From Capsulimonadaceae bacterium (GTDB taxonomy: Bacteria; Armatimonadota; Armatimonadia; Armatimonadales; Capsulimonadaceae): 64,000 nucleotides of DNA. A program made the position numbers and the translations under genes. The stretch is taken from positions 1,600,001 through 1,664,000 of the forward strand of contig OZ244065.1 in NCBI GenBank assembly GCA_965215505.1, written 5' to 3'. Of this stretch, positions 1 to 64,000 are shown piece after piece (position 1 is the stretch's first letter; each line of letters opens with the position of its first letter). The notes beneath the pieces are model-generated. The model worked only from the letters and a program-made list of their open reading frames with translations. It was not told the origin of the DNA and did not search any database.

Positions 1-123
1 ACCGCGAACTCGCCCCGGATGGGTGATTTCCAGCCTCGTTCCACCGACCTCTCCGCCGACGGCCATGTGTTCGCCGTCGGCGGGTTCGCTGACGGGATCA
101 TCCGGGTCTGGCGTCTCCCCTAG
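1..123 (+). CDS. 3' end of WD40-repeat protein (partial)
   Basis: Frame 1 reads ...LSADGHVFAVGGFADGIIRVWRLP, TAG at 121-123; WD40-like blade end. Confidence 0.6.
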   Translation, partial: TANSPRMGDFQPRSTDLSADGHVFAVGGFADGIIRVWRLP

Positions 124-141
124 CGGCAGAAGGCGATCCCC

Positions 142-741
142 ATGGAAGAAGAGACAAAACCACTCAGGCGCAACACCAGCCCCGACTTCGTCGGCATCGC
201 GCGGGTGAAGGCCGAGCAAAAACGGCAACTGGCTGATTTCGAGCGGTGGGCCGCACACGGACAGTGGAGGCAGATACACGGCGCGCACTACGACTGGTGG
301 ATGTTCCCCATCCCCGCACCCAGCAGCGACGGCCTGAAGTGGACCGTTTATGCGGGCGACATCGCCGAACTCAAAGCGGATGAGGCGTACCAACGCGACT
401 ACCTGCGGGGCGTCGAGCTGCTGATGGCCTCCTGGGGATGGGACCTGGGGGCGCAGGATTTTCTGCCCGATCCACACCCGGACCAGCGGTGGCAGGACTG
501 GCCCGTCCGGCTGTACAAAGCCGCCGTTTCGTTGCAGGCGTTCGGCTTTGACGCCCACTTCGCCTCCGTCAAGAAATACGCGCTCCTCTTGATCGAGCGG
601 GGCGTCGGCATGGAGTGGAACCGCCGAAACCTCGCTGTGTTCTTCACCGAGGGCAAGGACCCATACAAGCAGACTAGAGGAGCGATCTCGACGGCCTGGG
701 CTGCCGGGCCGGGATGGGTTGGAAGTGACTTAATGCACTGA
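142..741 (+). CDS. hypothetical protein, weak DUF1810/OGFr-N-like motif
   Basis: 199 aa ORF with HYDWWMFP motif and host-like codon usage. Confidence 0.5.
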   Translation: MEEETKPLRRNTSPDFVGIARVKAEQKRQLADFERWAAHGQWRQIHGAHYDWWMFPIPAPSSDGLKWTVYAGDIAELKADEAYQRDYLRGVELLMASWGWDLGAQDFLPDPHPDQRWQDWPVRLYKAAVSLQAFGFDAHFASVKKYALLLIERGVGMEWNRRNLAVFFTEGKDPYKQTRGAISTAWAAGPGWVGSDLMH

Positions 742-776
742 CGTTACGCATGGCCCGCTAGAGTGCCCCTGCCAGT

Positions 777-985
777 CAGGACGAGGATGAGAATCAGGAC
801 GAGTGATTGAAATCACTCGCTCCGTTCGGATTTGTCCAAGGGACAAGGGAGCAGGTTTCCAGGGACTGGTCGCTGAAGGCGGGGGCTTCGGAGGGCGGGG
901 GCTTTGGCCGGTCTTCTGTCCCCTGGACAGGTCCGGCGGCAGCGAGTGATTTCAATCACTCGTCCTGATTCTCATCCTCGTCCTG
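777..985. repeat. REP/MITE-like element with perfect 45-bp inverted arms
   Basis: 777-821 is the exact reverse complement of 941-985; each arm holds the near-palindrome GAGTGATTGAAATCACTC; related copy at 57179-57310. Confidence 0.85.
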
Positions 986-1062
986 GCTCTCGTCCTCGTC
1001 CTGGCTCTCGTCCTCGTCCTGGCTCTCGTCCTCGTCCTGGCTCTCGTCCTCGTCCTGGCTCG
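963..1062. repeat. 18-bp tandem repeat (TCCTGGCTCTCGTCCTCG), about 5.5 units
   Basis: Visible directly; first unit is degenerate and part of the inverted arm. Confidence 0.9.
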
Positions 1063-1120
1063 TGGCAGCCGGTGCGTAACATCAGTTAATGCAGTGATTT
1101 AGCGCCATTTGGAGGGTGCC

Positions 1121-2353
1121 ATGATGAAACGCCTGACGGTCCTGCTGCTTCTGCCGAGTTTGCTGCTGCTTCCGGGTCCTGCCCGCGCCTGCCTCAATGA
1201 CCGGGACACGCTGGCCGAGGAGGTCAAAGGGCTGCCCGATGTCGTTCAGGTCGTCACGGGCCGTTTCGAGCGCGATCCGCCGCTGTATTATCAGATGCGC
1301 GTGGCCCGTGTCACCGCCGAACTCAAATCCGCTCCCGGCCTGCTCCCCGAGTATGACGACGCCGGTGTCGCGTGCGACCGCCTGGGGCTTGATGACGAGG
1401 CGATTGCGTGGATGGACAAGAAGCGGGCGCGGCTGGTGGGATCGAACGCGGCTGACCCGGCAGTTAAGGAACAGTGGTATCGCTACAACGCCAACGTCGG
1501 CACCTTCTGGGTGCATCGCTGGATACGCGCGGGGGCGGACCGCAAGCGCATCGAGGAAGTACGGAAGGCGCGGGGTTACATCGCCGAGGCCATCAAGATC
1601 AAACCGGACGCGCATTTCGGGCGCGAGAAGTATCAGCTCCGGGTGATGGACTGGATCATCAAGGGTCGGCCTTACGTCTCCGTAGCGGCGCGGGACAAGG
1701 CGGAGATGAGTGGGCGAGAAACTGCCGACCCCGCCCTTGCCTCCGCCCTCGGCACGGAGCCGGTCGAAACGTCCGGCGAGACGAAGGCGCTCTGCGGCTT
1801 GATCACGCTCGGCAATACCTGGGAGAGCGTGGACGTTTTCCAGGCCCTCGGCTCCTCCCTCCCCTACGAGGGCGGCAGCAAGCTTTATCCGCTGGTCAAG
1901 ATGCGTTGCGACGAGCTGATCGACTCGGGCCACCGCTCGCTCATCCCCGGCTCGCCGTCCGGCGGCCCCCTCAAAGACCTGATCACCGTCGGCGAGACGG
2001 GGATGCCCCCGACAGACGATGACCGGCGGCTCTACCACCGACTGCGAGCGGACGCGGACGACTGGCAGAAGAAGCGGACCGATTACATGACGGCGCGGCT
2101 GACGGCGGGCCGCCACCCGGACACCGACCCCACCTTCTGGAACGAGTACCGCGACGCCGGCCCGCCGACGGTCGCCGACTCCTGGCAGCACCGGTATTAC
2201 CGGAGACATGCAGTGCGAGGCGAGTCCGAAAACGGCTTCTTCTTTAACCTGATCTTCGAGGCTACCTTCTGCGGCTCCATCCTGCTCCTCGGCGGCCTCA
2301 TCACCTGGCGGGTGCGCGTGCATCGCAAGCGGCGGCCGGCAAAGAGCGTCTGA
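1121..2353 (+). CDS. secreted/membrane-anchored hypothetical protein
   Basis: RBS GGAGGG before ATG 1121; signal peptide MMKRLTVLLLL...ARA; C-terminal TM helix and basic tail. Confidence 0.7.
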   Translation: MMKRLTVLLLLPSLLLLPGPARACLNDRDTLAEEVKGLPDVVQVVTGRFERDPPLYYQMRVARVTAELKSAPGLLPEYDDAGVACDRLGLDDEAIAWMDKKRARLVGSNAADPAVKEQWYRYNANVGTFWVHRWIRAGADRKRIEEVRKARGYIAEAIKIKPDAHFGREKYQLRVMDWIIKGRPYVSVAARDKAEMSGRETADPALASALGTEPVETSGETKALCGLITLGNTWESVDVFQALGSSLPYEGGSKLYPLVKMRCDELIDSGHRSLIPGSPSGGPLKDLITVGETGMPPTDDDRRLYHRLRADADDWQKKRTDYMTARLTAGRHPDTDPTFWNEYRDAGPPTVADSWQHRYYRRHAVRGESENGFFFNLIFEATFCGSILLLGGLITWRVRVHRKRRPAKSV

Positions 2354-2379
2354 TGTCCGCGCGGGCCAGACAATGGCCG

Positions 2380-3291
2380 TCAGCCCGGCAGGCGCTTGAC
2401 GCAGGCGACTTCCGGGACGCCGAAGACGAAGCCGAGTTTGCGGTTGACGGCCAGCATGGCGGCGTTGTCCTCGTGGTTCTCGGTTTCCATGCGCGCGAGG
2501 CCCCGCCGCTTGGCTTCCGCGAGGCAGCGCACCTTCAAGGCCGTCGCGATGCCGCGCCCCCGCCAGTCCGGGTGTACGCCGGTGAAGTACCATTCCAGCC
2601 CGGTGACGACGCCGACCATGGCATCACCCGGCCCGGCGACGGCCACAAAGACCGTCTCCGGGTCCCACCCCTCAAACTCCCCCTCCCACGTCTCGAACGG
2701 CGCGGGGAAATACGGCCCGACCTCACGGAACGGCTGGGACGCCCGCGCGGCCTGTTCCAGCGCATGGAGGGCGAGCCGGTTCCGGGGGCTGTCCCCTAGC
2801 TCCGCGTAGGTCAGCAGCCGCACCCCTTGCGCCTCGGCGCGGCGCAAGGCCTCGGCAAACCGGGCGAGGTCAAACGCCGCAAGGTCGAGCGAGGAGGGCA
2901 GGAACCGTTCCAGCGGCTCGAAGCCGCGCGCCCGGAGGAACGGCCCCGCCGGGGCGTCGGGCGTTTCCAGATAGCTCGCATAAAGCAGGCGAGCCTGGCG
3001 CTCAGACGCGAACTGCTCCATGCACCCATACAGCGCGCCGCCGATGCCCCGGCGGCGGTGGGCCGGGGCGACGGCCAGCGTGAAGTGGCACTGCCCGGCC
3101 CGGCGCGACGGCGCGGGCAGGCTCCGGTCGGTCGCCTGCAAGTGCCCGACCACCGCGCCGCCGTCCGTCACCGCCAGATGCAGGGACGTTCCCGGCCCGT
3201 TGCCGTGCCACCAGTCAATGACGGGCATCCCCAGCCCGCTCAGTGCGGCGCAGTCCTCGTGCTGGAATGGGCGTACAAGGGGTGAGGACAT
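2380..3291 (-). CDS. tandem GNAT acetyltransferase
   Basis: Two acetyl-CoA motifs (VAPAHRRRGIG, VHPDWRGRGIA) and NxxMxxVNRKLGF. Confidence 0.9.
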   Translation of the reverse strand: MSSPLVRPFQHEDCAALSGLGMPVIDWWHGNGPGTSLHLAVTDGGAVVGHLQATDRSLPAPSRRAGQCHFTLAVAPAHRRRGIGGALYGCMEQFASERQARLLYASYLETPDAPAGPFLRARGFEPLERFLPSSLDLAAFDLARFAEALRRAEAQGVRLLTYAELGDSPRNRLALHALEQAARASQPFREVGPYFPAPFETWEGEFEGWDPETVFVAVAGPGDAMVGVVTGLEWYFTGVHPDWRGRGIATALKVRCLAEAKRRGLARMETENHEDNAAMLAVNRKLGFVFGVPEVACVKRLPG

Positions 3292-3359
3292 GCTGAACTT
3301 TTCCCCGACGCCTGCGTCAGACGATTGATTGTCCCGATTAACCCTTTAAGGACACCCTG

Positions 3360-4979
3360 ATGATTGACCAATACACCAAAGACACTGCCCACCTGCTGCG
3401 ACGCGCGACCTTCGGCGTGGACGCGGCGGCCATCCGCGCCGCCTCCCAGGCCGGCCTGGCCGCCACCACCGACGCCCTGCTCCACCCGGAGCGGACGCCG
3501 GACACGCTGGACGACGACGGGCTGCTGAACCGGCTCGCCTCCCTGCTGCCGCTCCCCAAGAACGCGGGCATCCCGACCCAGGCCGTCCGGATGTGGTGGG
3601 CGCACCGCATGGTCGCCACGCGCAACCCGCTCGTCGAGAAGATGACCCTGTTCTGGCACGGGCATTTTACCTCCAACGACGGCGGGGCGCAAGGCGAGTT
3701 CCTGTACAAGCAGAACCAGATGCTCCGCCGGAACGCCCTGGGCAGCTTCCGGACGCTCACCCTCGCCGTCGCCCGTGACCCCGAGATGATGCGCTACCTC
3801 AACGGCAACCAGAACTACAAGGCGCATCCCAACGAGAACTTCGCCCGTGAGCTGATGGAGCTGTTCACCTGTGGCATCGGCCACTACACCGAGGACGACG
3901 TCAAGGCCGCCGCCCGCGCCTTCTCGGGCTGGAACCTGCGCGCCGGGGAGTTCGCCTTCAACGTCAACCAGCACGACAACGACCCCAAAACATTCATGGG
4001 AAAGACCGGCAACTGGAACGGGGATGACATCGTGGACATCCTCGTCGCCCACCCCGCCACCGCCAACCGGCTCTGCACCCAGCTCTGGGCCTACTTCGCC
4101 TACCCGGACCCGGAGCCGGAAGTATTGGCCGCCCTGGTCAAAACCTACTACGCCAGCGGCTACGACATCCGCGCCATCCTGGACCAGCTCTTCCGGTCGC
4201 GCGCCTTCTACTCGGACCGCGCACGCTTCGCGGTCATCAAGTCGCCCGCACAGTACGTCATCGGCACGGTCAAGATGCTGGGGCTGGACAAGGCCGTCGA
4301 GCTGGCCCTGCCCGACATCACGCCCGCAAACGATATGGCCGCCACGCGCGCCGCACAGGCCGCGCCAACCGGGTCCGGCCAGCCCGCGCCGCTGCTCACG
4401 ACGCCCGCCGCCACCCCGCAGCTCGCGGCGGGCCGGCGGATCGCCATCCTGGCCGGTCTGCCGACCGCCATGCGCTCCATGGGGCAGAACCTGTTCGCCC
4501 CGCCGAGCGTCAAGGGCTGGGACGGCGGCACGGCCTGGATCAATACCTCCACGCTGATGTCCCGCGTCTCGTTCGCCAACACCATCTCGTTCTCGCGCGT
4601 CCTGTTCGGCGGCCAGACCGCCCGGCTGACCGACTACGTCCAGCAAAACAACCTGACTCCCGAAGGCTGGGTGGACTTCCTGGCCGACGCCCTCGGCCCG
4701 CTCCCCCTGTCGCCCGCCACGCGGCAGACGATGATCGAGTACGTCCAGGGCACCGACGCCCCCGCCCCGGCTGCTCGGAACGTGGACTTTGTGCCCGGCC
4801 AGTTCGTCGCGCCGCCCCCGGCCGCCGCCCCCGGCGTCCCCGGCCCCTACCGGCGCGGGATGCGGGCCAATGGCCGCGGCTACAACCGGCTCCAGGGCAT
4901 GGCCTACCCCGGACTCGAAGGACGCCTGCGCGGCGTCATCCCGCTCCTCATGGCGACGCCCGAATTCCAGGTCTGCTGA
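3360..4979 (+). CDS. DUF1800 family protein
   Basis: HLLRRATFG, EKMTLFWHGHF, PNENFARELMELFTCG, PPSVKGW motifs. Confidence 0.92.
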   Translation: MIDQYTKDTAHLLRRATFGVDAAAIRAASQAGLAATTDALLHPERTPDTLDDDGLLNRLASLLPLPKNAGIPTQAVRMWWAHRMVATRNPLVEKMTLFWHGHFTSNDGGAQGEFLYKQNQMLRRNALGSFRTLTLAVARDPEMMRYLNGNQNYKAHPNENFARELMELFTCGIGHYTEDDVKAAARAFSGWNLRAGEFAFNVNQHDNDPKTFMGKTGNWNGDDIVDILVAHPATANRLCTQLWAYFAYPDPEPEVLAALVKTYYASGYDIRAILDQLFRSRAFYSDRARFAVIKSPAQYVIGTVKMLGLDKAVELALPDITPANDMAATRAAQAAPTGSGQPAPLLTTPAATPQLAAGRRIAILAGLPTAMRSMGQNLFAPPSVKGWDGGTAWINTSTLMSRVSFANTISFSRVLFGGQTARLTDYVQQNNLTPEGWVDFLADALGPLPLSPATRQTMIEYVQGTDAPAPAARNVDFVPGQFVAPPPAAAPGVPGPYRRGMRANGRGYNRLQGMAYPGLEGRLRGVIPLLMATPEFQVC

Positions 4980-5027
4980 GTCCTCAGCCCTGCCGCACTG
5001 TCTCCCGTTTTCCGAAAGGCAAAGAAC

Positions 5028-6266
5028 ATGAACGTCACACGCAGAGATTTCCTGAAGAAGAGCGCGACCACCGTCGCCGTCGGGCTGGCCGTCCCGCCCT
5101 GGCTCGCCAAAATGGTCTGGGCCGACTCGGTCACCGACAATGCCCTGGGTGCCGGCGGCAATACCGCCAAGCGCTCCCTCGTCGTCATCCAGCTCACCGG
5201 CGGCAATGACGGCCTGAACACCGTCGTGCCCTATGCCGATGCCGCCTACCACAAGGCCCGGCCCGTCCTCGCCCATGCCGACGGCAAGGTGCTGCACCTC
5301 AACGACCACGTCGGCCTCAGCCCCGTCATGACCGGCATGAAGGCCCTCTACGACCAGGGCCGACTCGCCATCATCCAGGGCGTCGGCTACCCGAACCCCA
5401 ACCATAGCCACTTCCGCTCCATGGAGATCTGGCAGACCGCCGAACCCGAGAAGATTGCCCAGGAAGGCTGGGTCGGACGCTACCTCGACGCCATCCGGTC
5501 GGGCCGCACCTCGCCTCTCACCGGCATCAACATCGGCAACGAGGCCAGCGAAGCCTTCACCAGCGCCCACGCCGCCGTGCCCAGCATCCAGGGCCTGGCG
5601 AACTTCGGCTTCGTCTTCCCGCACAACGCCGACGGCGACGCCCACACCGCCGCCTTGAAGAAGGTCCAGATGGGCGACTCCAATACCCCGTATGGCCGCT
5701 TCTTCCAGGAGACCGCCCAGGAGACCTACGACAGCGCCGACCAGATCTCGGCGGGCATCAAGAAGTACCATTCCACCGTCCAGTACCCCGCCACCCCCTT
5801 CGGGCGCGGGATGCAGGAGATCGCCCAGCTCATCGCGGCGGGGCTGGGGACGCGCGTCTTCTACATCTCGACCGGCAGCTTCGACACCCACGCCCAGCAG
5901 ATCCGCCGCCACGACACGCTCTGGAAGGACGTTTCGGACACGCTGGCTGCCTTCCAGTCCGACCTGGAGCAGATGAACGCGGGCGACGACGTCCTCACCC
6001 TCGCCTTCTCCGAGTTCGGCCGCCGCGTCCACGAGAACGCGAACGGCGGCACCGATCACGGCACCGCCTCGGAGATGTTCCTGCTCGGCAAGCCCGTCAA
6101 GGGCGGCCTCTACGGCTCCTACCCCAGCCTGAGCGACCTCGACGCCGGTGACCTGAAGTACACCACCGACTTCCGCTCCGTCTACGCCACCGTGCTCGAC
6201 CGCTGGCTCGGCACCAACAGCGAGATCGTCCTGGGCAAACGCTACGAAGACCTGAAGTTCATCTAG
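5028..6266 (+). CDS. DUF1501 family protein, Tat-exported
   Basis: TRRDFLK signal; GGNDGLN, SHFRS, FDTH, SEFGRR, GTDHG; usual partner of DUF1800. Confidence 0.92.
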   Translation: MNVTRRDFLKKSATTVAVGLAVPPWLAKMVWADSVTDNALGAGGNTAKRSLVVIQLTGGNDGLNTVVPYADAAYHKARPVLAHADGKVLHLNDHVGLSPVMTGMKALYDQGRLAIIQGVGYPNPNHSHFRSMEIWQTAEPEKIAQEGWVGRYLDAIRSGRTSPLTGINIGNEASEAFTSAHAAVPSIQGLANFGFVFPHNADGDAHTAALKKVQMGDSNTPYGRFFQETAQETYDSADQISAGIKKYHSTVQYPATPFGRGMQEIAQLIAAGLGTRVFYISTGSFDTHAQQIRRHDTLWKDVSDTLAAFQSDLEQMNAGDDVLTLAFSEFGRRVHENANGGTDHGTASEMFLLGKPVKGGLYGSYPSLSDLDAGDLKYTTDFRSVYATVLDRWLGTNSEIVLGKRYEDLKFI

Positions 6267-6286
6267 CCTCTCGGACGGCACACGCC

Positions 6287-6326
6287 GAACGCCCGCCGCG
6301 AATGCGGCGGGCGTTCTTGTTGTCAA
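6287..6326 (+). terminator. terminator-like hairpin, left copy of island-flanking direct repeat
   Basis: GAACGCCCGCCGC-gaat-GCGGCGGGCGTTC then TTGTTGTCAA; near-identical to 9827-9865. Confidence 0.8.
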
Positions 6327-6419
6327 CGATGGTTTGCTATACTATAGCCGCTCACGTTCGCCCGCACATGGAAACCGTTCCGGGCTTCTTCCGTGGCTTT
6401 TGTGTTTTCGCGGTTTCTT

Positions 6420-6428
6420 TGGTATAAT
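6420..6428 (+). promoter_or_regulatory. extended -10 promoter upstream of cassette array
   Basis: TGGTATAAT matches TGnTATAAT. Confidence 0.55.
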
Positions 6429-6627
6429 GTCTCCGAAGGCAGCAAGCGGCTAATCATAGCGCAGACATTCATCACTACAGCAGTACTGTTGCTAGAAACT
6501 TCTGTTGCTAAGATGCGGCAATAGCCGCTGTTATCTCGTAGTACATCGTAGTCACGCGCGGTACAGTAACAAGTTGGGCCGCTCGGCGGAAGCGTTGGCA
6601 GCGTCAGGTGTCATAAGAAAAACAAAA

Positions 6628-7227
6628 ATGTTGAACCCTGTTTGTATCCAATGCAAGAAGCCACTAACTCCAGGAAGCAACTTTTGTCCTCATTGTGGCT
6701 TGGCTTTTAATCAGCCTGTGCCGATTGTTGATGAAAAAAACGGGATCAGGAAAAAGTGGCATCCAAGAATCAAAGTGTTTGTCACGCTTGCCTCTGTGTT
6801 CCTAATTCTTTTTCTTTTCTTGCTACCCTATGGTCTAAACGCCAAAAATAAAGCGGATAAGTTGGCCGCGATTATGAATCCGATAGTTGAGCAAATTAAC
6901 TCCAACAAAATGCAAGGCGAGATCGCCGACGGCCAACGTATTGATGCTGATTCTGTTGAATGGCCTTATCATGGTCATGTGACTGAAATAAGAGTTGTAT
7001 TAGAGCCACTTTGGGATAAGCCCGTTGAATATGGGGGCGAGTCTAAGGAATGGCTTGAAAGGCGATGGTCAGGCTGCTTCGTATCTTGGTGTCTTCAAGC
7101 TGGCTATTCTGATGCTGAGGCTAATACGGTCACTATCCACTTTGAGGATAAAGCAGGAAACAATCTTGGAGACATTAGCCCCGTAGATTTTATGAGAAGG
7201 GATGGCATTGCTGGGCCTGGAAGTTAA
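6628..7227 (+). CDS. zinc-ribbon membrane protein (cassette)
   Basis: CIQC...CPHCG ribbon, one TM helix, then soluble domain; ATG 6628. Confidence 0.75.
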   Translation: MLNPVCIQCKKPLTPGSNFCPHCGLAFNQPVPIVDEKNGIRKKWHPRIKVFVTLASVFLILFLFLLPYGLNAKNKADKLAAIMNPIVEQINSNKMQGEIADGQRIDADSVEWPYHGHVTEIRVVLEPLWDKPVEYGGESKEWLERRWSGCFVSWCLQAGYSDAEANTVTIHFEDKAGNNLGDISPVDFMRRDGIAGPGS

Positions 7228-7289
7228 CCTCACGCTCTCCACTGATGTGGAACATCGTCGGTAAGTGGTCGTTCAGAAAGAGGTGCTTT

Positions 7290-7715
7290 ATGATTGATGA
7301 AACTGAAAAAGAATTATTGGTAGCCGCGTATGAGGGGAAAAGTAGTAGCTACCAAGTAGTCTACTCTGTAGGGTTTGATAGCCCTGCCGTTGAGAAGAGG
7401 TATTCTGAAGCGATCAACGACTTACAAGCAAAAGATTTGATGGACGTGCAGCATGTCTATTCATCTAACACCACGGCTCGGCCTCAGCAAAGTATTTGTT
7501 GCTTAACTCGTCAAGGGGTGAGTTATGTCGAAGAGAACAATCTTGTAGCTGATAGTGTCGCCTCAGAACACCAGAAAGCTAGACTGTTGATACAAGAAAT
7601 GGAAGATGCGGAAAAGGTAGGAGACACCAGCCGAAAAACCAACTTGAATACATCGTTTCAGCAACTTAGTCCTGCAATCCAAGCAGATGCAAAACAATAT
7701 CAACATCTAAAATAA
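7290..7715 (+). CDS. hypothetical protein, possible winged-helix N-terminus (cassette)
   Basis: RBS AGAGGTG before ATG 7290; AINDLQAKDLM...LTRQGVSYVE resembles a wHTH wing. Confidence 0.6.
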   Translation: MIDETEKELLVAAYEGKSSSYQVVYSVGFDSPAVEKRYSEAINDLQAKDLMDVQHVYSSNTTARPQQSICCLTRQGVSYVEENNLVADSVASEHQKARLLIQEMEDAEKVGDTSRKTNLNTSFQQLSPAIQADAKQYQHLK

Positions 7716-7744
7716 AGACAGCAACGAACGGCTTTGCGCGAGCG

Positions 7745-7839
7745 GCCCAACAATGCGCTGCACCTGATGCCGCCGCCAGTGCCTATTCTATATCGGCTGC
7801 TTGTGCAGGCGGTGCCGCAGGTGAGCGTTGCCATTAGGC
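7745..7839 (+). other. attC-like recombination site 1
   Basis: GCCCAAC-AATGCGCTGCACCTG...CAGGTGAGCG-TTGCC-ATTAGGC; right core has A instead of G. Confidence 0.8.
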
Positions 7840-7903
7840 CGCTGGGTCGGCGCATTCCTATCTAATCCACCATTTAGAGCAACTTCGTATAAGGAGGCTA
7901 AAT

Positions 7904-8362
7904 TTGCAAAAAGATTTTATAGTCAAACTGTTGACAAGTTTCGGCAACGGGCTTGAGAAGATTACAGTGAAACAGGGCACATCTCTCCGACAAGTGTTGG
8001 AAACGTTTGAATTAGTGACATTTGAAGAGTATTTGATGAAGGTTAGTGGTGAAGTAGTAGATCAAGACTACTTGCTACAGCCAGACGATTATGTTGTTAT
8101 AACCCCCCGTAAGGTTGAGGGTGCAGCTCCAACCTGCGAACTTCGCAAACTGAAGAAATACTTGAAAGACTTAGGATGGGTTCAAGAAGCTGGAACAGTT
8201 GGCGACCATGAAAACTGGCGAAGCCCAGAGGGCTTACTGTTGCAATTAAATCCTGCTAAACTGGATAGCAAGGTTGCTGATTTAGCATCCCATAAAAAGT
8301 GTGCGACGATTTTAGGCATAAACTTCCAAACTTTATACGAAACTGTAGCAAGTCACAGGTAA
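7904..8362 (+). CDS. ThiS/MoaD-like ubiquitin-fold domain fused to HicA-like toxin domain (cassette)
   Basis: RBS TAAGGAGG, TTG start; aa 1-74 beta-grasp-like ending KVEGA; aa about 78-152 LKKYLKDLGW...GDHENWRSP...ILGI. Confidence 0.65.
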   Translation: MQKDFIVKLLTSFGNGLEKITVKQGTSLRQVLETFELVTFEEYLMKVSGEVVDQDYLLQPDDYVVITPRKVEGAAPTCELRKLKKYLKDLGWVQEAGTVGDHENWRSPEGLLLQLNPAKLDSKVADLASHKKCATILGINFQTLYETVASHR

Positions 8363-8385
8363 AGCCGAAGCCTTTTCAGCCAGTA

Positions 8386-8482
8386 GCCCAGTAATGTGCT
8401 GCACCTGACGCCGCCGATGCCTTGTGCTTTGCGAGGCCAGGTGCTTTGCGTGCGGTATCGCCGGTGAGTGCCGCCGTCGGGC
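8386..8482 (+). other. attC-like recombination site 2 (degenerate)
   Basis: GCCCAGT-AATGTGCTGCACCTGACGCCGCCG...CCGGTGAGTG-CCGCC-GTCGGGC; homologous to site 1. Confidence 0.7.
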
Positions 8483-8542
8483 TGCTTGCATGCACAGATT
8501 GTTGCTCGTGTAATTCTCACCCTCTCTACAGTCTGGGTCAAA

Positions 8543-9556
8543 ATGGCATATTCAGGTCATGATGAAATTGAATTAGGTTCCTTACAAGAACAACTAAAAC
8601 AATTAGTAGCAGAGCGTAGAGATAATCTAAATGGCAACATGGCATTTAGCTTTGGATATGATCCCACTGTTGCGGCTATTGAACAACAAATAAATGTAGT
8701 TCAAGCAAGAATTAACAGCATTTTTGACAGAGTAACTTCCCAATCTGAAGGAAGCAAGAATTCACATAAGGTTGTAATATATGATGAGGAGTGCGAAGAG
8801 TACACGCATTTTGAGGTTGGGGATATTGTCAGTAGTAATTCTGGTAACTATTACGCTGTAAACCGCGAGGCAGCACTTGGACCTATTCTAGAGAAGTGTC
8901 AAGTAGGCCAAACGATAAGTCTTGGCTTGGTCGTTTCCGTCGATGATAGTCCTTTGTTGCCAAAACATGAGCATGAAGCAGCCAAACTAAAATATGCAGA
9001 GGCCAAAGAATTAGTCAGATTGGCAGCGGAAAGACATGCGAGACAACTTATTCTTGCAGAAGAATTAGAGCGACAACAACGCCAAAAGTTACACGCTGAG
9101 AATGAGGCGAAGGCGAGGCGTCAGCGGCATATAGAGCAGGAACAAAGGCGACAGAAAGAGAAAAAGCATCAGCAAGAGATAGAAAGGCAACTGTCTGAAG
9201 CTAGAGAGGTGCCTTACATTACGATAGATGAAGCAAAATCACGTCTGCAAGAAATCAGAACCAAATACCACACAGGTAATGCGGATAAGTCAGCTACTAT
9301 ACATGATCTATCGGTTTTACAAATAAGGTGCCAGAAAAGCTTCGCGGCAGCTTCTTCTCATCAGAGTGATTCATCAGGTGCAGGAGCAATCATAGGGGGA
9401 CTGATTGGCTTCATTGGCGGCCCGATAGGAGCCATGATTGGGGCAGGCATCGGAGCTGCCCTTGGCAGTACCGGTAAGGAAGCCTCAGAGAAAGACAGTT
9501 GGGGTCGCCCGATGCGGAATTTAGAAGCGTTCTTGGAGAAGCTATCCAATCGATGA
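8543..9556 (+). CDS. GreA/GreB-like N-terminal region + coiled coil + glycine zipper (cassette)
   Basis: KVVIYDEECEEYTHFEVG...VNREAALGPILEKCQVGQTI resembles the Gre C-terminal domain; E/Q/R-rich helix; GAIIGGLIGFIGGPIGAMIGAGIGAALG. Confidence 0.6.
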   Translation: MAYSGHDEIELGSLQEQLKQLVAERRDNLNGNMAFSFGYDPTVAAIEQQINVVQARINSIFDRVTSQSEGSKNSHKVVIYDEECEEYTHFEVGDIVSSNSGNYYAVNREAALGPILEKCQVGQTISLGLVVSVDDSPLLPKHEHEAAKLKYAEAKELVRLAAERHARQLILAEELERQQRQKLHAENEAKARRQRHIEQEQRRQKEKKHQQEIERQLSEAREVPYITIDEAKSRLQEIRTKYHTGNADKSATIHDLSVLQIRCQKSFAAASSHQSDSSGAGAIIGGLIGFIGGPIGAMIGAGIGAALGSTGKEASEKDSWGRPMRNLEAFLEKLSNR

Positions 9557-9583
9557 GCTGACGCACTTGATGTACAACAACTG

Positions 9584-9610
9584 GTCCAGCAAAGCGTTGC
9601 ACCCGACGCC
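9584..9610 (+). other. truncated attC-like site 3 (left arm only)
   Basis: GTCCAGC-AAAGCGTTGCACCCGACGCC aligns to left arms of sites 1 and 2, 27 bp after the stop. Confidence 0.55.
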
Positions 9611-9826
9611 ATCCGCGTCTTTATCTCTACTGGAACAATGCTCAAGAAGCCTACCTTAAGACAACGCGCCAGCCGAACATCATCCGGTGACAGCGATGAC
9701 ACGAACTTACGAGCCGGAGGAGTCCGAGGCAGACACGGACGAGGAGCGCCCCATTGCTGTTCTCGCGGAGAGGCGGCGGCAGTTCCTCTCGATGTTGAAC
9801 GCGCGGGAGCCTCAGTCAGATCAATA

Positions 9827-9865
9827 GAACGCCCGACGCATCTGCGGCGGGCGTTCTGCTGTCAA
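9827..9865 (+). terminator. terminator-like hairpin, right copy of island-flanking direct repeat
   Basis: GAACGCCCGACGCA-tc-TGCGGCGGGCGTTC-TGCTGTCAA. Confidence 0.75.
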
Positions 9866-10147
9866 AGGCAGTGCATATCGGGTATAATGGTAGACAAGTA
9901 AGTCATCCCAGGCAGGTACGGGCAGGGAGACGCTAACGCAGCAAACACAAAAAATGCGAGAACGAACTGGCGGCGGAGAGCGCAAGGGGACGCGGAAAAT
10001 CGTTGTTATGCAAATTTGTCGAAACGAACTCCCCGCGCACTCTGCTCCACCACCTTTCGCAGCACCCAGGGCGAGGGCTTATGGAGGGGAGGCACAGGGG
10101 CCTCCCCCTACGCGCCCCTGGAGTTCCCGCCAGGCATTCTGTCACGG

Positions 10148-10290
10148 GTAGGGGCAACCCCCTGTGGTTGCCCTCCGTTGTGGTTGCCCTCCGTTGTGGT
10201 TGCCCTCCGTTGTGGTTGCCCTCCGTTGTGGTTGCCCTCCGTTGTGGTTGCCCTCCGTTGTGGTTGCCCTCCGTTGTGGTTGCCCTCCGT
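10148..10290. repeat. GTAG-type REP hairpin with right arm expanded to 8 x 16-bp tandem repeat
   Basis: GTAGGGGCAACCCCC followed by (TGTGGTTGCCCTCCGT)x8 at 10163-10290, no spacers. Confidence 0.9.
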
Positions 10291-10385
10291 AGGCAGTCGC
10301 ACCGCAGCACCCCCTATGTCTACGGCGGGCGTTCTCGTTGTGGTACAATGCCACCATCAAGTCTCGGCATCGCAGGAGGTGTGGA

Positions 10386-10700
10386 ATGTCTGTCACTGCT
10401 ACAGCGGCCCCGACTTATCAGGCGGAAGAAACCGACGAAAAGATGCAAAGGGCGAAAGCCCTCTACGAGAGCAAGCTGAAGGCGAAGCTAGAACCGGAGT
10501 TCAACAACAAGTTCATCGCCATCGAGCCGGACACGGAGGCTTACGCCATCGCCGACTCAAGCGGGAATGCGATGCGGGCGATGTACAAGACGCATCCCTC
10601 GAAGCCTGTTCTTCTGATGAAGATCGGCCCGGAGCCGGAAACCGAACTGGCGATTCGTATCCTGGGGGCGGAGGCGCTGGCAAAGATGCGGCAGAAATGA
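10386..10700 (+). CDS. small hypothetical protein coupled to aspartic protease gene
   Basis: RBS AGGAGGT; KFIAIEPDTEAY motif; stop overlaps next ATG (ATGA). Confidence 0.75.
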   Translation: MSVTATAAPTYQAEETDEKMQRAKALYESKLKAKLEPEFNNKFIAIEPDTEAYAIADSSGNAMRAMYKTHPSKPVLLMKIGPEPETELAIRILGAEALAKMRQK

Positions 10701-11059
10701 TCCTCGGTTACACTCGGGACAGGTTCCCCCGCATCAGCCTCAGTTTGCCGGGTTTAGACGGCCCTCTCCGTGTCGAGTTCATCGTGGACACGGCCTTCGA
10801 CGGTGACTTGGCCCTGCCCACTCATCTAGTCTCGCGCCTGGAAACCGTTTATTCCGCTTCCCGCCGGGTCCGTTTGGCCGACGGCTATGAGAGCAGCCAG
10901 GCATACCGCCAGATCGAATTGACATGGGATGAGGATGTCATCCCCATCGAGGTCCTGGTCATGGAAACCACGCCGCTCATCGGCGTCCTGCTGATGAAGG
11001 ACTATTTGCTTCAAGCGGAAATGCAGGACGGCGGCGAGGTGTCGCTGGAACCGCTGTAA
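10697..11059 (+). CDS. clan AA (retropepsin-like) aspartic protease
   Basis: FIVDTAFDGDLALP, LADG flap, PLIGVLLM. Confidence 0.8.
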   Translation: MILGYTRDRFPRISLSLPGLDGPLRVEFIVDTAFDGDLALPTHLVSRLETVYSASRRVRLADGYESSQAYRQIELTWDEDVIPIEVLVMETTPLIGVLLMKDYLLQAEMQDGGEVSLEPL

Positions 11060-11116
11060 CAGCCCAGACTGTCCCGTCGCCTTGACACCCGCCGGGTTTA
11101 GTGTTATCATCAGGGC

Positions 11117-13699
11117 ATGCAACTTCCTAAACCCTTCCTCCGCGCTCTGCTGCCGCTGACCGCCCTCTGCGCCGTCGCGGCGTCTGCGGGCGCTCAGGCC
11201 GTATCCTCCCTCCGCCCGCCCGCCGTGCCGCTGGTGACGGACGACCCGTACCTGAGCATCTGGTCTGAGGCCGACCGCCTCACCGACAAGGCCACCGTCC
11301 ACTGGACCGGACGGCCGCACTCGCTGACGAGCATGATCCGCGTGGACGGGCAGGCCTTCCGGCTGATGGGGGCGAAGCCCGCGACTGTCCCGGCCCTGCC
11401 GCAGACGGCCCTGCGGGTGCTGCCAACGCGGACGGTCTACGACTTCGAGAACCCCGCCGTCCATGTCACGCTGACCTTCATGACGCCCAAGCTGCCCTCC
11501 GACCTGGACGTGTATGGCCGCCCCGTGACCTACCTCACCTGGGACGTGCGCGCTTTAGACGGCCGGAAGCACGCGACTTCGGTCTACTTCGACAACAGCG
11601 CCGAACTCGCCGTCAACTCGCCCGACGAGGCCGTCGTCTGGCAGCGTCAGGCGATGGGGCCGCTGACCGCCCTGCGGATCGGCACCCAGGCCCAGCCCGT
11701 GCTTGGGAGCAGGGGCGATGACATCCGCATCAACTACGGCTACGCCTACGCCGCCGCGCCTTCAGCGGGGACGCAGGCCGCGCAGGGGGCGGCAGACGTC
11801 GTGCAGGGGGCATTCGTGTCCGGCGGCAGGCTGCCGGGCCGCGAGGACACCCGGCAGCCGCGCGCCGTCAAGGACGCCATGCCCGTCTCGGCCCTGGCTT
11901 TGGATTTCGGGAAGGTCGGGGCGGCCCCGGTCTCGCACTACGTCCTGCTGGCCTATGACGAGATTTACGAGGTCCGGTTCTTCCGGCAGAATCTACACCC
12001 GTACTGGCGTCGGAACGGCGCAGGCCCTTCCGACCTGCTCCAGACGGCGGCGCGGGACTACCCGGCCTTGTCGGCGCGGTGCGCCGCCTTCGACGACTCC
12101 TTGATGGCCGACCTGACCAAGCAGGGCGGCGCGCGCTACGCCCAGATCGCCGCCCTGGCCTACCGGGAGGCCATCGCGGGCACGGGCCTTGCCGCCGACG
12201 CCGACGGGAAGCCGCTGCTGTTCACCAAGGAGAACACCTCCAACGGCGACATCGCGACCGTGGACGTCATCTTCCCCGCCGACCCGATCTTCGTGCTGTT
12301 CTCCCCCGCCCTGGCGAAAGCCTCGCTCGTCCCCGTCCTGCTCTATGCGGACTCGCCGCACTGGAAGTTCCCCAATGCGCCGCACGACCTGGGGACGTAC
12401 CCCGTCGCCAGCGGGACCGATGACGGCGGCGAGGGCATGCCGGTCGAGGAGAGCGGCAACATGCTGATCCTCCTGGACGCCATCGCCAAGGAGGACGGCA
12501 ACGCGGGCTTCGCCTCCCGGTGGTGGCCCAAGGTAACGCAGTGGGCCGAGTACCTCCAGTCTTACGGCCTGGACCCCGAGGACCAGCTCTGCACCGACGA
12601 CTTCATGGGGCACCTGGCGCACAACTCCAACCTGTCCGTCAAGGCAATCATCGGCCTGGCCGCCTACGGGGACATGTGCCGGATGCGCGGCGACAACGCG
12701 GCGGCGGAGAAGTACTCCGCCATGGCGAACGGCTTCGCGAAACACTGGGTCCAGGCGGCGGGCGACGGCAACCACTCCCGGTTGGCCTTCGACAAGCCGA
12801 ACACCTGGAGCCAGAAGTACAACCTGGTCTGGGACCAGATCCTGAACCTGCACGTCTTCCCTCCTGCGGTCGCGTCGTCCGAGGTCGCCTACTACAAGAC
12901 GGTCATGCAGCCTTACGGCGTCCCGCTCGACTCGCGGACGCACGGGACCAAGACGGACTGGTCCATCTGGAGCGCCACGATGGCGGACGACCGGGCCGAT
13001 TTCGAGACTCTGGTTTCGCCGATCTACGATTATCTGAACACGACCACCGCACGTCAGCCATTAGCAGACCAGTATGCGACCGACGACATCAAAAGCGTCG
13101 GCATGCACGCCCGCCCGGTCGTCGGCGGCCTGTTCATCAAGATGCTGTCCGACCCCGCCCTGTGGTTCAAGTGGTCCGCGCGCGGCGCGGACGTGCGCGG
13201 GGCGTGGGCACCCTTCCCCGCCCAGCCGACCCTGGAAACCGTCGTGCCCACGTCGCAGGTCACGCCCATCGTCTGGCGCTACACGACCACGGCCGGCAAG
13301 CCCGCCGCCGACTGGTACAAGGCCGGCTTTGACGACTCGGCCTGGAAGGAGGGGCCGGCGGGCTTCGGCACCGACCCGCCCGGCGTCAAACCTAACACGG
13401 TCTGGTCGGACTCGCCCGGCGACCTCTGGATACGGAGGAAGTTCGACATGCCCGCCGGCAGGTTCGGCGACCTGGAGTTCCTGTGCTACCACGACGAGGA
13501 CGTCGAGATCTACATCAACGGCGTCCTCGCCGCCGGCGCGAACGGCTTCACGTCCTCCTACGACACCCTCCCCCTGTCGGCGGCGGGCCGCGCCGCGTTG
13601 CACACCGGCACGAACGTCATCGCCGCCCACTGCCACCAGACGACGGGCGGCCAGTTCCTAGACATTGGCCTGGTCAACGTCACAACCCCCGCGCACTAG
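11117..13699 (+). CDS. GtaA/glutaminase A-like (DUF5127/DUF4965/DUF1793) secreted protein with C-terminal sugar-binding-like domain
   Basis: RPPAVPLVTDDPYLSIW, KENTSNG..ATVDV, HDLGTYP, MPVEESGNM, LCTDDF, SQKYNLVWD. Confidence 0.88.
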   Translation: MQLPKPFLRALLPLTALCAVAASAGAQAVSSLRPPAVPLVTDDPYLSIWSEADRLTDKATVHWTGRPHSLTSMIRVDGQAFRLMGAKPATVPALPQTALRVLPTRTVYDFENPAVHVTLTFMTPKLPSDLDVYGRPVTYLTWDVRALDGRKHATSVYFDNSAELAVNSPDEAVVWQRQAMGPLTALRIGTQAQPVLGSRGDDIRINYGYAYAAAPSAGTQAAQGAADVVQGAFVSGGRLPGREDTRQPRAVKDAMPVSALALDFGKVGAAPVSHYVLLAYDEIYEVRFFRQNLHPYWRRNGAGPSDLLQTAARDYPALSARCAAFDDSLMADLTKQGGARYAQIAALAYREAIAGTGLAADADGKPLLFTKENTSNGDIATVDVIFPADPIFVLFSPALAKASLVPVLLYADSPHWKFPNAPHDLGTYPVASGTDDGGEGMPVEESGNMLILLDAIAKEDGNAGFASRWWPKVTQWAEYLQSYGLDPEDQLCTDDFMGHLAHNSNLSVKAIIGLAAYGDMCRMRGDNAAAEKYSAMANGFAKHWVQAAGDGNHSRLAFDKPNTWSQKYNLVWDQILNLHVFPPAVASSEVAYYKTVMQPYGVPLDSRTHGTKTDWSIWSATMADDRADFETLVSPIYDYLNTTTARQPLADQYATDDIKSVGMHARPVVGGLFIKMLSDPALWFKWSARGADVRGAWAPFPAQPTLETVVPTSQVTPIVWRYTTTAGKPAADWYKAGFDDSAWKEGPAGFGTDPPGVKPNTVWSDSPGDLWIRRKFDMPAGRFGDLEFLCYHDEDVEIYINGVLAAGANGFTSSYDTLPLSAAGRAALHTGTNVIAAHCHQTTGGQFLDIGLVNVTTPAH

Positions 13700-13716
13700 G
13701 CGCAGCGGGAGGCAGC

Positions 13717-13757
13717 AAAACGCCGGGGCGCGAATGATCGCGCCCCGGCGTTTCTTT
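13717..13757. terminator. bidirectional terminator
   Basis: AAACGCCGGGGCGCGA-atga-TCGCGCCCCGGCGTTT between convergent genes. Confidence 0.85.
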
Positions 13758-13763
13758 GTTCGG

Positions 13764-14621
13764 TCACATATACCCCGCCGCGCCCAGCAGTTCGCGGGTT
13801 TCGTCGTCCGCCTCGCCGGATTCTAGGAGCCGCTTGGTCAAGGCATCAGAGGGCTTCTGTCCGTAGATGGCGGACTTCATCCAGGCGGGGCCGTAGCCGA
13901 ACAGCAGCAGGCGGCGGAGGGTGCCGCCGGGGCGGGTAGGCAGGGCGCGGTGCCACAGATTGCCATGGGCGAAGACGCAGCTCCCCGCCGGGAGCGAGAG
14001 AACGACCTGACCGGGCTTGTCGGCGAAGTCGCCGGCCGCCAGCGCATCGGCCTGACGGGCGTGTGAGCCGGGGACTACGCAGAGCGGGCCGTTCAGCTCG
14101 TTCGTGTCGTCTAGGTACAAAAGAATGTCCAGCGTGTTCGGGGGCGAGTACCAGGCGGGAAGCGGGTCCGGGACGACGCGCTGGTGGAAGTGCCACTCCG
14201 TCTCCTGGTGCGGGTCGTCGGGGTAACAGATGCGGCCCGTGAAGCCGCGCACGGAGACGGCGGGGCCGAGCAGTGCGCGGGCGATGGAGAGGGTCGGCGC
14301 GAACTTCAAGAAGTCCAGGAAGGCAGTGTGCTTATCCATCAGGTGCCGGATGAAGACGCCGCCGAAGCTCTTGCCGCCGCCCTTCTCCAGCGTCTCGTCC
14401 TGCGCGACCGTCTCATCCAAGGCCGCCCGCAGGCGCTCCACCTCGGCCATCGGCAGCAGGCGCTCGCGGACGAGGTAGCCCTGCATAGCAAGATGGGCAA
14501 GTTCTTCCGAGGTCGCCAGTGCCTCCACCTGCCGCTTTGGAAAAGCCCGGTGGGCGTCGTTCGTCTGGTAGTCAATCACGGTGCGGCCTGGGATACTGCC
14601 TTCGTTGTAGGCGATGCTCAT
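13764..14621 (-). CDS. phytanoyl-CoA dioxygenase (PhyH) family Fe/2OG-type oxygenase
   Basis: QGYLV, LYLDD..ELNGPLCVVPGSH, AGSCVFAHGNLWHRA. Confidence 0.85.
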   Translation of the reverse strand: MSIAYNEGSIPGRTVIDYQTNDAHRAFPKRQVEALATSEELAHLAMQGYLVRERLLPMAEVERLRAALDETVAQDETLEKGGGKSFGGVFIRHLMDKHTAFLDFLKFAPTLSIARALLGPAVSVRGFTGRICYPDDPHQETEWHFHQRVVPDPLPAWYSPPNTLDILLYLDDTNELNGPLCVVPGSHARQADALAAGDFADKPGQVVLSLPAGSCVFAHGNLWHRALPTRPGGTLRRLLLFGYGPAWMKSAIYGQKPSDALTKRLLESGEADDETRELLGAAGYM

Positions 14622-17620
14622 GCGTGTTTTCCTTCCAATAGCTTTAGCAGACTATCCAGCGGATAGGTCTTGCCGGCCTGGGTTTCCAATCTCGTCGTCC
14701 GGTCGCCAAGGCGCACGGCGCACGGGCCGCCGACGTGGGAAAGAATCGCGACTCGCGTCAGCCTGCCCTCGTGCCAGGTCATATTTACCTCAAAGCCGCC
14801 CCGCGCCCGCAGGCCGCCCACCGAGCCGGAAGGCCAGGCGGAGGGCAGGGACGGGAGCAGGTGCAGGTCGCCCTCGTGGCTTTGCAGAAGCATCTCGCAG
14901 ACCCCGGAGACCGCGCCGAAGTTGCCGTCTATTTGGAACGGCGGGTGCAGGTCGAACAGGTTGGGGGCGGTCCGGTCCGGCGTCAGCAGCATCCGGACCA
15001 GCTTGTGGGCGTGGTCGCCGTCCCCGAGACGCGCCCAGAGGTTGATCTTCCAGGCCAGCGACCAGCCGGTCGCCTCGTCCCCGCGCGTCTCCAGCGACTT
15101 GCGGGCGGCGTCAAACAGGGCGGGGGTCCCGCGCCGGGTGATCTGGTGGCTGGGGAACAGGCCGTACAGGTGCGAGACGTGCCGGTGGTGCTGCTCCGGT
15201 GCCCCCGCGTCCCAGTCCTCCAGCCACTCCTGGAGCTGACCCGCCTGCCCGATCTGCATGGGGGCGAGACGGACGCGGGCGGCCCGCACCTGGGCGCGGA
15301 AGTCGGCGTCCGTGCCTAGAACCTCGGACGCCTGGGCGCAGGCGTCGAAGAGGTCGCGCAAAATCTGCATGTCCATCGTCGGCCCCGCGCAGACGTTCGC
15401 TCCGGGGTGGTGCGGGTTTTCGGGCGACACGGAGGGGTTCGTGACCAGCCACTTGTGCGTCGGCTCCTCGACCAGCGTGTCTAAAAAGAACTCCCCCGCA
15501 CCCTTCATCATGGGGTAATGGGTCTTCAAAGCCTCTTTGTCGCGCGTGAACTCGTAGTGGTCCCAGAACGATTTACACAACCATGCGCCGCCGGTCGGCC
15601 ACATCCCCGGCTCGGCGTAGTCCACGGGGGCAGTCCCGCGCCAGCCGTCGGTGTTGTGGTGGCAGACCCAGCCGCCCGCGCCGTACTGCACTCTGGCCGT
15701 GTTCCTCCCTGCGTCCGCCAGCTCGCCGATCATGCTGAACAGGGGCGCGTAGCACTCCAACAGGTTGGCCGGTGCCGCAGGCCAGTAGTTCATCTCCGTG
15801 TTGATGTTGACCGTGTACTTGCTGCCCCACGGCGGGGAGAGGCTGTCGTTCCACAGCCCTTGCAGTGTGGCGGGCTGGCCGCCGGGCCGTGAGCAGGACA
15901 GGAGCAAATAGCGGCCATACTGGAAGTGCAGGGCGGCGAGCGCGGGGTCGCGTCCATCAGCAAACGCCTTGACGCGCTCGTCGGTCGGCCTGCTTGCGGC
16001 CTCCGTCGCGCCGAGATCGAGGGCGACGCGGCGGAAGGGACGCTGGTGGTTGGCGACATGAGCATCACGCAGCTTAGCGTATGGGCTGCGGGTGGCCTGT
16101 TCCAAGAAGCCCGCAGCCAACCGAGAGGGATCTCCGCTGGCATCGCGGTAGCTCTTGTAGCCGGTGCCGACGGACACCAGCACGGTCACGGTATCGGCAC
16201 CCGTCACAGTCAATCGCCCGTCCCCCGCATGAACCGTCCCACCTTCGGCCTTAGCCCATGCCAGCGCCTGGAAGTGGACGGCTCCCTTGACGCCGTTCGC
16301 GTCACCGCTAATACCGTGCAGAGCGAGTGTGTTTACGTCGGGTACAGTCACCTCGGATTTCTGCGGGCTGTCGAGGGCAGCGGTAAACGAGATACTGCCT
16401 GGCCTGTCCGCCGTCAGGCGCATGACCAGCACTTGGTGAACGGCGCTGATGAAGCACTCGCGGGTGTAGTGGACGCCGCCCGTCGTATAAGACACGCGGG
16501 CGATAGCCGTGTCCAGGTCTAGTTCGCGGCGGTAGTCGGACACCATGCCGGGCGCGGGGAAGTCGAGCGTCAGATGGCCGACGGTCTGGTAAGGCAGCTC
16601 GGGCGCGGGGATGCCCATGAACTTGGCATTGATGAGCGCCTGGGCCTCGTGCCACTCGCCGTCAACGATCAAGCGGCGTATCTCCGGCAGGACCGCCAGA
16701 CCCTCGGGATTGGCGGGAGTGTAAGGGCCGCCCGCCCAGATGGTCCCTTCGTTAAGCTGAAGCCGCTCGGTCTCGACGCCGCCGTAGACCATCGCGGCCA
16801 GGCGGCCGTTACCGAGCGGCAAGGCTTCCAGCCATTTTTTGGCCGGGCGGCGATACCAGAGCGCGAGCGGCTGCGTCGGCGGTGAGGCTTCCCCGGTGAA
16901 TATCACGTTCCTGTCTCCTGTCTCGGCCCCCAGCCTCAGAGTCACCGTCCCGGCAAGGGGCGCGATAACGCGGCCCGGCGCACTTGTGAACCGCCAGTCA
17001 CCCAACACGACGGGCAGCACAGCCGCCGACTGCGGTCCGGACGCGGCGCGGCGGGCGATCTCCGCCGCCGCCAATGCTCGCCCGTATACGGCGGCCCGCA
17101 GGATGCGGCCATGGAAGCGGTTCTCCCCGTTCGGGTCCATCCCGACCCGCAGCGGAACCGGTGCCGGAGCCAGTGGCGGGAACGCGCTGTCCGTGACGCG
17201 GGCGACCTCCTTGCCGTCAACATAAAGCGCCATGACCTTCCGCGAGGCACTGTAGACGCCGGCAACGTGGGTCCAATGGTCACTAGACAAGTGGGCATTG
17301 TAGGAACACTGGCCTTTGGCCGTGATGAGGCGGAGGGAGTTGCCGGGGTAGGTGTCCAGCAAAAAGCCGGCGTTAGTCCCCGGCGGCGACTTGTCGAGGA
17401 TGCGCCCTCCCCCCTGCGGCATGAGGTCCGCCTTCACCCAGGCTTCCAGCGTGACGGCATCAGCACGATCGAGGGCGCGTTCCCCGGCGGCCTGATAGAT
17501 CGGCCCGTTCTCAGACAGCGCCAGCCCTCCGGGCGCGGGCGTGTCCGCCCGGCTTGAGCGTTGGAGGGATGCAGCGGCTAGGGCGGCGAGACCCGCTTGA
17601 AGGAACTGACGACGTTTCAT
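14618..17620 (-). CDS. GH95 alpha-L-fucosidase-like enzyme with Tat signal and LamG domain
   Basis: KRRQFL; EALPLGNGRL, QYGRYLL, NINTEMNYW, HRHVSHL, FQIDGNFG. Confidence 0.93.
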   Translation of the reverse strand: MKRRQFLQAGLAALAAASLQRSSRADTPAPGGLALSENGPIYQAAGERALDRADAVTLEAWVKADLMPQGGGRILDKSPPGTNAGFLLDTYPGNSLRLITAKGQCSYNAHLSSDHWTHVAGVYSASRKVMALYVDGKEVARVTDSAFPPLAPAPVPLRVGMDPNGENRFHGRILRAAVYGRALAAAEIARRAASGPQSAAVLPVVLGDWRFTSAPGRVIAPLAGTVTLRLGAETGDRNVIFTGEASPPTQPLALWYRRPAKKWLEALPLGNGRLAAMVYGGVETERLQLNEGTIWAGGPYTPANPEGLAVLPEIRRLIVDGEWHEAQALINAKFMGIPAPELPYQTVGHLTLDFPAPGMVSDYRRELDLDTAIARVSYTTGGVHYTRECFISAVHQVLVMRLTADRPGSISFTAALDSPQKSEVTVPDVNTLALHGISGDANGVKGAVHFQALAWAKAEGGTVHAGDGRLTVTGADTVTVLVSVGTGYKSYRDASGDPSRLAAGFLEQATRSPYAKLRDAHVANHQRPFRRVALDLGATEAASRPTDERVKAFADGRDPALAALHFQYGRYLLLSCSRPGGQPATLQGLWNDSLSPPWGSKYTVNINTEMNYWPAAPANLLECYAPLFSMIGELADAGRNTARVQYGAGGWVCHHNTDGWRGTAPVDYAEPGMWPTGGAWLCKSFWDHYEFTRDKEALKTHYPMMKGAGEFFLDTLVEEPTHKWLVTNPSVSPENPHHPGANVCAGPTMDMQILRDLFDACAQASEVLGTDADFRAQVRAARVRLAPMQIGQAGQLQEWLEDWDAGAPEQHHRHVSHLYGLFPSHQITRRGTPALFDAARKSLETRGDEATGWSLAWKINLWARLGDGDHAHKLVRMLLTPDRTAPNLFDLHPPFQIDGNFGAVSGVCEMLLQSHEGDLHLLPSLPSAWPSGSVGGLRARGGFEVNMTWHEGRLTRVAILSHVGGPCAVRLGDRTTRLETQAGKTYPLDSLLKLLEGKHA

Positions 17621-17643
17621 GGCATGACCTTTGGGACGAGGTT

Positions 17644-18471
17644 TTAGCCATTGTAAGGCCGCCAGGCGGTTTTGTCAAGGCTAGATTTGAGGTGTGGAAC
17701 CGCCACCGGCTTAGGCTGCACGGTCAGGGTACTGCTGTCGTCCCGCTGCATCTCACAGATGCTGCAAATCATCAGATTTGTGCGCGGCGATCTCAGCCGG
17801 GAAGCAGGTTTGCGGAATGAGTGGCCGCACTCCAGCATGAATTGAACAGCAGACCCAGATCGGTTCAGCGTTGCTACCTGCCCCGTAGATGTGATCCCAC
17901 GCCAAAGCGAATCGGCGGCGACAATGGACTGCCATTCATAGGCCAAAGCCGGCACCGGACAAGGGCCGACATAGTCCAGAAACTTTTGCACACGACCGCC
18001 CCTCAGGTAGAGCGCGTTGTTTGTCTTGAGGCGGAAGTCCAACCCATGCTGTGACAGTTTTGGCAGCAGATCGAGCAGCGCTCGCTGTTCAAAACCATAG
18101 GTGCCTAACTCGATCTGCTGAAGTCTTTTCTTCGCATCAGCCATCAGAAACCCGTCACCGAGACACTCCGTCAGCAGCAGCGAAGGCGTCACTACTAGAC
18201 CCGGCAATAATTGCTTCTTCCTATTCGGATACCATCGGGCGTAGGCTGAAGCGTAAACAGGGTCGGTTCGGGTATCCAACAACCAATACTGGTAATTACC
18301 GGAAGGAGGGAGGCCACTAATGCGGGACGTGGTAGGGAGCTAAGAGCTGACACGCTCTAGAAACGTCGGCTCTTTGCAGGTCTGCTGGTAACGGGATTAA
18401 CGGCACTGGCTGGGGATCGTCAGGTTCCCGTCGGACATCAGAATACCATTGAGCAGCTCAATCCATGACAT
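17644..18471 (-). pseudogene. free-standing double-motif LAGLIDADG homing endonuclease, disrupted
   Basis: From ATG 18471: ELLNGILMSDGNL (motif 1), in-frame stops at 18397-18399 and 18340-18342, same frame as ORF 17644-18282 with LLLTECLGDG (motif 2) and FLDYVGPCPVPALAYEW. Confidence 0.72.
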
Positions 18472-18501
18472 CTGAAGACCTAACCGTGAGAGATGACACG
18501 A

Positions 18502-18529
18502 AGGGCCAGAAGCTAATGCTTCTGGCCCT
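18502..18529 (-). terminator. hairpin downstream of nrdJ
   Basis: AGGGCCAGAAGC-taat-GCTTCTGGCCCT. Confidence 0.75.
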
Positions 18530-18542
18530 CCCTTTGTTTAGC

Positions 18543-21500
18543 CTATGAACAGCCCAGGCTCGTGCCGCAGGAAATGCAGCGGTAGCAGGCGCCGTTGCGG
18601 ATCGTGATGGCCCCGCACTCGGGGCAGGGCGGGGCGTCGGACTGCATCCGGTAGATCTCGCGCTCGTGGTCGGCGATGGCCGCCGTGTTGGTGTCTGCGA
18701 GGTGGAACAGGTCGCTGGCCTTGGAGCCGCTGCTGTTGCCGTTCTTGCCATTGCCGCTCCCGTTGCTCAGGCTGCCGCTCTTGGCGTCGTGGGCGGCGGG
18801 GGGCGGCGGGGCCGGGAGCTTCGCGGGGGCGGCGGCGTAGGCCGGGTCGTCCTGGTCGGCGATCAGGCCGACGTTGTGGCGGTCCTCCTTCTGCAAGAAG
18901 CGCAGGGCGAGATACCGGAAGATGTAGTCCATGACGGACTTCGCCATGGGGATCTCTTTGTTGCCGGTGAAGCCGGACGGCTCGAAGCGGGAGTGGATGA
19001 ACTTGTCTACGAGCGTCGAGAGCGGGACCCCATACTGCAAGGCCAGCGAGATGGCGGTGGCGAAGCTGTCCATCAGGCCGGAGATGCTGGAGCCTTCCTT
19101 AGACATGCGGATGAAGATCTCGCCGGGCTGGTTGGTGTCCGGGTACAGGCCGACGGTCAGGTAGCCCTCGTGGCCGCCGATGCTGAACTTGTGGGTGAGG
19201 CCCGCGCGCTCGTCAGGCAGGCGGCGGCGGACGGCCTTCGGCGTGGCGAGGGGCGCGGCCTCCGCTGTCTGCATGGCCTTCTTCTCGGCGGGCGCTTCCT
19301 TGCTGGTGTTCAGCGGCTGGGTGCGCTTGGAGCCGTCCCGGTAGATGGCGACGGCCTTGATGCCCAGCTTCCAGGCCTCCATGTAGGTTTCGGCGATGTC
19401 GTCGGGCGTGGCGTCGTTGGGGACATTGACGGTCTTCGAGATCGCGCCCGAGATGAAGGGCTGGGCGGCGGCCATCATCTTGATGTGGCCCCGGTAATGG
19501 ATCGAGCGCGTCCCGTTCATCGGGCGGAAGGCGCAGTCGAAGATCGGCAGGTGTTCCGGGTCAAGGTCTGGGGCGCCCTCGATGGTGTCGTGTTCGTCAA
19601 TGAATTTGATGATGCCTTCCACCTGCGCCTCGTCGTAGCCGAGCCGCTGCAAGGCCTCGGGGACGGTCTGGTTGACGATCTTCATCATGCCGCCGCCGAC
19701 GAGAGACTTGTACTTGACGATGGCGATGTCCGGCTCGATGCCGGTCGTATCGCAGTCCATCAAAAATCCAATGGTCCCTGTGGGCGCGAGGACGGTGGAC
19801 TGCGCGTTGCGGTAGCCCGAGGCCTCGCCCTCCTCCAGTGCCTCGTCCCAGGCGGTGCGGGCGGCATCGAGCAGGGTGTCGGGGATCAGGGCGGCGTTGA
19901 TCTGGTCCACATGGTCGCGGTGCTTGTGCATGACGCGCAGCATCGGCTCGCGGTTCTCGGCGAAGCCGGCGAACGGCCCGCCGCAGTCGCGGGCGACGAG
20001 GGCGGACTGGTGGTAGGCCCGGCCCGTCATCAGTGCGGTGACGGCCCCGGCGTAGGCGCGGCCCGCGTCGCTGTCGTAGGGCAGGCCCGCCGCCATGAGC
20101 AGCGCGCCGAGGTTGGCGTAGCCCAGGCCCAGGGGCCGGAACTCGTGCGAGCGCCGCTCGATCTTGTCCGTCGGGTAGGAGGCGAACCCGACGACGATCT
20201 CCTGGGCCGTGATCATGATCCTGACTGCGTGGTCGAACGAGTCGGTGTCGAAGGCCGCCGTGCCCTCCTGCCGGAACTTCATGAGATTAAGCGACGATAA
20301 ATTACAGGCAGTGCTATTAAGGAAGAAAAACTCCGAACATGGATTAGATGCGTGGATGCGATCCGTGTTCGCGCAGGTGTGCCAGTCGTTTGCGGTGGTG
20401 TCGTACTGCATGCCGGGATCGCCGCAGACCCAGGTGCCTTCGGCGATGCTGTGCAGCAGGTCCTTCGCGCGGAAGGTTTCGGCGGTCTTGCCGGACATGC
20501 GGAACTTGGTGTCCCAGGTGGCATCGGCCTCGACCGCCTGCATGAACTCGTCGGTAACGCGGACGCTGTGGTTGGCGTTCTGGAAGGGGACGGTGTCGTA
20601 GGCACCGCCCGCGACATTGAACGCGCCCGAGTAGCCGGCGTCAATGAGGGCGTGGGCCTTCAGCTCGGCGTCCTTTTTGCAGTCGATGAACTCTTTGACG
20701 TCCGGATGGTCAATGTTCAGGACGCGCATGCAGGCCGCGCGGCGGGTGCTGCCGCCGCTCTTGATGCTGCCCGCCGAGGCGTCCAGGCCCTTCATGAAGG
20801 AGATCGGCCCGCTGGACCGGCCCCCGGCCTCCAGCGGCTCCTTGGAGGAGCGGAGGGTGGACAAGTTTAGGCCCGACCCGGAGCCGTCTTTGAAGAGCAT
20901 GCCCTCGGTCTTGTAGAGGTCTAAAATGCTCTCCATTGTGTCATCAACTTCATTTATATAGCAGGCACTCACAGCTTGACGTCTGCTTGCCCACCCCAGG
21001 TTGAACCAGACGGGGCTGTTGAAGGCGGCGTACTGGTGCAGGAGGATGAAGCGCAGCTCGTCGTGGAAGGCCTCGGCGTCGGCCTCGGTGGCGAAGTAGC
21101 TGCCCTGCTTGCCCCACTCCAGGATGCGGTCTGCGACGCGGCCGATGAGCTGCTTGACGCTGTACTCGCGCTCCAGGGTGCCGATCTGGCCCCGGAAGTA
21201 CTTGGAGACGACGACATTGGTGGCGAGCTGCGACCACTCCTTGGGGATTTCGACGCCGTTCTGCTCGAAGACGACGGCGCCGTCGCTGCCGACGATGCTG
21301 GCGTTGCGGAGTTCCCACTGGACGCTGGCCCACACGTCCTGGCCGGCCTGGGTGTAGCGGCGCGGGATGGAGAGGCCGGGGGAGTTCGTTTTGGCAGTTT
21401 TTGCGGTGCCGTTCTTCGGCGCGGCGGGTGCCTTGGGGGCCGTCTTGGCGGCGGGGGCGGGCGAAACGGGGGGCATGGGTTCTTGTTCTGTTTCTAATCT

Positions 21501-22100
21501 CTGTTCGACTTCGGGCGCGGCCACGGGGTCCGCGAATGCTTCCAGGTCGGGGCCGGCGACGGCCTCGATGACAGGCTCGGCAATGGGTTCAGCAGCAGCC
21601 TCTACGATGACGGGTTCAGCCTCGGCTTCCATGACAGGCTGGTCCGCTCCTACGGTCATAGGCTCGACGGCCACCATGAGAGGGGCCTCTTCCTCGTACA
21701 CTTCTTCTGCCGGGGCTTCCTCGTCGGTACGGAGGTTGAAATCCTCCCGTGCGGCGCGCAGGGGGCTGGCGAGCGGGGCCGGCTCGTCGGCCAGCATCCG
21801 GGCCATCACGGTGTCTTCAAACGGGTCGTCCTCGGCGAACGGGTCGGAGGCGTCGTCCAGTTGGGCGATCTGGGACGGGGCGGGGAAGTTGCCGACGGGG
21901 ACATCGGCGGGGTGGCGGGCGTCCAGGTCCACCTCATCGCCGCCGAAGAGGGCACCGCCGATGTCGGCGGGTGCGGCCTGTGCCGCCGGGGCCGGCGCGG
22001 CGGCCTTGCGCGCGGCGCGCGGCGGGGCCGGCTCCTCATCACCCATCAGGTCCAGGGTCGTCCCGGACGTACTCTTTTTCCCGTTGCTTCGCTCTGCCAT
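18543..22100 (-). CDS. nrdJ: vitamin B12-dependent (class II) ribonucleotide reductase with long acidic N-terminal extension and C-terminal TSCPD/Zn ribbon
   Basis: FNSPVWFN, SAC, SNPCSE, ACNLSSLNL, APTGTI, GIEPD, YRDGSK, CPECG..CISCG; RBS GAAGGAG before ATG 22100. Confidence 0.95.
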   Translation of the reverse strand: MAERSNGKKSTSGTTLDLMGDEEPAPPRAARKAAAPAPAAQAAPADIGGALFGGDEVDLDARHPADVPVGNFPAPSQIAQLDDASDPFAEDDPFEDTVMARMLADEPAPLASPLRAAREDFNLRTDEEAPAEEVYEEEAPLMVAVEPMTVGADQPVMEAEAEPVIVEAAAEPIAEPVIEAVAGPDLEAFADPVAAPEVEQRLETEQEPMPPVSPAPAAKTAPKAPAAPKNGTAKTAKTNSPGLSIPRRYTQAGQDVWASVQWELRNASIVGSDGAVVFEQNGVEIPKEWSQLATNVVVSKYFRGQIGTLEREYSVKQLIGRVADRILEWGKQGSYFATEADAEAFHDELRFILLHQYAAFNSPVWFNLGWASRRQAVSACYINEVDDTMESILDLYKTEGMLFKDGSGSGLNLSTLRSSKEPLEAGGRSSGPISFMKGLDASAGSIKSGGSTRRAACMRVLNIDHPDVKEFIDCKKDAELKAHALIDAGYSGAFNVAGGAYDTVPFQNANHSVRVTDEFMQAVEADATWDTKFRMSGKTAETFRAKDLLHSIAEGTWVCGDPGMQYDTTANDWHTCANTDRIHASNPCSEFFFLNSTACNLSSLNLMKFRQEGTAAFDTDSFDHAVRIMITAQEIVVGFASYPTDKIERRSHEFRPLGLGYANLGALLMAAGLPYDSDAGRAYAGAVTALMTGRAYHQSALVARDCGGPFAGFAENREPMLRVMHKHRDHVDQINAALIPDTLLDAARTAWDEALEEGEASGYRNAQSTVLAPTGTIGFLMDCDTTGIEPDIAIVKYKSLVGGGMMKIVNQTVPEALQRLGYDEAQVEGIIKFIDEHDTIEGAPDLDPEHLPIFDCAFRPMNGTRSIHYRGHIKMMAAAQPFISGAISKTVNVPNDATPDDIAETYMEAWKLGIKAVAIYRDGSKRTQPLNTSKEAPAEKKAMQTAEAAPLATPKAVRRRLPDERAGLTHKFSIGGHEGYLTVGLYPDTNQPGEIFIRMSKEGSSISGLMDSFATAISLALQYGVPLSTLVDKFIHSRFEPSGFTGNKEIPMAKSVMDYIFRYLALRFLQKEDRHNVGLIADQDDPAYAAAPAKLPAPPPPAAHDAKSGSLSNGSGNGKNGNSSGSKASDLFHLADTNTAAIADHEREIYRMQSDAPPCPECGAITIRNGACYRCISCGTSLGCS

Positions 22101-22237
22101 ACTGTCTCCTTCTAATTTTTCTGTCCTTGCTGTACCGTTGCATCTTCCGCTGAAGCATTTGTGGTACGTCATGCCGCATAGACACGCACGACGCCCAGAA
22201 TACCTTAACCGAAAATGTCTCGGCGAACAGGAAAAGA

Positions 22238-22435
22238 CTATCGCTTTTTGTTGCCAGTTTCCACTGTAGCCTGTGAGTTGCTTATTTCCACTCTCTTCCC
22301 ATCTGGTGTCGGCTTCGGCAGATTGGGCGGATGAGGCGGCACCCAATTTCTGCCTGCATCTGCATCAGTCATGCTGTAAAATTCGCCGTTCAAGGTTTCA
22401 TCTGCTACAATGGCGGCTTCATCCTTAGATGCCAT
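22238..22435 (-). CDS. motif peptide 4 (65 aa, ADAGRNWVPP)
   Basis: ATG 22435 with AAGGAAG upstream; shares motif with three upstream peptides. Confidence 0.75.
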   Translation of the reverse strand: MASKDEAAIVADETLNGEFYSMTDADAGRNWVPPHPPNLPKPTPDGKRVEISNSQATVETGNKKR

Positions 22436-22442
22436 GAGGCTT

Positions 22443-22601
22443 TCACTTCCTTTTATCCTTGCCATCTTCCGGTGACTTCACTGTGGACGGTTTAGGTGGC
22501 GATGGTGGGGTCCATGCTCGACCAGGATCGCCTTGTGTGTCATCGTGTTCACCTGGCGGAACGTCGTTTGTTAGGATAATGCTCTCGGTATCATCAGGCA
22601 T
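22443..22601 (-). CDS. motif peptide 3 (52 aa, GDPGRAWTPP); not in ORF track
   Basis: Manual translation MPDDTESIILTNDVPPGEHDDTQGDPGRAWTPPSPPKPSTVKSPEDGKDKRK. Confidence 0.78.
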   Translation of the reverse strand: MPDDTESIILTNDVPPGEHDDTQGDPGRAWTPPSPPKPSTVKSPEDGKDKRK

Positions 22602-22607
22602 GATATA

Positions 22608-22787
22608 CTACTTTCGGCCGCCGCCGTGGTCTTTAGATGGCGGCGGGGGAATAGGTTTCTGAGGTGCTGGAGGTGCATTCCAGTTCCGGCCTGGATCTCC
22701 TGAGTATCTATCCAATACTGGATCAGGCTGAGGCTGTGGCATCGGCAAGTTGCGCGGTTCTGGAATGTCATTGCTCACGCTGGTCAT
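22608..22787 (-). CDS. motif peptide 2 (59 aa, GDPGRNWNAP); not in ORF track
   Basis: Manual translation MTSVSNDIPEPRNLPMPQPQPDPVLDRYSGDPGRNWNAPPAPQKPIPPPPSKDHGGGRK; ATGA overlap with peptide 1 stop. Confidence 0.78.
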   Translation of the reverse strand: MTSVSNDIPEPRNLPMPQPQPDPVLDRYSGDPGRNWNAPPAPQKPIPPPPSKDHGGGRK

Positions 22788-22984
22788 GATTTACTATCTG
22801 GTGTGCTGTTGCTACCACCGCTGTTTGTGCTTCCACTTGACTGAGAGGCAGTCGTGTCTGCTTGGGGGGCAGATGGCGTGGGTTTGGAAGGAGCTTTCCA
22901 GCCCCGGCCCGGATCACCTTTGATGGAATCACGCTTATCCGGGCTAACCATCTTTTCCATCGTCATGTTTTTGTCTGATGCCAT
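22784..22984 (-). CDS. motif peptide 1 (66 aa, GDPGRGWKAP)
   Basis: RBS TAGGAG; starts 12 nt after 3-TM gene stop. Confidence 0.78.
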   Translation of the reverse strand: MASDKNMTMEKMVSPDKRDSIKGDPGRGWKAPSKPTPSAPQADTTASQSSGSTNSGGSNSTPDSKS

Positions 22985-22996
22985 TCGTGTTTGCTC

Positions 22997-23743
22997 CTAT
23001 CGTATGTTCATAACCGCGAAGGTGACGATTAATCCCAAGCCAACGATGAATGCTATGGTTGCCGTGAGGTTGAGGGCTTCTGTCAATTTACGGAATGTTT
23101 CCCGCTTTCTAGTGTAGCACTCCGACTTCTTAGTAAAATTTTCTTGTTCACCGTCATCTTTGGACAAAGAACTGTCTTTGTTCGATCTCGCGGCTTCTAC
23201 TGAGTAGGATAAGCTCTTCCGGGAAGCGAAGTATGATACGAGGACGAACACAACTGTCAGGCCTAATGAACCCCAACCTCCACGAAGATACCATAAGTCT
23301 TTAAGTGAGTGCTTGTTGCTGAGAAGCGTACCGATGAACGTCGCGGATAATGCCAAGATGCCACTACTTATGGTCAACAGCAAATTGTCAGCTTTTTCGT
23401 AACTAGCTGCAATCAGTTTCTCTTGCTGTTCCTCATACTTGTCGAAGGAGGCGGATGTGTTCTCCCTAAACTTTTCCCACTCCTTCTCTGCACTATCTTC
23501 TACGCTTCCGGAGGTTGCAGAAGGCGTGATAATTATGGAGGGGACAGTTATACTTATTGTCGCACTGCCAAATGAGAACTGCACATCGCTTGGAAGCCCG
23601 GCAGGGGCAACTTGTGCAGTTGGTGCCGCAAGACCTGAATGTACCTTTCCTTGTGTCGCCTCTACTTTTCGAGGTACAACATTCTGCGGATGATGATTGG
23701 CCGCGCCTGACTCCACCTTTTCACTCTGAAGATCAGTTTTCAA
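22997..23743 (-). CDS. hypothetical 3-TM membrane protein, AT-rich
   Basis: Hydrophobic segments LLLTISSGILALSATFIG, WGSLGLTVVFVLVSYFA, LNLTATIAFIVGLGLIVTFAV; start codon uncertain. Confidence 0.75.
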   Translation of the reverse strand: MKTDLQSEKVESGAANHHPQNVVPRKVEATQGKVHSGLAAPTAQVAPAGLPSDVQFSFGSATISITVPSIIITPSATSGSVEDSAEKEWEKFRENTSASFDKYEEQQEKLIAASYEKADNLLLTISSGILALSATFIGTLLSNKHSLKDLWYLRGGWGSLGLTVVFVLVSYFASRKSLSYSVEAARSNKDSSLSKDDGEQENFTKKSECYTRKRETFRKLTEALNLTATIAFIVGLGLIVTFAVMNIR

Positions 23744-23771
23744 TCTACTGCCCTCTGTCAGACAAACCCGG

Positions 23772-24260
23772 TCACTCTTTTCGCAGGCGACCGCCCTGCT
23801 TCTTCAGCAGGTTCACGATGTCGCGGAACTGGGTGGCGTCCTCGAACTGGCGGTACACGGACGCGAAGCGCACATAGGCGACCTGGTCGATGCGGCGCAG
23901 GTTCTCCATGACCATCTCGCCGATCTCGGACGACGGGACCTCTTTGTCCAAGCGGTTGGTCAGGGTCCGCTCGATGTCGTCGGAGATGGTCTGCAAAGTT
24001 TCCTCGGAGATCGGGCGCTTCTGGCAGGCCACGCGCAGGGAGCGCAGCAGCTTGTTCCGGTCGAACGGCTCGCGGCGCTGGTGGCCGTCGCGGTCGGGCT
24101 TCTTGACGACGGTGAGCTGCATCTCCTCGATGGTTTCAAACGTGGTGAAGCGCCGCTCGCAGTGCTTGCACTCGCGTCGCCTCTTGATGGCCTCGCCGTC
24201 GCGCATCGGGCGCGAGTCCAGCACGGCGTCGTTGTCATGGCCGCAGTACGGGCACTTCAC
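23772..24260 (-). CDS. nrdR: transcriptional repressor NrdR
   Basis: MKCPYCG..DSR..RRRECxxCxxRFTTFE, ATP cone, VAYVRFASVYRQF. Confidence 0.97.
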   Translation of the reverse strand: MKCPYCGHDNDAVLDSRPMRDGEAIKRRRECKHCERRFTTFETIEEMQLTVVKKPDRDGHQRREPFDRNKLLRSLRVACQKRPISEETLQTISDDIERTLTNRLDKEVPSSEIGEMVMENLRRIDQVAYVRFASVYRQFEDATQFRDIVNLLKKQGGRLRKE

Positions 24261-24340
24261 GAAGATGTTATCCTATGCACCCCATCTTATCCCATGCACC
24301 CCACCGGAGCGAAATCCTCCGCGCTGCCTCTCGTCGGTCT

Positions 24341-24393
24341 TTCCTACATATTGTGTAGGTTTTTAGTATATCACACTAAATATGGCCTGTCAA
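24341..24393 (-). promoter_or_regulatory. nrdR promoter with tandem NrdR boxes
   Basis: Minus-strand TTGACA (24388-24393), 17 bp, TATACT (24365-24370); boxes ACACAATATGTAGGAA (24341-24356, rc) and ACACTAAATATGGCCT (24373-24388), 32 bp apart. Confidence 0.85.
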
Positions 24394-24487
24394 GGGTTGC
24401 GCGATTCTTTTTCTTCGGTACGCCGTCCTTCAGTTAGCGGGCTGATTAGCCATAATCCTCTATAAGACTTAACAGCAGCGAGGCGGC

Positions 24488-24694
24488 ATGATGACTCCTA
24501 ATCCCATCGGCATTCTGAACGGGCAGGGCGGCGAGATCCTCATCGAGATCATCCAGGACCAGGGGGGCGTCAAAGCCTTCCCTAAGGACGGCAATAAATC
24601 GATGCTGGAGACTTTGGAACGGCTTGCGGAGGACGGCTACCTGGAGATGCTCAGGGAGACGCCGGACACGATCATCTACACGCTCGCCGTCTGA
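24488..24694 (+). CDS. small hypothetical protein
   Basis: RBS GAGG, host-like codon usage, LERLAEDGYL helix. Confidence 0.6.
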   Translation: MMTPNPIGILNGQGGEILIEIIQDQGGVKAFPKDGNKSMLETLERLAEDGYLEMLRETPDTIIYTLAV

Positions 24695-24824
24695 GATCCT
24701 GTGAGCGCCTAAATCCTTTGAGCGGAGGGAGGCCCCGCGCGGCCCCGAAATCGGGTACAACAACGGCATTAAGAACGGCTAAGAGTCCCGTCATGGCTGA
24801 CGGGCGGAGCCGGAGGGGAATGCC

Positions 24825-25835
24825 ATGCATGTACTGTTTATCGGCGGGACCGGGCTGATCTCGACGGCCATCGCTCGCCAGCTTTTGGAGGCGGGGCACC
24901 AGGTCACGCTGTTCAACCGGGGCAAGTCCGAGAGCCGCCTGCCGGGCGGCGCGTCGGAAATACGCGGCGACCGCAAGGACTATGCGGCCTTCGAGCAGGG
25001 ATTCGGGGATAAGACCTATGACGTCGTCGTGGACATGGTGGCCTTCCATCCCGATGATACGGCTTCGGCCATCCGGGCGTTTACGGGCCGGTGTGGTCAG
25101 TTCATTCACTGCTCCACCGTCTGCGTCTACTCCGGCCCCGTCACCCAAATCCCGACAACCGAAACTGAGCCGTACCATAGCATCGGCGGTTACGGCAAGA
25201 ACAAGGCGGCCTGCGAGGAGCTGCTGTTTCGTGCTTTCGCAGACGGTCAGTTCCCTGCGACGGTCATGCGGCCCTCGCACTCCTACGGCGAGGGCGGCGG
25301 CATCATACGCTCGGTCGGGCCGGGCGACACGTTCCCCGACCGGCTCCGCAAGGGCAAGCCGGTCATCGTGCAGGGTGACGGCAACTCGCTCTGGGCCTCC
25401 TGCCATGTGGACGATGTGGCGCGCGGGTTCATCGCCGTCATGGGCAACGCCAAGTGCCTGGGGCAAGCCTACAACATCACCGGCGACGAGTGGTTTACCT
25501 GGAACACCTATCACGAGCAGGTGGCAGAGGTCTGCGGCGGCACCTTCAAGCCGGTTTACATCCCTACCGAAACCTTGCGCGAAGTCGCGCCCGGCATGGC
25601 GGGCGGGACCTATGAGATCTTCGAGTGGCCCTCCGTCTTCGACAACGCCAAGCTGAAGCGGGACACGGATTACGCGGGCCAGACGATCAACTTCAGGGAA
25701 GGCACGCGCCGGACCCTGGCCTGGCTGGAGTCGAACGGCAAGCTGAAGGACAGCGACGCGGACGACTACGAGGACCGGCTCGCTGCGGCCTGGGCGGCGA
25801 AGACGGCGGAACTGCCGAAGCAGTCGGGAAGCTGA
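24825..25835 (+). CDS. NAD-dependent epimerase/dehydratase (atypical SDR)
   Basis: IGGTGLIS, YGKNK, HVDDVARG. Confidence 0.9.
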   Translation: MHVLFIGGTGLISTAIARQLLEAGHQVTLFNRGKSESRLPGGASEIRGDRKDYAAFEQGFGDKTYDVVVDMVAFHPDDTASAIRAFTGRCGQFIHCSTVCVYSGPVTQIPTTETEPYHSIGGYGKNKAACEELLFRAFADGQFPATVMRPSHSYGEGGGIIRSVGPGDTFPDRLRKGKPVIVQGDGNSLWASCHVDDVARGFIAVMGNAKCLGQAYNITGDEWFTWNTYHEQVAEVCGGTFKPVYIPTETLREVAPGMAGGTYEIFEWPSVFDNAKLKRDTDYAGQTINFREGTRRTLAWLESNGKLKDSDADDYEDRLAAAWAAKTAELPKQSGS

Positions 25836-25840
25836 CCCCC

Positions 25841-26869
25841 ATGGACGCAGAACAGGTTCGGAAGCGGCTCCGGTCGCGGCAGACGCAGGACCGCATTGGG
25901 GCGGTCAAACAGGCGCTGGGCCTGGACCGGCCGGAGCGGCAGGCGCTTCTTTTGGAGGCGCTGGCCGACAAGTCCCCCTACGTCGGTGCCCTGGCGGCGG
26001 AAGCCTTGGGCGAGAGCGCCGACGACGCGGCGGCAGTGGTGATGACGGAGCGGTTCGCCCACCTGAGCGAAGACGGCCCCGCACGCGACCCCGGCTGCCA
26101 CATCCGGGGCAACCTGGCGTTTGCGCTGGGCCGCCTGCAATGCTATGCCGCCTCGGATGTGCTGCGGGTCGGCATCCGCACGGTGCAGATCGAGGCGGTC
26201 GGGGGCGTCCCGTTCGACACGGCGGCCCACCTGCGTGCGAACTGCGCCCTGGCCCTGGCCCAGATCCGCGACCTGGACAGCGTCCGCGACATCGCCCTGC
26301 TGCTGTTCGACCGGAGCGGCTTCGCGCACGGCCTCCCCGACCCCAGGGTCAAGATGGAGCCGCGCAAGGCGGCGGCGCGGGCGCTCTCCCTGACGGGAAG
26401 CCCCCAGTCGCGCCTGCCGCTGACCCTGCGGCTGGTCCACCCCGAGAACGAGGAGCCGGAGGTCCTGCAAGAGTGCATGCAGGCGCTTGTAGAGCTGGAA
26501 GACCCCCACGCCCTGGAAGTCCTGGAACCCTACCTGAGTCACCGCGACATGCGCCTGGCCGCTTACGCCGCCCTGATGATTGCCCAGACGCAGGCCCCCG
26601 AAGCGGCAGCCCTGCTGGCCGGGGCCATCGAGCGCCTGTCCGGCGATCCCCTGCGCGCGACTGTCTTGGCCCTGATGACTCTGCACACCCCCGAAGCCCA
26701 GGAACTCCTCTACTCCCTGACCCGCTCCAACCGCGAGGCCGTCCGCCTAGCGGCGGTCGAGGCCCTGCCCCGCAGCTCGGCGGGCCGGACCGTTTTGGAA
26801 GCCCTCGCCGCCCACGACCCCTCGGCGCGCGTCCGCGCCGCCGCGAAGGCCGTTATCGCTCAGGAGTAG
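25841..26869 (+). CDS. HEAT-repeat protein
   Basis: Repeated VRxAAxxAL helices; ATG 25841 follows the previous stop. Confidence 0.8.
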   Translation: MDAEQVRKRLRSRQTQDRIGAVKQALGLDRPERQALLLEALADKSPYVGALAAEALGESADDAAAVVMTERFAHLSEDGPARDPGCHIRGNLAFALGRLQCYAASDVLRVGIRTVQIEAVGGVPFDTAAHLRANCALALAQIRDLDSVRDIALLLFDRSGFAHGLPDPRVKMEPRKAAARALSLTGSPQSRLPLTLRLVHPENEEPEVLQECMQALVELEDPHALEVLEPYLSHRDMRLAAYAALMIAQTQAPEAAALLAGAIERLSGDPLRATVLALMTLHTPEAQELLYSLTRSNREAVRLAAVEALPRSSAGRTVLEALAAHDPSARVRAAAKAVIAQE

Positions 26870-26965
26870 ATTTTTGATGCCCGCGATTGTGAACGCAGTG
26901 CGTTCAGAATCACAGAAGTCTCAGCGTGTGGCGAATTACCTGCCAAGTGTTCCAATCTGGAACGT

Positions 26966-27017
26966 ACTGCGTTCCAAATCATGAAACCAACTGCGTTCCA
27001 AATCATGAAACCAACTG
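26966..27017. repeat. 24-bp tandem duplication
   Basis: ACTGCGTTCCAAATCATGAAACCA twice. Confidence 0.85.
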
Positions 27018-27155
27018 AACGGGGTCGAAGAACGCTGAGGTCTGCCCTTCGACGGCACCAAAACATTCGGGAACATTTTTCATTTACCTTTCATCTAAAA
27101 GGGGAATACTAGAATAGCAAGCGAACCACGGTCCGCTGCCTAGAAGCAAGGAGAG

Positions 27156-28499
27156 ATGAAAATGACAACCGCTCTCAACCCGAACAACACAGACAAGAAC
27201 CAACTTGACCTTAAATCCTGCCGCCGGTGGATCGGGGGCGCGGTCGCGGCCCTCGGGCTGCTCTGCCTGACGACGGGCGTCCGCGCCCAGGACCCGGTGA
27301 CGATGGCGCCGCCGGTTTCGGAGCAGTCGGCCCCCGACGCGCAGTACCCGCAGCAGTCGACGGAGGGAACGCCCGTCAACGCGAGCCAGTCCAGTGTTTT
27401 TAACTGGGCCGAGATCCCGCAGGACCAGCGGGTGCCTGTGACGCGCGTCGCCTTTGACCAGGGCGGCTACCAGATCTATGATACGGTGGGGGAGACCATC
27501 GTGGTGCCGTTCGCCAACAAGAACCTGTATGTGATGAAGTTCGCCGTGTCCCCGGACGACACAATGTTCTTCGAGAACACGGGCGGGGCACCGGTCCTGT
27601 ATGTGCCGCAGAACGGCTATTTGGAGAACGCCACGGTGCCTGGGGCCAAGTGGTATCCGTTCTCGGAGAAGTTCCACCCGGCCGAGCCGGTCTTCCTGGG
27701 GATCGCGCCGAGTTACCCGGTCTTCGTCGGCCTGGGCTGGTATCCGCACACGGCCCTGTACGGCGGCTACTACTGCCACACATCCTTCGTGGAGGGGGGG
27801 GTCTTCCTGCCGAGCATCGGCCTGAGCTTCTTCATCGGCGGGCACCCCTACTACGGCTACTCGGGCTACCGCGACTACGTTTTCGCACACCCCGCGCCAT
27901 ACCACATCGGGTACTTTAACCGGGACGTCTACCACTTCGCAGGGCGGCCTATTGGCCCCGACCACGCATTCTATGGCGGCGGCCATGGGGGCTACGACGG
28001 CCACAGCTTCGGCGGCTACCGTGGCGGCGACCGCGGCCCCGTCGGCGGCTTCCATGGGGATCATCAAGCCTTCGGAAGCGGCTCCCGCTCCTTCGGCGAC
28101 GGCGCTCACACCTTCCGGGGGGCGGGCACGTTCAACGGCGGCAGCCATTCTTATAGCGGCGACCGTTCCTATAGCAGTGGGCATTCGTTCAGCGGGGGCG
28201 GGGACCCGACCAGGTACGCGCATCGCACGTTCCAGGGCGCGGGTCATTCCTACAGTGGTGGGGATACGGGCGGGCGCTCCTATAGCAGCGGAAACGTGGG
28301 CGGGCGCTCTTATGGCGGAGGGAACGCGGGCGGTCACTCCGATGGCGGCAGCCGCTCCTATAGCAGTGGTCGTTCCAGCGGCAATGACCGTTCCGGTGGT
28401 GGCAGCCGCTCCTACAGCGGCGGAGGTCACTCCGATAACGGGGGCAGCCATTCCGACGGGGGCGGGCGTTCCTATGGGGGTGGCGGTCGCGGTCGGTAG
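27156..28499 (+). CDS. secreted protein with Gly/Ser/His/Tyr-rich low-complexity tail
   Basis: RBS AAGGAG, signal peptide ending VRA, repeated GGRSYSSG units. Confidence 0.8.
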   Translation: MKMTTALNPNNTDKNQLDLKSCRRWIGGAVAALGLLCLTTGVRAQDPVTMAPPVSEQSAPDAQYPQQSTEGTPVNASQSSVFNWAEIPQDQRVPVTRVAFDQGGYQIYDTVGETIVVPFANKNLYVMKFAVSPDDTMFFENTGGAPVLYVPQNGYLENATVPGAKWYPFSEKFHPAEPVFLGIAPSYPVFVGLGWYPHTALYGGYYCHTSFVEGGVFLPSIGLSFFIGGHPYYGYSGYRDYVFAHPAPYHIGYFNRDVYHFAGRPIGPDHAFYGGGHGGYDGHSFGGYRGGDRGPVGGFHGDHQAFGSGSRSFGDGAHTFRGAGTFNGGSHSYSGDRSYSSGHSFSGGGDPTRYAHRTFQGAGHSYSGGDTGGRSYSSGNVGGRSYGGGNAGGHSDGGSRSYSSGRSSGNDRSGGGSRSYSGGGHSDNGGSHSDGGGRSYGGGGRGR

Positions 28500-28513
28500 G
28501 GCAGAGCAGCACA

Positions 28514-28548
28514 GAGGCCGCCGGTGTGACAAACACCGGCGGCCTTTG
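28514..28548. terminator. bidirectional terminator
   Basis: AGGCCGCCGGTGT-gacaa-ACACCGGCGGCCT-TTG. Confidence 0.8.
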
Positions 28549-28583
28549 TTGTTCTGATCGGTGATGTGGTAAGAATCCCAGTG

Positions 28584-29894
28584 TCAGGCTGGGGACCTAC
28601 GGCGCAGTCCCATCGGGCTACCGTCCTGGTACTCTGCCAGCGCCGAAGGGTTCTTCATCCTCTGCAAATGCTGACGTATCTGGTCGATCTGCGCCAGCAC
28701 GGCGGTCCCGAACTGCTCATCGAGTACCGTCGCCCCGTCCTGCGCGCGCTGCAATGCTGCGGAGACGAGGACCTCCTTTAGATAGGCGGGGGTGAAGCCG
28801 TCGCTGCGTTCCGCGACCTGCGCGGTCAATGCCTCGCGGTCCAGTGAGGGAGTCAGCAGATCGGACAGGGAGGGGCGGGCGAGTATCCGGCGGCAGTAAC
28901 GGCGGCGTTCTTCTGCTGCCGGCAGTCCGAGATGGAAGACGCGGTCGAATCGGGAGGGACGCTTGAGCAGGGCTTCGTCTATCTTGCCGGGATGGTTTGA
29001 GGAGGCGACGATGAGGAGGCCATCGTTGTTCTCAAAGCCGTCGAGTTCGTTGAGGAAGACCGTCCGGTTGCCTTCATCCACGAACCCGTCTAAGTCCTCG
29101 AAGGCCAGGATGCAGGGGGACAGCTTCCGCGCCCGCTCGAAGATGGCCCTGATCGGGTCCTGACCGCCGTTCTTACGCAGGTCCCGCACATAGAGGAAGG
29201 GCAGATCGGGCAGTGAGGCCGCGATGGCTTTGCACACCATCGTCTTGCCCGTGCCGGGCGGCCCCACGAGCAGGATGCCCCGACGCCAGGCAAAGCCCAG
29301 CCGCGCGAACATGGCGCGGTTGGCAAAGAAGCCCTCGACGGCCCCCCTCAGTTCCTCGGAGAGTTCAACCGGCAGCACGATGTCCTGCCACGTCACGTCG
29401 CCTATCTCCGCGTCCAGGTCAGGCTCGCTCCTCCAGCCGCCGCTGTACTGGAGGCACTGCTTGGCCGGGCGCAGTGCGTAATCCGTCATCGCTTCGACGA
29501 AGGAGGAGACGACGCTCCGGTCGGGCGCGAAGCAGACGACGGGCGAAACAGGGGGGCCGGACCCCATAGCCACTTCAACCCTCTGCCCCCGCCACTCCGC
29601 CTCGAACCAGGCGACGTAGGGGTAGCTCTGGTTTGACGCCGTGACGCTTCTCCCGTAGGAATCGACGCTACCGGCGATCAAGCTTTGGAAGCGGTCCGCC
29701 TCGTTCTCCAGGAAGCGGAGCAGGCCCAGACGGTCAATGCCGGCGATCACCGCCGCGCAGCCGGGCACGTTCGCGCGAATCTCCCGGAGCAGTATGCCGG
29801 TGCTGTCTCCCTCCTCGGAGTGCTGCGTCAGCACCTTCCGGATCGCGCCGTCCCGCCAGTCCGGGGCAGGGTGTTGTTCGGGCTGTGTTGTCAT
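28584..29894 (-). CDS. AAA+ ATPase
   Basis: GPPGTGKT, ILAFEDLD, FLNELDG, ALLKRPSRFDR; probable ATG 29894. Confidence 0.9.
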   Translation of the reverse strand: MTTQPEQHPAPDWRDGAIRKVLTQHSEEGDSTGILLREIRANVPGCAAVIAGIDRLGLLRFLENEADRFQSLIAGSVDSYGRSVTASNQSYPYVAWFEAEWRGQRVEVAMGSGPPVSPVVCFAPDRSVVSSFVEAMTDYALRPAKQCLQYSGGWRSEPDLDAEIGDVTWQDIVLPVELSEELRGAVEGFFANRAMFARLGFAWRRGILLVGPPGTGKTMVCKAIAASLPDLPFLYVRDLRKNGGQDPIRAIFERARKLSPCILAFEDLDGFVDEGNRTVFLNELDGFENNDGLLIVASSNHPGKIDEALLKRPSRFDRVFHLGLPAAEERRRYCRRILARPSLSDLLTPSLDREALTAQVAERSDGFTPAYLKEVLVSAALQRAQDGATVLDEQFGTAVLAQIDQIRQHLQRMKNPSALAEYQDGSPMGLRRRSPA

Positions 29895-29907
29895 AGGCTG
29901 GGCCGTG

Positions 29908-31890
29908 TCAGTGTCCCCCACCCCCGGCGGGCGGGTTGAGGGCGTTGAAGTACTTGCGGACGTCGCTGCGGTAGGCGGGCGGGATGTCCTCCTTGTCCAT
30001 CGTAGACTCGGCGCTCTTGCGGGCGGGGGCGACGTAGTCGTAGTAGGGCACTTTGCTGGTCGTCTGGCCAGGCACGGCATTAGGGTTGGAGCCGACCTTA
30101 CGGACGGGGCCGCTCTTGCTGGGGCCGGGGTTCAGGGGCTTGCCGAAGTAGAGCTTGTTGTTCTTGGACATCTTGGACGGGTCCATCTTGCCCAGGTGCT
30201 TCAGGGGGCTGCTGCCCTCGCCCGTGTCGCCGGGCTTGCCGCCGGCCTTGCCCCCGCCCCCGCTGCCGCCGTTGCCCTTGCCGCTGCCGTGCTGGCCATT
30301 CGCGCCGTCGAGGCCGTCGCCGTCACCCTGTCCATCGCCTTCACCCTCGCCCTGGCCTTTCCCCTTGCCTTTACCCTTCCCTTTGCCCTGGCCCTGACCA
30401 GGCTGCCCCGAATCGTCCTGGACATCGCCCGCGCTGTTCGCGCCGGCCATTTCGCTCTCCGCGCCCTCGGTGGCGTCCTGGGCGTCCTGCATGGCTTGCT
30501 GGTCGGCCTGATCGCGGGCCTCGCGCTCGGCGGCGTCGGCGGCCTTCCGCATCTCGGAGGCGGCGGCCGACTTGTCCCCGCGTTTCAGGGCGTCGGCGGC
30601 GGCCTGGGTGTGCTTCTGCGTCTCGGGCATCGGCGTGTTCTTGAGGGCGTCGGCCAGCTTCTGGAGGTCCTGGGCGCCCTGGCCCTGCTCGGCGGGGGAC
30701 ATCTTGCCGGACTCGGCGTGGTCCGCCATCTGCCGGAGCTGCTCGCTGAGGCCCTTGGAGTCGTTCTGCTGCATCGCCTGGGCGGCCTTGCGGAGTTCCG
30801 GAGTCACCGGCTGGCCGGTCGGGGAGGGGCTGGACGCGCCGGCCTTGTTCTTGCCCACGCCCGGCACGTTGAAGCCATGTGAGGGGTCCTCGCCAGCCTT
30901 CTTGCCCGCGCCGGCACCGTTCTCGCCGGGCTTCTGGCCGGCCTTGTTGCCGCCGCCGCCCGCCTTCTGGCCCGCACCGCCTGCCTTGCTGGCGCTGGCC
31001 GAGGCGGACGCGCCGGCCATCGCCTGGGCGAGCTGCTGGCCGGCCTGGGCCATGCTCTTGCTGCCCGCACCGGCCCCGCTGTTCGCTTGGGCGCGTTTCT
31101 GCTGCTCCGCCTTCATCTGGCTGGTGAGCCTCGCGATCTGGACCATCGCCTGTTTCTTGTCCATCTTGCCGGATGCCAGCCGCTTGCCGAGACGCTGCAT
31201 GGCGGCGGCGGCGCGGCGGGTGCCGTCCAGGTGCTGCCCCTCGGCCTGCTTCTGGATCAGGCGGGCCGTCTTCTGCATCTTGTCGCCGGTCTTGTGGACG
31301 ATCGCACGCTCGGTGAGGACGCCGGGCGGGAGGAAGACGGGGAGAGTCGGGAGGAACAAGACCAGCGCGAGGAGGACCAGCCCGCCCAGCGCGGCCCCAG
31401 CCTCCCAGGGCCAGCGCAGCGGGACCGCCTCGACAACCTTGAGGCTGCGGGCGTGGACGGCGGCGTCCTCCTGCTGCAAGCGCATGAGCAGCACGGCGTC
31501 GGGGGCAGCGACCCCCGACGGGGCGCGCTCGAACTCCAGGGCGGACGACAGGCGTTCCTTCAGGCCCAGACGCGCCTCGGCCAGCCGGGCGGCATCCATC
31601 AGCGAGATGGGGCGCAGGAACGTGGTGGTCGTGCCCACGGCGATGCCGAGCAGGATCACACCCGGCAGGGCCGCTTCCAGAGGCAGCCATTCGGGCAGGA
31701 CGTCGAAGTGGGCGCAGACGGCGGCGATCAGGGCGGCAACGACCCCGGCCAGCGCGCCGCGCGATGCGTGCCGGACCCAGCGCGCCATTCGCAGCCGCGC
31801 CGTCACCGAGGCCAGCACCTCAGAAATGGCGTTCGGGCCGGGAAGCGGGGCGGGGCCGGGCTGTGGCCTGGGTGTGCTGATTGTCGCCAT
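29908..31890 (-). CDS. membrane protein with long coiled coil and Gly-rich tail (DUF4175-like)
   Basis: N-terminal TMs, LKERLSSALE, C-terminal IPPAYRSDVRKYF. Confidence 0.75.
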   Translation of the reverse strand: MATISTPRPQPGPAPLPGPNAISEVLASVTARLRMARWVRHASRGALAGVVAALIAAVCAHFDVLPEWLPLEAALPGVILLGIAVGTTTTFLRPISLMDAARLAEARLGLKERLSSALEFERAPSGVAAPDAVLLMRLQQEDAAVHARSLKVVEAVPLRWPWEAGAALGGLVLLALVLFLPTLPVFLPPGVLTERAIVHKTGDKMQKTARLIQKQAEGQHLDGTRRAAAAMQRLGKRLASGKMDKKQAMVQIARLTSQMKAEQQKRAQANSGAGAGSKSMAQAGQQLAQAMAGASASASASKAGGAGQKAGGGGNKAGQKPGENGAGAGKKAGEDPSHGFNVPGVGKNKAGASSPSPTGQPVTPELRKAAQAMQQNDSKGLSEQLRQMADHAESGKMSPAEQGQGAQDLQKLADALKNTPMPETQKHTQAAADALKRGDKSAAASEMRKAADAAEREARDQADQQAMQDAQDATEGAESEMAGANSAGDVQDDSGQPGQGQGKGKGKGKGKGQGEGEGDGQGDGDGLDGANGQHGSGKGNGGSGGGGKAGGKPGDTGEGSSPLKHLGKMDPSKMSKNNKLYFGKPLNPGPSKSGPVRKVGSNPNAVPGQTTSKVPYYDYVAPARKSAESTMDKEDIPPAYRSDVRKYFNALNPPAGGGGH

Positions 31891-31990
31891 GATGTCGCCT
31901 CGTGTCGCCTTTCGGGACCCGCCGGGCGGCGGGTTCCTTATTATACGCGATTTCGTGCTAGAACGGTGCGCGCCCGGACGGTGCGAGGCT

Positions 31991-34054
31991 CTAGGGGTTC
32001 CGCAGGTGCGGCGGCGTGGCAGGCAGGGGGGCGGCGGGCAGGGGCACGAGCTGGTTCAGGCGGGCCTGCGGGGCGAGGGAGATGACGCGGGTGGCCGGGT
32101 CCGCGCCCGAGCCGGGCAAGGGCTGGAAGACGATGACGTGCCGGCCCGCAGGGAGAGACACCCAGAGGCCGTGGGCCAGGTCCTCCGAAGGCTTGCCGTC
32201 TATCTTCACCCATTCGGCAGGGATGGGCACCAGCTCGGGCTTCTGACCGGGCACGGTGACGGGGAGCCATCCCGAGACGGAGAGCAGGCCGGTGGAAGCC
32301 GGGTCGGGCTGCACTGCCAGCATGGGTGCGGACGGGAACGGAATCCGCTGGCTTAGGTGGGCTTGCGCCGCCAGGTTGATGTTCCAGGTCTTGGGGCCGA
32401 TCCCCAGCGCGGGCGTGGGCTGGAAGGTGACGACGTGCCGACCGGCCGGCAGCCGCGCCCACCGGCCGAGGGCCAAGGCGAGGACCGGGCGGCCGTCCAC
32501 CTTCACCCACTGGGCGGAGGCGCGCACCAGGGCGGGCGTGTGGCCGGGCGCACCGATGGGGACCCAGCCGGAAACGGTGTACAAGCCGGTCTGACGTGCG
32601 GTGTGGGCGGCGCGGGCGGGGACGACGGGCGCGGCCTTGGGCCTGACCGCCCGCGCCGTAAGGCGCGCAGACTTTGGCGTCCGGAGCGGCTTAGGGCGGG
32701 GGGGCGGGGGGGCGGGGGGAACGACCACCGCGATCAGACGCCGTGCCGGCTTTGGATGGGCATGGGCGAGGACGGGGCGGCTCGGCTTGGGACGGCTCGC
32801 CGTCTTCACAGGCTCCGGCGGCTGTTGGGCCGCCACGACCCGGTGGAGCGGATGGGGAATGACGGCAGGCTCGGGCTTAGGTGTCTGTGCGACGGCGACG
32901 GGCGCGGCAGGACGGGGCGCGGCGGGGGCGACCTTCGGGGGCGTCTTCGTCGCCTGCGCGACGCGCGCGGGGTGCGGCGCGGCGAGTTGCCCGGTTCCCC
33001 AGAGGGCGAGCGCGCCGAGCAGGAGCAGGGCGGCACCGGCGACGGCCCCCGTCATCGCCCCGGTCCGGCGGGCGGCGGCCATCGCGCGGTGTTCCGGGAT
33101 GCCCGCCTCGGCCTCGACGGCGGCGCGCAGGGCGGCGGCGAATTGGCCGGCGGAGGAGTAGCGGGACGCCGGCGCTTTGGCAAGCCCACGCAGGACGGCG
33201 GCCTCGACAGCGAGCGCGAGGTCTTCCCGGTAGGAGCGCAGGGGGGGCGGGGCGGAGAAGACCTGCCGGTGCATGACAGAGAGCTGGGCCTGGGTGCTGT
33301 TGTCGGCGGCGCGGAAGGGCGGCGTCTTGGTCAGCGCGAAATAGGCGACGGCCGCGAGCGAGTAGACGTCGCTGCGGGCGTCCGGCGCCTCGTTGCCGTG
33401 GACCTGCTCGGGGCTTGCGTACTCGATGGTGCCGAGGATGTCGCCCATGACCGTCAGCGGCGCTTCCTCGTCAATGTGGGCGACGCCGAAGTCGAACAGG
33501 CGGGCGGGGGCGCGCGGGGGGAGCAGGATGTTGGAGGGCTTGACGTCCCGGTGGATGATGCCCTGCGCGTGGGCGCAGTCCAGGGCGGCGGCGACTTCTT
33601 CGATGACCTGGGCGGCCCGTTGGGGCGCCAGCCAGCCCTCGGCCTCTACGAGTGCGGCCAATGTCCGCCCCGGCACATACTCCAGAACGAGCGCGGCGGG
33701 GTCGCCGTCGTGGAACCGGTAGAGCGCGACGATGTTGGGGTGCCGCAGGCGCTTCATCACGGCGGCCTCGCGCCGGAATCGCTCGGCCGCGATAGGGTCG
33801 CCGGTCGCGCGCTGCACCTTGACGATCACGTCGCAGCGGTGGGCGCGGTCCCACCCCCGGTAGATAGCGGCGAAGGGGCCACGGCTGAGTGGCTCGGCGG
33901 TAACCGCGATGTCCGGCAGGGGCGGGAGGGCGGCGAGTCCGGACTCAGGGGCCGGCGGGGCCGGCACGGCGGCGTCTTCCGGGGGGGCAGGCCGGCTCTC
34001 GGCCCGGCCCGGCTGCTTGTTGGGACGGTTACGACGAATGGTTTCTCTCCTCAC
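31991..34054 (-). CDS. Ser/Thr protein kinase with TM helix and two PEGA-like repeats
   Basis: RFRREA..LRHPNIV, HRDVKPSN, DFG, GTIEYASPEQ, SDVYSL; duplicated VSGW..WVKxDG..LPAGRH. Confidence 0.9.
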   Translation of the reverse strand: MRRETIRRNRPNKQPGRAESRPAPPEDAAVPAPPAPESGLAALPPLPDIAVTAEPLSRGPFAAIYRGWDRAHRCDVIVKVQRATGDPIAAERFRREAAVMKRLRHPNIVALYRFHDGDPAALVLEYVPGRTLAALVEAEGWLAPQRAAQVIEEVAAALDCAHAQGIIHRDVKPSNILLPPRAPARLFDFGVAHIDEEAPLTVMGDILGTIEYASPEQVHGNEAPDARSDVYSLAAVAYFALTKTPPFRAADNSTQAQLSVMHRQVFSAPPPLRSYREDLALAVEAAVLRGLAKAPASRYSSAGQFAAALRAAVEAEAGIPEHRAMAAARRTGAMTGAVAGAALLLLGALALWGTGQLAAPHPARVAQATKTPPKVAPAAPRPAAPVAVAQTPKPEPAVIPHPLHRVVAAQQPPEPVKTASRPKPSRPVLAHAHPKPARRLIAVVVPPAPPPPRPKPLRTPKSARLTARAVRPKAAPVVPARAAHTARQTGLYTVSGWVPIGAPGHTPALVRASAQWVKVDGRPVLALALGRWARLPAGRHVVTFQPTPALGIGPKTWNINLAAQAHLSQRIPFPSAPMLAVQPDPASTGLLSVSGWLPVTVPGQKPELVPIPAEWVKIDGKPSEDLAHGLWVSLPAGRHVIVFQPLPGSGADPATRVISLAPQARLNQLVPLPAAPLPATPPHLRNP

Positions 34055-34094
34055 CGGCTCGAAAGAGTCGGCACTAGTCGGCGCGGGGCCGGCG

Positions 34095-34901
34095 CTAGTC
34101 GGCGGAGAGGTCAGCCAGTGGCCTAGCCCGTCGCTCCGCCAGGGTGCGCCGCACGATCTTGACCAGGAACGGCAGATCCCGCACGAAGTAGCGGTGGAAC
34201 AAGCGGGTCGGCTCCTGCGAAAAGCGGTAGGCCCATTCCAGCCCGCACTCCTGCATCCAGAACGGGGCGCGCTTGATGACTCCGCTCGCCATCTCGAAGG
34301 ACCCGCCGACGCCGATGGAAACCGGGACGCTCAGAAGATCTTTATTCGCCGCAATCCATTTCTCCTGCTTTGGCGCCCCGAATCCCACCAAAAGAATATC
34401 CGGCTGGGCGGCGCGGACCTTTTCACGGATCCGGTCCTGTTCGTCCGAGTCTGCGAAAGTCTCAAACGGGGGGCAGTAGGTGCCGCAGATCTGGGCGCCG
34501 GGGTTGCGGCGCAGGACGGCGTCTTTGGCGAGGTCGGCGGCGCAGGGTGCGCCGCCGAGGAAGAACAGGCGCAGGCCGGTCGCCTCGGACGCGCGGGCCA
34601 GCTCCCAGAAGAGGTCGCTGCCGGTCACGCGCTGCTTGAGGGCGGGGTGGGCCGGCGTCGCGCCGAGGCGGGACAGCAGGACAACCGGCTTGCCGTCGGC
34701 CAGCGTCAGGTCTGAGTCCCGGTAGATGGCCCGGAATTCGGAGTCGTGTTCCAGCGTGACCAGGTGATCCAGGTTGCCGGTGCAGACGTAGCGCGGCTTC
34801 TCGGTCTTCTGGGCCATCTGCACGATGCGTGCGACCGCCTCTTCCATGGTCACATTATGGAACGCCACATCGGCGACATATACTCTGCTCAAAGCATCCA
34901 T
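34095..34901 (-). CDS. WecB/TagA/CpsF glycosyltransferase
   Basis: ADG, RVTGSDL, GAPKQEKW, RAP.WMQ..GLEW..R..QEP.RL. Confidence 0.93.
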   Translation of the reverse strand: MDALSRVYVADVAFHNVTMEEAVARIVQMAQKTEKPRYVCTGNLDHLVTLEHDSEFRAIYRDSDLTLADGKPVVLLSRLGATPAHPALKQRVTGSDLFWELARASEATGLRLFFLGGAPCAADLAKDAVLRRNPGAQICGTYCPPFETFADSDEQDRIREKVRAAQPDILLVGFGAPKQEKWIAANKDLLSVPVSIGVGGSFEMASGVIKRAPFWMQECGLEWAYRFSQEPTRLFHRYFVRDLPFLVKIVRRTLAERRARPLADLSAD

Positions 34902-34913
34902 GACTTTCTCGCG

Positions 34914-35558
34914 CTATCTGGTAGAGGGGCGCAGCTTCGGGTCGAGCGTCCCCCACATCTCGGCGGCGAAGCGGCCCATATGGGCATGCCCGCGCGCGTT
35001 CGCCGATGCGTCGGCATCCAAGCCGCGCGTAAACCGCAGAAAATAAACCGGCGTCCCGCGCCGGCCGAGGAGGGCGCTCCAGAGCATGGCCGCGCGGATC
35101 TGAGTCACCTCGTTGATCACCTTGCCGTCTACGACGTATACATACAGCATGTCGCTCCCGCCGGCTCCCGACGCCGCGACAGCGTGGCAGGCGCGGGCCT
35201 GGATGTCGGTCCCCGGCAGCCGCTCCAGGTGATCGTCCTCGAGCTGCATTCCTGCCCCGATCAGGCAGGAGCGCGGGTCGTGGAGGGCGCTGCGGTCCGT
35301 CCCGCCGATCAGCACGAAGTTCACCGACTCGCCGCCCCGCCCGTCTGCGGGCGCATAGGTGCGTTCCAGCAGATCGGCGGACGCTAGGGCGGCCTTGACG
35401 TCGGTGGGGACGGGGTCGTCCGCCCCGGCCCGGAGGCCGCCCAGGGTGCGCGGCACGTCCGCGCCGGTCAGGCCGAGGAAGCGGGGCGGCGGGGCCGGTT
35501 TCCAAGCCATCGCCGTCGCCAGAGCCGCCCCGATCAGCAGCGCTAAAAGATAGCCCAT
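34914..35558 (-). CDS. exosortase-associated EpsI-like protein
   Basis: LHDPRSCLIGAG motif; overlaps 3' end of exosortase gene. Confidence 0.75.
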   Translation of the reverse strand: MGYLLALLIGAALATAMAWKPAPPPRFLGLTGADVPRTLGGLRAGADDPVPTDVKAALASADLLERTYAPADGRGGESVNFVLIGGTDRSALHDPRSCLIGAGMQLEDDHLERLPGTDIQARACHAVAASGAGGSDMLYVYVVDGKVINEVTQIRAAMLWSALLGRRGTPVYFLRFTRGLDADASANARGHAHMGRFAAEMWGTLDPKLRPSTR

Positions 35559-36475
35559 CCGGCGAATGTGCGGCATCCCAATCCTTTTGCCAGCCCGAAG
35601 AGGGCGGTGAATCCGAGAACGAGCGTGATCAGCCCGCTCCAATCGTGAAAGACGTGGGCGGCGTTTGAGCCGATGCACTCCCCGACCACCCCGATCAGCG
35701 CGATCCGCACACTATTGACCAGAAGACTGAGCGGCAGGCTGAACGCGAACAGTCCCAGACGCCGGGCCGGTTTGCCGTCCACCAGATAGGCAAAGGCCGC
35801 GCTGAAGGTCAGCAGGGCCAGCAGCAGCTTGAACCCGGAGCAGGGTACGTCCACGAACAGCGAGTAGTCTTCCATCGTGATGACGTTGCCGACCAGGGTC
35901 GTGCCGAACGTCATCAAGTGCAGCAGGTGGTTTGCCAGAATCGTGGACAGCATCTGCACATGCAGGGTCGAGTCGTTCAGGACGGGTCCCGGCAGCGGGG
36001 CCATCAGCCACAGGAACAGGAGCGGGATGGCCGCCGCCCGCACGAAGCGCGTGCCCAGGGCCAGCCAGACCCCCGAACACACAGTCAGCAGCAGCCCCGT
36101 CGATTCCATCGCCTCGGCCTGCGTCTTGATGGCGAACACGAGCAGGGCCAGGGCGGGCAGGAGCAGGGCCAGGGCACCCAGCGCGGGCGCTTTGGGCACG
36201 GCCCGCAGGGCGTCGCGCCGGTGCCAGAGCATCAGGGCGACGATCAGCGGGATGAGCGGCGCGTGGCCGTAGTACGACTCGGGCTTGGTGTATTCAAAGC
36301 CCCAGAAGCGCAGGACGGGCCAGGCGAGGACGGTCAGCAGGGCGGCGGCGGCGAGGAACGGCGTGAGGGTCGGCCAGTCCTGACGACCCAGGAGGGCCGG
36401 CAGACCGCGCGGCGACTTCTCAGGCTCCGCGTGTTCAGGCTCCGCGTGTTCAGGTTTCTGGGAGACGACTGCCAT
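35543..36475 (-). CDS. exosortase/archaeosortase family protein
   Basis: YGHAPLIP, VDVPCSG (Cys), NSVRI (Arg), FHDWSG (His). Confidence 0.92.
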   Translation of the reverse strand: MAVVSQKPEHAEPEHAEPEKSPRGLPALLGRQDWPTLTPFLAAAALLTVLAWPVLRFWGFEYTKPESYYGHAPLIPLIVALMLWHRRDALRAVPKAPALGALALLLPALALLVFAIKTQAEAMESTGLLLTVCSGVWLALGTRFVRAAAIPLLFLWLMAPLPGPVLNDSTLHVQMLSTILANHLLHLMTFGTTLVGNVITMEDYSLFVDVPCSGFKLLLALLTFSAAFAYLVDGKPARRLGLFAFSLPLSLLVNSVRIALIGVVGECIGSNAAHVFHDWSGLITLVLGFTALFGLAKGLGCRTFAGWAIF

Positions 36476-36799
36476 GGCTAAAATGAGGGCAAAAGGAAAG
36501 CGACAAAAAAGCGAAAGCAACAACGAAGCTAAGACGAATGAGAGGGTCCCCTCCAGGGACATCCCCCTCTTCTGCGGACACTTCTATCTTCGGCAGAATG
36601 GGGCCGGAATGGACACCGGGACAATTACCAGGTTTCCCCGGAAAAAAACAGGGTGGCGGGTTGTTGGTACAACACCGCCACCCATTTCTGTCGGCGTTTT
36701 CAGGATCGGTACAACGCGGCGACGCCTTTGTGTGTTCTTCAAAGCCGCCCCCTCCTTTCCCAATCCCGCCTCCGCGTCGGACGTCCCAAGAGGTGAGTC

Positions 36800-37486
36800 T
36801 TAGGCCGCCGCGCCGCCGGTCCGGCGGGTCTTGCGGGCGATCAGGCCCAGGAGGCCGAGGCCACCCAGGGCGAACGTGGCGAGAGTCGCCGGCTCGGGGA
36901 CCGCAGATGCGGGAGCATAAGACGGCGTATTGATGGTCGTACCGTCGCTGATACCGGCCAGACCGGCCGTGTACGACGGGGCGTTCGTGCGGATGATCAG
37001 CAGATCGGACGTCGCGCCCGGCAGCAAGGTGCCGATGCCCGGATTGGCAGCAGTCTCGAAGCGGAAGCCGATCGAGGCGGTGCCGATCCGGAACGCCGAA
37101 GTCGGGACCATAGTGCCACTGCTGGTGCTGTAGAAGGCGCTGGTCTGGAAGCCGGTGAACGACTGGTCGGTGACCCGATCCAGAGGATCCGTGCTGCTGG
37201 CACTGTTAGCGATCTGGAAGACGAACGTCAAACCGCCCAGAGAGTTGGCAGCACCTTCGTTATAGACGCCGGAGAACATGGTGCCGTTGTAGAGCGAAGG
37301 GTTCCCATTATTCGGCGGAGCGACGAAGGGATTCGTCTGCGAGGTGATCAGGACGCCGCCCAAGGCTGTGGCGGACGGAGTGATCGTCGTGTTCGGCAGC
37401 AGGTTCTGGGCGAACGAAGCACCGGTCGCCGCGGCGGCCATGGCCGCCGACGCGATGGTGATCTTGATTGTCTTTTGGATGTTCAT
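36800..37486 (-). CDS. PEP-CTERM sorting domain protein
   Basis: Signal peptide; C-terminal VPEPAT + TM + RKTRR. Confidence 0.93.
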   Translation of the reverse strand: MNIQKTIKITIASAAMAAAATGASFAQNLLPNTTITPSATALGGVLITSQTNPFVAPPNNGNPSLYNGTMFSGVYNEGAANSLGGLTFVFQIANSASSTDPLDRVTDQSFTGFQTSAFYSTSSGTMVPTSAFRIGTASIGFRFETAANPGIGTLLPGATSDLLIIRTNAPSYTAGLAGISDGTTINTPSYAPASAVPEPATLATFALGGLGLLGLIARKTRRTGGAAA

Positions 37487-37778
37487 TGTTGTTTTCACCC
37501 CCCTTCTTTTATGGATGGTCTTCCTGCCCCTGAAAAGGCAGTAGAATTGTAAATACGGTTGGCGGGTGCAGGCCTCGGCAAAAGGACCTCGTCTCGTCAG
37601 GTCACTTTCCATTTCTTTGGAGGTTTCCTTGCTGCCTCAGACAGTAGGGTCATTCCCGGCCTTCTCCATCCCAAACGTCAGATTTGCGCGATTTCATTAG
37701 AAAACAAGATGCGTCAGCCTCTTCTTTCCGAGTGTAACACATTTCCGCCGAAAATACAATATGCTCGGACCCTATTAT

Positions 37779-38738
37779 TCAGCGATCACTCGCGGTTTTT
37801 TTGCCGCCATCGCTGTCCGAAGAGGTGCCCTGGATCGTGCTGAGGTAGCCGGCATATTTGTCCGAGTTGATGACCGGCTTGGCCGCCTGGTACAGCCGCG
37901 CGATTTCGGCTTTCGGCAGGGGCGCGCGCTCCAAGCGGGCCATCCGATCCACCTGATTGTAGAAGGGAGTCTTCGGTACAAGGGGCGGGATCATCGCGCG
38001 GCTGCTGTTGGTCACCCGAAAGGTCAGGAAGTACATGCCGTCCGGAGCCTTCAGGGGGAAGGTCCTGATGTCGCCGACTTTGGCCTTCTGAACGAAGCCG
38101 CTGATCTGCTGTTTCAGGGGCAGCGGCAGGCCACTCATGTCCGGATTGTAGCCGTTGATGCCCGCGACTGCGAGGCGCGGCTGCCGGCCGAGCACATCCA
38201 GCGGCGTCTTCTGTTCCAGGAGGTCTTCCGCCGTTTTGGCGTCCACGGGGTTCCGAGTCATTACCGTGGTGGCCTGGACCTGCTGCGGCAGGGCGAACTT
38301 GCGAGTGTTTGCAGCGTAGTACGCCGCCACCTGGGCGGGGGAGAGGGCGACATCCTTAATGCGAAGACTGTCCAGCGCGATGGCTGTTTGCAGTTCCTGC
38401 CGGAACTCCGCCATCTTGGCCGGGTCCTGGATGTAGGGAACCAAGACCTGGGGAGAACGGCGCTGGATGTCGCTGATCTGATCCTCGACATTCTTTGCCG
38501 TCGGCGTCACGCCCTGGCGGGCCGCCGCCTGGGCCACCAGTCTGTCGGCGACCATCTGGCTCAGGACTGTCGGGCCAGCCACATGTTCCAGTTGGTCCTG
38601 GTACTGCTTCTTTGTGATCACGTCCTTGCCCACCGTCACGAGGGGACGGCCGGTGGAGTAGCGCGTATAGAGGAGTGCGTTGCCTGCCAGCGACAGCGTG
38701 GTCACCAGCACCAAGACGCCGGTCGGAAAAGATTTCAT
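37779..38738 (-). CDS. SurA/PrsA-like foldase (PpiC-type)
   Basis: N-terminal anchor, VGKDVIT..Y..QL, LVAQAAARQGV, YYAAN..KF..P..V; start chosen downstream of the sigma54 site. Confidence 0.7.
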   Translation of the reverse strand: MKSFPTGVLVLVTTLSLAGNALLYTRYSTGRPLVTVGKDVITKKQYQDQLEHVAGPTVLSQMVADRLVAQAAARQGVTPTAKNVEDQISDIQRRSPQVLVPYIQDPAKMAEFRQELQTAIALDSLRIKDVALSPAQVAAYYAANTRKFALPQQVQATTVMTRNPVDAKTAEDLLEQKTPLDVLGRQPRLAVAGINGYNPDMSGLPLPLKQQISGFVQKAKVGDIRTFPLKAPDGMYFLTFRVTNSSRAMIPPLVPKTPFYNQVDRMARLERAPLPKAEIARLYQAAKPVINSDKYAGYLSTIQGTSSDSDGGKKTASDR

Positions 38739-38766
38739 GGTGAACTCTACCTTCATTGTTTTATCA

Positions 38767-38785
38767 TGCATAAATCATGCCAAAG
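38767..38785 (-). promoter_or_regulatory. sigma54 -24/-12 promoter
   Basis: Minus strand TTGGCATGATTTATGCA (GG-N10-GC). Confidence 0.7.
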
Positions 38786-38838
38786 TATCGTAAGGGCTGA
38801 TTTTTATGCAAAAATGCGGAAATATTATGTTTGGCACC

Positions 38839-39981
38839 TTACGCCTCGAGCGATGAGGGACGGACATGGGGGCGAATGGAGGCATTTTGAACGCCCCCGC
38901 TCGCCTCGGAGATGGCTCCAGCGAGGCACACGGCCCAGCGGTCAAGGGACGCATTCTCCTCCACCCAGCGGCGCGCGTTCCGCCCCAAACGCTCGCGCAG
39001 GGCGTGGTCGGCCCGCAACCGGGTGATTGCGCGCCGCCACCCGGCGACGTCTCCCGGCGCGACCGTCAGCCCATTCTCGCCGTCCGTGATGACGTCCGTC
39101 TGGCCGGTCGTCCGCGTGGCGACGACGGCCTTGCCCATCGCCATCGCCTCCAGGATGGTGGTGACGCCCGCCTGGAAGTCCGTCTCGCGCAGCGGCACGA
39201 CCACGAAGCTGGACTCCGCATAGAGGGCGCGTAGCGCGGCGTAGTCGTAGCGGCGGGCGTCCACATTGGGCGGCAGGGCGCGGCCCGCCGTCTGGTCCTC
39301 GTGCTTGGACCAGGGCGAGGCGGCGGCCAGCCGGACGGACAGGTCCGGCATGTCGGCCACGGCCTCGATCAAGGTCGGGTAGTCCCGCCACTCCAGACCC
39401 GCCGAGCAGATGAGGTTCGGGTCGGCCGAGGCGGGCAGCGGGCGGTAAAACCGGTCGTCCGCATGGAACGGGATCAGGGCGAGCTTCCGGGGCGCGATCC
39501 CCAGCCGGCCCACCCCCCAGTCGTACTGCGCCCGCGCGTAGACGAAGATCCGGTCCAGCCTCCGGTGTGCTTTCAGGGTGCGGAAGAAGAATTGCTTCTT
39601 GCGAGTCGAGATCCGGTGGCCGATGGTGACGTGGCCCACCCGGCGCGGCGTCAGCCCCAGCAACAGGGCGAGCGGGACGCCGACGTTCTCACCGTTCGAG
39701 AAGATGGCCGCGTATTCCTCCCGACGCGCGAACGCCAGAGCGGCGAGGGCGGCGTCCCGCCCGCCGGCCTTCCGCGCCAGGCGGACGGCGGGCGTGGAGT
39801 CGGCGTCCACGGCGGCATAGTCCAGTGTGTCCACGGTCAGGCCGTGCCGGTCGCGCAGGGCGGCGGCGAGGGCGTGGTAGTCCATGGTCGGGTGCCGGTC
39901 CGAGGCCACGTCGGCCTCGACGCCGGTCTTGACGACGCTCGGGATCAGCAGCAGGGTCTTGGAGGCGTGGGCGTCCCTCAT
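38839..39981 (-). CDS. GT4 glycosyltransferase
   Basis: RDYPTL, AGVTTILEAMAMGKAVV. Confidence 0.9.
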   Translation of the reverse strand: MRDAHASKTLLLIPSVVKTGVEADVASDRHPTMDYHALAAALRDRHGLTVDTLDYAAVDADSTPAVRLARKAGGRDAALAALAFARREEYAAIFSNGENVGVPLALLLGLTPRRVGHVTIGHRISTRKKQFFFRTLKAHRRLDRIFVYARAQYDWGVGRLGIAPRKLALIPFHADDRFYRPLPASADPNLICSAGLEWRDYPTLIEAVADMPDLSVRLAAASPWSKHEDQTAGRALPPNVDARRYDYAALRALYAESSFVVVPLRETDFQAGVTTILEAMAMGKAVVATRTTGQTDVITDGENGLTVAPGDVAGWRRAITRLRADHALRERLGRNARRWVEENASLDRWAVCLAGAISEASGGVQNASIRPHVRPSSLEA

Positions 39982-40006
39982 ACTTTTTCTCCTAATACCT
40001 ATTGTC

Positions 40007-41098
40007 CTAGGCGCGGACCGTGCCGACCTGGCGGACGGTCTCAACGAGGCGGCCGTAGTTCACGACGGCGTCGAACCGCTCCCGCCCGACCGCGCGTGCC
40101 TGACGGGCGAGCCGGGCGCGAAGGGGGGCGTCGGAGGCCAGCGCGGTCAGCGCGCCGGCGAGGGCTTCGGGGTCGTCCGGCGGCACGACCCATCCGGTTT
40201 CACCGTGGGTCACCGCTTCCGGCAGGGCGCCGACGGTCGTGGTGACGACGGGCAGGCCCGCCGCCAGCGCCTCCATGACCGCGAGGGGGAGGCAGTCGCC
40301 GCGCGTCGGGAAGACGAACAGGTCCGCCTGGGCGAACAGCCCCAGCAGGGCATCGGAGTTCGGCTGAACATCATGCCAGACGGTCATGCGGGGCAGATTG
40401 TTCCCCACCCCCGGCGTCTTGGTGACGACGTGGAGGTGGACGTCGAGCGAGGGCGGCAGGCGGGCGAAGGCGTCCAGCAGGGTGTCGCCGCCTTTGCGGG
40501 GGAAGTCGCCGCCGACGAACAGCAACTGGACCGGGCCGGGGCGGCGGGCCGCCCGGTCGAAGTCCCAGCGGGCGGTGTCTATGCCGGGCGGTATGACCGT
40601 GACCTTATCGGCGGGCACGCCGTAGTCGGCGACCAGGGAGTCCTTGGACCACTGCGACCACGAAACCAGGTGCCGGGCGGACCGGAACGCGCGCTGATTC
40701 AGGCGCTTCTTCAGGGCCTCGATCCGCGCGCTGCCGCTCGGGACATGGCCATAGAACGCGCCCAGGGCGTCGTATTGCAGGGGCGTGGCGTCCAGGGAAA
40801 CCACGGAGGGCATGCGGCGCATCAGCCCGGGCGAGAACAGGGCGGTCACCTGCGTGTGGAACAGGGCACCGTCCAGCCGCCCGGCCCGCCCGCGCAGGCC
40901 GAGCCAGGCACCCAGCGAGGCCCGGAGCGACCAGTTGGAGCGGACGCCGGGCAGGCGGGTCCAGGCCCCGGTCAGACCCTCGTAGGGCAGATCAACGTAG
41001 GACGGGGCGATGTCCGGACGGTCCCGCAGGACGCGCTTGAGGTTCTGCGCGTGCGTCGTGTGGCCCAGGGAGTATTCGAGTGCGAAGCCGAGGTTCAT
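40007..41098 (-). CDS. GT4 glycosyltransferase
   Basis: FVGGDFPRKGG, ADLFVFPT..DCLPLAVMEA. Confidence 0.92.
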   Translation of the reverse strand: MNLGFALEYSLGHTTHAQNLKRVLRDRPDIAPSYVDLPYEGLTGAWTRLPGVRSNWSLRASLGAWLGLRGRAGRLDGALFHTQVTALFSPGLMRRMPSVVSLDATPLQYDALGAFYGHVPSGSARIEALKKRLNQRAFRSARHLVSWSQWSKDSLVADYGVPADKVTVIPPGIDTARWDFDRAARRPGPVQLLFVGGDFPRKGGDTLLDAFARLPPSLDVHLHVVTKTPGVGNNLPRMTVWHDVQPNSDALLGLFAQADLFVFPTRGDCLPLAVMEALAAGLPVVTTTVGALPEAVTHGETGWVVPPDDPEALAGALTALASDAPLRARLARQARAVGRERFDAVVNYGRLVETVRQVGTVRA

Positions 41099-41135
41099 GT
41101 GTCTTCCGTGTCCTTCCTGTCTTCCATGGCCCCCG

Positions 41136-42215
41136 TCATGCCGCCTTCATGGCGTCCAGAATGCGGCCCAGGTTGGCCCGACAGTCGAATTCCTCCCGCG
41201 CGCGCGCGAGTGCGGCGGTCCCCATCTGCTGCCGCAGGGCGGCATCGTAGACGAGTTGGTCCAGGCGCAGGGCGAGGGCCGCATAGTCGCCCGGCTCCAG
41301 CCCGTAGCCCGTCAGGCCCTCGGCGATGATCTCGGGGATGCCGCCGAGCCGCGAGATGACGACGGGCAGGCCGCAGGACATGGCCTCCATGGCGACCAGG
41401 GAGTAGCAGTCGGCCAGTGTCGGCAGCACGAACAGGTCGGACCTCTGGTAGAGACGCACGAGTTCGGGGCTGTTGTTGGCGATCCCCCGGTGTACGACGA
41501 CGTTGGGCACGGCGGGGACCGGGTCGCGCGTCACCAGGTGCAGCTCCCAGGGGGCCGGAACCTGGGTTTCCTGCGCCCAGCGCAGCAGCAGGTCGCCGCC
41601 CTTGCGGGCGAAGTCGCCGCCGACGAACAGCAGGCGGGCGACGCCGTCGCCGGGGCGGGTGGCGGGGTCGGGCCGGAAAAGCTGCTGGTCCACGCCGGGC
41701 GAGACGGCCGTGACCTTCTCGGGCGGGACGCCGTAGTCGTCGCGCAGGCTGCGCGCCACCCACTCGTTCCAGGGGAACAGGTGATGCGCCTCGGCGTAAA
41801 GGCGGTCGGTGGCGCGGCGCTTCCAGGCGGCCCCGAAGCGGGCGCGCGCGCGGCCGTAACCGTACCGCCCGCCCATGGCCTCCATCTGGAGGGGCGTCAT
41901 GTCCATGACCAGGAAGGCGGGCGCGGCCCGGACCGAGTCGGGGACGGACTTCGCCGCCCAGGTCGCCCAAAGCACGGCGTCACGCGGCCCGGCCCCGGCC
42001 AGCCCGGCGCGGATCTCCCCCACCCCGCGCAGTGTGCCGCGGATGCCGGACGGGAGGCCCGGCAGGCGCGACAGCGGGCCGGCGTCGGCCTCATAGCGGA
42101 CGGGGACGACGGCGGCCTCCACGGACGGGTCTTCCGCCGCGACGCGCTCCCAGTTGAGGGCCTGGGTCTTCAGCCCGACCTGCTGGTCCAGGACGAACGC
42201 GAATCGGTGAGCCAC
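41136..42215 (-). CDS. GT4 glycosyltransferase
   Basis: FVGGDFARKGG, SDLFVLPTLADCYSLVAMEAM. Confidence 0.92.
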   Translation of the reverse strand: MAHRFAFVLDQQVGLKTQALNWERVAAEDPSVEAAVVPVRYEADAGPLSRLPGLPSGIRGTLRGVGEIRAGLAGAGPRDAVLWATWAAKSVPDSVRAAPAFLVMDMTPLQMEAMGGRYGYGRARARFGAAWKRRATDRLYAEAHHLFPWNEWVARSLRDDYGVPPEKVTAVSPGVDQQLFRPDPATRPGDGVARLLFVGGDFARKGGDLLLRWAQETQVPAPWELHLVTRDPVPAVPNVVVHRGIANNSPELVRLYQRSDLFVLPTLADCYSLVAMEAMSCGLPVVISRLGGIPEIIAEGLTGYGLEPGDYAALALRLDQLVYDAALRQQMGTAALARAREEFDCRANLGRILDAMKAA

Positions 42216-42800
42216 TCACGCCCCCGCGCTTTCCCGCGCTTCGGCCAGGACGCGGTCGCGCAGGGCCGAATAGATCAGGTGTCCGACGACCACATGGACG
42301 TCCTCGACCATCTGCATGTTGTCCGAGTGGACGACGACGTTGTGGCGGGCCAGGCCCGCCAGCTTGCCGCCGCCGAAGCCGCTCCAGCCTAATGTCTCCG
42401 CGCCCGCGGCGTGGGCGGCCTCGACGGCGGCGAGGATGTTCGGCGAGTTGCCGCTGCCGCTGATGGCGACCAGCAGGTCGCCGGGCCGCAGCCAGGTCCG
42501 CGCCTGGGCGGCGAAGACGTTGGCGTACTCGGTGTCGTTGCTCCAGGCGGTCAGGAGCGGCACCGAGTCCACCAGGGACATGCACTCCCAGGGGCGGCCT
42601 CCGTGCAGGAACATGTTCTTCTGGAAGTCGGCGGGCAGGTGGCTGGCGGTCGCCGCCGAGCCGCCGTTGCCGCAGAAGACCGCCCGACGCCCGCCCCGGT
42701 AGTTGTCCCAGAGCAGTGCGGTCGCGGCGTCGATCTCGTCCGTCGAGACTTCGTGCAGCAGTGCGGCCATGCGGCCGAGGTAGTCACGCGCGTAGCTCAT
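42216..42800 (-). CDS. gmhA: SIS-domain phosphoheptose isomerase-like protein
   Basis: CGNGGSAA.ASH, SND, ISGSGNSPN, VEDVH. Confidence 0.8.
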   Translation of the reverse strand: MSYARDYLGRMAALLHEVSTDEIDAATALLWDNYRGGRRAVFCGNGGSAATASHLPADFQKNMFLHGGRPWECMSLVDSVPLLTAWSNDTEYANVFAAQARTWLRPGDLLVAISGSGNSPNILAAVEAAHAAGAETLGWSGFGGGKLAGLARHNVVVHSDNMQMVEDVHVVVGHLIYSALRDRVLAEARESAGA

Positions 42801-43318
42801 GTATCAAGGCTCCTTATCAACTTCGCCGGGACGCCGCCCCACATCTGGTTCGGCGGGACGCTCTTGTTGACCAGCGCGCCCGCCGCGATGACGCTGCCCG
42901 CGCCGATCTCCACGCCGCCGAGGACGGTCACGCGCGCGCCGAGCCAGCAGCCGTCGCCGATCGTGATCGGGAGGGCGAAGCCCGGCCCGCACCGCCGCGC
43001 GGCGGGGCCGATCTCGTGCGAGCCCGTCCAGAGCATCGCCTCCGCGCCGATCCAGACGTCTCGGCCGATGGTGATGGGCTTGCCCCAGTCGGCCAGCAGC
43101 GCGCCCCGCCGCTGGATGTGGCTCCCCGCCCCGATCGTGATGAGGTGGGCGTCGTTGCCGAAGTCCAGGTGCGCGTTGAGCGTCACGCCCGGCCCGACGT
43201 GCACGCCCAGCAGCGACCGGACCAGCCGGGCGCGGGCCGACTCGCAAACCAGAATGTTGGGCATCAGCCGGTCGGCCAGGGCCGAATACAGGCAGTGCCG
43301 CAGAAACCGCATGTTCAC
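42797..43318 (-). CDS. hexapeptide-repeat sugar O-acetyltransferase
   Basis: ITIGDGCWLGA..LGGVEIG..VIAAGALV..GGVPAK. Confidence 0.9.
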   Translation of the reverse strand: MNMRFLRHCLYSALADRLMPNILVCESARARLVRSLLGVHVGPGVTLNAHLDFGNDAHLITIGAGSHIQRRGALLADWGKPITIGRDVWIGAEAMLWTGSHEIGPAARRCGPGFALPITIGDGCWLGARVTVLGGVEIGAGSVIAAGALVNKSVPPNQMWGGVPAKLIRSLDT

Positions 43319-43362
43319 CGGCTCATGCCTTCACCGACGGGGAAGCCCGTCGAAAGAGATGC

Positions 43363-44733
43363 TTACAGTCTGTCATAGCCTCGCCCCCCTCGTATTATGG
43401 ACGGATTCGCTTCCGGCGAGAGGTCTGACGGCGAGAGGTCTGAGGAGGAGCCGGCGTCCTCGGGCGTCCCGGCCCCTGCGGCGGCGGGCGGCGCGGGGGG
43501 CGGCCTCCGCAGGCGGAAATGCGCCGCCTGCGGGGCGGGCTTCCGGACGCGCCGCGCGTCCGTGTCGCGCGGCACGTTCATGAAGGGGCGCTCGAACAGG
43601 AGGTGGAACAGGTAGCCGAGGCCCACCATCAGCGGGGCGACGAAGAGCAGCATGAACAAGACCTGGGCCGTGTTGGAGAACCGCGCGTGGCCGTAGGTGC
43701 CCAGCACCATCACCATCGGCAGGTGAATCAGGTACACGCTGTAGGAGAACAAGCCCAGCCAGACCAGCAGGGGATGCGACAGCGCCCGGTGCAGGCGCGT
43801 CTCCGAACGGCTCCCGGCGAGCAGCAGGGCGGCGAACAGCAAGCCCCACATGGCATCTGTCAGCGTCTGGAAGTGCCCGTGTCGCCCGTCCAGGATCGCC
43901 AGCAGGGTTATGGCGACCAACAGCAAGCCGTCCACCCATCGCTCGGGGGACTTCTGCTCCGCGTGCCGGCGCGCGACCAGCAGGGCGGCGAACATCCCGA
44001 CCGCGAACTCGAATCCGCGCCCGAAGACGCTGTACGCCAGCACATAGCCGTAGCCGTCGTCCGGCAGATAGTGGCCCCGCACGAGAAAGAACCGGTAGGC
44101 CGTACAGACCAGCAGCACGGCCAGCACGACGCCGCGCGCGTTGAAGCGGCGGTAGGCCTCCACCAGTACGGGGAAGAGGATGTACAACTGGAATTCCAGG
44201 GCGAGCGACCAGAGCGAGCCGTTGACGCTCAGGACGTAATCCGGCCTGGTGTTGTGCAGCATCAGGGCGTGCAGGAACAGCCAGTTCAGCGTGTAATGGG
44301 CGTCGGAACCGGTGTGGTGGAGCCAGGCTTGGGTCAGGGGCACGACGCTGAACAGAATAAGGGTGACGTAGTAGGGCGGCAGGATGCGCCGGCAGCGTTT
44401 CTTGGCGAACTCCCATAGCGTCGGCTCACGCCTCCTCCCGCCTTTGACGAACGGCCAATAGAGGCAGAACCCGGACAGCACCAGGAACAGGTTGACGCCG
44501 ACGTGCCCGAAGCCGAGGACGGGCGCGGCGTTGAAATGGCGAGCGCCGGCGGTCAGGCCCACGGACCACATGCCGCCGAAAAGCCAGCAGTGGTAGAGCA
44601 GCACCATGAGCATCGCCAGGCCACGGAGGCCGTCTATGAAGTGCAGGCGCGGCGCGGGACGAGCTTCAAGCGGCCCCGGCGCGGCCGAATCAGGCGCTAA
44701 GGCAAGCGCGTGCGTTTCTTGCGCCGTTCCTGA
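43363..44733 (-). CDS. acyltransferase family 3 (OafA-like)
   Basis: IDGLRG, GVNLFLVLSGF, RRILPPY, WSLALEFQLY, SYSVYLIH, FERP. Confidence 0.92.
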   Translation of the reverse strand, partial: SGTAQETHALALAPDSAAPGPLEARPAPRLHFIDGLRGLAMLMVLLYHCWLFGGMWSVGLTAGARHFNAAPVLGFGHVGVNLFLVLSGFCLYWPFVKGGRRREPTLWEFAKKRCRRILPPYYVTLILFSVVPLTQAWLHHTGSDAHYTLNWLFLHALMLHNTRPDYVLSVNGSLWSLALEFQLYILFPVLVEAYRRFNARGVVLAVLLVCTAYRFFLVRGHYLPDDGYGYVLAYSVFGRGFEFAVGMFAALLVARRHAEQKSPERWVDGLLLVAITLLAILDGRHGHFQTLTDAMWGLLFAALLLAGSRSETRLHRALSHPLLVWLGLFSYSVYLIHLPMVMVLGTYGHARFSNTAQVLFMLLFVAPLMVGLGYLFHLLFERPFMNVPRDTDARRVRKPAPQAAHFRLRRPPPAPPAAAGAGTPEDAGSSSDLSPSDLSPEANPSIIRGGRGYDRL

Positions 44734-45050
44734 CATTGGGGGTTCTCCCTGCTCACTCGCGTACACGGGCGTTTCTGACGGTTTCAGGGAAGACGGGGCA
44801 CCCCAACGCACCCTTCCAGGGTCGTTCCGACCGGCTCATGTGAACCCCGGCATTGGGTTGAAAAATAGTGTTAGCCTTCAACAATTTTCAGGTGACATGG
44901 CTGAACCATCGTTTGTAATCAAACACCCCGGCTTCAAGTAAATGGCCGTGAGTGTTTCCTCACTCTGTTGTGACAGCGGAAGTGCGCTCGATGACAGATG
45001 ATGCCATAGTCGGAATGAGTCCAACCCGGCAACAGTGTCATATGAATATA

Positions 45051-45070
45051 GTGCAAGAATCATGCCAAAG
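45051..45070 (-). promoter_or_regulatory. sigma54 -24/-12 promoter
   Basis: Minus strand CTTTGGCATGATTCTTGCAC. Confidence 0.8.
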
Positions 45071-45210
45071 TGGCCAGCCGGTTGAGCGCGGCCCTACTGC
45101 CATCAAGGAGCGCCCTTTCCCCTGTGGGCGTCTCAGGGCAGCGGGCGCTCTCAGTTCCGACGCACACGGACCGCGCCGTGCGTGTCGGTCAAGCAGGACG
45201 AGGCTGCGGC

Positions 45211-46173
45211 TCACCGGCGCAGGCCGCGCGTGAAGCCCTGGAGGCGATACAGGTAAGTACGCAGGCCGCTCGGCTTGCGCCCGCGCGCCAGCGCCCGCAG
45301 GAAGCCGCCCAGCGGCTGCGCCAGCTCTTGCAGCGCCTTGAAGCGGTAGCGTGGGCCGCGCCCGCCGCAAACGAGGTAGGCCAAAAACTGCCCCATGCCG
45401 GTGCCGTTGACCTGATGCACGAACGCATGATAGTCCGCCCCGGAACGCGCCCCGGCGTGGTGGACGACGCGGGCTTCGGCCAGGGTGTGCATCTCCAGCG
45501 ATGGACGGTGACACACACAGCGCAGGGCGTACTCGAAGTCCTCGCCCGCTACGCCCGTCCCCGCGCCCAGGGCCGTGTCAAAGCCGCCCACCCGCTCGAA
45601 CGTCGTCCGCCGCAGGGCCATGTTCGCGCCCATGCCGCCGAAGACCTCGGGCTGGAACCAGCGCACGGGCCGTTTCGTGGGCACCCGGCTGTACGGGATG
45701 AACTCCGTCCGCCAGTCGTGGACCTCGGGCGGCAGGACCGTCCCGAACAGGAACGCGAGGCGCGGGTAGGCCGCGAACTCGCGGACGATCTCGGCGAGCC
45801 AGTCTTCCTCAACGACCACGTCGTCGTCGGTGAAGACGATCAGGTCGCCCCGGCTGCCTTCCAGGCCCACATTGCGTGCCCGCGACAGGCCGCGTGTCGG
45901 CGTCGGCAGGTAAAGGACCTCGCCCGCCCCAGCGGCAATCTGCTCGACGGCACGGCGCGTGTCCTCCCCATCGCTCTGGTCCACGACCAGCAGCTCGTCC
46001 GGTCGGTGCCGGCCGGCGAGGATGCTGTTCAGGGTCGCTTCGATCAAGGTGCCCCTGTCGCGCGTACAGATGATGACGGAGACGGTCATGACGGAGACGG
46101 TCATGGCGGGAACAGGGATGGCGGGGGCGGCGGCGGCCTCCCCTATTATAGCGCAATTTTCGGCGGTAGTCAT
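45211..46173 (-). CDS. GT2 glycosyltransferase
   Basis: SVIICTRDR, GLSRARNVG, FTDDD, GEDFE. Confidence 0.92.
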   Translation of the reverse strand: MTTAENCAIIGEAAAAPAIPVPAMTVSVMTVSVIICTRDRGTLIEATLNSILAGRHRPDELLVVDQSDGEDTRRAVEQIAAGAGEVLYLPTPTRGLSRARNVGLEGSRGDLIVFTDDDVVVEEDWLAEIVREFAAYPRLAFLFGTVLPPEVHDWRTEFIPYSRVPTKRPVRWFQPEVFGGMGANMALRRTTFERVGGFDTALGAGTGVAGEDFEYALRCVCHRPSLEMHTLAEARVVHHAGARSGADYHAFVHQVNGTGMGQFLAYLVCGGRGPRYRFKALQELAQPLGGFLRALARGRKPSGLRTYLYRLQGFTRGLRR

Positions 46174-46186
46174 GGGTTAGGCACCA

Positions 46187-47395
46187 TTATCGGCGCGGGG
46201 AGCGGACAAAGAGAGGGCGCGGGGTTTCTTCGGGCCGGCCGCTCTCCGCCGAGGCGGGGGCGGGCCGCAGCGCGAACCTCGCGCCGCGCGCCGTCAGGAA
46301 GGGCCTCTCGAACAGCAGGTGGAACCCGTAGGCGGCGGCGACGACCAGCGGGGACGACGCCAGCAGGAGCAGGAACATCGGGACGGGGCCGGGGTGGAAC
46401 AGGCGGGTCAACACGAGGTCCGCCGCATGCAGCAGGGGCGCGTGGACGAGGTAGAGGCTGTAGGAGAACAGGCCGACGCGTACCAGCGGGGGCCAGGACA
46501 GCCAGCGCGTCAGCCGGGACTTCTGGAGGGGCGCATCTTGATAGATCGCCGCCATCGTCAGGGCGGCGGCCAGACCGATCAGGGTGTCCAGGTAGGGCGA
46601 ATAGGCGGCGAAGAACAGCTTGCCTTTGGCGGCGATCGCCAGGACGACGAGTACCCAGAGGCCGTTCGCCAGGGGCCGCCAGAAGGGCCGGGGGCGCGAC
46701 AGCGTTTCGCGCGCGGCGACCGCGCCCAGCGTGAACAGGCCCAAGTACCAGGGCGTGGCCGAGTCCAGCCGGCCGTGGGAGGCGACGTGTGCCAGCAGGC
46801 CCAGGCCGACCGTCCAGGCGAGGGTCCACGCCGTCCCAATCCGCCGGAGGGAGGGCACGATGAGGGGCAGGAACAGGTAGACCTGGCACTCGACGGCGAT
46901 GCTCCAGAGGGGATAATTGATGCTCCCGCCGCGCAGCCCGAGTGGCAGGTCATGGACCAGGGACAGGTGCGCCAGGAACTGCGGCAGGGTCAGCGGCAGG
47001 CTGTTGTCCCAGACCGTGCCGGTGGCTGCGTGGGCGACGGTGACGATGAACAGGCAGGACAGCAGCAGGGAGGCATAGTAGGGCGGGAGGATGCGGCGCG
47101 CGCGCCGGGTGAAGAACTCGCGCAGGGGCGGCATCCGGTCGCCGCGCCGGGCGATGGGCAGCATCAGGCAGAAGCCGGAGACGACGATGAACACGTCCAC
47201 GGCGATGTGCCCGTAGGCCAGGCCTAGGTGGTTCATCAGGCGCGAAGCGTAGTAGCCGTTCGTCGGCTCGAAGTAGGCGTGGCAGACCATGACGAACAGC
47301 GCGGCCACCGCCCGCAGGCCGTCAATGAAGGCGAGGTGCGGCTTTAAGGGTGCGGGCGTTTCGGACGGGACTCGTGGCAGTACCGGAGTAGACAA
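46187..47395 (-). CDS. acyltransferase family 3 (OafA-like)
   Basis: IDGLRA, VDVFIVVSGF, RRILPPYY, WSIAVE, SYSLYLVH. Confidence 0.92.
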   Translation of the reverse strand: MSTPVLPRVPSETPAPLKPHLAFIDGLRAVAALFVMVCHAYFEPTNGYYASRLMNHLGLAYGHIAVDVFIVVSGFCLMLPIARRGDRMPPLREFFTRRARRILPPYYASLLLSCLFIVTVAHAATGTVWDNSLPLTLPQFLAHLSLVHDLPLGLRGGSINYPLWSIAVECQVYLFLPLIVPSLRRIGTAWTLAWTVGLGLLAHVASHGRLDSATPWYLGLFTLGAVAARETLSRPRPFWRPLANGLWVLVVLAIAAKGKLFFAAYSPYLDTLIGLAAALTMAAIYQDAPLQKSRLTRWLSWPPLVRVGLFSYSLYLVHAPLLHAADLVLTRLFHPGPVPMFLLLLASSPLVVAAAYGFHLLFERPFLTARGARFALRPAPASAESGRPEETPRPLFVRSPRR

Positions 47396-47473
47396 AAGGG
47401 TGTTCCAATCAGGATGCCGATCTCACGACTGCCATGGCGATCCTGCTGCCATGGTGATCCTGTTACAACCACT

Positions 47474-47493
47474 GTGCAAGAATCATGCCAAAG
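47474..47493 (-). promoter_or_regulatory. sigma54 -24/-12 promoter
   Basis: Identical 20-mer to 45051-45070. Confidence 0.8.
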
Positions 47494-47574
47494 CGCGGGT
47501 CGGGGAGAATCCCGGCCCGCGCCCTCGTCGGCAAGACTGAAGCACCCTTCAGGAGTACCCTTCAGGAGTGTCCT

Positions 47575-50500
47575 TTAGGGGAGCGCCGGGAAGCCCGGCA
47601 GCACCTCCTGTCCCATGTTGTCCCAGTGGCGCTCGTCGCACCAGGGGCGATAGTTATACCAGTAGGCGCTGGGCAGGCCGGCGCCCACCTGCTCGGGCCG
47701 GTCGTTGCCGGTGTGGTAGACCTGGTGGACCCAGTAGGCCTGCCAGGGGCCGGCGGGCATGGCCTGAGCGGCGGGGATGTCGGCCTCCCAGGCCAGGACC
47801 CCTTGCTCCATGATGCGGAAATGAGTCCGCGACAGGTACAGGTCGAACCGGTGCCGCTTGTCCAGGTCCTGCGCGGTGCCGTTCGCCTGGGGCGTGTGCT
47901 GATAAGGGTCGGTCCGGGCCGTGCCGTGGGCAACGTCCCACGCCATGCCGTTGATCGGGAACAGGGGCATCTCGATGGTCTTGCCGGGCACGGTCGTGCC
48001 GGGGGAAACCATCTCGGGGATGCTCTGGTATCCGTTGATGCGCCAGCGGAAGGCGGTGTCCGTCCCCGACATCACCGCCCTGGCGTCGCCGTCCTTTGAT
48101 CCCGGATTCAGCAGTGTCGCCGAGGCCGGGGCGATGATCAGGTCACACCAGCGGCGCTCGTTGAAGTGGGCGTCCACCTCGAACGTGACGTGCAGGACGC
48201 CGCCGGCCGAGATGTCGGTGGTGGCGCGGGGCATCATCACGAGCGAGGCGTCGTTGTTGTGCAGCGGCCCGCTCACGCCCACCGTGCCGCCGTCGTACAG
48301 AGTCTCCATGAAGTGGCCGCCCATGAAGAACGACTTGGTGGAGATCTGGTCACCGACGTAGTCGCGAATCCGCCACTTGTCGTTCGCCACTTCGGAGTAG
48401 TTGCCGTACTGCCCGTAGGAATCATAGTTGCCGTTCGGGTTCCCGCTCGTGTCCGGCTTCGGCTGCAGCGTGAGGGGCTGCTCGGTCCGGAAGGTGTCGG
48501 CGAAGACCTGCGACCCCTTCAGGACGAACGGCTTGCAGACGACATGGAACGGGGCGGACGCGGCCAGGACGTTCGGCACGTCGGAGGGGTCCCCCTGGCC
48601 GTTGATCGCCTCGTGCATCCCGTCCATCGCCATCGCGCCCGGCCCGGCCATGCCGTCCATCTTCTGGAACGGGCCGAGCTTGTCCACGGCCTCGACCACT
48701 AGGTCCGCGCCCGCCGCCGGGTCCAGGCCGTTCATCTCGATGCTCAGGCCCCCGCCGCTGTACTTGACGGTGTTCGGGTTGGCGACATTGTAAACGCGGT
48801 AATCTACCGCTCCGGGGATGGCGGCGAAGGAAACCACGGCGCTGTCGTCGTTGGGCTGGACGCCCGTGATCTGGATCAGGCCGGGGACCGCAGCCGGGGC
48901 GGACATCAGTGCCGTGGCACTGACGGCACCGCTCTGGCCGCTCTCGACGGGCGTGGAAATGGGCAGGTTGACGGCGGAGACGGTGTAGGAATGGGTCGCG
49001 CCCGGCCTGACATCCTGGTCGTAGTAGTTCAGGCCCCAGAGGCCCGCGCCGACGCGCTGACCATCACGGTAGATGTTGTAGGTGTAGGCCGCATCCTCGC
49101 CGTGCCAGGTGAGGTGGATGCGCGGCACGCCGGCGTTCCACTCGGCCGTGGCGGCGAGCAGGGTCGGCGGCGTCGGGGGGGGCGGCATCCATGCGGGCGG
49201 GGAGGCCGGATTGTAGGCCCCCTGAGCCGTGGCGACGGCGGAGGGCAGTGTCTCGGAACCGTCCACGCCGACAGCCGTGATCGTATAAGTCGGCCCCCAC
49301 ACGAAGGCCGTCGGGGGGACGATGTAGCTGGTCCCGGTCAGGCCGGTCGCGATCTGGGTGTCATACTGGTAGAGGTTGTAGGAGACCGCGCCGGGGACGG
49401 CCGTCCAGGTCAGCGCGTCGGTCGGCGCGGCCTGCCACACGCCCATGACCGTCAGGTTCACCGGGGCGGTGAGGACCATGCCGGGCGGGTTTGGGGCGGT
49501 GGCGGAGACGGACGCCGAGTGCGCCCCCTCGCCGCCCGGCCCGGTCGCCGTGACCGAATAGGCGTAGGTGTGGCCGCTGACGACGTTCATGTCGGTCAGG
49601 GACGGCGTGGTCAGCCCGCCCTGGACCTTGACTCCGTCCCGGTAGACGGCATAGGAGGTCGCACCCGAGACGGCGTTCCAGGCGAGGGCGACGTGCGCCA
49701 TCGCCATGCCGCTGCACGCGGGGCAGGACGTGGCCCAATGCGGGGTGGCGGACAGCCCGGTCGGCGCGTCGGGCAGGGACAGCACGGGGGGCGAGGAGGC
49801 AGGCGGGGCGGTCGTGCCGGTGCCCGGCTTCAGGGCGACCTCGTCCACGGAGAAGGCGGGCTGGGCCGTGCCCGAGGCGTCCGCCACCCACAGGCCGTCC
49901 ATGTCCGGGGCGCCCGCGATGCCGAGGTCGCTGAGGGGGATGGTCACGGACTGCCACTGGTTTGCCCGGAGCGGGCCGAGGGGGACGGCGGTCTGGGGGG
50001 TGCCGCTCCGCAGTGCGCGCACCGAGAGCCGCTGCCCGCCCGCGCTACCGCCGTTGATCCAGAAGGTCACGGCGGCGTAGGGCGCGGCGCTGAACGGCGC
50101 GTGGTGCAGGTAGAGCGCCTGCCAGGGGCCGGCGGTGACGCGGATGGCCTTGCCGGAGTGGGCGGGGGACGTGGAGGCGAGGTCGGTGGCGGCCCAGCTC
50201 CAGGACACCCAGCCGTTGACGAGGCTGTCGGCGTAGACGACCGAGTTCCCGCCGGCGGGGACGGTGGCCGTGGCGGCGGCGCAGGGGTGGCTCTCGCCCG
50301 CCGCGCCGAGGCTCGTGACGGTGTAGGCGTGGGTCTCGCCCGACGCCACGGCGTAGTCGGTCCAGGAGGCGCCGGGGCTGGAGGCGAGGAGATTGCCGTC
50401 ACGGTAGACATTGTAGGACAGGGCGCGCGGCACGGGGAGCCAGGAGAGCTGGACCTGCGCCCCGATCGGCTGCACCCGGCCCGCCGCCGCGAGGCGGCTC

Positions 50501-50643
50501 GGAACGGCGGGCGGGGCGGGGACGGGACTGGCCGGCGGGACCGGCGGGGCCACGACGGGCGTGGTCGCCGCGACAGGCACGGCGGCAGAGATGCCTCCGG
50601 CAAGGGCCAGCGCGGCCCAGGCAGGGGACAGGATAAACTTCAT
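47575..50643 (-). CDS. secreted protein with four FN3-like repeats, a CBM-like module and an unassigned C-terminal domain
   Basis: Signal peptide; repeated W..V.GA.SY..YRDG...HTY.Y.V; VYADSLVNGWVSWSW module. Confidence 0.8.
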   Translation of the reverse strand: MKFILSPAWAALALAGGISAAVPVAATTPVVAPPVPPASPVPAPPAVPSRLAAAGRVQPIGAQVQLSWLPVPRALSYNVYRDGNLLASSPGASWTDYAVASGETHAYTVTSLGAAGESHPCAAATATVPAGGNSVVYADSLVNGWVSWSWAATDLASTSPAHSGKAIRVTAGPWQALYLHHAPFSAAPYAAVTFWINGGSAGGQRLSVRALRSGTPQTAVPLGPLRANQWQSVTIPLSDLGIAGAPDMDGLWVADASGTAQPAFSVDEVALKPGTGTTAPPASSPPVLSLPDAPTGLSATPHWATSCPACSGMAMAHVALAWNAVSGATSYAVYRDGVKVQGGLTTPSLTDMNVVSGHTYAYSVTATGPGGEGAHSASVSATAPNPPGMVLTAPVNLTVMGVWQAAPTDALTWTAVPGAVSYNLYQYDTQIATGLTGTSYIVPPTAFVWGPTYTITAVGVDGSETLPSAVATAQGAYNPASPPAWMPPPPTPPTLLAATAEWNAGVPRIHLTWHGEDAAYTYNIYRDGQRVGAGLWGLNYYDQDVRPGATHSYTVSAVNLPISTPVESGQSGAVSATALMSAPAAVPGLIQITGVQPNDDSAVVSFAAIPGAVDYRVYNVANPNTVKYSGGGLSIEMNGLDPAAGADLVVEAVDKLGPFQKMDGMAGPGAMAMDGMHEAINGQGDPSDVPNVLAASAPFHVVCKPFVLKGSQVFADTFRTEQPLTLQPKPDTSGNPNGNYDSYGQYGNYSEVANDKWRIRDYVGDQISTKSFFMGGHFMETLYDGGTVGVSGPLHNNDASLVMMPRATTDISAGGVLHVTFEVDAHFNERRWCDLIIAPASATLLNPGSKDGDARAVMSGTDTAFRWRINGYQSIPEMVSPGTTVPGKTIEMPLFPINGMAWDVAHGTARTDPYQHTPQANGTAQDLDKRHRFDLYLSRTHFRIMEQGVLAWEADIPAAQAMPAGPWQAYWVHQVYHTGNDRPEQVGAGLPSAYWYNYRPWCDERHWDNMGQEVLPGFPALP

Positions 50644-51358
50644 GTCGTTCTCCGGATTCTTATCAAACGCGCGGCAGCCGCGGGTAGGGTTTTGGTAGGA
50701 GCCGTGGCCGAGGGCCGCGACTGCTCTAGATAGTCGGCAAGGGAAAGCCTATAATCAACCGGCAGGGGTACGGGGAAGTGCGACGCGCAAAGGGAAAACT
50801 GTTTTTGCCTGCCGCCTGGAGTCAGGCGGGCCGAGGGCGGGCATGGGGGCTGGGAGAGCCGTCTTACCACCGAGCGAGTGAACAGTATCCCGGAAGCCAC
50901 CGATGGGTGCATCGGCTTTGTCTTGCTCTTCCGGCTATTTTCGTCCGATAGTATACCCGATGTTCGTGAAATAAAGCGCGCAGTTTGGCAGATGACAGCC
51001 TGTTTCTGACTGATCTCAAAATTAGAAGGGCGGCGATCAGGTCTTCCATGATGTCCGGAGTGAGAATGTGGGGGACAGGCTGGCGCTGTCTCCAAGGCTG
51101 ATGTCGCGCAGCCAGAAGATGTCGAGGCCGGATGCGCCCTGAGTGGCGATACGGTTGTGGAGGAGCTTCCGCCGGACAGTCTCGCCCACGCCGCCTTCAA
51201 CCTTCAGCCTGCCCGTCTCATCCGCTGCCGGCCCGATGGTTCGACGGCACGGCCCTGTTTTCCTTTGAAGCCGTCTCCCGGCGGAACTTTTTCCGGAGTG
51301 GAATCGCTTCCTGACAGCAAGGGGCAGTCAAAATCCCCTCCCTGAAAGGAACCAAACG

Positions 51359-51595
51359 ATGAACATTATATCTCGGTCTGCCGCTCTCTTCGGGCTGGCC
51401 GCCCTCGCCTTCGGCACGTTCGCCGCCCCCGCCGGCGCGAAGGCCCCCCCCTACATCCGCCACGCCCAGATGCATCAGGCCAAGCGCCTGGACCGGCAGG
51501 CCGCACACGCCGCCTACAATGGCAACTACCGCCGCGCCAGCCGCCTGCGGCACCAGGCAACTCACCTCCGCGTCGCCGCCCGCCACGGGCACTGA
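51359..51595 (+). CDS. small secreted His/Arg-rich protein
   Basis: RBS AAAGGA, signal peptide, downstream terminator. Confidence 0.7.
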   Translation: MNIISRSAALFGLAALAFGTFAAPAGAKAPPYIRHAQMHQAKRLDRQAAHAAYNGNYRRASRLRHQATHLRVAARHGH

Positions 51596-51609
51596 CGGGT
51601 CAGTAAGTT

Positions 51610-51651
51610 CACGAAAACCGCCGGGGGCCGTAGCCCCCGGCGGTTTTCGTG
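51610..51651. terminator. bidirectional terminator
   Basis: CACGAAAACCGCCGGGGGC-cgta-GCCCCCGGCGGTTTTCGTG. Confidence 0.88.
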
Positions 51652-51655
51652 CGAG

Positions 51656-52516
51656 TCAGGTCCGGGCCAGGTGCGCGAACTCTTCCAGGCTGAGAGTCTC
51701 GCCCCGGCGGCCCGGATCGAGGCCGGCGGCGGCCAGCGCGGCGGCGGCCCGGTCGCGGTCCCAGCCCAGTGCGGGGTCGCCGCTGAGTGCGTTCAGGAGG
51801 GCCTTGCGGCGCTGGCCGAAGGCGGCGCGGACGACAGCGAAGAACAGCCCCTCGTCGGGGACGGAGACGGGCGGGGCGGCGTGGGGGGTCAGGCGGACGA
51901 TGGCGCTGTCCACGTCGGGGGGCGGGAAGAAGACGCGGCGCGAGACGATGCCGACGGTTTCCACCTGGGCATGGTACTGGCTGAAGACGCCCAGGGAACT
52001 GTAGTCCGGGGTGCCCGGCTTCGCGCCGAGCCGGGCGGCGACCTCCCTCTGCACCAGCAGCACGATCCGGGCGAAGCGGCCCCGCTGGTCCAGAAGCGTC
52101 GTCAGCAGCGGCGAGGTGATGTTGTAGGGGATGTTGGCGACGACCGAGACCGGCCCCGTGCCCGCGAACTGCGCGTCCAGGAAGGCGGGCCAGTCGAGCG
52201 CCATGGCGTCGCCGGGGACGACCTCGACCTGCGTCAGTTCGCCGGTCGTTTCAGCCAGGGCGGGCAGCAAGTCGCCGTCTATTTCCAGCGCGACCACCCG
52301 GCCCGAGGGCGTGACGGCCTCGGCCAGCGAGCGCGTCAGGACGCCCAGGCCCGCGCCGATCTCCAGCACCGAGTCGCCAGGCCCGAGCGCACCGGCCGTG
52401 ACGATCTTCGCCAGCGTGTTGGCATCCACGAGGAAGTTTTGCCCGAAGCGGCGTCGGGGGCGCAGGTCGTGCCGCCTGAGCAGGGCGGCGACGGCGGCAG
52501 GGCTGGAAAGGTTCAT
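51656..52516 (-). CDS. rsmA: 16S rRNA adenine dimethyltransferase
   Basis: FGQNFL, LEIGAGLG, ANIPYNITSP, QREVA, F.QRRK; ATG 52516. Confidence 0.95.
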   Translation of the reverse strand: MNLSSPAAVAALLRRHDLRPRRRFGQNFLVDANTLAKIVTAGALGPGDSVLEIGAGLGVLTRSLAEAVTPSGRVVALEIDGDLLPALAETTGELTQVEVVPGDAMALDWPAFLDAQFAGTGPVSVVANIPYNITSPLLTTLLDQRGRFARIVLLVQREVAARLGAKPGTPDYSSLGVFSQYHAQVETVGIVSRRVFFPPPDVDSAIVRLTPHAAPPVSVPDEGLFFAVVRAAFGQRRKALLNALSGDPALGWDRDRAAAALAAAGLDPGRRGETLSLEEFAHLART

Positions 52517-52520
52517 GCCG

Positions 52521-53840
52521 CTATTGTACCTGAGTCGTACCGGGTGGCGGGAAATCGCGGGCGGCGGCGTCCAGGACCAGCACCCAATCCGGGCCGTCCA
52601 GGTCCGTGGGCGGCGTCCAGGTTTGTGACGGTGTGCGGGGGAACAGGCCCAAGCTCTGGGCCGACCCCGTGCGCGGGTCGAACCACCAGGCGGCCAGCGT
52701 CTCGCCCGAGAGCGATGCCGTGTCCAGGGTGAAGGCCAGCCCGGCGGGAGAGTAGATGAAAGCATAACTGCCGTCAGTGTCGCGCGTCGCCTGGACATGG
52801 TCGCCGCCCGCGCCCACCTCAGACAGCAGGAGCGACTGGTCGGGGATCCGGGACAGGAACGGGCGCGATTCGAGCAGGGCGCGGAGGTGGCTCATCTGGG
52901 CCGCGCCGGGGAGCAGCAGGGCCTCGCGCCAGGGGGTCCGGGCCACCGTCACTGCGGGGAAGCGGGCGGCATCCAGGAATTGCCAGACATCGTGGCAGCC
53001 GTAGGTGTGGCCGAAGCCGCCCGCGAAGGCCGCCCAATAGCCCGCGCGGCGCACGGCATGGTCGTCGAACCACAGGTCGGTCGGCGTCCATTGCGGCGTC
53101 ATGACGGGGTGGTCCTCGTAGCAAGGCTCGGCGTCCAAGGCGGGGCGCGTCGGAAGCGCCTGGTAATCGCGGGCGATGGCCCCGTAGTTGGGGACCAGCC
53201 CGACGTGTCCGGTCTGGCGCATGTCGAAGTCCAGCCAGGCGTCATTCGGGAAATAGTCGCTGGCCGAACGCCCGCCGGGCGGGTGGAACGTCCGCAGGTG
53301 CGCCCCGCCGTCACCCTCTGCCAGCCCCGCAGCCATGGCGCGGATGATCTCCCGGTGCCGGTCCGTTTCCACAGGCCGATCCCCGCCCAGGACCCAGAGC
53401 AGATCGGCGTCGCGGTAGCGATGCCCCAGGAACTCGCCGTAGCCCTGCGCGTTCTCGGGCGTGAAGATCTCCGGCCCCTCCCCGGTCCCCCGGTTCCACT
53501 TGTCGCCCCAGGTCGGCAGCAGCGCCACCCAAAGCCCGAGTTCGTTGGCGCGGCGGATGACCCAGTCTACATGGGCGAAGTACGGCTCGTTCGGCCTGGC
53601 CGGGTCGTCGTCGTGCAAGGGCAGGTGTCCGACCGGGCCAGGCCGGTCAAAGCCGTGTTCGGCGAGGACGACGGCCATGACGACCGTGAAGCCCTGGCCG
53701 GCGCGGGTCTGGAGGTAGAAGTCGGCCTCCTCGCGTGTCAGCCGGTGGAACAGCTCCCAGGCGGTGTCGGCGAGATAGAGGAACGGCGCTCCCCCGTCGT
53801 GGACGAGGAAGCGCCGGTTGGAACTGACTTGGAGCGGCAT
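52521..53840 (-). CDS. DUF4038/GH140 (apiosidase-like) glycoside hydrolase
   Basis: YLADTAWELFHRL, WVLGGDR, QTGH, EPCYED, GHTYG, WWFDPRTG. Confidence 0.88.
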   Translation of the reverse strand: MPLQVSSNRRFLVHDGGAPFLYLADTAWELFHRLTREEADFYLQTRAGQGFTVVMAVVLAEHGFDRPGPVGHLPLHDDDPARPNEPYFAHVDWVIRRANELGLWVALLPTWGDKWNRGTGEGPEIFTPENAQGYGEFLGHRYRDADLLWVLGGDRPVETDRHREIIRAMAAGLAEGDGGAHLRTFHPPGGRSASDYFPNDAWLDFDMRQTGHVGLVPNYGAIARDYQALPTRPALDAEPCYEDHPVMTPQWTPTDLWFDDHAVRRAGYWAAFAGGFGHTYGCHDVWQFLDAARFPAVTVARTPWREALLLPGAAQMSHLRALLESRPFLSRIPDQSLLLSEVGAGGDHVQATRDTDGSYAFIYSPAGLAFTLDTASLSGETLAAWWFDPRTGSAQSLGLFPRTPSQTWTPPTDLDGPDWVLVLDAAARDFPPPGTTQVQ

Positions 53841-53850
53841 GGGGACAGCC

Positions 53851-54789
53851 TCAGCGCGCGGGTGAAAGGAGCCAGACGGTCACGCGGCGGCGGCCCACGT
53901 TGGACGCCTCGCGAAACGTGGTGTGGCCGAGATCAATGCGGTGGCCCTTGATCGCGCCGCCGGTGTCGCCCGCCAGGGCGTAGCCGTAGCCCTCGATATA
54001 GAGCTTGGAGCCGAGGGGGATCAACCGCGGGTCCACGGCGACGACGCCGTAGCCGGCCCGCATCCCGTTCGCGCAGCGGCCCACGCTGCTGCCCTCATAG
54101 GGGGAGTAGCCGGTCGCCACCATGCTGAAGCACTGCATCCGCTGGTAAGTTCCGGAACGGGACGGCAGGGCGCGCGCCTCGCGGACGCGGATGCCGGCCA
54201 GTGTTTCCTGATCCTGCGGGGCACGGGCGACGCGGGTGGCGACCAGTTTGCGGGAGGTCGCCATTTCGTTGACGAAGCCCGCGTTGTAGGTCTTGGCGAG
54301 GACGCCGTTGACGCCGCGCTGCCCCGTCTTGACCTGGCCGGGCGCGACCTCGCGGCTCATTTTGAACACTGTCTTGAAGGGGATCGGGCTGGTCTCCGTC
54401 TGGTCTTCAAAACGGACGCGCGTGATGACGATCTTCAGGCCCGCGACGAGCGGGGCGGTGGGCTTGGGGACAATCCGGTCGTCTTTGCCGCAGGTGATGC
54501 CGGCCGCCGCCAGGGCGTCGCCGACGGTCGATGCCTTGGTGTCCAGAGTCCGGACAGCCTTGGCACCATCGGCGACGGTAACGGTGAGCGTGCGGGCCGG
54601 GGGGGCGTCGGAAGCGGGGGTGGTGCCGGCCCCTGCGCTGGGGCTGACGACGGGACTGATGGCGGGAGTGTCCGTGGGAGTGGTCGCGCTCTGCGCCAGG
54701 ACGGCGAAGGGGCAGGAAAGCGCGGTCACCGAGAAAATGGAAGCGACGGACAGATAGCCGAAGGTCCGTGCTGTCTTCGAGTTACGCAA
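53851..54789 (-). CDS. YabE-like protein: DUF348 + G5 + 3D domains
   Basis: [24 protein letters not shown]...[13 protein letters not shown] start after GGAGGAG. Confidence 0.88.
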
Positions 54790-55010
54790 ATGGTCTCCTC
54801 CTGGAGAGTCTGTAGGTTTGGACGCGCGAGTGCTGCGATGGATTTCCGCGCGCCATGCCGGGACGCCTTTTGGCGAGCCGACCTTTGCTGTTCTTCGAGG
54901 CTGGGTCAGTATAACCCAAAGCCCCCGCCGTGTCAAGATGCCTTGTGACGGCGTGACGTGTCGTTGCTAATTGTTGGCATGAAAACAGCCTAAAAAGAGG
55001 GTGAAATTTG

Positions 55011-55064
55011 TTGACATCCGGCCCTGAATATGGTATATTAGGGTGATTTACGAACAGATGTTTG
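55011..55064 (+). promoter_or_regulatory. recA sigma70 promoter and LexA (Cheo-type) box
   Basis: TTGACA 55011, 17 bp, TATATT 55034; CGAAC-AGAT-GTTTG 55051-55064. Confidence 0.88.
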
Positions 55065-55092
55065 ACGAACACGGTTTAGAGAGGAACTGACA

Positions 55093-56136
55093 TTGGACAA
55101 AGAGAAAGCACTGGAACTGGCACTGGCACAGATAGACAAGCAGTTCGGCAAGGGCGCGATCATGCGTCTGGGACAGGCCGAAAAGCTGGTGACGGAGGCC
55201 GTCCCGACCGGCTCCGTCGCGCTGGACATCGCCCTGGGCGTCGGCGGTATCCCCAAGGGGCGCATCACCGAGGTCTACGGCCCCGAGTCGTCGGGCAAGA
55301 CGACTCTGGCCCTGCACCTGGTGGCCGAGTCGCAGAAGACGGGCGGCATCTGCGCCTATGTGGACGCCGAACACGCCCTGGACCCGGAGTACGCCCGCAA
55401 GCTGGGCGTCAACATAGACAGCCTGCTGGTCTCGCAGCCCTCCACGGGCGAGGAGGCCCTGGAGATCACGGACGGCCTGGTCCGGTCGGGAGCCATCTCG
55501 CTGGTGGTCATCGACTCGGTCGCCGCGCTGGTGCCGAAGGCGGAGATCGAGGGCGAGATGGGCGACAGCCACATGGGCCTCCAGGCCCGCATGATGTCGC
55601 AGGCCATGCGGAAGCTGTCCGGCAGTGTCAGCAAGACGGGCTGCGTGATCATCTTTATCAACCAGCTCCGCGAGAAGATCGGCGTCATGTTCGGCAACCC
55701 GGAGACAACGCCGGGCGGCAAGGCCCTGAAGTTCTACGCCTCGGTGCGGCTGGACATCCGGCGCGTCGAGACTTTGAAGCAGGGCACGGACATGGTGGGC
55801 AACCGGGTCAAGGTCAAGGTGGTCAAGAACAAGGTCGCCCCGCCCTTCCGCCAGGCCGAGTTCGACATCATGTTCGGCACGGGGATCAGCCGCTCAGGAG
55901 GAATCCTGGACATGGCCATCGAACTAGGCATCGCGAACAAGTCCGGCTCCTGGTTCACCTACGGCGACACCCGGATCGGCCAGGGACGCGAGAACGCCAA
56001 GCAGTACCTGGAAGAGCGCCCCGAGATCATGGCCGAGATGGAGTCGCGCATCCGCGAGATCGCCGTCGGCCCGGTCGAGAGCCTGCCCGCCGCCATGGAG
56101 GCCGACGACGCCGAGGCGCTGGCTTTGGCCGCATAA
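55093..56136 (+). CDS. recA: recombinase RecA
   Basis: [46 protein letters not shown]. Confidence 0.99.
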
Positions 56137-56211
56137 CTTCCCATGCCTCCCGCATGAGTTGCCGGGGGCTTCCCCCTTCTGAGTGACTGACCTGGTGTAA
56201 GGAGAACTGAA

Positions 56212-57150
56212 ATGGCGTTCGATTTTAAGAGGCATCTAATCAAAGTCCAGGGCGGCCGGACGTACCTGCCGGTTTCGGCGCGCATCGTCTGGTTCCGGGA
56301 GGAACACCCCGACTGGAGCATCGAGACGGAGGCCGTCGAGATCAACCACGAGAAGCAGTACGCGATCTTCCGCGCCCGCATCTGTGACGGCGACGGCAAG
56401 CTGATGGCGACGGGGACCAAAAAGGAAGACGTCAAGGGTTTCGGCGACTACATTGAAAAAAGCGAAACCGGGGCCGTTGGCCGTGCCCTCGCCCTGTGCG
56501 GCTTCGGGACGCAGTTCTCACCCGAACTGGACGAGGCGACGGGCGGGCGCTTCGCGGACAGCCCACAGCCGATGGGCGGCGGGCGCTTCGGTGGCGGGGG
56601 TGGTGGGAACTACGGCGGCAATAATGGCGGCGGGCAGAACGGGGGCGGCAGCAACCGCTATGGCAGTCCCCCGCCGAGCGGCGAAGGCGTCCGCTTCACC
56701 CCGCCGCGTGAGTCCGCTCCCCCCCGCGAGATGAACGCGCCCCCCGCCGAGCGCCCGACGCCGCCTCGTAATGACGCGCCGCCTCGTAATGAGGCACCCC
56801 GGAGCGAGGCCGCGCGGCCCGAGCCAGTGAGGCCTGCCCCGGCCCGCCCAGCCCCCGTGGAGGACGCAGGCGAGGACGATTTCGAGGCGCTGATCGGCGG
56901 CGAAGGCCTGCTGGATGCGACCGAGGATGACCCGTTCGGCGACGCCGCCGAGGCTGCCCCCAAGCCCTCCGCGCCGGCCCGGCCGGCTGCCCCTGCGCCG
57001 CCGGCGAATGGGACACCGGCTTGCATCGGCTGTAACAAGGCTCTGACCAAGGCGCAGCAGGAGCTTTCGATCCGCAACTACGGCGAGGCGCTCTGCCCCG
57101 GCTGTCAGCGCGACAAGGCGCGGCGGCCCGCGCTGGCCGAACGTGCCTGA
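56212..57150 (+). CDS. Rad52/Sak-like single-strand annealing protein with disordered linker and C-terminal Zn finger
   Basis: YLPV..R..WFR..HP...EKSETGAVGRALALCGFG; CIGC...CPGC. Confidence 0.65.
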   Translation: MAFDFKRHLIKVQGGRTYLPVSARIVWFREEHPDWSIETEAVEINHEKQYAIFRARICDGDGKLMATGTKKEDVKGFGDYIEKSETGAVGRALALCGFGTQFSPELDEATGGRFADSPQPMGGGRFGGGGGGNYGGNNGGGQNGGGSNRYGSPPPSGEGVRFTPPRESAPPREMNAPPAERPTPPRNDAPPRNEAPRSEAARPEPVRPAPARPAPVEDAGEDDFEALIGGEGLLDATEDDPFGDAAEAAPKPSAPARPAAPAPPANGTPACIGCNKALTKAQQELSIRNYGEALCPGCQRDKARRPALAERA

Positions 57151-57178
57151 CCGGTCTGAGCCTCCGGCATCGGATGAA

Positions 57179-57310
57179 GACGAGCGAATAGAATTCGCTC
57201 GCTCCCACGAGACCTGTCCAGGGGACAGAAGAAGGGCGTAAGGCTCGCCTCCCCCTATTCTACTGTCCCCTGGACAGGTCCATTTCAGCGAGTGATTTCA
57301 ATCACTCGTC
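57179..57310. repeat. second copy of REP/MITE-like element
   Basis: Shares CTGTCCCCTGGACAGGTCC and AGCGAGTGATTTCAATCACTCGTCC with the 916-965 region. Confidence 0.85.
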
Positions 57311-57318
57311 CCGACCCA

Positions 57319-57354
57319 AAAAGCCCCCACTTCTACTCAGAAGCGGGGGCTTTC
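57319..57354. terminator. terminator hairpin between convergent genes
   Basis: AAAGCCCCCACTTCT-actc-AGAAGCGGGGGCTTT. Confidence 0.75.
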
Positions 57355-57374
57355 TTGTGCCGTTAGCGGTTCAC

Positions 57375-57875
57375 CTAGCGTCGGGCGACGAGGCCCTTGT
57401 GATAGCGGTGTTCGATCTGGGCGATGACGGTAGGATTGGTGACGGGGATCAGGAGGTGCTGGCCGGGGATGAGGGGGGTGGTCCCGGCAAGATGGTTGAC
57501 GCGGGCGATCTGCTCTTCACGCGCAAGGATATAGACGTTTGGGTCGCCGTAATGCCTGGCGAGCTTGGTCAGCGTGTCCCCACGGGCGACGGTCTTGGAG
57601 ATCATGACGACGGCAGGCTGGGCCGGGACGACGTAGCTTTGCTGGACCGAGTGGACCAGGGAGAGGGCGAAGGTGAAAAAGAAATACAGGAGTACGGCGG
57701 CGGCGGCGGCGGCCAGGAGGACGTTTTCGAACCGGCTGAACGGGCTGCGCCGGGCAACGGAGGGGGTCCGGGAAGGTGCGGCTTCCGTCACGTCCTTCAG
57801 GACGAGCTGAGGCCGGGGGCGGACACTGGCGGGGCGCGGGCGATCATCACACACATCAAGTCTCAACGGAACCAT
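57375..57875 (-). CDS. membrane LysM protein, YneA-like SOS division inhibitor candidate
   Basis: One TM plus TVARGDTLTKLA...IPGQHLLIP; divergent from lexA. Confidence 0.8.
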   Translation of the reverse strand: MVPLRLDVCDDRPRPASVRPRPQLVLKDVTEAAPSRTPSVARRSPFSRFENVLLAAAAAAVLLYFFFTFALSLVHSVQQSYVVPAQPAVVMISKTVARGDTLTKLARHYGDPNVYILAREEQIARVNHLAGTTPLIPGQHLLIPVTNPTVIAQIEHRYHKGLVARR

Positions 57876-57909
57876 GGTCTATTCTCCTCACTTGATACGA
57901 CAGGCGGGG

Positions 57910-58032
57910 CAAACACTTGTTTGCTTCTTCTGCATTATACACAAGATGTAGCAGAGTGTCAACGAGATTCTGCCCATACAGTGAAAAAAACAAACAAAAG
58001 TTTGACTAAGTTCCGGGCGTCCGTGGTATAAT
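57910..58032. promoter_or_regulatory. divergent lexA/LysM promoters with two LexA boxes
   Basis: CAAAC-ACTT-GTTTG 57910-57923; CAAAC-AAAA-GTTTG 57991-58004; minus TTGACA-17-TATAAT (57962-57934); plus TGGTATAAT 58024-58032. Confidence 0.85.
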
Positions 58033-58127
58033 CCCAGAGACAGCACTTATTCGTCATTATTGGCTTTTATTCCGGTTTCATCACTTCATTCCTATTCATC
58101 AATCCGCATTCATAAAAAGGAAGCATC

Positions 58128-58754
58128 ATGCAATCACTCACCGAGAAGCAGCGGCAGATCCTTGAAGTCGTCCGCACCCATATCGAACAGCGTGGTCACG
58201 CGCCCACGGTCCGTGAGATCGGCGCGCAGGTCAGCCTCAGTTCCTCCTGCACCGTCAAGAAGCACCTGGACAGCCTGGAAGCCAAGGGCTTCCTGCGGCG
58301 CGACCGCTACAAGCGGTCCCTGGACCTGATGGAAGGCGGCGAGCGCCTGACAATGGGCCGGGCGGTCTGCGTCCCCCTGCTGGGGCGCGTTGCGGGTGGC
58401 GCACCCATCCTGGCGGAGCAGTCGCAAAGCCCCGAGATGCTGCCGATCCCCGCTACCCTTCTGCGACGCGGCGACCAGGGGGGGCGGAACCTGTTCGCCC
58501 TGGAAGTGTATGGGGATTCGATGCGGGACGCGGGGATCGGGGACGGCGACATCGTGATTGCCCGCCGGCAGAACACGGCGGGGGACGGCGACATCGTGGT
58601 GGCGCTTCTGGGCGAGGAGGCGACGGTGAAGACGTTCTACCGGGAAGTGGATGGCGTGCGGCTCCAGCCGGAGAACCCCGACTATGAGCCGATCTTCGCC
58701 GCCGACGTGACGATCATGGGCAAGGTGGCGATGGCGATTAAACGGTTTTCATAA
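58128..58754 (+). CDS. lexA: SOS repressor LexA
   Basis: PTVREI, GRVAGGAP, GDSM, ATVK. Confidence 0.95.
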   Translation: MQSLTEKQRQILEVVRTHIEQRGHAPTVREIGAQVSLSSSCTVKKHLDSLEAKGFLRRDRYKRSLDLMEGGERLTMGRAVCVPLLGRVAGGAPILAEQSQSPEMLPIPATLLRRGDQGGRNLFALEVYGDSMRDAGIGDGDIVIARRQNTAGDGDIVVALLGEEATVKTFYREVDGVRLQPENPDYEPIFAADVTIMGKVAMAIKRFS

Positions 58755-58770
58755 GAGCGAACGAAGGGAG

Positions 58771-58838
58771 AGGGCGCACCCCCGTGTGCGCCCCTACGGC
58801 GTCGGCATCGTGTAGGGGCGAACCTCGTGTTCGCCCCT
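58771..58838. repeat. pair of inverted GTAG-type REP hairpins
   Basis: AGGGCGCAC-cccc-GTGTGCGCCCCTAC region and GTAGGGGCGAACCTCGTGTTCGCCCCT. Confidence 0.8.
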
Positions 58839-60554
58839 TCCCATGTGTCCACTCTCCCCAATGCTCGGCTGTGGGGCCGCACGCCGCCGGAGGATCGTCA
58901 GCGCGAACCCATAGGAGGCCAGCCCGACGGCGAAGTAAATCAGGCCCGTGCCCACCCAGAGCGGCCAGGCATTATAGCCGGCCATGCCGACGGCGGCGGC
59001 GATGTTGTCGCGGCCGAACGTCATGTGGCTGCCGAGCGCGTCCGTGAGTTGCCAGAGCGGGACGAAGGGGCACAGGTAGAGCGAGTTGACGGCAGGGTTG
59101 TGCGCCGCCGCGCTGGCGTCCATGCCGCTGAGGAGGGCATAGGAGAAGAACGGCAGCGCGACGGCGAGAACGACCGTCAGGTACAGAAGCGTCAGCGACG
59201 ACCAGCGGTTCCCCAGCAGGACCGAGAGCAGGAAGCCAAGCCCCGCGATCCCGAACACGACCAGGGCCAGCATGAGGGAACCCTGGAGGAGTACGTCCGT
59301 CACCCGCGCCCCGGTCGTGCCGGACGCCAGGGGCGCGGCGGCGAGCAGCGGCGGCGGCCCACCCCCGAAGCGCGTCAGAAAGGGGGGCGGCGCGAGGCTC
59401 CCCAGGTGCGTCGCGGCGAAGGTCAGACCCAGCACCAGGGCGGTCAGCAGCAGGGCGAACGGCAGGCCGGAGGGCAGGGTCGCGTCCCCGAAGATATGGC
59501 CCGGCGACCACGCCCGCGCGAGAGCCTGCCCCTGCCCCCGCCCCCCCCACCCTTCCAGGTCCCCCGTCACGAGGATGGGCACGAAGAGCAGCAGGACGCT
59601 GGCGACGAGGAGGAGCAGGAACAGCACCTGCTGGTCGGTCGTCACCGACCCGCCCGCCGGCAGCCCCCGCAGGATTCCCGCCCCGAAGAAGACGATCAGG
59701 CCCGCGAACAGCAGCGTCACCAGCCGCAGCGGGGCCGCGCGCCGGGAGGGGAAGTCCTCCAGGCGGTTGATGCAGGCCAGGACGAGGACCGCGCTCAGGG
59801 TGCCGTTCAGCAGCAGGGCGGGCACCCAGGCGGGCAGAGTCCAGCCGTAGTAATGTTCGGGAACGACCGCGCCCGTCACCGCCCCGACGGGGTTCAGGGC
59901 ACACAGCCCGAAGCTCCCCTGGAAGCCGCCGCCGAACACGACGGGGGCGGCGAAGGGGGCGGTCACGACGAAGAAGACGATCAAGGTGGCGTAGGACAGG
60001 ACCGTCGCGGTCGCCGTGCTGGCGGCATAGGCAGACCAGCACAGGCCGACGGCCCCGAAGAGGAAGGCGTCCCCGACCAGCAGGATGTAGGCGAAGAAGA
60101 CCTCGCCGGGCGAGACGCCGCCCAGCAGGAAGCACAGCGACAGCAGCGGGAGCGAGGAGGTCAGGAGCAGCGCGACGAACGAGACCGACGAGGCCAGCTT
60201 GCCCCAGACGATGGCGCGCGGCCTCAAGATGGTCCCGCGCAGCATCTCGAACGTCCGCTGCTCGCGCTCGACCGAGATGGCCCCGGCCGTCAGGGCGGGC
60301 GTGATCAGGGCGATCATCACGGCCTGCGAGTAGAAGAGGATCTGGAAAAAGGTCCGGCCGACCGTGAAGCCCGCCGACGCGCCCCCCCGCTCCATCTCGT
60401 TGGAATGCTGGTTCCACCAGCCGAGGTAGGGGAAGAAGAGGATCAGGGAGAGCAGGAGCAGGTAACCGAAGAGCAGCCAGTACGTCCGCGTCCCCCGCAT
60501 CCGCCCGCGCAGCTCTTTGGTGATGACCGGGTTGTCCAGGGTCCAGCTTGGCAT
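58794..60554 (-). CDS. ABC-2 type transporter permease-like protein
   Basis: NPVITKELRGRMR, AGAISVEREQRTFEML, IVWGKL; many TM helices. Confidence 0.85.
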   Translation of the reverse strand: MPSWTLDNPVITKELRGRMRGTRTYWLLFGYLLLLSLILFFPYLGWWNQHSNEMERGGASAGFTVGRTFFQILFYSQAVMIALITPALTAGAISVEREQRTFEMLRGTILRPRAIVWGKLASSVSFVALLLTSSLPLLSLCFLLGGVSPGEVFFAYILLVGDAFLFGAVGLCWSAYAASTATATVLSYATLIVFFVVTAPFAAPVVFGGGFQGSFGLCALNPVGAVTGAVVPEHYYGWTLPAWVPALLLNGTLSAVLVLACINRLEDFPSRRAAPLRLVTLLFAGLIVFFGAGILRGLPAGGSVTTDQQVLFLLLLVASVLLLFVPILVTGDLEGWGGRGQGQALARAWSPGHIFGDATLPSGLPFALLLTALVLGLTFAATHLGSLAPPPFLTRFGGGPPPLLAAAPLASGTTGARVTDVLLQGSLMLALVVFGIAGLGFLLSVLLGNRWSSLTLLYLTVVLAVALPFFSYALLSGMDASAAAHNPAVNSLYLCPFVPLWQLTDALGSHMTFGRDNIAAAVGMAGYNAWPLWVGTGLIYFAVGLASYGFALTILRRRAAPQPSIGESGHMGRGEHEVRPYTMPTP

Positions 60555-60638
60555 GATCGTCTCCCCCTCACATCGTCAGGTAAGAGAGTATACGGCAAAC
60601 AGGCTGCCGAATCCTTTAAGGGACTCATTGCAGGGGAT

Positions 60639-62099
60639 TCACCGGGGCTTGATCTTGACCGACGCGCTCACCATGCCGTCGAAGGCGGACATGGACGGCA
60701 TCTGGCCGCTCGCCCGCAGCCGCCGGGTCAGGGCGTCCATCTCCTTCGCCGCTTCCAGGCCGGCGGGGTCCAGGCGGCGGCACACCCCGTATTGGTTCAG
60801 CGCCCAGGCGTATTGCCCGCCCTGGGCATAGAGTCGGGCCAGCCGCAGGCGCAGATTCGGGTCGTCGAGCTTCTTCTGGGCCAGTTCCTGGGCGAAGCCG
60901 AGGTTCCGGGTGTAGTCGAACAGGCCGAGCGAGGCCGCGCGGCAGTAGGCCGCCCGTTTCCTGCTGCCGAGCCGGGCGTAGGCCGTTCCCAGGGCATACC
61001 AGATCTTCGGGTCGCCCGGCGACCACGCCTCGGCGTCTTCCAGCAGGGTGACGGCCTCGCGCGGCTTGCCCTTCCCGAGCGCGGCCCGCCCCAGTCCGGC
61101 GAGCGCAGCCGGGTCATGGGGCGAGAGTGCAAGGGCATCGTGCAGCAGTCGCGCGGCCTCGGCCTGACCTTCCGGCGATTGCGCGTGGTCCAGCAGGAAC
61201 AGGCCCAGGGCGAGCGCGGGCGCGGAGTCGTTCGGGCTGAAGGCGAGCGCCCGACGTCCGTCCCGCTCCGCCGCCGCGTCCTGATGCGCTTTGGCCTCGG
61301 TCCCGGCCAGGGCCAAGGCGCATTCGCCGCTGTGTGGGTCGAGTGCGAAAGCGCGGCGGAAGTCCGACTCGGCGAGCAGGTTCCGGGCGTCGTCGTCCCG
61401 GACACAGACCCCCAGCCCGTACCAGTAGCGGGACACGTTCGGCGCTTCCTTGACGAGCGTGGTCATGCGGCGCTCGGCCTCGTCCCCGAACCCGGCACCG
61501 TAGTAGAGCAGGGCCAGGCGGTAGCGCGCCTCATACAGCGTGGGCTGGAGTCGGACGGCCCGGCTGTAAGCGCGGAACGCCTCGTCGCTCTTCCCGCGCG
61601 TGTCCAGAATCAGGCCGAGGCTGTAAAGGGCTGGCGCGGAGCTGGGGTCGCGGGCGAGTATGGCGTTGAAGCCGCGCTCGGCGTTATCCAAGTCATTGCG
61701 GGCCAGCAGCGCGCTGGCGTCTCGGATCAGGCGGTCCGTCGGAACGGCAGGCTGTGCACTCCGCTGGTGCAGGTCGCGGACCGTCGCGGCCAGGATGTCG
61801 GGGTCCAGTGTGGCGGCGCGGGTGTAGGCGTCCTGCGCGGCCCCGGTCTGCCCCAGCCCCTGCAAGTGCAGGCCGAGGTAGTAGAAGACGCGCGCGTTGT
61901 TCGGCTCCCGGCGCGAGGCCGCCTGGAGCTGGTCCAGCGAGGCCGCCTGCAAACGCCGTTCCTGGAGGGCCGGGGCCGTCCACAGGTAGGCGGCGAGGCA
62001 GGCGAGGACAGCCAGCGCCAGGAGCGGCCAGGCCTTGGGGGCGGGGCGGCGTGTGGCTCGCAGGGATTGAAGGAGGGGAGTGGTCATGGGGATCGTCAC
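60639..62099 (-). CDS. membrane-anchored TPR protein
   Basis: Repeated A.Y.LG...G....A...Y..A..L.P units. Confidence 0.88.
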   Translation of the reverse strand: MTIPMTTPLLQSLRATRRPAPKAWPLLALAVLACLAAYLWTAPALQERRLQAASLDQLQAASRREPNNARVFYYLGLHLQGLGQTGAAQDAYTRAATLDPDILAATVRDLHQRSAQPAVPTDRLIRDASALLARNDLDNAERGFNAILARDPSSAPALYSLGLILDTRGKSDEAFRAYSRAVRLQPTLYEARYRLALLYYGAGFGDEAERRMTTLVKEAPNVSRYWYGLGVCVRDDDARNLLAESDFRRAFALDPHSGECALALAGTEAKAHQDAAAERDGRRALAFSPNDSAPALALGLFLLDHAQSPEGQAEAARLLHDALALSPHDPAALAGLGRAALGKGKPREAVTLLEDAEAWSPGDPKIWYALGTAYARLGSRKRAAYCRAASLGLFDYTRNLGFAQELAQKKLDDPNLRLRLARLYAQGGQYAWALNQYGVCRRLDPAGLEAAKEMDALTRRLRASGQMPSMSAFDGMVSASVKIKPR

Positions 62100-62205
62100 G
62101 CGATTGTGGAATCGGCGCTGGAAGCCTTCCGGGTCTGCCAGTGCAGCGCCGGCCTACTCTTAAATGAAAACCGCTACGCGGTTGAAGATCGGGTGCATGG
62201 ACGGC

Positions 62206-62231
62206 GTAGGGGCGAACCTTGTGTTCGCCCT
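62206..62231. repeat. GTAG-type REP hairpin
   Basis: GTAGGGGCGAACCTTGTGTTCGCCCT, near-identical to 58812. Confidence 0.8.
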
Positions 62232-62322
62232 TCCTCTCCGCCTCCGTCCTTCGCCCTGTCCCCAACCCCGGAGGGGTTTTCACTTAGGAGTAGACCGGCG
62301 TTTCAACGCCGGGGCATCCTGC

Positions 62323-63228
62323 CTACTGCCAGTTCCCGACGCCGACGCCGGGAGCGTTCGGCCCGCCCATGTTGCAGTAGTCGTTGGTGTCATTCGCCAT
62401 GCGCTGCTCTGGGTCAATGGACTTGGTCCAGGGGAGGGTGGAACAGATGGTCAGGTTGCCGTTCGGGTCCTTCACAGTGATGGCTTTGGCATGGCCGTCA
62501 CAGTAGGCGACGACGCATTTGCCACTGTAGAAGGGCGTCCCGCTCGTGTGCTGGCCCCAGCCGCCATAGGAGGTGCCCGCCACGAGGAACGTCTGATAGC
62601 CCGAGAGTGATTCCTCCAAGTGCCACTTGCTCCTAGGGGAAGTGCTGCCGGTCCAGTCAGGTGGGAGAGCAGCCCCGTTCGCTTTGTCCCAGCCGCCATG
62701 CCCTTCAATCAGCATCACGCAGTCCGAGGGCGAGTTGATTGAACCGATTGATGCAGCAGTCTGCAACTGGACCTGATTGGTCACATCGGCGAAACCGGCC
62801 GCCGTCGTGCTCATATGGTGGCTCAGGATGTCGTTCATCAGCAGGCTGCAATTGCCATTGTCTGGGTTGAAGTCATTGCCGGTGGCGGAAGTCGCGTTGC
62901 CCGCAGTGCTAGAGTCGCTGAGTGAGAGGAAGATGCCGGCGCTTTTGTGGAAGGGTGCGGTGGCGTCCTGCCATTCACCAACGCCATTGGTATTGCCTGG
63001 CTTATCGCCCCAGCCGCACCGGGGCAGCTTCTCGTCCGCATCCTGCACATACTGCATGATCGCGATGCCTTCCTGCTTGGCGTTGCTAACTCCTTGAGTT
63101 CGCCGAGCGTTCTCACGAACTTTGGCGAATACGGGGAAGAGAATAGCCGCCAATATCGCTATTATAGCGATGACGACAAGAAGTTCGATGAGCGTGAAGC
63201 CGCTCCGATTTTGTCCTGTCTGTTTCAT
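62323..63228 (-). CDS. prepilin-type N-terminal cleavage/methylation protein (DUF1559-like)
   Basis: [31 protein letters not shown]-terminal YCDGHAK. Confidence 0.92.
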
Positions 63229-63237
63229 CTTTGTCTC

Positions 63238-63540
63238 CTAGTTCTTGATGCCATCGAATGCGGCCTTGCTGTGTCCGCCGGTCATCTGATTGGCCTTCTG
63301 GATTTCCTCATCGGTCAGCTTGCTGTAGTCGCCGTGCGTCCGGTCGTACAGCCCTTCGATGTAGTCGTGGTTGGTCTTCGCCACGCCGGTCGGTGGGAGG
63401 ATCGGCGGTGGGCTGAAGCTCTTCTGGTAAAGCCAGCCCATGAAAAAGAGCAGGAGGACACCGGCCACGATGATGAGCGGTAGGCCAACGTTTCTCTTCT
63501 CTTTCTGCTCGGGCTTCTTGGTGCCGGGATGGATAGCCAT
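63238..63540 (-). CDS. small single-TM hypothetical protein
   Basis: RBS GAAAGGA, one TM, operonic with prepilin-type gene. Confidence 0.7.
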   Translation of the reverse strand: MAIHPGTKKPEQKEKRNVGLPLIIVAGVLLLFFMGWLYQKSFSPPPILPPTGVAKTNHDYIEGLYDRTHGDYSKLTDEEIQKANQMTGGHSKAAFDGIKN

Positions 63541-63808
63541 TGATTCGTTGTTTCCTTTCTGCATCTGAAGTCCGCGATTGTAGCGACTACTATGAGTCGA
63601 CTGTGGCTAGGCCGCAGGACAGACCAAAATGGTCTGTCCTGCGTTCCAGCAAGAGGTCTTGCCTTCGTGCTGGCTACGGCACTACCATGGTCTGTGTTGC
63701 GTACCAGTTCACTTTGTCCCAATTAGAACTATTGGCACCATCGTAGTAGTTGATTGTGCCATTCCCTGTGAATGTCACAAAACGATTTCCCGTCGTCAGT
63801 GGGTACGC

Positions 63809-64000
63809 TCAGGCGACCGTTATGATGGTCGGATTGTTTGGGTCATTCGAGAGTACAGGCGCATAGACCTCAAGCGCCGGTTTGTTGTGATTGTTGACGT
63901 TATCGACATAGAGCTGAACATGGATTGTTATGTTCGCAGCCTTGGGAAAGGTGGTCCAGTATCCGCCAGTCATCGTTGCGATGGCAGCCGGATTGCCATT
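63809..64000 (-). CDS. 3' end of a gene entering from the right edge (partial)
   Basis: Open frame NGNPAAIATMTGGYW...NNPTIITVA ending TGA at 63809-63811. Confidence 0.55.
   Translation of the reverse strand, partial: NGNPAAIATMTGGYWTTFPKAANITIHVQLYVDNVNNHNKPALEVYAPVLSNDPNNPTIITVA

What the first reader, a model, noticed from the sequence alone, without database searches (positions are those of the whole stretch)
7904..8362. Ubiquitin-like domain fused to a HicA-like RNase, with no HicB next to it
Seen: aa 1-74 resemble ThiS/MoaD (TSLRQVLE..MKVSGE..DYLLQPDDYVVITP) and end in KVEGA where Ubls have GG. The rest resembles HicA (LKKYLKDLGW...G-D-H102 for the GSH motif). It is the only gene in its cassette. 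Established: HicA toxins normally need HicB, and Ubl fusions are often cleaved after the terminal Gly motif. Inference: a one-gene toxin activated by protease cleavage or by sensing through the Ubl domain, a candidate anti-phage effector. I do not recognise this architecture.
Basis: partly seen in the sequence, partly recalled or inferred. Interest (0 to 1): 0.8.

Follow-up and report, generated by a model that had tools for sequence, protein, structure and literature searches.

The report
Ubiquitin-like domain fused to HicA toxin
A small mobile gene cassette encodes one protein that joins a ubiquitin-like domain to a HicA-type RNA-cutting toxin, where such toxins normally have a separate antidote gene, and this layout is not in the published catalogue of HicA gene arrangements.

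Summary
ORF 7904-8362 (+, TTG start, strong Shine-Dalgarno) is a real 152-aa gene. An alignment-based AlphaFold model (pLDDT 93) shows an N-terminal beta-grasp and a C-terminal alpha-beta-beta-beta-alpha domain. Foldseek matches the first to SUMO, ubiquitin and MoaD. Profile comparison matches the second to bona fide HicA toxins (98.9 %), and the Gly and His needed for HicA toxicity are kept.

It is the only ORF between two degenerate attC-like sites, in a foreign low-GC island. The genome has no integron integrase. No HicB is nearby, and the N-domain is unrelated to the small HicB/DUF1902 antitoxins that accompany the closest canonical HicAs.

The fusion recurs as a rare, metagenome-only family. 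The nearest relatives of its N-domain are stand-alone or tandem ubiquitin-like proteins (Ubls) of E2-like/JAB/E1 operons. These share the tail TPRK(I/V)EG-AA, and the fusion junction lies exactly at that tail.

Best reading: a single-chain, self-restrained HicA toxin in which a conjugation-type Ubl takes the place of HicB, possibly released by cleavage after Gly73. Toxicity, inhibition and cleavage are all untested. Gly73 is Ala in 12 of 35 relatives, and no cognate protease is linked. I file it as a new variant of fused toxin-antitoxin modules, of moderate to high interest.

The parts
7904..8362 (+). Ubl-HicA gene (152 aa, TTG start, stop at 8360-8362)
   Evidence: homologues; AF2 pLDDT 93
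7891..7897 (+). Shine-Dalgarno AAGGAGG, 6 nt before the TTG start
   Evidence: read directly
7904..8122 (+). N-terminal ThiS/ubiquitin-like beta-grasp domain, aa 1-73 (strands 4-11, 17-23, 43-47, 63-68; helix 28-33)
8105..8137 (+). Junction, aa 68-78 (P-R-K-V-E-G73-A-A-P-T-C): the Ubl C-terminal tail runs straight into the HicA-like domain. Candidate processing site after Gly73.
   Evidence: the same tail ends the stand-alone and tandem Ubl relatives
8129..8359 (+). C-terminal HicA-like domain, aa 76-152 (helix 80-89, strands 93-95/103-106/112-115, helix 127-137, extra helix 141-149)
8201..8209 (+). G100-D101-H102 loop, equivalent to the Gly22-Ser23-His24 loop of B. pseudomallei HicA. D101 and H102 are kept in 35 of 35 relatives, G100 in 33 of 35.
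   Evidence: PMC3969222 passages
7745..7839 (+). attC-like site A (R'' GCCCAAC; R' degenerate ATTAGGC), upstream border of the cassette
8386..8482 (+). attC-like site B (R'' degenerate GCCCAGT; R' degenerate GTCGGGC), downstream border of the cassette
9572..9614 (+). 5' half of a third, more decayed attC-like copy after the next cassette
6287..6317 (+). Left copy of the terminator-like hairpin that flanks the low-GC island
9827..9857 (+). Right copy of the same hairpin (87 % identical), the right end of the island
7245..7715 (+). Neighbouring cassette ORF (156 aa), no family match; not a HicB
8543..9556 (+). Next cassette ORF (337 aa from the ATG), coiled region plus a sub-threshold glycine-zipper match; not a HicB

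Best explanation
The gene encodes a one-polypeptide toxin module.

The toxin part: the C-terminal half is a HicA-type, dsRBD-like ribonuclease that keeps the Gly and His needed for HicA toxicity.

The regulatory part: it has no separate HicB antitoxin. Instead it carries, in cis, an N-terminal ubiquitin-like beta-grasp that descends from the Ubls of bacterial E2-like/JAB/E1 operons. I infer that this Ubl is the regulatory (antitoxin-like or sensor) part that keeps the RNase harmless. I also infer that the preserved Ubl tail at the junction (…TPRKVE-G73-AA…) is where control is exerted, most simply by proteolytic cleavage that separates the two halves.

The setting: the gene travels as a single-ORF integron-type cassette. 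It would serve either abortive-infection defence or stabilisation of the cassette array.

Shown: the gene is real, both folds and families, the conserved catalytic loop, the absence of HicB, the cassette setting, and recurrence of the fusion.

Inferred: toxicity, inhibition in cis, cleavage, and biological role.
For: - Two-domain model: pLDDT 93, pTM 0.70.
- N-domain fold: Foldseek PDB gave 87 hits at E<=1e-3 led by SUMO, ubiquitin, MoaD and ISG15. BFVD gave ubiquitin-like hits.
- C-domain family: Pfam HicA_toxin in 31 of 35 family members. hhalign against 16 canonical HicAs gave 98.85 %, E 4e-17 over aa 77-140. All 16 of those are Pfam HicA_toxin.
- Catalytic loop: D101, H102 and N116 are invariant and G100 is kept in 33 of 35. 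In B. pseudomallei HicA, G22C and H24A abolish toxicity while S23A does not (PMC3969222).
- The closest canonical HicAs have an antitoxin where the fusion has the Ubl. An upstream ORF was picked by my motif in 45 of 67 loci. Of those 45, 43 are DUF1902 and 7 are HicB_lk_antitox.
- The N-domain is unrelated to that antitoxin: hhalign 0.43 %.
- The fusion recurs: 22 of the 35 aligned relatives have a full N-domain.
- One relative adds an XRE HTH in front (HTH_3, 6.5e-14). That is the DNA-binding module that HicB antitoxins normally carry.
- N-domain relatives: 11 of 11 tandem-Ubl hits end 1-3 residues after the same Gly. All 11 metagenome Ubl loci have the TPRKIEG-AA tail, and 10 of them stop within two residues of that Ala pair. 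7 of the 11 have the E2-like gene and 3 the JAB motif downstream (L077 Pfam).
- Precedent for cleaving a Ubl-fusion after its Gly: BubAB cut by the JAB domain of BubCD (PMC11601596).
- Precedent for fused HicA modules and cis-antitoxins: Gerdes 2024, sections 5, 6 and 11 read.
Against: - No experiment of any kind exists for this protein or its family.
- P0001 alone is below Pfam thresholds for both domains.
- No structure search returned a HicA fold. The whole-model queries were dominated by the beta-grasp.
- Gly73 is Ala in 12 of 35 relatives, Val in 1 and Glu in 1. It is Ala in 4 of the 5 closest. That is unlike an E1-activated Ubl.
- No protease, E1 or E2 lies in the cassette. The genome has no match to the E2-like or JAB protein of the related operon.
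- The genome's one Prok-JAB sits in a housekeeping-looking ThiS-ThiF/PALP cluster.
- Neighbours of the other fusions could not be seen.
- The attC sites around the gene are degenerate, so the cassette may be decaying.
Confidence: 0.5

Rival explanations
1. Constitutive precursor. The protein is always cut after Gly73 by a host JAB-type peptidase, as BubAB is. This yields a free Ubl and a free HicA that then behave as an ordinary two-part toxin-antitoxin pair, or as a Ubl for conjugation plus an effector.
For: - The junction lies exactly at the Ubl tail shared with stand-alone and tandem Ubls.
- BubAB processing is a precedent (PMC11601596).
- The host has a Prok-JAB next to a ThiS-ThiF fusion that itself needs such processing (…IAGG then a linker).
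Against: - Gly73 is Ala in 12 of 35 relatives.
- The host JAB belongs to a sulfur-carrier-type cluster whose Ubl ends in GG, not G-A-A.
- A mobile cassette cannot rely on one host's protease.
- No E2-like or JAB of the related operon was found in the genome.
Confidence: 0.2
2. Adaptor, not inhibitor. The beta-grasp acts like a TGS or S4-type RNA- or ribosome-binding module, or as a protein-docking module, that directs the HicA domain to a substrate. The protein is a regulated RNA-processing factor or a toxin neutralised in trans.
For: - TGS matches in 4 of 35 family members, and TGS and S4 matches among the tandem-Ubl relatives.
- Three canonical HicA loci elsewhere in the genome could supply HicB-type proteins.
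Against: - The TGS and S4 matches are short stretches inside stronger ThiS and Ub-Mut7C matches.
- The nearest N-domain relatives are conjugation-operon Ubls, not RNA-binding proteins.
- Toxin-antitoxin pairs are usually specific (established knowledge, not tested here).
Confidence: 0.15
3. Inert passenger. This is a decaying cassette gene in a dead attC array, with a HicA domain that is no longer active and no present function.
For: - The attC boxes around it are degenerate.
- No integron integrase reaches the family cut-off: best 71.5 bits against 265.
- Only copy A folds better than shuffles (z -2.27); copies B and C do not.
- No RNA run was available.
Against: - The ORF is intact with a strong Shine-Dalgarno sequence.
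- The catalytic loop is invariant across the family.
- An independent metagenome contig covers 6197-9853 with 86 differences. The four listed inside the gene are two synonymous and two conservative by my reading. The list was cut, so this is partial.
Confidence: 0.1

Closest known systems
Fused HicBA, 'Class 12' of Gerdes 2024 (mBio, PMC10865869; abstract and sections 5, 6, 11 read)
   Same: A monocistronic gene of about 130-150 aa, with a small N-terminal non-toxin domain followed by a C-terminal HicA domain. It is proposed there to be a cis-regulated toxin in the manner of CapRel.
   Different: In Class 12 the N-domain is a small HicB with the partial RNase H fold (beta-beta-beta-alpha-beta). 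Here it is a beta-grasp (beta-beta-alpha-beta-beta) with ThiS/ubiquitin homology. It shows no profile similarity to DUF1902/HicB (0.43 %). The paper's text holds no 'ubiquitin' or 'grasp'. Its Table S1 could not be read, so I cannot exclude that a member is listed there.
Canonical small hicBA pairs (DUF1902 antitoxin plus HicA with a G-K-G-D-H-E-I-W loop)
   Same: The C-domain shares the G-D-H loop and aligns over the whole HicA domain.
   Different: Those are two genes, and the antitoxin is DUF1902 (43 of 45 motif-picked upstream ORFs). Here there is one gene with a Ubl in that position, 3-4 extra residues after strand 3, and an added C-terminal helix.
BubAB Ubl-E2 precursor of Type I Bub (6E.1) operons (PMC11601596, passages and section 5 read)
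   Same: A ubiquitin-like domain whose conserved C-terminal Gly is followed directly by another functional domain in the same polypeptide. There, a JAB peptidase cuts right after the Gly.
   Different: The fused partner here is a toxin, not an E2. No JAB-E1 or BubE gene is linked. The Gly is not strictly conserved (21 of 35).
PolyUbl / multi-ubiquitin proteins of '6e' operons (Iyer, Burroughs & Aravind 2006, PMC1779556, passages read)
   Same: The N-domain hits tandem-repeat Ubl proteins whose repeats each end K-[IV]-x-G-A. 9 of 10 tested pass Pfam ThiS.
   Different: I could not see the operons of those tandem proteins, so their assignment to 6e/Bub rests on architecture only.
Eukaryotic ubiquitin-ribosomal protein fusion genes (recalled, not from a call)
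   Same: Ubiquitin is made as an N-terminal fusion to an unrelated small protein and released by cleavage after the terminal Gly.
   Different: This is an analogy only. No homology of the C-terminal partner exists and no cleavage is shown here.

Membership tests
HicA toxin (Pfam PF07927) | Sequence-profile membership | tested here: met
   P0001 alone scores 14.6 bits, below the 27-bit cut-off. At family level, 31 of 35 relatives hit HicA_toxin, best 1.3e-8. hhalign to 16 Pfam-positive HicAs gives 98.85 %. That set was picked through a shared loop motif, which favours the match. A PDB profile search hit 1whz at 0.032 and 5yrz_B HicA at 0.041.
HicA toxin (Pfam PF07927) | alpha-beta-beta-beta-alpha dsRBD-like fold | tested here: inconclusive
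   The AF2 secondary-structure order H80-89, E93-95, E103-106, E112-115, H127-137 fits. No HicA structure appeared in Foldseek, because the beta-grasp dominated the whole-model query.
HicA toxin (Pfam PF07927) | Gly-x-His catalytic loop between strands 1 and 2 | tested here: met
   G100 is kept in 33 of 35 relatives and H102 in 35 of 35. The equivalents G22 and H24 are required for toxicity in B. pseudomallei HicA, while S23A is neutral (PMC3969222).
HicA toxin (Pfam PF07927) | Adjacent cognate HicB antitoxin | tested here: not met
   No HicB, DUF1902 or UPF0150 match in the three neighbouring ORFs.
HicA toxin (Pfam PF07927) | RNase activity and growth inhibition | not testable with these tools
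   Needs expression and an assay.
ThiS/MoaD/ubiquitin-like beta-grasp | Beta-grasp fold | tested here: met
   Foldseek PDB returned SUMO, ubiquitin, MoaD and ISG15 at E about 1e-4 with target TM 0.62-0.70. BFVD returned ubiquitin-like hits. A PDB profile search hit SAMP2 at 0.0041.
ThiS/MoaD/ubiquitin-like beta-grasp | Free C-terminal Gly-Gly for adenylation by an E1 | tested here: not met
   There is a single Gly73, followed by A-A-P-T and a fused domain. It is Gly in only 21 of 35 relatives.
ThiS/MoaD/ubiquitin-like beta-grasp | Linked E1 (ThiF) and/or JAB | tested here: not met
   None in the cassette or island. In the genome, the only Prok-JAB and its ThiS-ThiF-rhodanese neighbour lie 3.2 Mb away.
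Fused HicBA Class 12 (Gerdes 2024) | N-terminal small HicB (partial RNase H fold) | tested here: not met
   hhalign of the family against 45 DUF1902/HicB neighbours gave 0.43 %. The strand-helix order is that of a beta-grasp.
Fused HicBA Class 12 (Gerdes 2024) | Monocistronic gene with a C-terminal HicA domain | tested here: met
Bub/Bil-type Ubl precursor | Operon-encoded JAB peptidase, E1 and E2 | tested here: not met
   Absent from the cassette. The L077-type E2-like and JAB proteins have no match in the genome.
Integron gene cassette | attC with R'' (RYYYAAC) and R' (GTTRRRY) boxes and a foldable imperfect palindrome | tested here: inconclusive
   Copy A has a correct R'' but its R' is ATTAGGC. 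Copy B has one change in each box. The bottom strand of A folds with z -2.27; B and C are not better than shuffles. Three canonical copies of the same repeat family sit in a second array of the genome. The box consensus is recalled knowledge.
Integron gene cassette | Integron integrase nearby | tested here: not met
   TIGR02249 best hit is 71.5 bits against a cut-off of 265; none lies near the window. This fits an integrase-less attC cluster.

The most novel reading that the evidence does not exclude
The protein is a protease-triggered toxin zymogen built on the ubiquitin-fusion principle. The Ubl masks or restrains the HicA RNase until a JAB/DUB-type peptidase cuts after Gly73. That peptidase could be the host's own, one from a resident Ubl-conjugation system, or one brought in by a phage to disarm such systems. 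The cassette would then work as a one-gene sentinel that turns deubiquitinase-like activity into RNA cleavage. It would be the first prokaryotic case of a ubiquitin-like pro-domain gating a toxin, and a direct link between bacterial ubiquitin-like systems and toxin-antitoxin biology.
Probability: 0.2. Interest if true: 0.85.

Novelty: new variant of a known kind. Interest (0 to 1): 0.62.

Why it matters
Fused, single-gene toxin-antitoxin modules such as CapRel have become models for how bacteria sense phages. HicA is one of the most widespread toxin folds, and its known gene arrangements were catalogued in 2024.

This family adds an arrangement in which the antitoxin position is held by a ubiquitin-like domain taken from bacterial E1/E2/JAB conjugation systems. 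The biological roles of those systems are still largely open.

If the Ubl restrains the RNase and its conserved tail is the release point, a 152-residue protein would give a very small, directly testable system. It could show how ubiquitin-like processing controls an effector in bacteria. It would also show that integron cassettes can carry self-contained toxin modules.

Tried and rejected
Complex prediction
- Complex prediction with the Ubl half (aa 1-73) against the HicA half (aa 76-152), both as alignments, gave no verdict (score 0.00, controls not run). It says nothing either way.

Searches for the neighbours of other fusions all failed
- The genome-contig scan used the loop motif and returned only canonical short HicAs.
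- The metagenome scan found only N-domain relatives.
- Three viral-contig scans found nothing, or only 5 canonical HicAs.
- tblastn of P0001 against plasmids and phages found no match.
- Whole-genome profile searches found the fusion only in the window's own genome among 401 genomes of its phylum (0 of 17 in the same genus). The five weaker hits there are plain HicA or MoaD/ThiS genes.
- The fusion appeared in 0 of 401 and 0 of 401 genomes of two other phyla at E<=1e-9. Only up to 9 candidates per genome were scored.
- A second word-indexed search with the alignment scored only 6 proteins.

Other blanks
- The ESM Atlas gave no usable hit.
- Earlier scan notes held no look-alike.
- Rfam found nothing in 6000-11000.
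- No RNA holder was listed for the locus, so expression is unknown.
- The promoter scan found no more sites than shuffles do.
- In the laid contigs, a joint 7777->8398 would be a form lacking exactly this cassette. It rests on one contig with a 24-letter side in a repeat, so I do not count it.

Rejected readings
- The N-domain as a diverged HicB.
- A longer ORF or another start. The homologues align from residue 3-7 and the Shine-Dalgarno sequence fits the TTG.

- wrong frame; alignment too diverse; search term too short; handle needed; report section missing.
Full report
THE OBSERVATION

An AAGGAGG box at 7891-7897 lies six bases before the TTG (read). The quoted peptide stretches are all present, and His102 sits in T-V-G100-D101-H102-E-N-W.

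On the single sequence the two resemblances are weak:
- Pfam HicA_toxin E 0.035 (aa 81-110), ThiS E 0.11 (aa 18-66).
- NCBIfam ThiS 0.11.
- PDB phmmer, SAMP2 0.33.

THE GENE IS REAL AND BELONGS TO A FAMILY

A word-indexed search found two close relatives, at 61 % and 74 % identity. An exhaustive phmmer against 1.84 billion cluster representatives found 48 proteins at E<=1e-3, 12 at <=1e-10, best 3.2e-47.

Reading their sequences shows three kinds:
- Proteins of about 140-170 aa that match over both halves.
- Shorter proteins that match the C-half and often keep the last strand of the N-half.
- Proteins made of two or three tandem copies of the N-domain alone.

I aligned 35 of the first two kinds (A1). 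The tandem-repeat proteins, one repeat-rich 406-aa hit (P0038), an 886-aa surface-protein-like hit (P0040), and some longer or truncated forms (P0008, P0032, P0050) were left out of A1. Twenty-two of the 35 rows have a full N-domain, meaning 45 or more residues before position 62.

Ten members looked up by exact sequence sit in clusters of one or two sequences, on contigs of 665-19,714 bases from ENA, Logan or JGI. Their only names are 'hypothetical protein' and 'transcriptional regulator with XRE-family HTH domain'.

THE TWO DOMAINS

With A1 as its alignment, AlphaFold2 gives mean pLDDT 93 and pTM 0.70, against 59 and 0.45 without it.
- Residues 4-68 form strand-strand-helix-strand-strand.
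- Residues 80-137 form helix-strand-strand-strand-helix, followed by one more helix (141-149).

N-domain. Foldseek against the PDB returned 87 matches at E<=1e-3. Apart from a few long, high-rmsd alignments, the top ones are SUMO, ubiquitin, MoaD and ISG15, with target-normalised TM 0.62-0.70 over about 75-84 columns. The viral library likewise gave ubiquitin-like proteins. A profile of A1 against PDB sequences hit SAMP2 (0.0041) and P. furiosus PF1061 (0.0069) for the N-half. Members of A1 also hit ThiS (9 of 35), Ub-Mut7C (5 of 35) and TGS (4 of 35).

C-domain. The same PDB profile search hit T. thermophilus 1whz (0.032) and S. pneumoniae HicA 5yrz_B (0.041). Scanning every A1 member against Pfam, 31 of 35 hit HicA_toxin, best 1.3e-8. 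No HicA structure came up in the fold searches, because the beta-grasp dominates a whole-model query. The HicA fold therefore rests on secondary-structure order plus profile homology.

THE C-DOMAIN AGAINST BONA FIDE HicA TOXINS

A scan of species-representative genomes with the loop motif of one subfamily returned 67 loci.
- Sixteen of these HicAs, aligned as A6, all hit Pfam HicA_toxin, best 3.1e-18.
- hhalign of A1 against A6 gives 98.85 %, E 4e-17 over aa 77-140. A6 was selected through a motif shared with part of A1, which favours the match.
- In 45 of the 67 loci, a simple motif of mine picked an upstream same-strand ORF of about 75-100 aa. Of those 45, 43 hit DUF1902 and 7 hit HicB_lk_antitox.

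So the closest ordinary relatives of the C-domain are toxins of small hicBA pairs.

Within A1, D101, H102 and N116 are invariant. G100 is present in 33 of 35, D126 in 34 and A134 in 32. In B. pseudomallei HicA the loop is G22-S23-H24. G22C and H24A abolish toxicity and S23A does not (PMC3969222, passages read). The Ser-to-Asp change here therefore does not argue against activity.

THE N-DOMAIN IS NOT A HicB

hhalign of A1 against the 45 DUF1902/HicB neighbours gives 0.43 %. The strand-helix order is that of a beta-grasp, not the beta-beta-beta-alpha-beta of HicB described by Gerdes (PMC10865869, section 6).

WHERE THE N-DOMAIN COMES FROM

Eleven of the phmmer hits are tandem Ubl proteins. Each repeat ends K-[IV]-x-G-A, and all eleven proteins stop one to three residues after the last such Gly. 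Nine of ten tested pass the Pfam ThiS cut-off.

The metagenome scan returned 11 loci, with these features:
- All 11 encode a single Ubl whose tail is TPRKIEG-A-A.
- Eight stop right after that, two after one more Cys, and one runs on for 14 residues.
- Seven of the 11 have a downstream gene with a T-H-P-H-[VI]…C-x-G-[DE]-G motif and a Cys-rich tail. It looks E2-like to me, but it has no Pfam, NCBIfam or PADLOC match.
- Three show a JAB motif further on. The other contigs end too early to tell.

In the longest locus, L077, the order is Ubl, E2-like, JAB, E1. The JAB scores Prok-JAB 24.1 bits, just under the cut-off of 25, and hits PADLOC JAB models. The E1 is ThiF at 4e-22.

The window's protein has the same tail, TPRKVEG-A-A, and then continues P-T-C-E-L into the first helix of the HicA domain. 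The fusion point is thus the natural C-terminus of a conjugation-type Ubl.

Two papers frame this. Iyer et al. 2006 described operons with tandem Ubls, E2-like, JAB and E1 proteins (PMC1779556, passages). The Bub preprint shows that the Ubl-E2 fusion BubAB is cut by the JAB domain of BubCD immediately after the conserved Gly (PMC11601596, passages and section 5).

THE JUNCTION IN THE FUSIONS

Position 73 is Gly in 21, Ala in 12, Val in 1 and Glu in 1 of 35 rows. Four of the five closest relatives have Ala. Positions 75-78 (A-P-T-P in most) are also conserved and persist in forms without the Ubl, so they belong to the HicA-like half.

A small residue is kept at position 73, but not the near-invariant Gly expected of an E1 substrate. 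This weakens any model in which the released Ubl is conjugated. It leaves cleavage possible but unproven.

ONE RELATIVE ADDS A DNA-BINDING DOMAIN

P0032 (302 aa) has an XRE-type HTH (HTH_3, 6.5e-14, aa 62-114) in front of the Ubl-HicA unit. HicB antitoxins normally combine a toxin-binding domain with an HTH or RHH (Gerdes 2024, passages). An HTH-Ubl-HicA chain therefore reads like antitoxin plus toxin in one protein, with the Ubl in the toxin-binding position. This is inference from architecture.

GENOMIC SETTING

The gene lies in a 3.5-kb island of 44-52 % GC, in a genome of about 63-75 % GC. The island is flanked by two copies of a GC-rich terminator-like hairpin, at 6287-6317 and 9827-9857 (87 % identical).

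Between the island's genes is a repeat (7733-7775, 8374-8416, 9572-9614) with the layout of attC sites:
- Copy A (7745-7839) starts with GCCCAAC and ends with ATTAGGC.
- Copy B (8386-8482) starts with GCCCAGT and ends with GTCGGGC.
- Each is therefore one base off the recalled RYYYAAC / GTTRRRY consensus in one or both boxes.
- Only the bottom strand of copy A folds better than shuffles (z -2.27; 4 of 200 shuffles as good).

A GTTGGGC box at 6573-6579 precedes the first cassette (read).

The same repeat family occurs once more in the genome, about 2.9 Mb away. There, three copies about 100 nt long, spaced 495 and 594 bases apart, have canonical boxes (GCCYAAC … GTTGGGC or GTTGGAC). They separate small ORFs in a 50-59 % GC patch.

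No integron integrase reaches the TIGR02249 cut-off (best 71.5 bits against 265). Both arrays are therefore integrase-less attC clusters, and the one in the window is the more decayed.

The cassette with the gene runs from about 7834 to 8476 (643 bases) and holds this one ORF. The neighbouring ORFs have no HicB-type match:
- 6505/6628-7227, a zinc-ribbon match just under its cut-off.
- 7245-7715, no match at all.
- 8543-9556, a glycine-zipper match just under its cut-off.

PUBLIC READS

No RNA run holds the locus. Contigs of four DNA runs of one other study were laid on 6000-10300:
- One 3,658-base contig covers 6197-9853 with 86 differences. The four listed inside the gene are, by my reading of the codons, two synonymous and two conservative (T26A, V64I). 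The difference list was cut, so this is partial.
- Single contigs join 6266 to 9826, 6315 to 9775 and 6322 to 9732. These are forms without the island, each resting on one contig.
- Depth over the attC core (7728-7871) is about 8 to 20 times that of the flanks in three of the four runs. Several contigs match only the core and diverge on both sides, as expected if the site is shared by many different cassettes.

WHAT THE HOST OFFERS

The genome has no match to the E2-like or JAB protein of L077. It has one Prok-JAB (98 bits), next to a ThiS-ThiF-rhodanese fusion whose ThiS part ends …I-A-G-G before a linker, and close to a PALP enzyme. This looks like a sulfur-carrier pathway in which a JAB frees a fused Ubl.

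This shows that Ubl-fusion processing exists in this organism. It does not show that this JAB acts on the cassette protein. Three ordinary HicA genes lie elsewhere in the genome.

DISTRIBUTION

The fusion was found in the window's genome only:
- 401 sampled genomes of its phylum, with 0 of 17 in the same genus. The five weaker hits are plain HicA or MoaD/ThiS genes.
- 0 of 401 and 0 of 401 genomes of two other phyla at E<=1e-9.
- No match in plasmid or phage records by tblastn.
- No fusion on viral contigs.

It is a rare, patchy, mobile gene.

MECHANISM

I commit to a single-chain toxin module. It is a HicA RNase whose activity is restrained in cis by a Ubl that took the place of the small HicB.

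What supports this:
- A lone, intact HicA with all catalytic residues, and no antitoxin, is otherwise hard to maintain.
- The fusion is conserved.
- The HTH-Ubl-HicA relative fits the antitoxin-plus-toxin layout.
- Fused HicBA and CapRel/EzeT-type cis-antitoxins are precedents (Gerdes 2024, section 11).

What is inferred only: that the Ubl inhibits, and how release happens. Cleavage after Gly73 is the most economical trigger given the tail and the BubAB precedent. I give it about one chance in four or five because of the Gly/Ala variation and the missing protease. Binding of a phage or host protein to the Ubl, in the manner of CapRel, is the alternative trigger. The complex-prediction job gave no verdict.

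COMPARISON AND NOVELTY

The nearest described thing is Gerdes' Class 12, a small HicB fused to HicA. This protein works like that class in outline, but it fails the defining feature of that class, a HicB-fold N-domain. The text of that paper holds no mention of ubiquitin or beta-grasp.

My literature searches returned nothing that describes this fusion:
- 'HicA + ubiquitin-like + fusion' gave 9 papers, none on this.
- 'HicA + beta-grasp' gave 1 paper, which concerns a TA locus beside a Ubl operon, not a fusion.
- 'HicA/ThiS/MoaD' gave nothing relevant.

Supplementary tables could not be read, so an unremarked listing cannot be excluded.

I class it as a new variant of a known kind, the fused toxin-antitoxin modules. 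It has an unexpected donor for the regulatory domain.

Noticed in passing
own genome G000:C1 about 4,523,600-4,525,100 (L101 7600-9100, minus strand): A second small attC array. Three canonical attC sites about 100 nt long, of the same repeat family (GCCYAAC … GTTGGGC or GTTGGAC), are spaced 495 and 594 bases apart. They separate small ORFs in a 50-59 % GC patch, with no integron integrase in the genome.
   Followed up: partly
own genome, L106 3263-6547 (minus strand): A cluster of a PALP enzyme, a 126-aa unknown, a Prok-JAB, and a 491-aa ThiS-ThiF-rhodanese fusion whose ThiS part ends …IAGG before a linker. It looks like a sulfur-carrier pathway in which the carrier is made fused to its own E1 and would need JAB processing.
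   Followed up: partly
L077 1722-4421 (metagenome contig); also L075, L078, L079, L082, L083, L085: An apparently uncatalogued four-gene operon. It has a 73-74-aa Ubl ending TPRKIEGAA(C), a protein of about 350 aa with a T-H-P-H-[VI]…C-x-G-[DE]-G motif and a Cys-rich tail (no Pfam, NCBIfam or PADLOC match), a JAB, and a short ThiF-type E1. In L077 it follows a DUF2958 gene.
   Followed up: partly
window 6287-6325 and 9827-9865: The low-GC island is bracketed by a duplicated terminator-like hairpin plus a few following bases. Single metagenome contigs join the two sides without the island (6266->9826, 6315->9775, 6322->9732). That suggests insertion next to, or recombination between, the hairpins.
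   Followed up: partly
window 10131-10306: A perfect tandem array of a 16-nt unit (about 10 copies, TGTGGTTGCCCTCCGT) just right of the island. It lies inside overlapping long ORFs on both strands.
   Followed up: no
window 22001-24000 and 63001-64000: Two further drops in GC, to 0.51-0.54 against about 0.68. They may be other foreign insertions.
   Followed up: no
L078 313-672: One stand-alone Ubl of the TPRKIEGAA type runs on for 14 more residues after the Ala pair, starting P-H-G-D-H. It is another natural C-terminal extension at the same point as the fusion junction.
   Followed up: no
L008-L074 (genome-contig loci): Many canonical 64-73-aa HicAs carry G-D-H instead of the usual G-S-H loop and are preceded by a DUF1902-type small antitoxin. 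They are spread over cyanobacteria, alpha- and deltaproteobacteria, Dehalococcoidia and Deinococcales, by record titles.
   Followed up: partly

What the first reader, a model, noticed from the sequence alone, without database searches (positions are those of the whole stretch)
22238..23743. 3-TM membrane protein followed by four tandem GDPGRxW peptides
Seen: four tightly packed small ORFs (66, 59, 52, 65 aa; 4-bp overlap, then 6- and 7-nt gaps) that diverge except for a central motif: KGDPGRGWKAP, SGDPGRNWNAP, QGDPGRAWTPP, DADAGRNWVPP. Each has a polar or acidic leader and a Pro-rich stretch, and three end in basic residues. The motif is kept despite different codons, which points to selection on the peptide. 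No modifying enzyme is adjacent. Inference: an undescribed module in which the peptides are ligands, antitoxins or decoys for the membrane protein, or RiPP-like precursors processed in trans. This is the best candidate for a new system in the window.
Basis: partly seen in the sequence, partly recalled or inferred. Interest (0 to 1): 0.87.

Follow-up and report, generated by a model that had tools for sequence, protein, structure and literature searches.

The report
Membrane protein with detached tail peptides
Four real mini-genes sit behind a three-helix membrane protein and look like free-standing copies of the tail that relatives of this protein carry fused, which marks a widespread, unnamed two-part module of unknown, probably conflict-related, function.

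Summary
On the minus strand a 248-aa 3-TM protein is followed by four tightly coupled ORFs (66, 59, 52, 65 aa) sharing G-D-P-G-R-x-W-x-x-P with synonymous codon variation and no nucleotide repeat. The 1.65-kb, 50% GC block is an insertion between nrdR and nrdJ that same-genus relatives lack.

New findings. The membrane core belongs to a large family with no Pfam, NCBIfam or PDB match (1,206 cluster representatives at E<=1e-10). Most members carry a Pro-rich C-terminal tail with 1-3 short motifs, often with a basic end. Peptide 1 lies in frame behind the core, cut off by a TAG inside a Shine-Dalgarno-like TAGGAG. In fused relatives the same spot holds an SD plus ATG (37 of 41 loci, against 7 of 78 control Met codons). 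Short-tailed relatives in several phyla have 1-4 adjacent motif peptides (10 of 11 loci).

So the peptides are probably detached, independently translated tail units. The function is not shown. My best guess (about 0.3) is a self-contained abortive-infection or toxin-antitoxin-like membrane effector regulated by its peptides. RiPP processing is unlikely.

The parts
22997..23743 (-). 3-TM core protein, 248 aa, TTG start. It has a variable N-terminal 80 aa and then three long helices whose membrane parts lie at about 121-141, 157-174 and 225-245.
   Evidence: ORF. The start agrees with 5 homologues of 49-69% identity. Hydropathy. AlphaFold2 model, pLDDT 76. Member of a family with 1,206 cluster representatives at E<=1e-10.
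22985..22999 (-). Junction: the core's TAG stop (22997-22999) lies inside TAGGAG, a Shine-Dalgarno-like site, followed by four further in-frame codons before the ATG of peptide 1.
   Evidence: Sequence. In-frame read-through translation. The family profile aligns across this TAG into peptide 1. Fused relatives have SD plus ATG at the same place.
22784..22984 (-). Peptide 1, 66 aa, KGDPGRGWKAP, in the same frame as the core.
   Evidence: Orthologues P0008-P0010, 52-60% identical, with the same start and end.
22608..22787 (-). Peptide 2, 59 aa, SGDPGRNWNAP, 27% Pro. Its ATG overlaps the stop of peptide 1 (ATGA).
   Evidence: The frame stays open in the 92%-identical copy of run X4.
22443..22601 (-). 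Peptide 3, 52 aa, QGDPGRAWTPP, starting 6 nt after peptide 2.
22238..22435 (-). Peptide 4, 65 aa, DADAGRNWVPP, starting 7 nt after peptide 3.
   Evidence: Orthologue P0007.
22113..23775 (.). Extent of the inserted block, about 1.66 kb. The module 22238-23743 has 49.9% GC, against 64-66% in the flanking genes.
   Evidence: Contigs of related strains join 22101-22112 to 23776 with only 23-35 other letters between. GC values. Nine of 11 same-genus loci have nrdJ about 20-260 nt after nrdR.
23772..24260 (-). nrdR, the upstream flank (not part of the module).
   Evidence: Pfam ATP-cone and Zn_ribbon_NrdR.
18543..22097 (-). Class II ribonucleotide reductase nrdJ, the downstream flank; likely start at 22097.
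   Evidence: Pfam Ribonuc_red_lgC, Ribonuc_red_2_N and TSCPD.
24343..24393 (-). Promoter-like site (TTGACA-17-TATACT) and a 17-nt palindrome upstream of nrdR. This is the likely promoter of nrdR, the module and nrdJ.
   Evidence: No terminator-like site on the minus strand between 21900 and 24500.

Best explanation
The block is a horizontally acquired, self-contained two-part membrane module inserted into the nrdR-nrdJ operon.

Part one is a 3-TM protein of a large, unnamed family. Part two is a set of four small, hydrophilic, Pro-rich proteins. They are free-standing, amplified versions of the C-terminal tail that most family members carry fused after the third TM helix.

Shown or strongly indicated:
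- The peptides are real, selected coding genes.
- They are translationally coupled to the core.
- Peptide 1 sits in the tail's position and frame.
- Across the family the tail unit is independently translatable, either as separate ORFs or from a nested SD plus ATG inside the fused gene.
- Fused and split forms have interconverted several times.

Inferred:
- The peptides work together with the core, by binding it or the partner that the tail binds.
- The most likely role is a conflict system. The membrane protein would be a membrane-perturbing effector of abortive-infection or toxin-antitoxin type. The tail peptides would be its regulators: a neutralising or sensing element, with several diverged copies widening what is sensed.

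Odds: real, tail-equivalent, functionally coupled peptides about 0.8; the conflict and regulator mechanism about 0.3. The confidence given for this entry (0.55) is for the statement as a whole.
For: Coding and selection:
- The profile of the four peptides hits only these four ORFs in the genome.
- The motif codons vary synonymously and there is no nucleotide repeat.
- Peptide 1 has three orthologues and peptide 4 has one. Two of them lie on contigs of 9,572 and 144,490 nt, the same lengths as contigs carrying core orthologues of 69% and 57% identity.
- Run X4 holds a copy 92% identical over 22056-23594. Of the 31 listed differences in the four ORFs, 16 are synonymous and 15 are not; 13 of 242 residues change, none in D-x-G-R-x-W, and all stops are kept.

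Tail equivalence:
- The core stop is in frame with peptide 1, and the family profile aligns across it.
- Of 153 family proteins with a complete core end, 96 have tails over 30 aa, 12 have 11-30 aa and 45 have 10 aa or fewer. The long tails are Pro-rich, carry 1-3 short motifs and often end in K/R.
- Of 52 fused genomic loci, 41 have a Met in the first 16 tail residues. Of these, 37 have an SD-like 4-mer at -17 to -4. The controls are 7 of 78 internal Met codons and 624 of 6,112 core codon positions.
- Of 11 short-tail loci, 10 have an adjacent small Pro-rich ORF, and 22 of 50 fused loci have extra ones. The control rate is 110 of 523 other ORF stops.
- Arrays of four peptides also occur in L096 (Pirellulales) and L073 (Asticcacaulis).
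- The core tree needs at least 7 fused/split changes; well-supported branches alone force 5.

Mobility and context:
- The module has 50% GC against 64-66% in the flanks.
- Neither the peptide profile nor this core protein gave a credible match in the 23 same-genus genomes searched. The family profile found none in the 17 same-genus genomes drawn in the phylum search, where 11 of 401 genomes, G000 included, have the family.
- Empty-site contigs exist.
- The tree disagrees with taxonomy.
- The neighbours of 61 loci include type I/II restriction-modification genes, HerA, integrases, AbiEii-like AAA_21 and XRE-M78 (RmrA/CapP-like) genes.
- In two congeners the same nrdR-nrdJ gap holds SUKH-1 (SMI1_KNR4) genes.

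Weak likeness to 2TM effectors: PADLOC PycTM in 3 of 50 members, 2TM effector in 2 of 50, RTasSLATT in 1 of 50; NCBIfam SLATT_5 in 1 of 50.
Against: - No function has been measured.
- Charge counts over 150 family members put the N-flank and loop 2 inside and loop 1 outside (K+R fractions 0.15, 0.18, 0.05). A fused tail would then lie outside the cytoplasm, whereas the free peptides have no export signal. This clash is unresolved.
- By sequence alone the window's peptides match distant family tails no better than reversed or shuffled controls do (best E 0.002-0.04, against 0.0002 for a reversed peptide). The tail equivalence therefore rests on position, frame, junction and composition.
- The defence context is mixed. 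Lon, ClpB, nrdR/nrdJ and metabolic genes are also neighbours. The 8 XRE-M78 neighbours come from one Geobacter-like clade, and the HerA neighbours come from at most three or four closely related loci.
- The adjacency criterion has a 21% background.
- No relative was found in the two phage collections with the queries used.
- The profile comparison with PycTM is not significant (probability 13%).
- The list of differences was cut (348 rows not shown), so the synonymous/non-synonymous count may be incomplete.
Confidence: 0.55

Rival explanations
1. The peptides are leaderless exported products (a signal, a competition peptide or a surface-bound peptide). The 3-TM protein is their dedicated exporter, anchor or immunity protein. 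In fused relatives the same peptide is displayed outside the membrane on the third helix.
For: This reading resolves the topology problem: charge counts place the C-terminus outside. Several tandem paralogous leaderless peptides behind a small membrane protein recall multi-peptide leaderless bacteriocin operons (recalled knowledge). The module is mobile and patchy.
Against: The peptides are hydrophilic, have no Cys and are neutral to acidic (pI 4.6-9.2, GRAVY -0.9 to -1.5), unlike known leaderless bacteriocins. No ABC transporter or other export gene recurs nearby. A three-helix protein has no known export activity.
Confidence: 0.15
2. This is a non-conflict envelope or adaptor module. The tail motif is a docking peptide for a conserved host protein, and the free copies simply raise the dose. 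The location in variable regions is incidental.
For: The short conserved motif in a disordered Pro-rich segment is typical of a linear docking motif. The tail of a fused proteobacterial member has pLDDT 55-78 rather than below 50. Housekeeping genes (Lon, ClpB, nrd) are among the neighbours.
Against: The family is very patchy: 11 of 401 genomes in the phylum, with no credible match in the same-genus genomes searched. The motif differs strongly between lineages, which fits a fast-evolving partner better than a conserved host protein. The insertion has foreign GC.
Confidence: 0.15
3. The four ORFs are debris of one long repeat-bearing tail broken by stops and frameshifts, and have no function of their own.
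For: Peptide 1 is in frame behind a single TAG. Fused tails with 2-3 motif copies exist. In L064 a stop interrupts a tail without a new start codon.
Against: Each ORF has its own ATG and leader. ORF boundaries are kept in orthologues whose core is only 51-69% identical and in the 92% copy. The same four-ORF layout arose in L096 and L073. Ten of 11 short-tail loci keep an intact adjacent ORF.
Confidence: 0.05
4. The peptides are RiPP precursors modified by enzymes encoded elsewhere.
For: They are tandem paralogous small ORFs with a conserved motif and variable flanks.
Against: No modifying-enzyme family recurs among 122 neighbouring ORFs of 61 loci (only the 25 commonest families are shown). 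The peptides have no Cys. In most relatives the same segment is part of a membrane protein.
Confidence: 0.03

Closest known systems
2TM/3TM membrane effectors of abortive-infection systems: PycTM of Pycsar (Pfam PF18967), CBASS 2TM effectors, SLATT-domain proteins (family descriptions recalled; models tested here)
   Same: The layout is alike: an N-terminal helix with a conserved acidic-basic pair before TM1, a TM1-TM2 hairpin, a helical cytoplasmic insert and a last TM helix at the C-terminus (compare). Both occur in variable, defence-type neighbourhoods. There are weak model hits.
   Different: No significant sequence or profile relationship: Pfam gives none and hhalign gives 13% probability over the TM hairpin only. 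There is no cyclase, SMODS, SLOG or reverse-transcriptase partner. As far as I recall, none of those families has Pro-rich tails or tail-like micro-proteins.
   Same: That note reaches the same reading: small Pro-rich genes that are detached copies of the tail of the neighbouring membrane protein, in a widespread uncharacterised module.
   Different: It concerns other DNA and a different motif as described. I could not compare sequences, and a look-up with P0001 found no look-alike stretch in the scan's index. It is an AI note, not independent evidence.
Fused toxin-antitoxin defence proteins such as CapRel(SJ46), where a C-terminal antitoxin segment autoinhibits in cis and senses a phage protein (recalled)
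   Same: The idea is shared: a regulatory C-terminal segment can be fused or separate, and fused/split interconversion marks functional coupling.
   Different: The folds and chemistry are unrelated. Here the effector is a membrane protein and the segment is a disordered Pro-rich peptide. Nothing has been tested.
Lambda S holin/antiholin (S105/S107): two products from one 3-TM reading frame through alternative starts (recalled)
   Same: Both are small 3-TM proteins with a charged C-terminal end, and one gene gives two products through a second ribosome-binding site.
   Different: In lambda the two starts are two codons apart at the N-terminus. Here the nested start lies after the last TM helix and yields a soluble peptide. 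There is no endolysin or lysis cassette nearby, and loop 2 is far longer than in holins.
Multi-peptide leaderless small-ORF operons of Bacillota, such as aureocin A70 aurABCD (recalled)
   Same: Four tandem leaderless paralogous small ORFs.
   Different: Those peptides are hydrophobic and cationic. These are hydrophilic, Pro-rich and partly acidic.

Membership tests
PycTM (Pycsar effector, PF18967) | Match to the PF18967 model | tested here: not met
   No Pfam family for the window protein at E<=1. PF18967 is not among the 18 families, none in more than 2 members, that 50 family members matched at E<=0.01. PADLOC PycTM models hit 3 of 50 members, at E 0.002-0.005. hhalign of the family against 19 true PycTM proteins of the same phylum gives 13% probability over 52 TM columns. 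A true PycTM gene exists elsewhere in this genome.
PycTM (Pycsar effector, PF18967) | Adjacent pyrimidine cyclase gene | tested here: not met
   The flanks are nrdR and nrdJ. No cyclase family is among the 25 commonest families of 122 neighbour ORFs.
SLATT domain (Pfam SLATT_1-5, NCBIfam NF033631) | Match to a SLATT model | tested here: not met
   None for the window protein. SLATT_5 hits 1 of 50 members at E 0.0099. RTasSLATT hits 1 of 50 at E 0.0048.
SLATT domain (Pfam SLATT_1-5, NCBIfam NF033631) | Linkage to SMODS, SLOG or reverse-transcriptase genes (recalled definition) | tested here: not met
   Not in the window and not among the commonest neighbour families (only the top 25 are shown).
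Phage holin | Location in a lysis cassette next to an endolysin, in a phage or prophage | tested here: not met
   The neighbours are nrdR and nrdJ. No relative was found in INPHARED phages or IMG/VR with the queries used.
RiPP precursor peptides | A co-located or recurrent modifying enzyme, and a leader/core organisation | tested here: not met
   No recurrent enzyme beside 61 loci. No Cys. The segment is part of a membrane protein in 96 of 153 relatives.
Toxin-antitoxin or abortive-infection pair | The first product is toxic and the second neutralises it | not testable with these tools
   Only indirect evidence: tight translational coupling, mobility and defence-type neighbours in part of the loci.
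Unnamed 3-TM tail family (defined here) | Core profile match, plus a Pro-rich motif-bearing tail or adjacent peptide behind an SD plus ATG junction | tested here: met
   Core E 3e-48 against the 50-member profile, with the alignment running through the TAG into peptide 1. TAGGAG-N9-ATG junction. Four motif peptides.

The most novel reading that the evidence does not exclude
A family of several thousand sequence clusters uses a gene-within-gene design. Every member makes its C-terminal tail also, or only, as a free micro-protein, from a nested ribosome-binding site or from split-off ORFs. These titratable, fast-evolving Pro-rich peptides hold a membrane-breaching three-helix effector in check until an invader removes, binds or outcompetes them. 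That would be a new single-locus immune or addiction module. The four diverged copies here would be a sensor or decoy array.
Probability: 0.2. Interest if true: 0.85.

Novelty: categorically new. Interest (0 to 1): 0.74.

Why it matters
If the reading holds, a large cross-phylum family of membrane proteins would gain a defining and testable feature. The family is now annotated only as 'hypothetical protein' where the sources name it at all, and it is found in Pseudomonadota, Acidobacteriota, Planctomycetota, Thermodesulfobacteriota, Chloroflexota, Bacteroidota, Verrucomicrobiota and Armatimonadota. The feature is a short Pro-rich tail unit that is translated on its own, can be fused or split, and can be amplified.

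Hundreds to thousands of unannotated micro-protein genes could then be called by rule. It would be a clear natural case of repeated gene fusion and fission marking a protein-peptide partnership. It would also be a candidate new membrane effector module for phage defence or addiction.

It also shows that the nrdR-nrdJ spacer in this genus is a landing site for small conflict-type cargo.

Tried and rejected
- Complex prediction of the core (residues 78-248, 6-row alignment) with the peptide alignment gave 'no answer' (score 0.02). I draw no inference from it.
- Sequencing runs: no RNA holder is listed for the stretch, so there are no expression data.
- Foldseek of the core model against the PDB found nothing below E 0.27. 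A family profile against PDB sequences found nothing below E 0.15.
- Pfam, NCBIfam, PHROGs and PADLOC gave no consistent family. The PADLOC LeoBC hit of the window protein (E 4.5e-6, residues 78-211) covers a TM and helical stretch and is seen in 1 of 50 members, so I treat it as compositional.
- Rfam found nothing relevant in 18000-26000.
- The genome contigs and metagenome-contig scans with the six close homologues found nothing.
- Viral contigs and phage records gave no relative. Plasmids gave one weak hit (Hymenobacter, E 0.005).
- phmmer of the four peptides against 96 family tails is no better than reversed or shuffled controls.
- Two marginal peptide-profile hits in relatives (G034, E 0.0036, inside a 726-aa frame; G003, E 0.0044, with a stop) were not followed up and are taken as noise.
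- ESM Atlas: the nearest clusters are unnamed 'hypothetical protein' clusters. A PycTM cluster scores only 0.80.
- Literature searches (listings only) and passages of PMC9122126 turned up no description of such a module. The first search was poorly aimed.
Their co-location with peptide orthologues rests on equal contig lengths only.
Full report
**What is in the sequence**

On the minus strand, between nrdR (23772-24260) and a class II ribonucleotide reductase gene (likely start 22097; Pfam), lie five ORFs:
- a 248-aa protein at 22997-23743;
- four small ORFs of 66, 59, 52 and 65 aa.

Their alignment has D, G, R, W and three P invariant. The motif codons differ at synonymous positions. No nucleotide repeat links the ORFs. 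A profile of the four peptides finds only these four places in the 6.18-Mb genome, at E 1e-17 to 1e-29; the next best hit has E 0.72.

The peptides are hydrophilic and have 11-27% Pro. They have no Cys and no hydrophobic stretch.

The large protein has three hydrophobic peaks. Its AlphaFold2 model has three long helices, 81-142, 150-192 and 201-247, with mean pLDDT 76.

**It is an insertion**

- The module has 49.9% GC, against 64-66% in nrdR and nrdJ.
- In 9 of 11 same-genus loci nrdJ starts about 20-260 nt after nrdR.
- Contigs in runs X2 and X4 join 22101-22112 directly to 23776 with 23-35 other letters between. These are empty sites.
- Neither the peptides nor the core have a second copy in the genome.
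- In 60 related genomes the peptide profile gave only two marginal hits (E 0.0036 and 0.0044). The core protein matched two distant same-family genomes, G030 and G032.
- A strong promoter-like site and a palindrome lie upstream of nrdR, and no minus-strand terminator-like site lies between nrdR and nrdJ. The module is therefore probably transcribed with the operon. This is an inference.

**The peptides are real genes**

The word-indexed search found five core homologues of 49-69% identity and four peptide homologues. Three of these are orthologues of peptide 1 with the same MASDK start and a similar end. One is an orthologue of peptide 4. Two peptide orthologues sit on contigs of 9,572 and 144,490 nt, the same lengths as contigs of two core homologues. 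I could not fetch those contigs.

Run X4, from another study, holds a contig that is 92% identical over 22056-23594 (124 differences). Of the 31 listed differences inside the four ORFs:
- 16 are synonymous and 15 are not;
- 13 of 242 residues change;
- all six changes in or next to the motif are synonymous;
- all frames and stops are kept.

The difference table was cut (348 rows not shown), so this count may be incomplete.

**The key to the module**

A profile search of 1.84 billion cluster representatives found 4,215 proteins at E<=0.001 and 1,206 at E<=1e-10. They match the 3-TM core only. Fifty of them gave no consistent Pfam, NCBIfam, PHROGs or PADLOC family. Those that carry a name are called 'hypothetical protein'.

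Of 153 members with a complete core end, 96 continue after the third helix into a tail of more than 30 aa, and 45 stop within 10 aa. The tails are Pro-rich, often end in K/R, and hold one to three copies of a short lineage-specific motif. Examples are G-A-x-I-P-x-M-Q-x-V-P in Pseudomonadota, G-R-x-P-x-x-M-T-P in Acidobacteriota and G-x-V-P-P-K-x-P in Planctomycetota.

In the window, the core's TAG and the ATG of peptide 1 are in the same frame, 12 nt apart. The TAG is part of TAGGAG. The family profile aligns straight through that TAG into peptide 1. Peptide 1 therefore stands where the tail stands.

**The nested start**

In 77 named genomic loci, 52 are fused forms with a complete core. Of these, 41 have a Met within the first 16 tail residues. 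Of those, 37 have a Shine-Dalgarno-like 4-mer at -17 to -4. The controls are 7 of 78 internal Met codons and 10% of all core codon positions. The tail unit therefore seems to be translatable on its own even where it is fused.

Where the tail is short, 10 of 11 loci have a small Pro-rich ORF directly behind the core, mostly carrying that lineage's motif. Extra such ORFs follow 22 of 50 fused genes. The criterion's background rate is 110 of 523.

Arrays of four peptides, packed as tightly as here, occur in a Pirellulales locus (L096) and in Asticcacaulis (L073). On a core tree the fused/split state needs at least 7 changes, 5 of them forced by well-supported branches. The tree also cuts across phyla.

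**Limits of the tail argument**

By sequence alone the window's peptides match distant tails no better than reversed or shuffled controls do. By eye, G-D-P-G-R-x-W-x-x-P-P can be laid on G-A-x-I-P-x-M-Q-x-V-P, with G, W/M and the last P in register. That is an inference, not a test.

Charge counts over 150 members (K+R fraction 0.15 before TM1, 0.05 in loop 1, 0.18 in loop 2) predict N-in and C-out. A fused tail would then be outside the cytoplasm, while the free peptides have no export signal. I cannot resolve this. Either the third helix is not always inserted, or the peptides are exported, or the sidedness does not matter for the function.

The tail of a fused proteobacterial member has pLDDT 55-78, higher than usual for free disorder. 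I could not see where it lies in the model.

**What it does**

No conserved partner gene exists. Upstream neighbours of ten loci were Lon, a BNR protein, three DNA methylases, HsdR, an integrase, two HerA and ClpB. Over 122 neighbour ORFs the commonest families were:
- XRE HTH plus M78 peptidase (8-9, all in one Geobacter-like clade, matching PADLOC RmrA/CapP models);
- HerA, integrase and AbiEii-like AAA_21.

In two congeners the same nrdR-nrdJ gap holds SUKH-1 genes.

Patchy spread, foreign GC, horizontal transfer and these neighbours fit a conflict module best. The likeness to PycTM, 2TM and SLATT effectors is one of layout only.

I commit to the following. The peptides are detached tail units that act with the core (about 0.8). 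Most likely they are regulators of a membrane-perturbing effector of abortive-infection or toxin-antitoxin type (about 0.3). The rivals are export or display of the peptides (0.15), a non-conflict docking role (0.15), debris (0.05) and RiPP precursors (0.03).

**Novelty**

No curated model, solved structure or paper (listings; passages of PMC9122126) describes it. I had reached mine before seeing it, and it is not independent evidence.

The descriptions of SLATT, Pycsar, RosmerTA, CapH/CapP, SUKH, the NrdR box, lambda S105/S107, CapRel and aureocin A70 are recalled, not read here.

Noticed in passing
window 24343-24393 (minus strand): A near-consensus sigma-70-type promoter (TTGACA-17-TATACT with TG) is followed by a 17-nt palindrome, CCTACATATTGTGTAGG, upstream of nrdR. 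By recall the palindrome resembles an NrdR box. This would put nrdR, the inserted module and nrdJ under NrdR autoregulation.
   Followed up: partly
L018:1986-2559 (G012) and L022:768-1501 (G010): In two same-genus genomes the nrdR-nrdJ gap is about 570 and 730 nt long and holds SMI1_KNR4 (SUKH-1) genes (E 1.6e-6 and 4.6e-4; the latter, at 21.2 bits, is below Pfam's 25.4-bit cut-off). The spot appears to be a landing site for small conflict-type cargo.
   Followed up: partly
window 6500-9600: A second low-GC island (48-50% GC) has four plus-strand ORFs of 240, 156, 152 and 362 aa. Only a zinc-ribbon hit and a glycine-zipper hit were found, both at or just below Pfam's cut-offs; no family otherwise.
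   Followed up: partly
G000:C1:5425556-5425840 (L120): A true PycTM-domain protein (PF18967, 61.7 bits) is encoded elsewhere in the same genome. The family matched in 26 of 401 genomes of the phylum.
   Followed up: no
window 21290-22097 (nrdJ N-terminus): The reductase has a low-complexity, Ala/Pro/Glu-rich extension of about 270 aa before the class II N-domain. It is only 46-80% identical among congeners, against 87-95% for the catalytic part.
   Followed up: no
L059, L067, L069, L071, L075, L080, L085, L087: In Geobacter-like genomes the family gene is divergently paired with a 378-379-aa XRE-HTH plus M78 peptidase gene that matches PADLOC RmrA and CapP models. This hints at a DNA-damage-type or antitoxin-type regulator for the membrane gene in that clade.
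   Followed up: partly
window 23594-23772, compared with run X4: The 92%-identical copy in run X4 skips 177 nt at the 5' end of the membrane gene. The low-confidence N-terminal 50 or so residues of the core are thus variable or dispensable.
   Followed up: no
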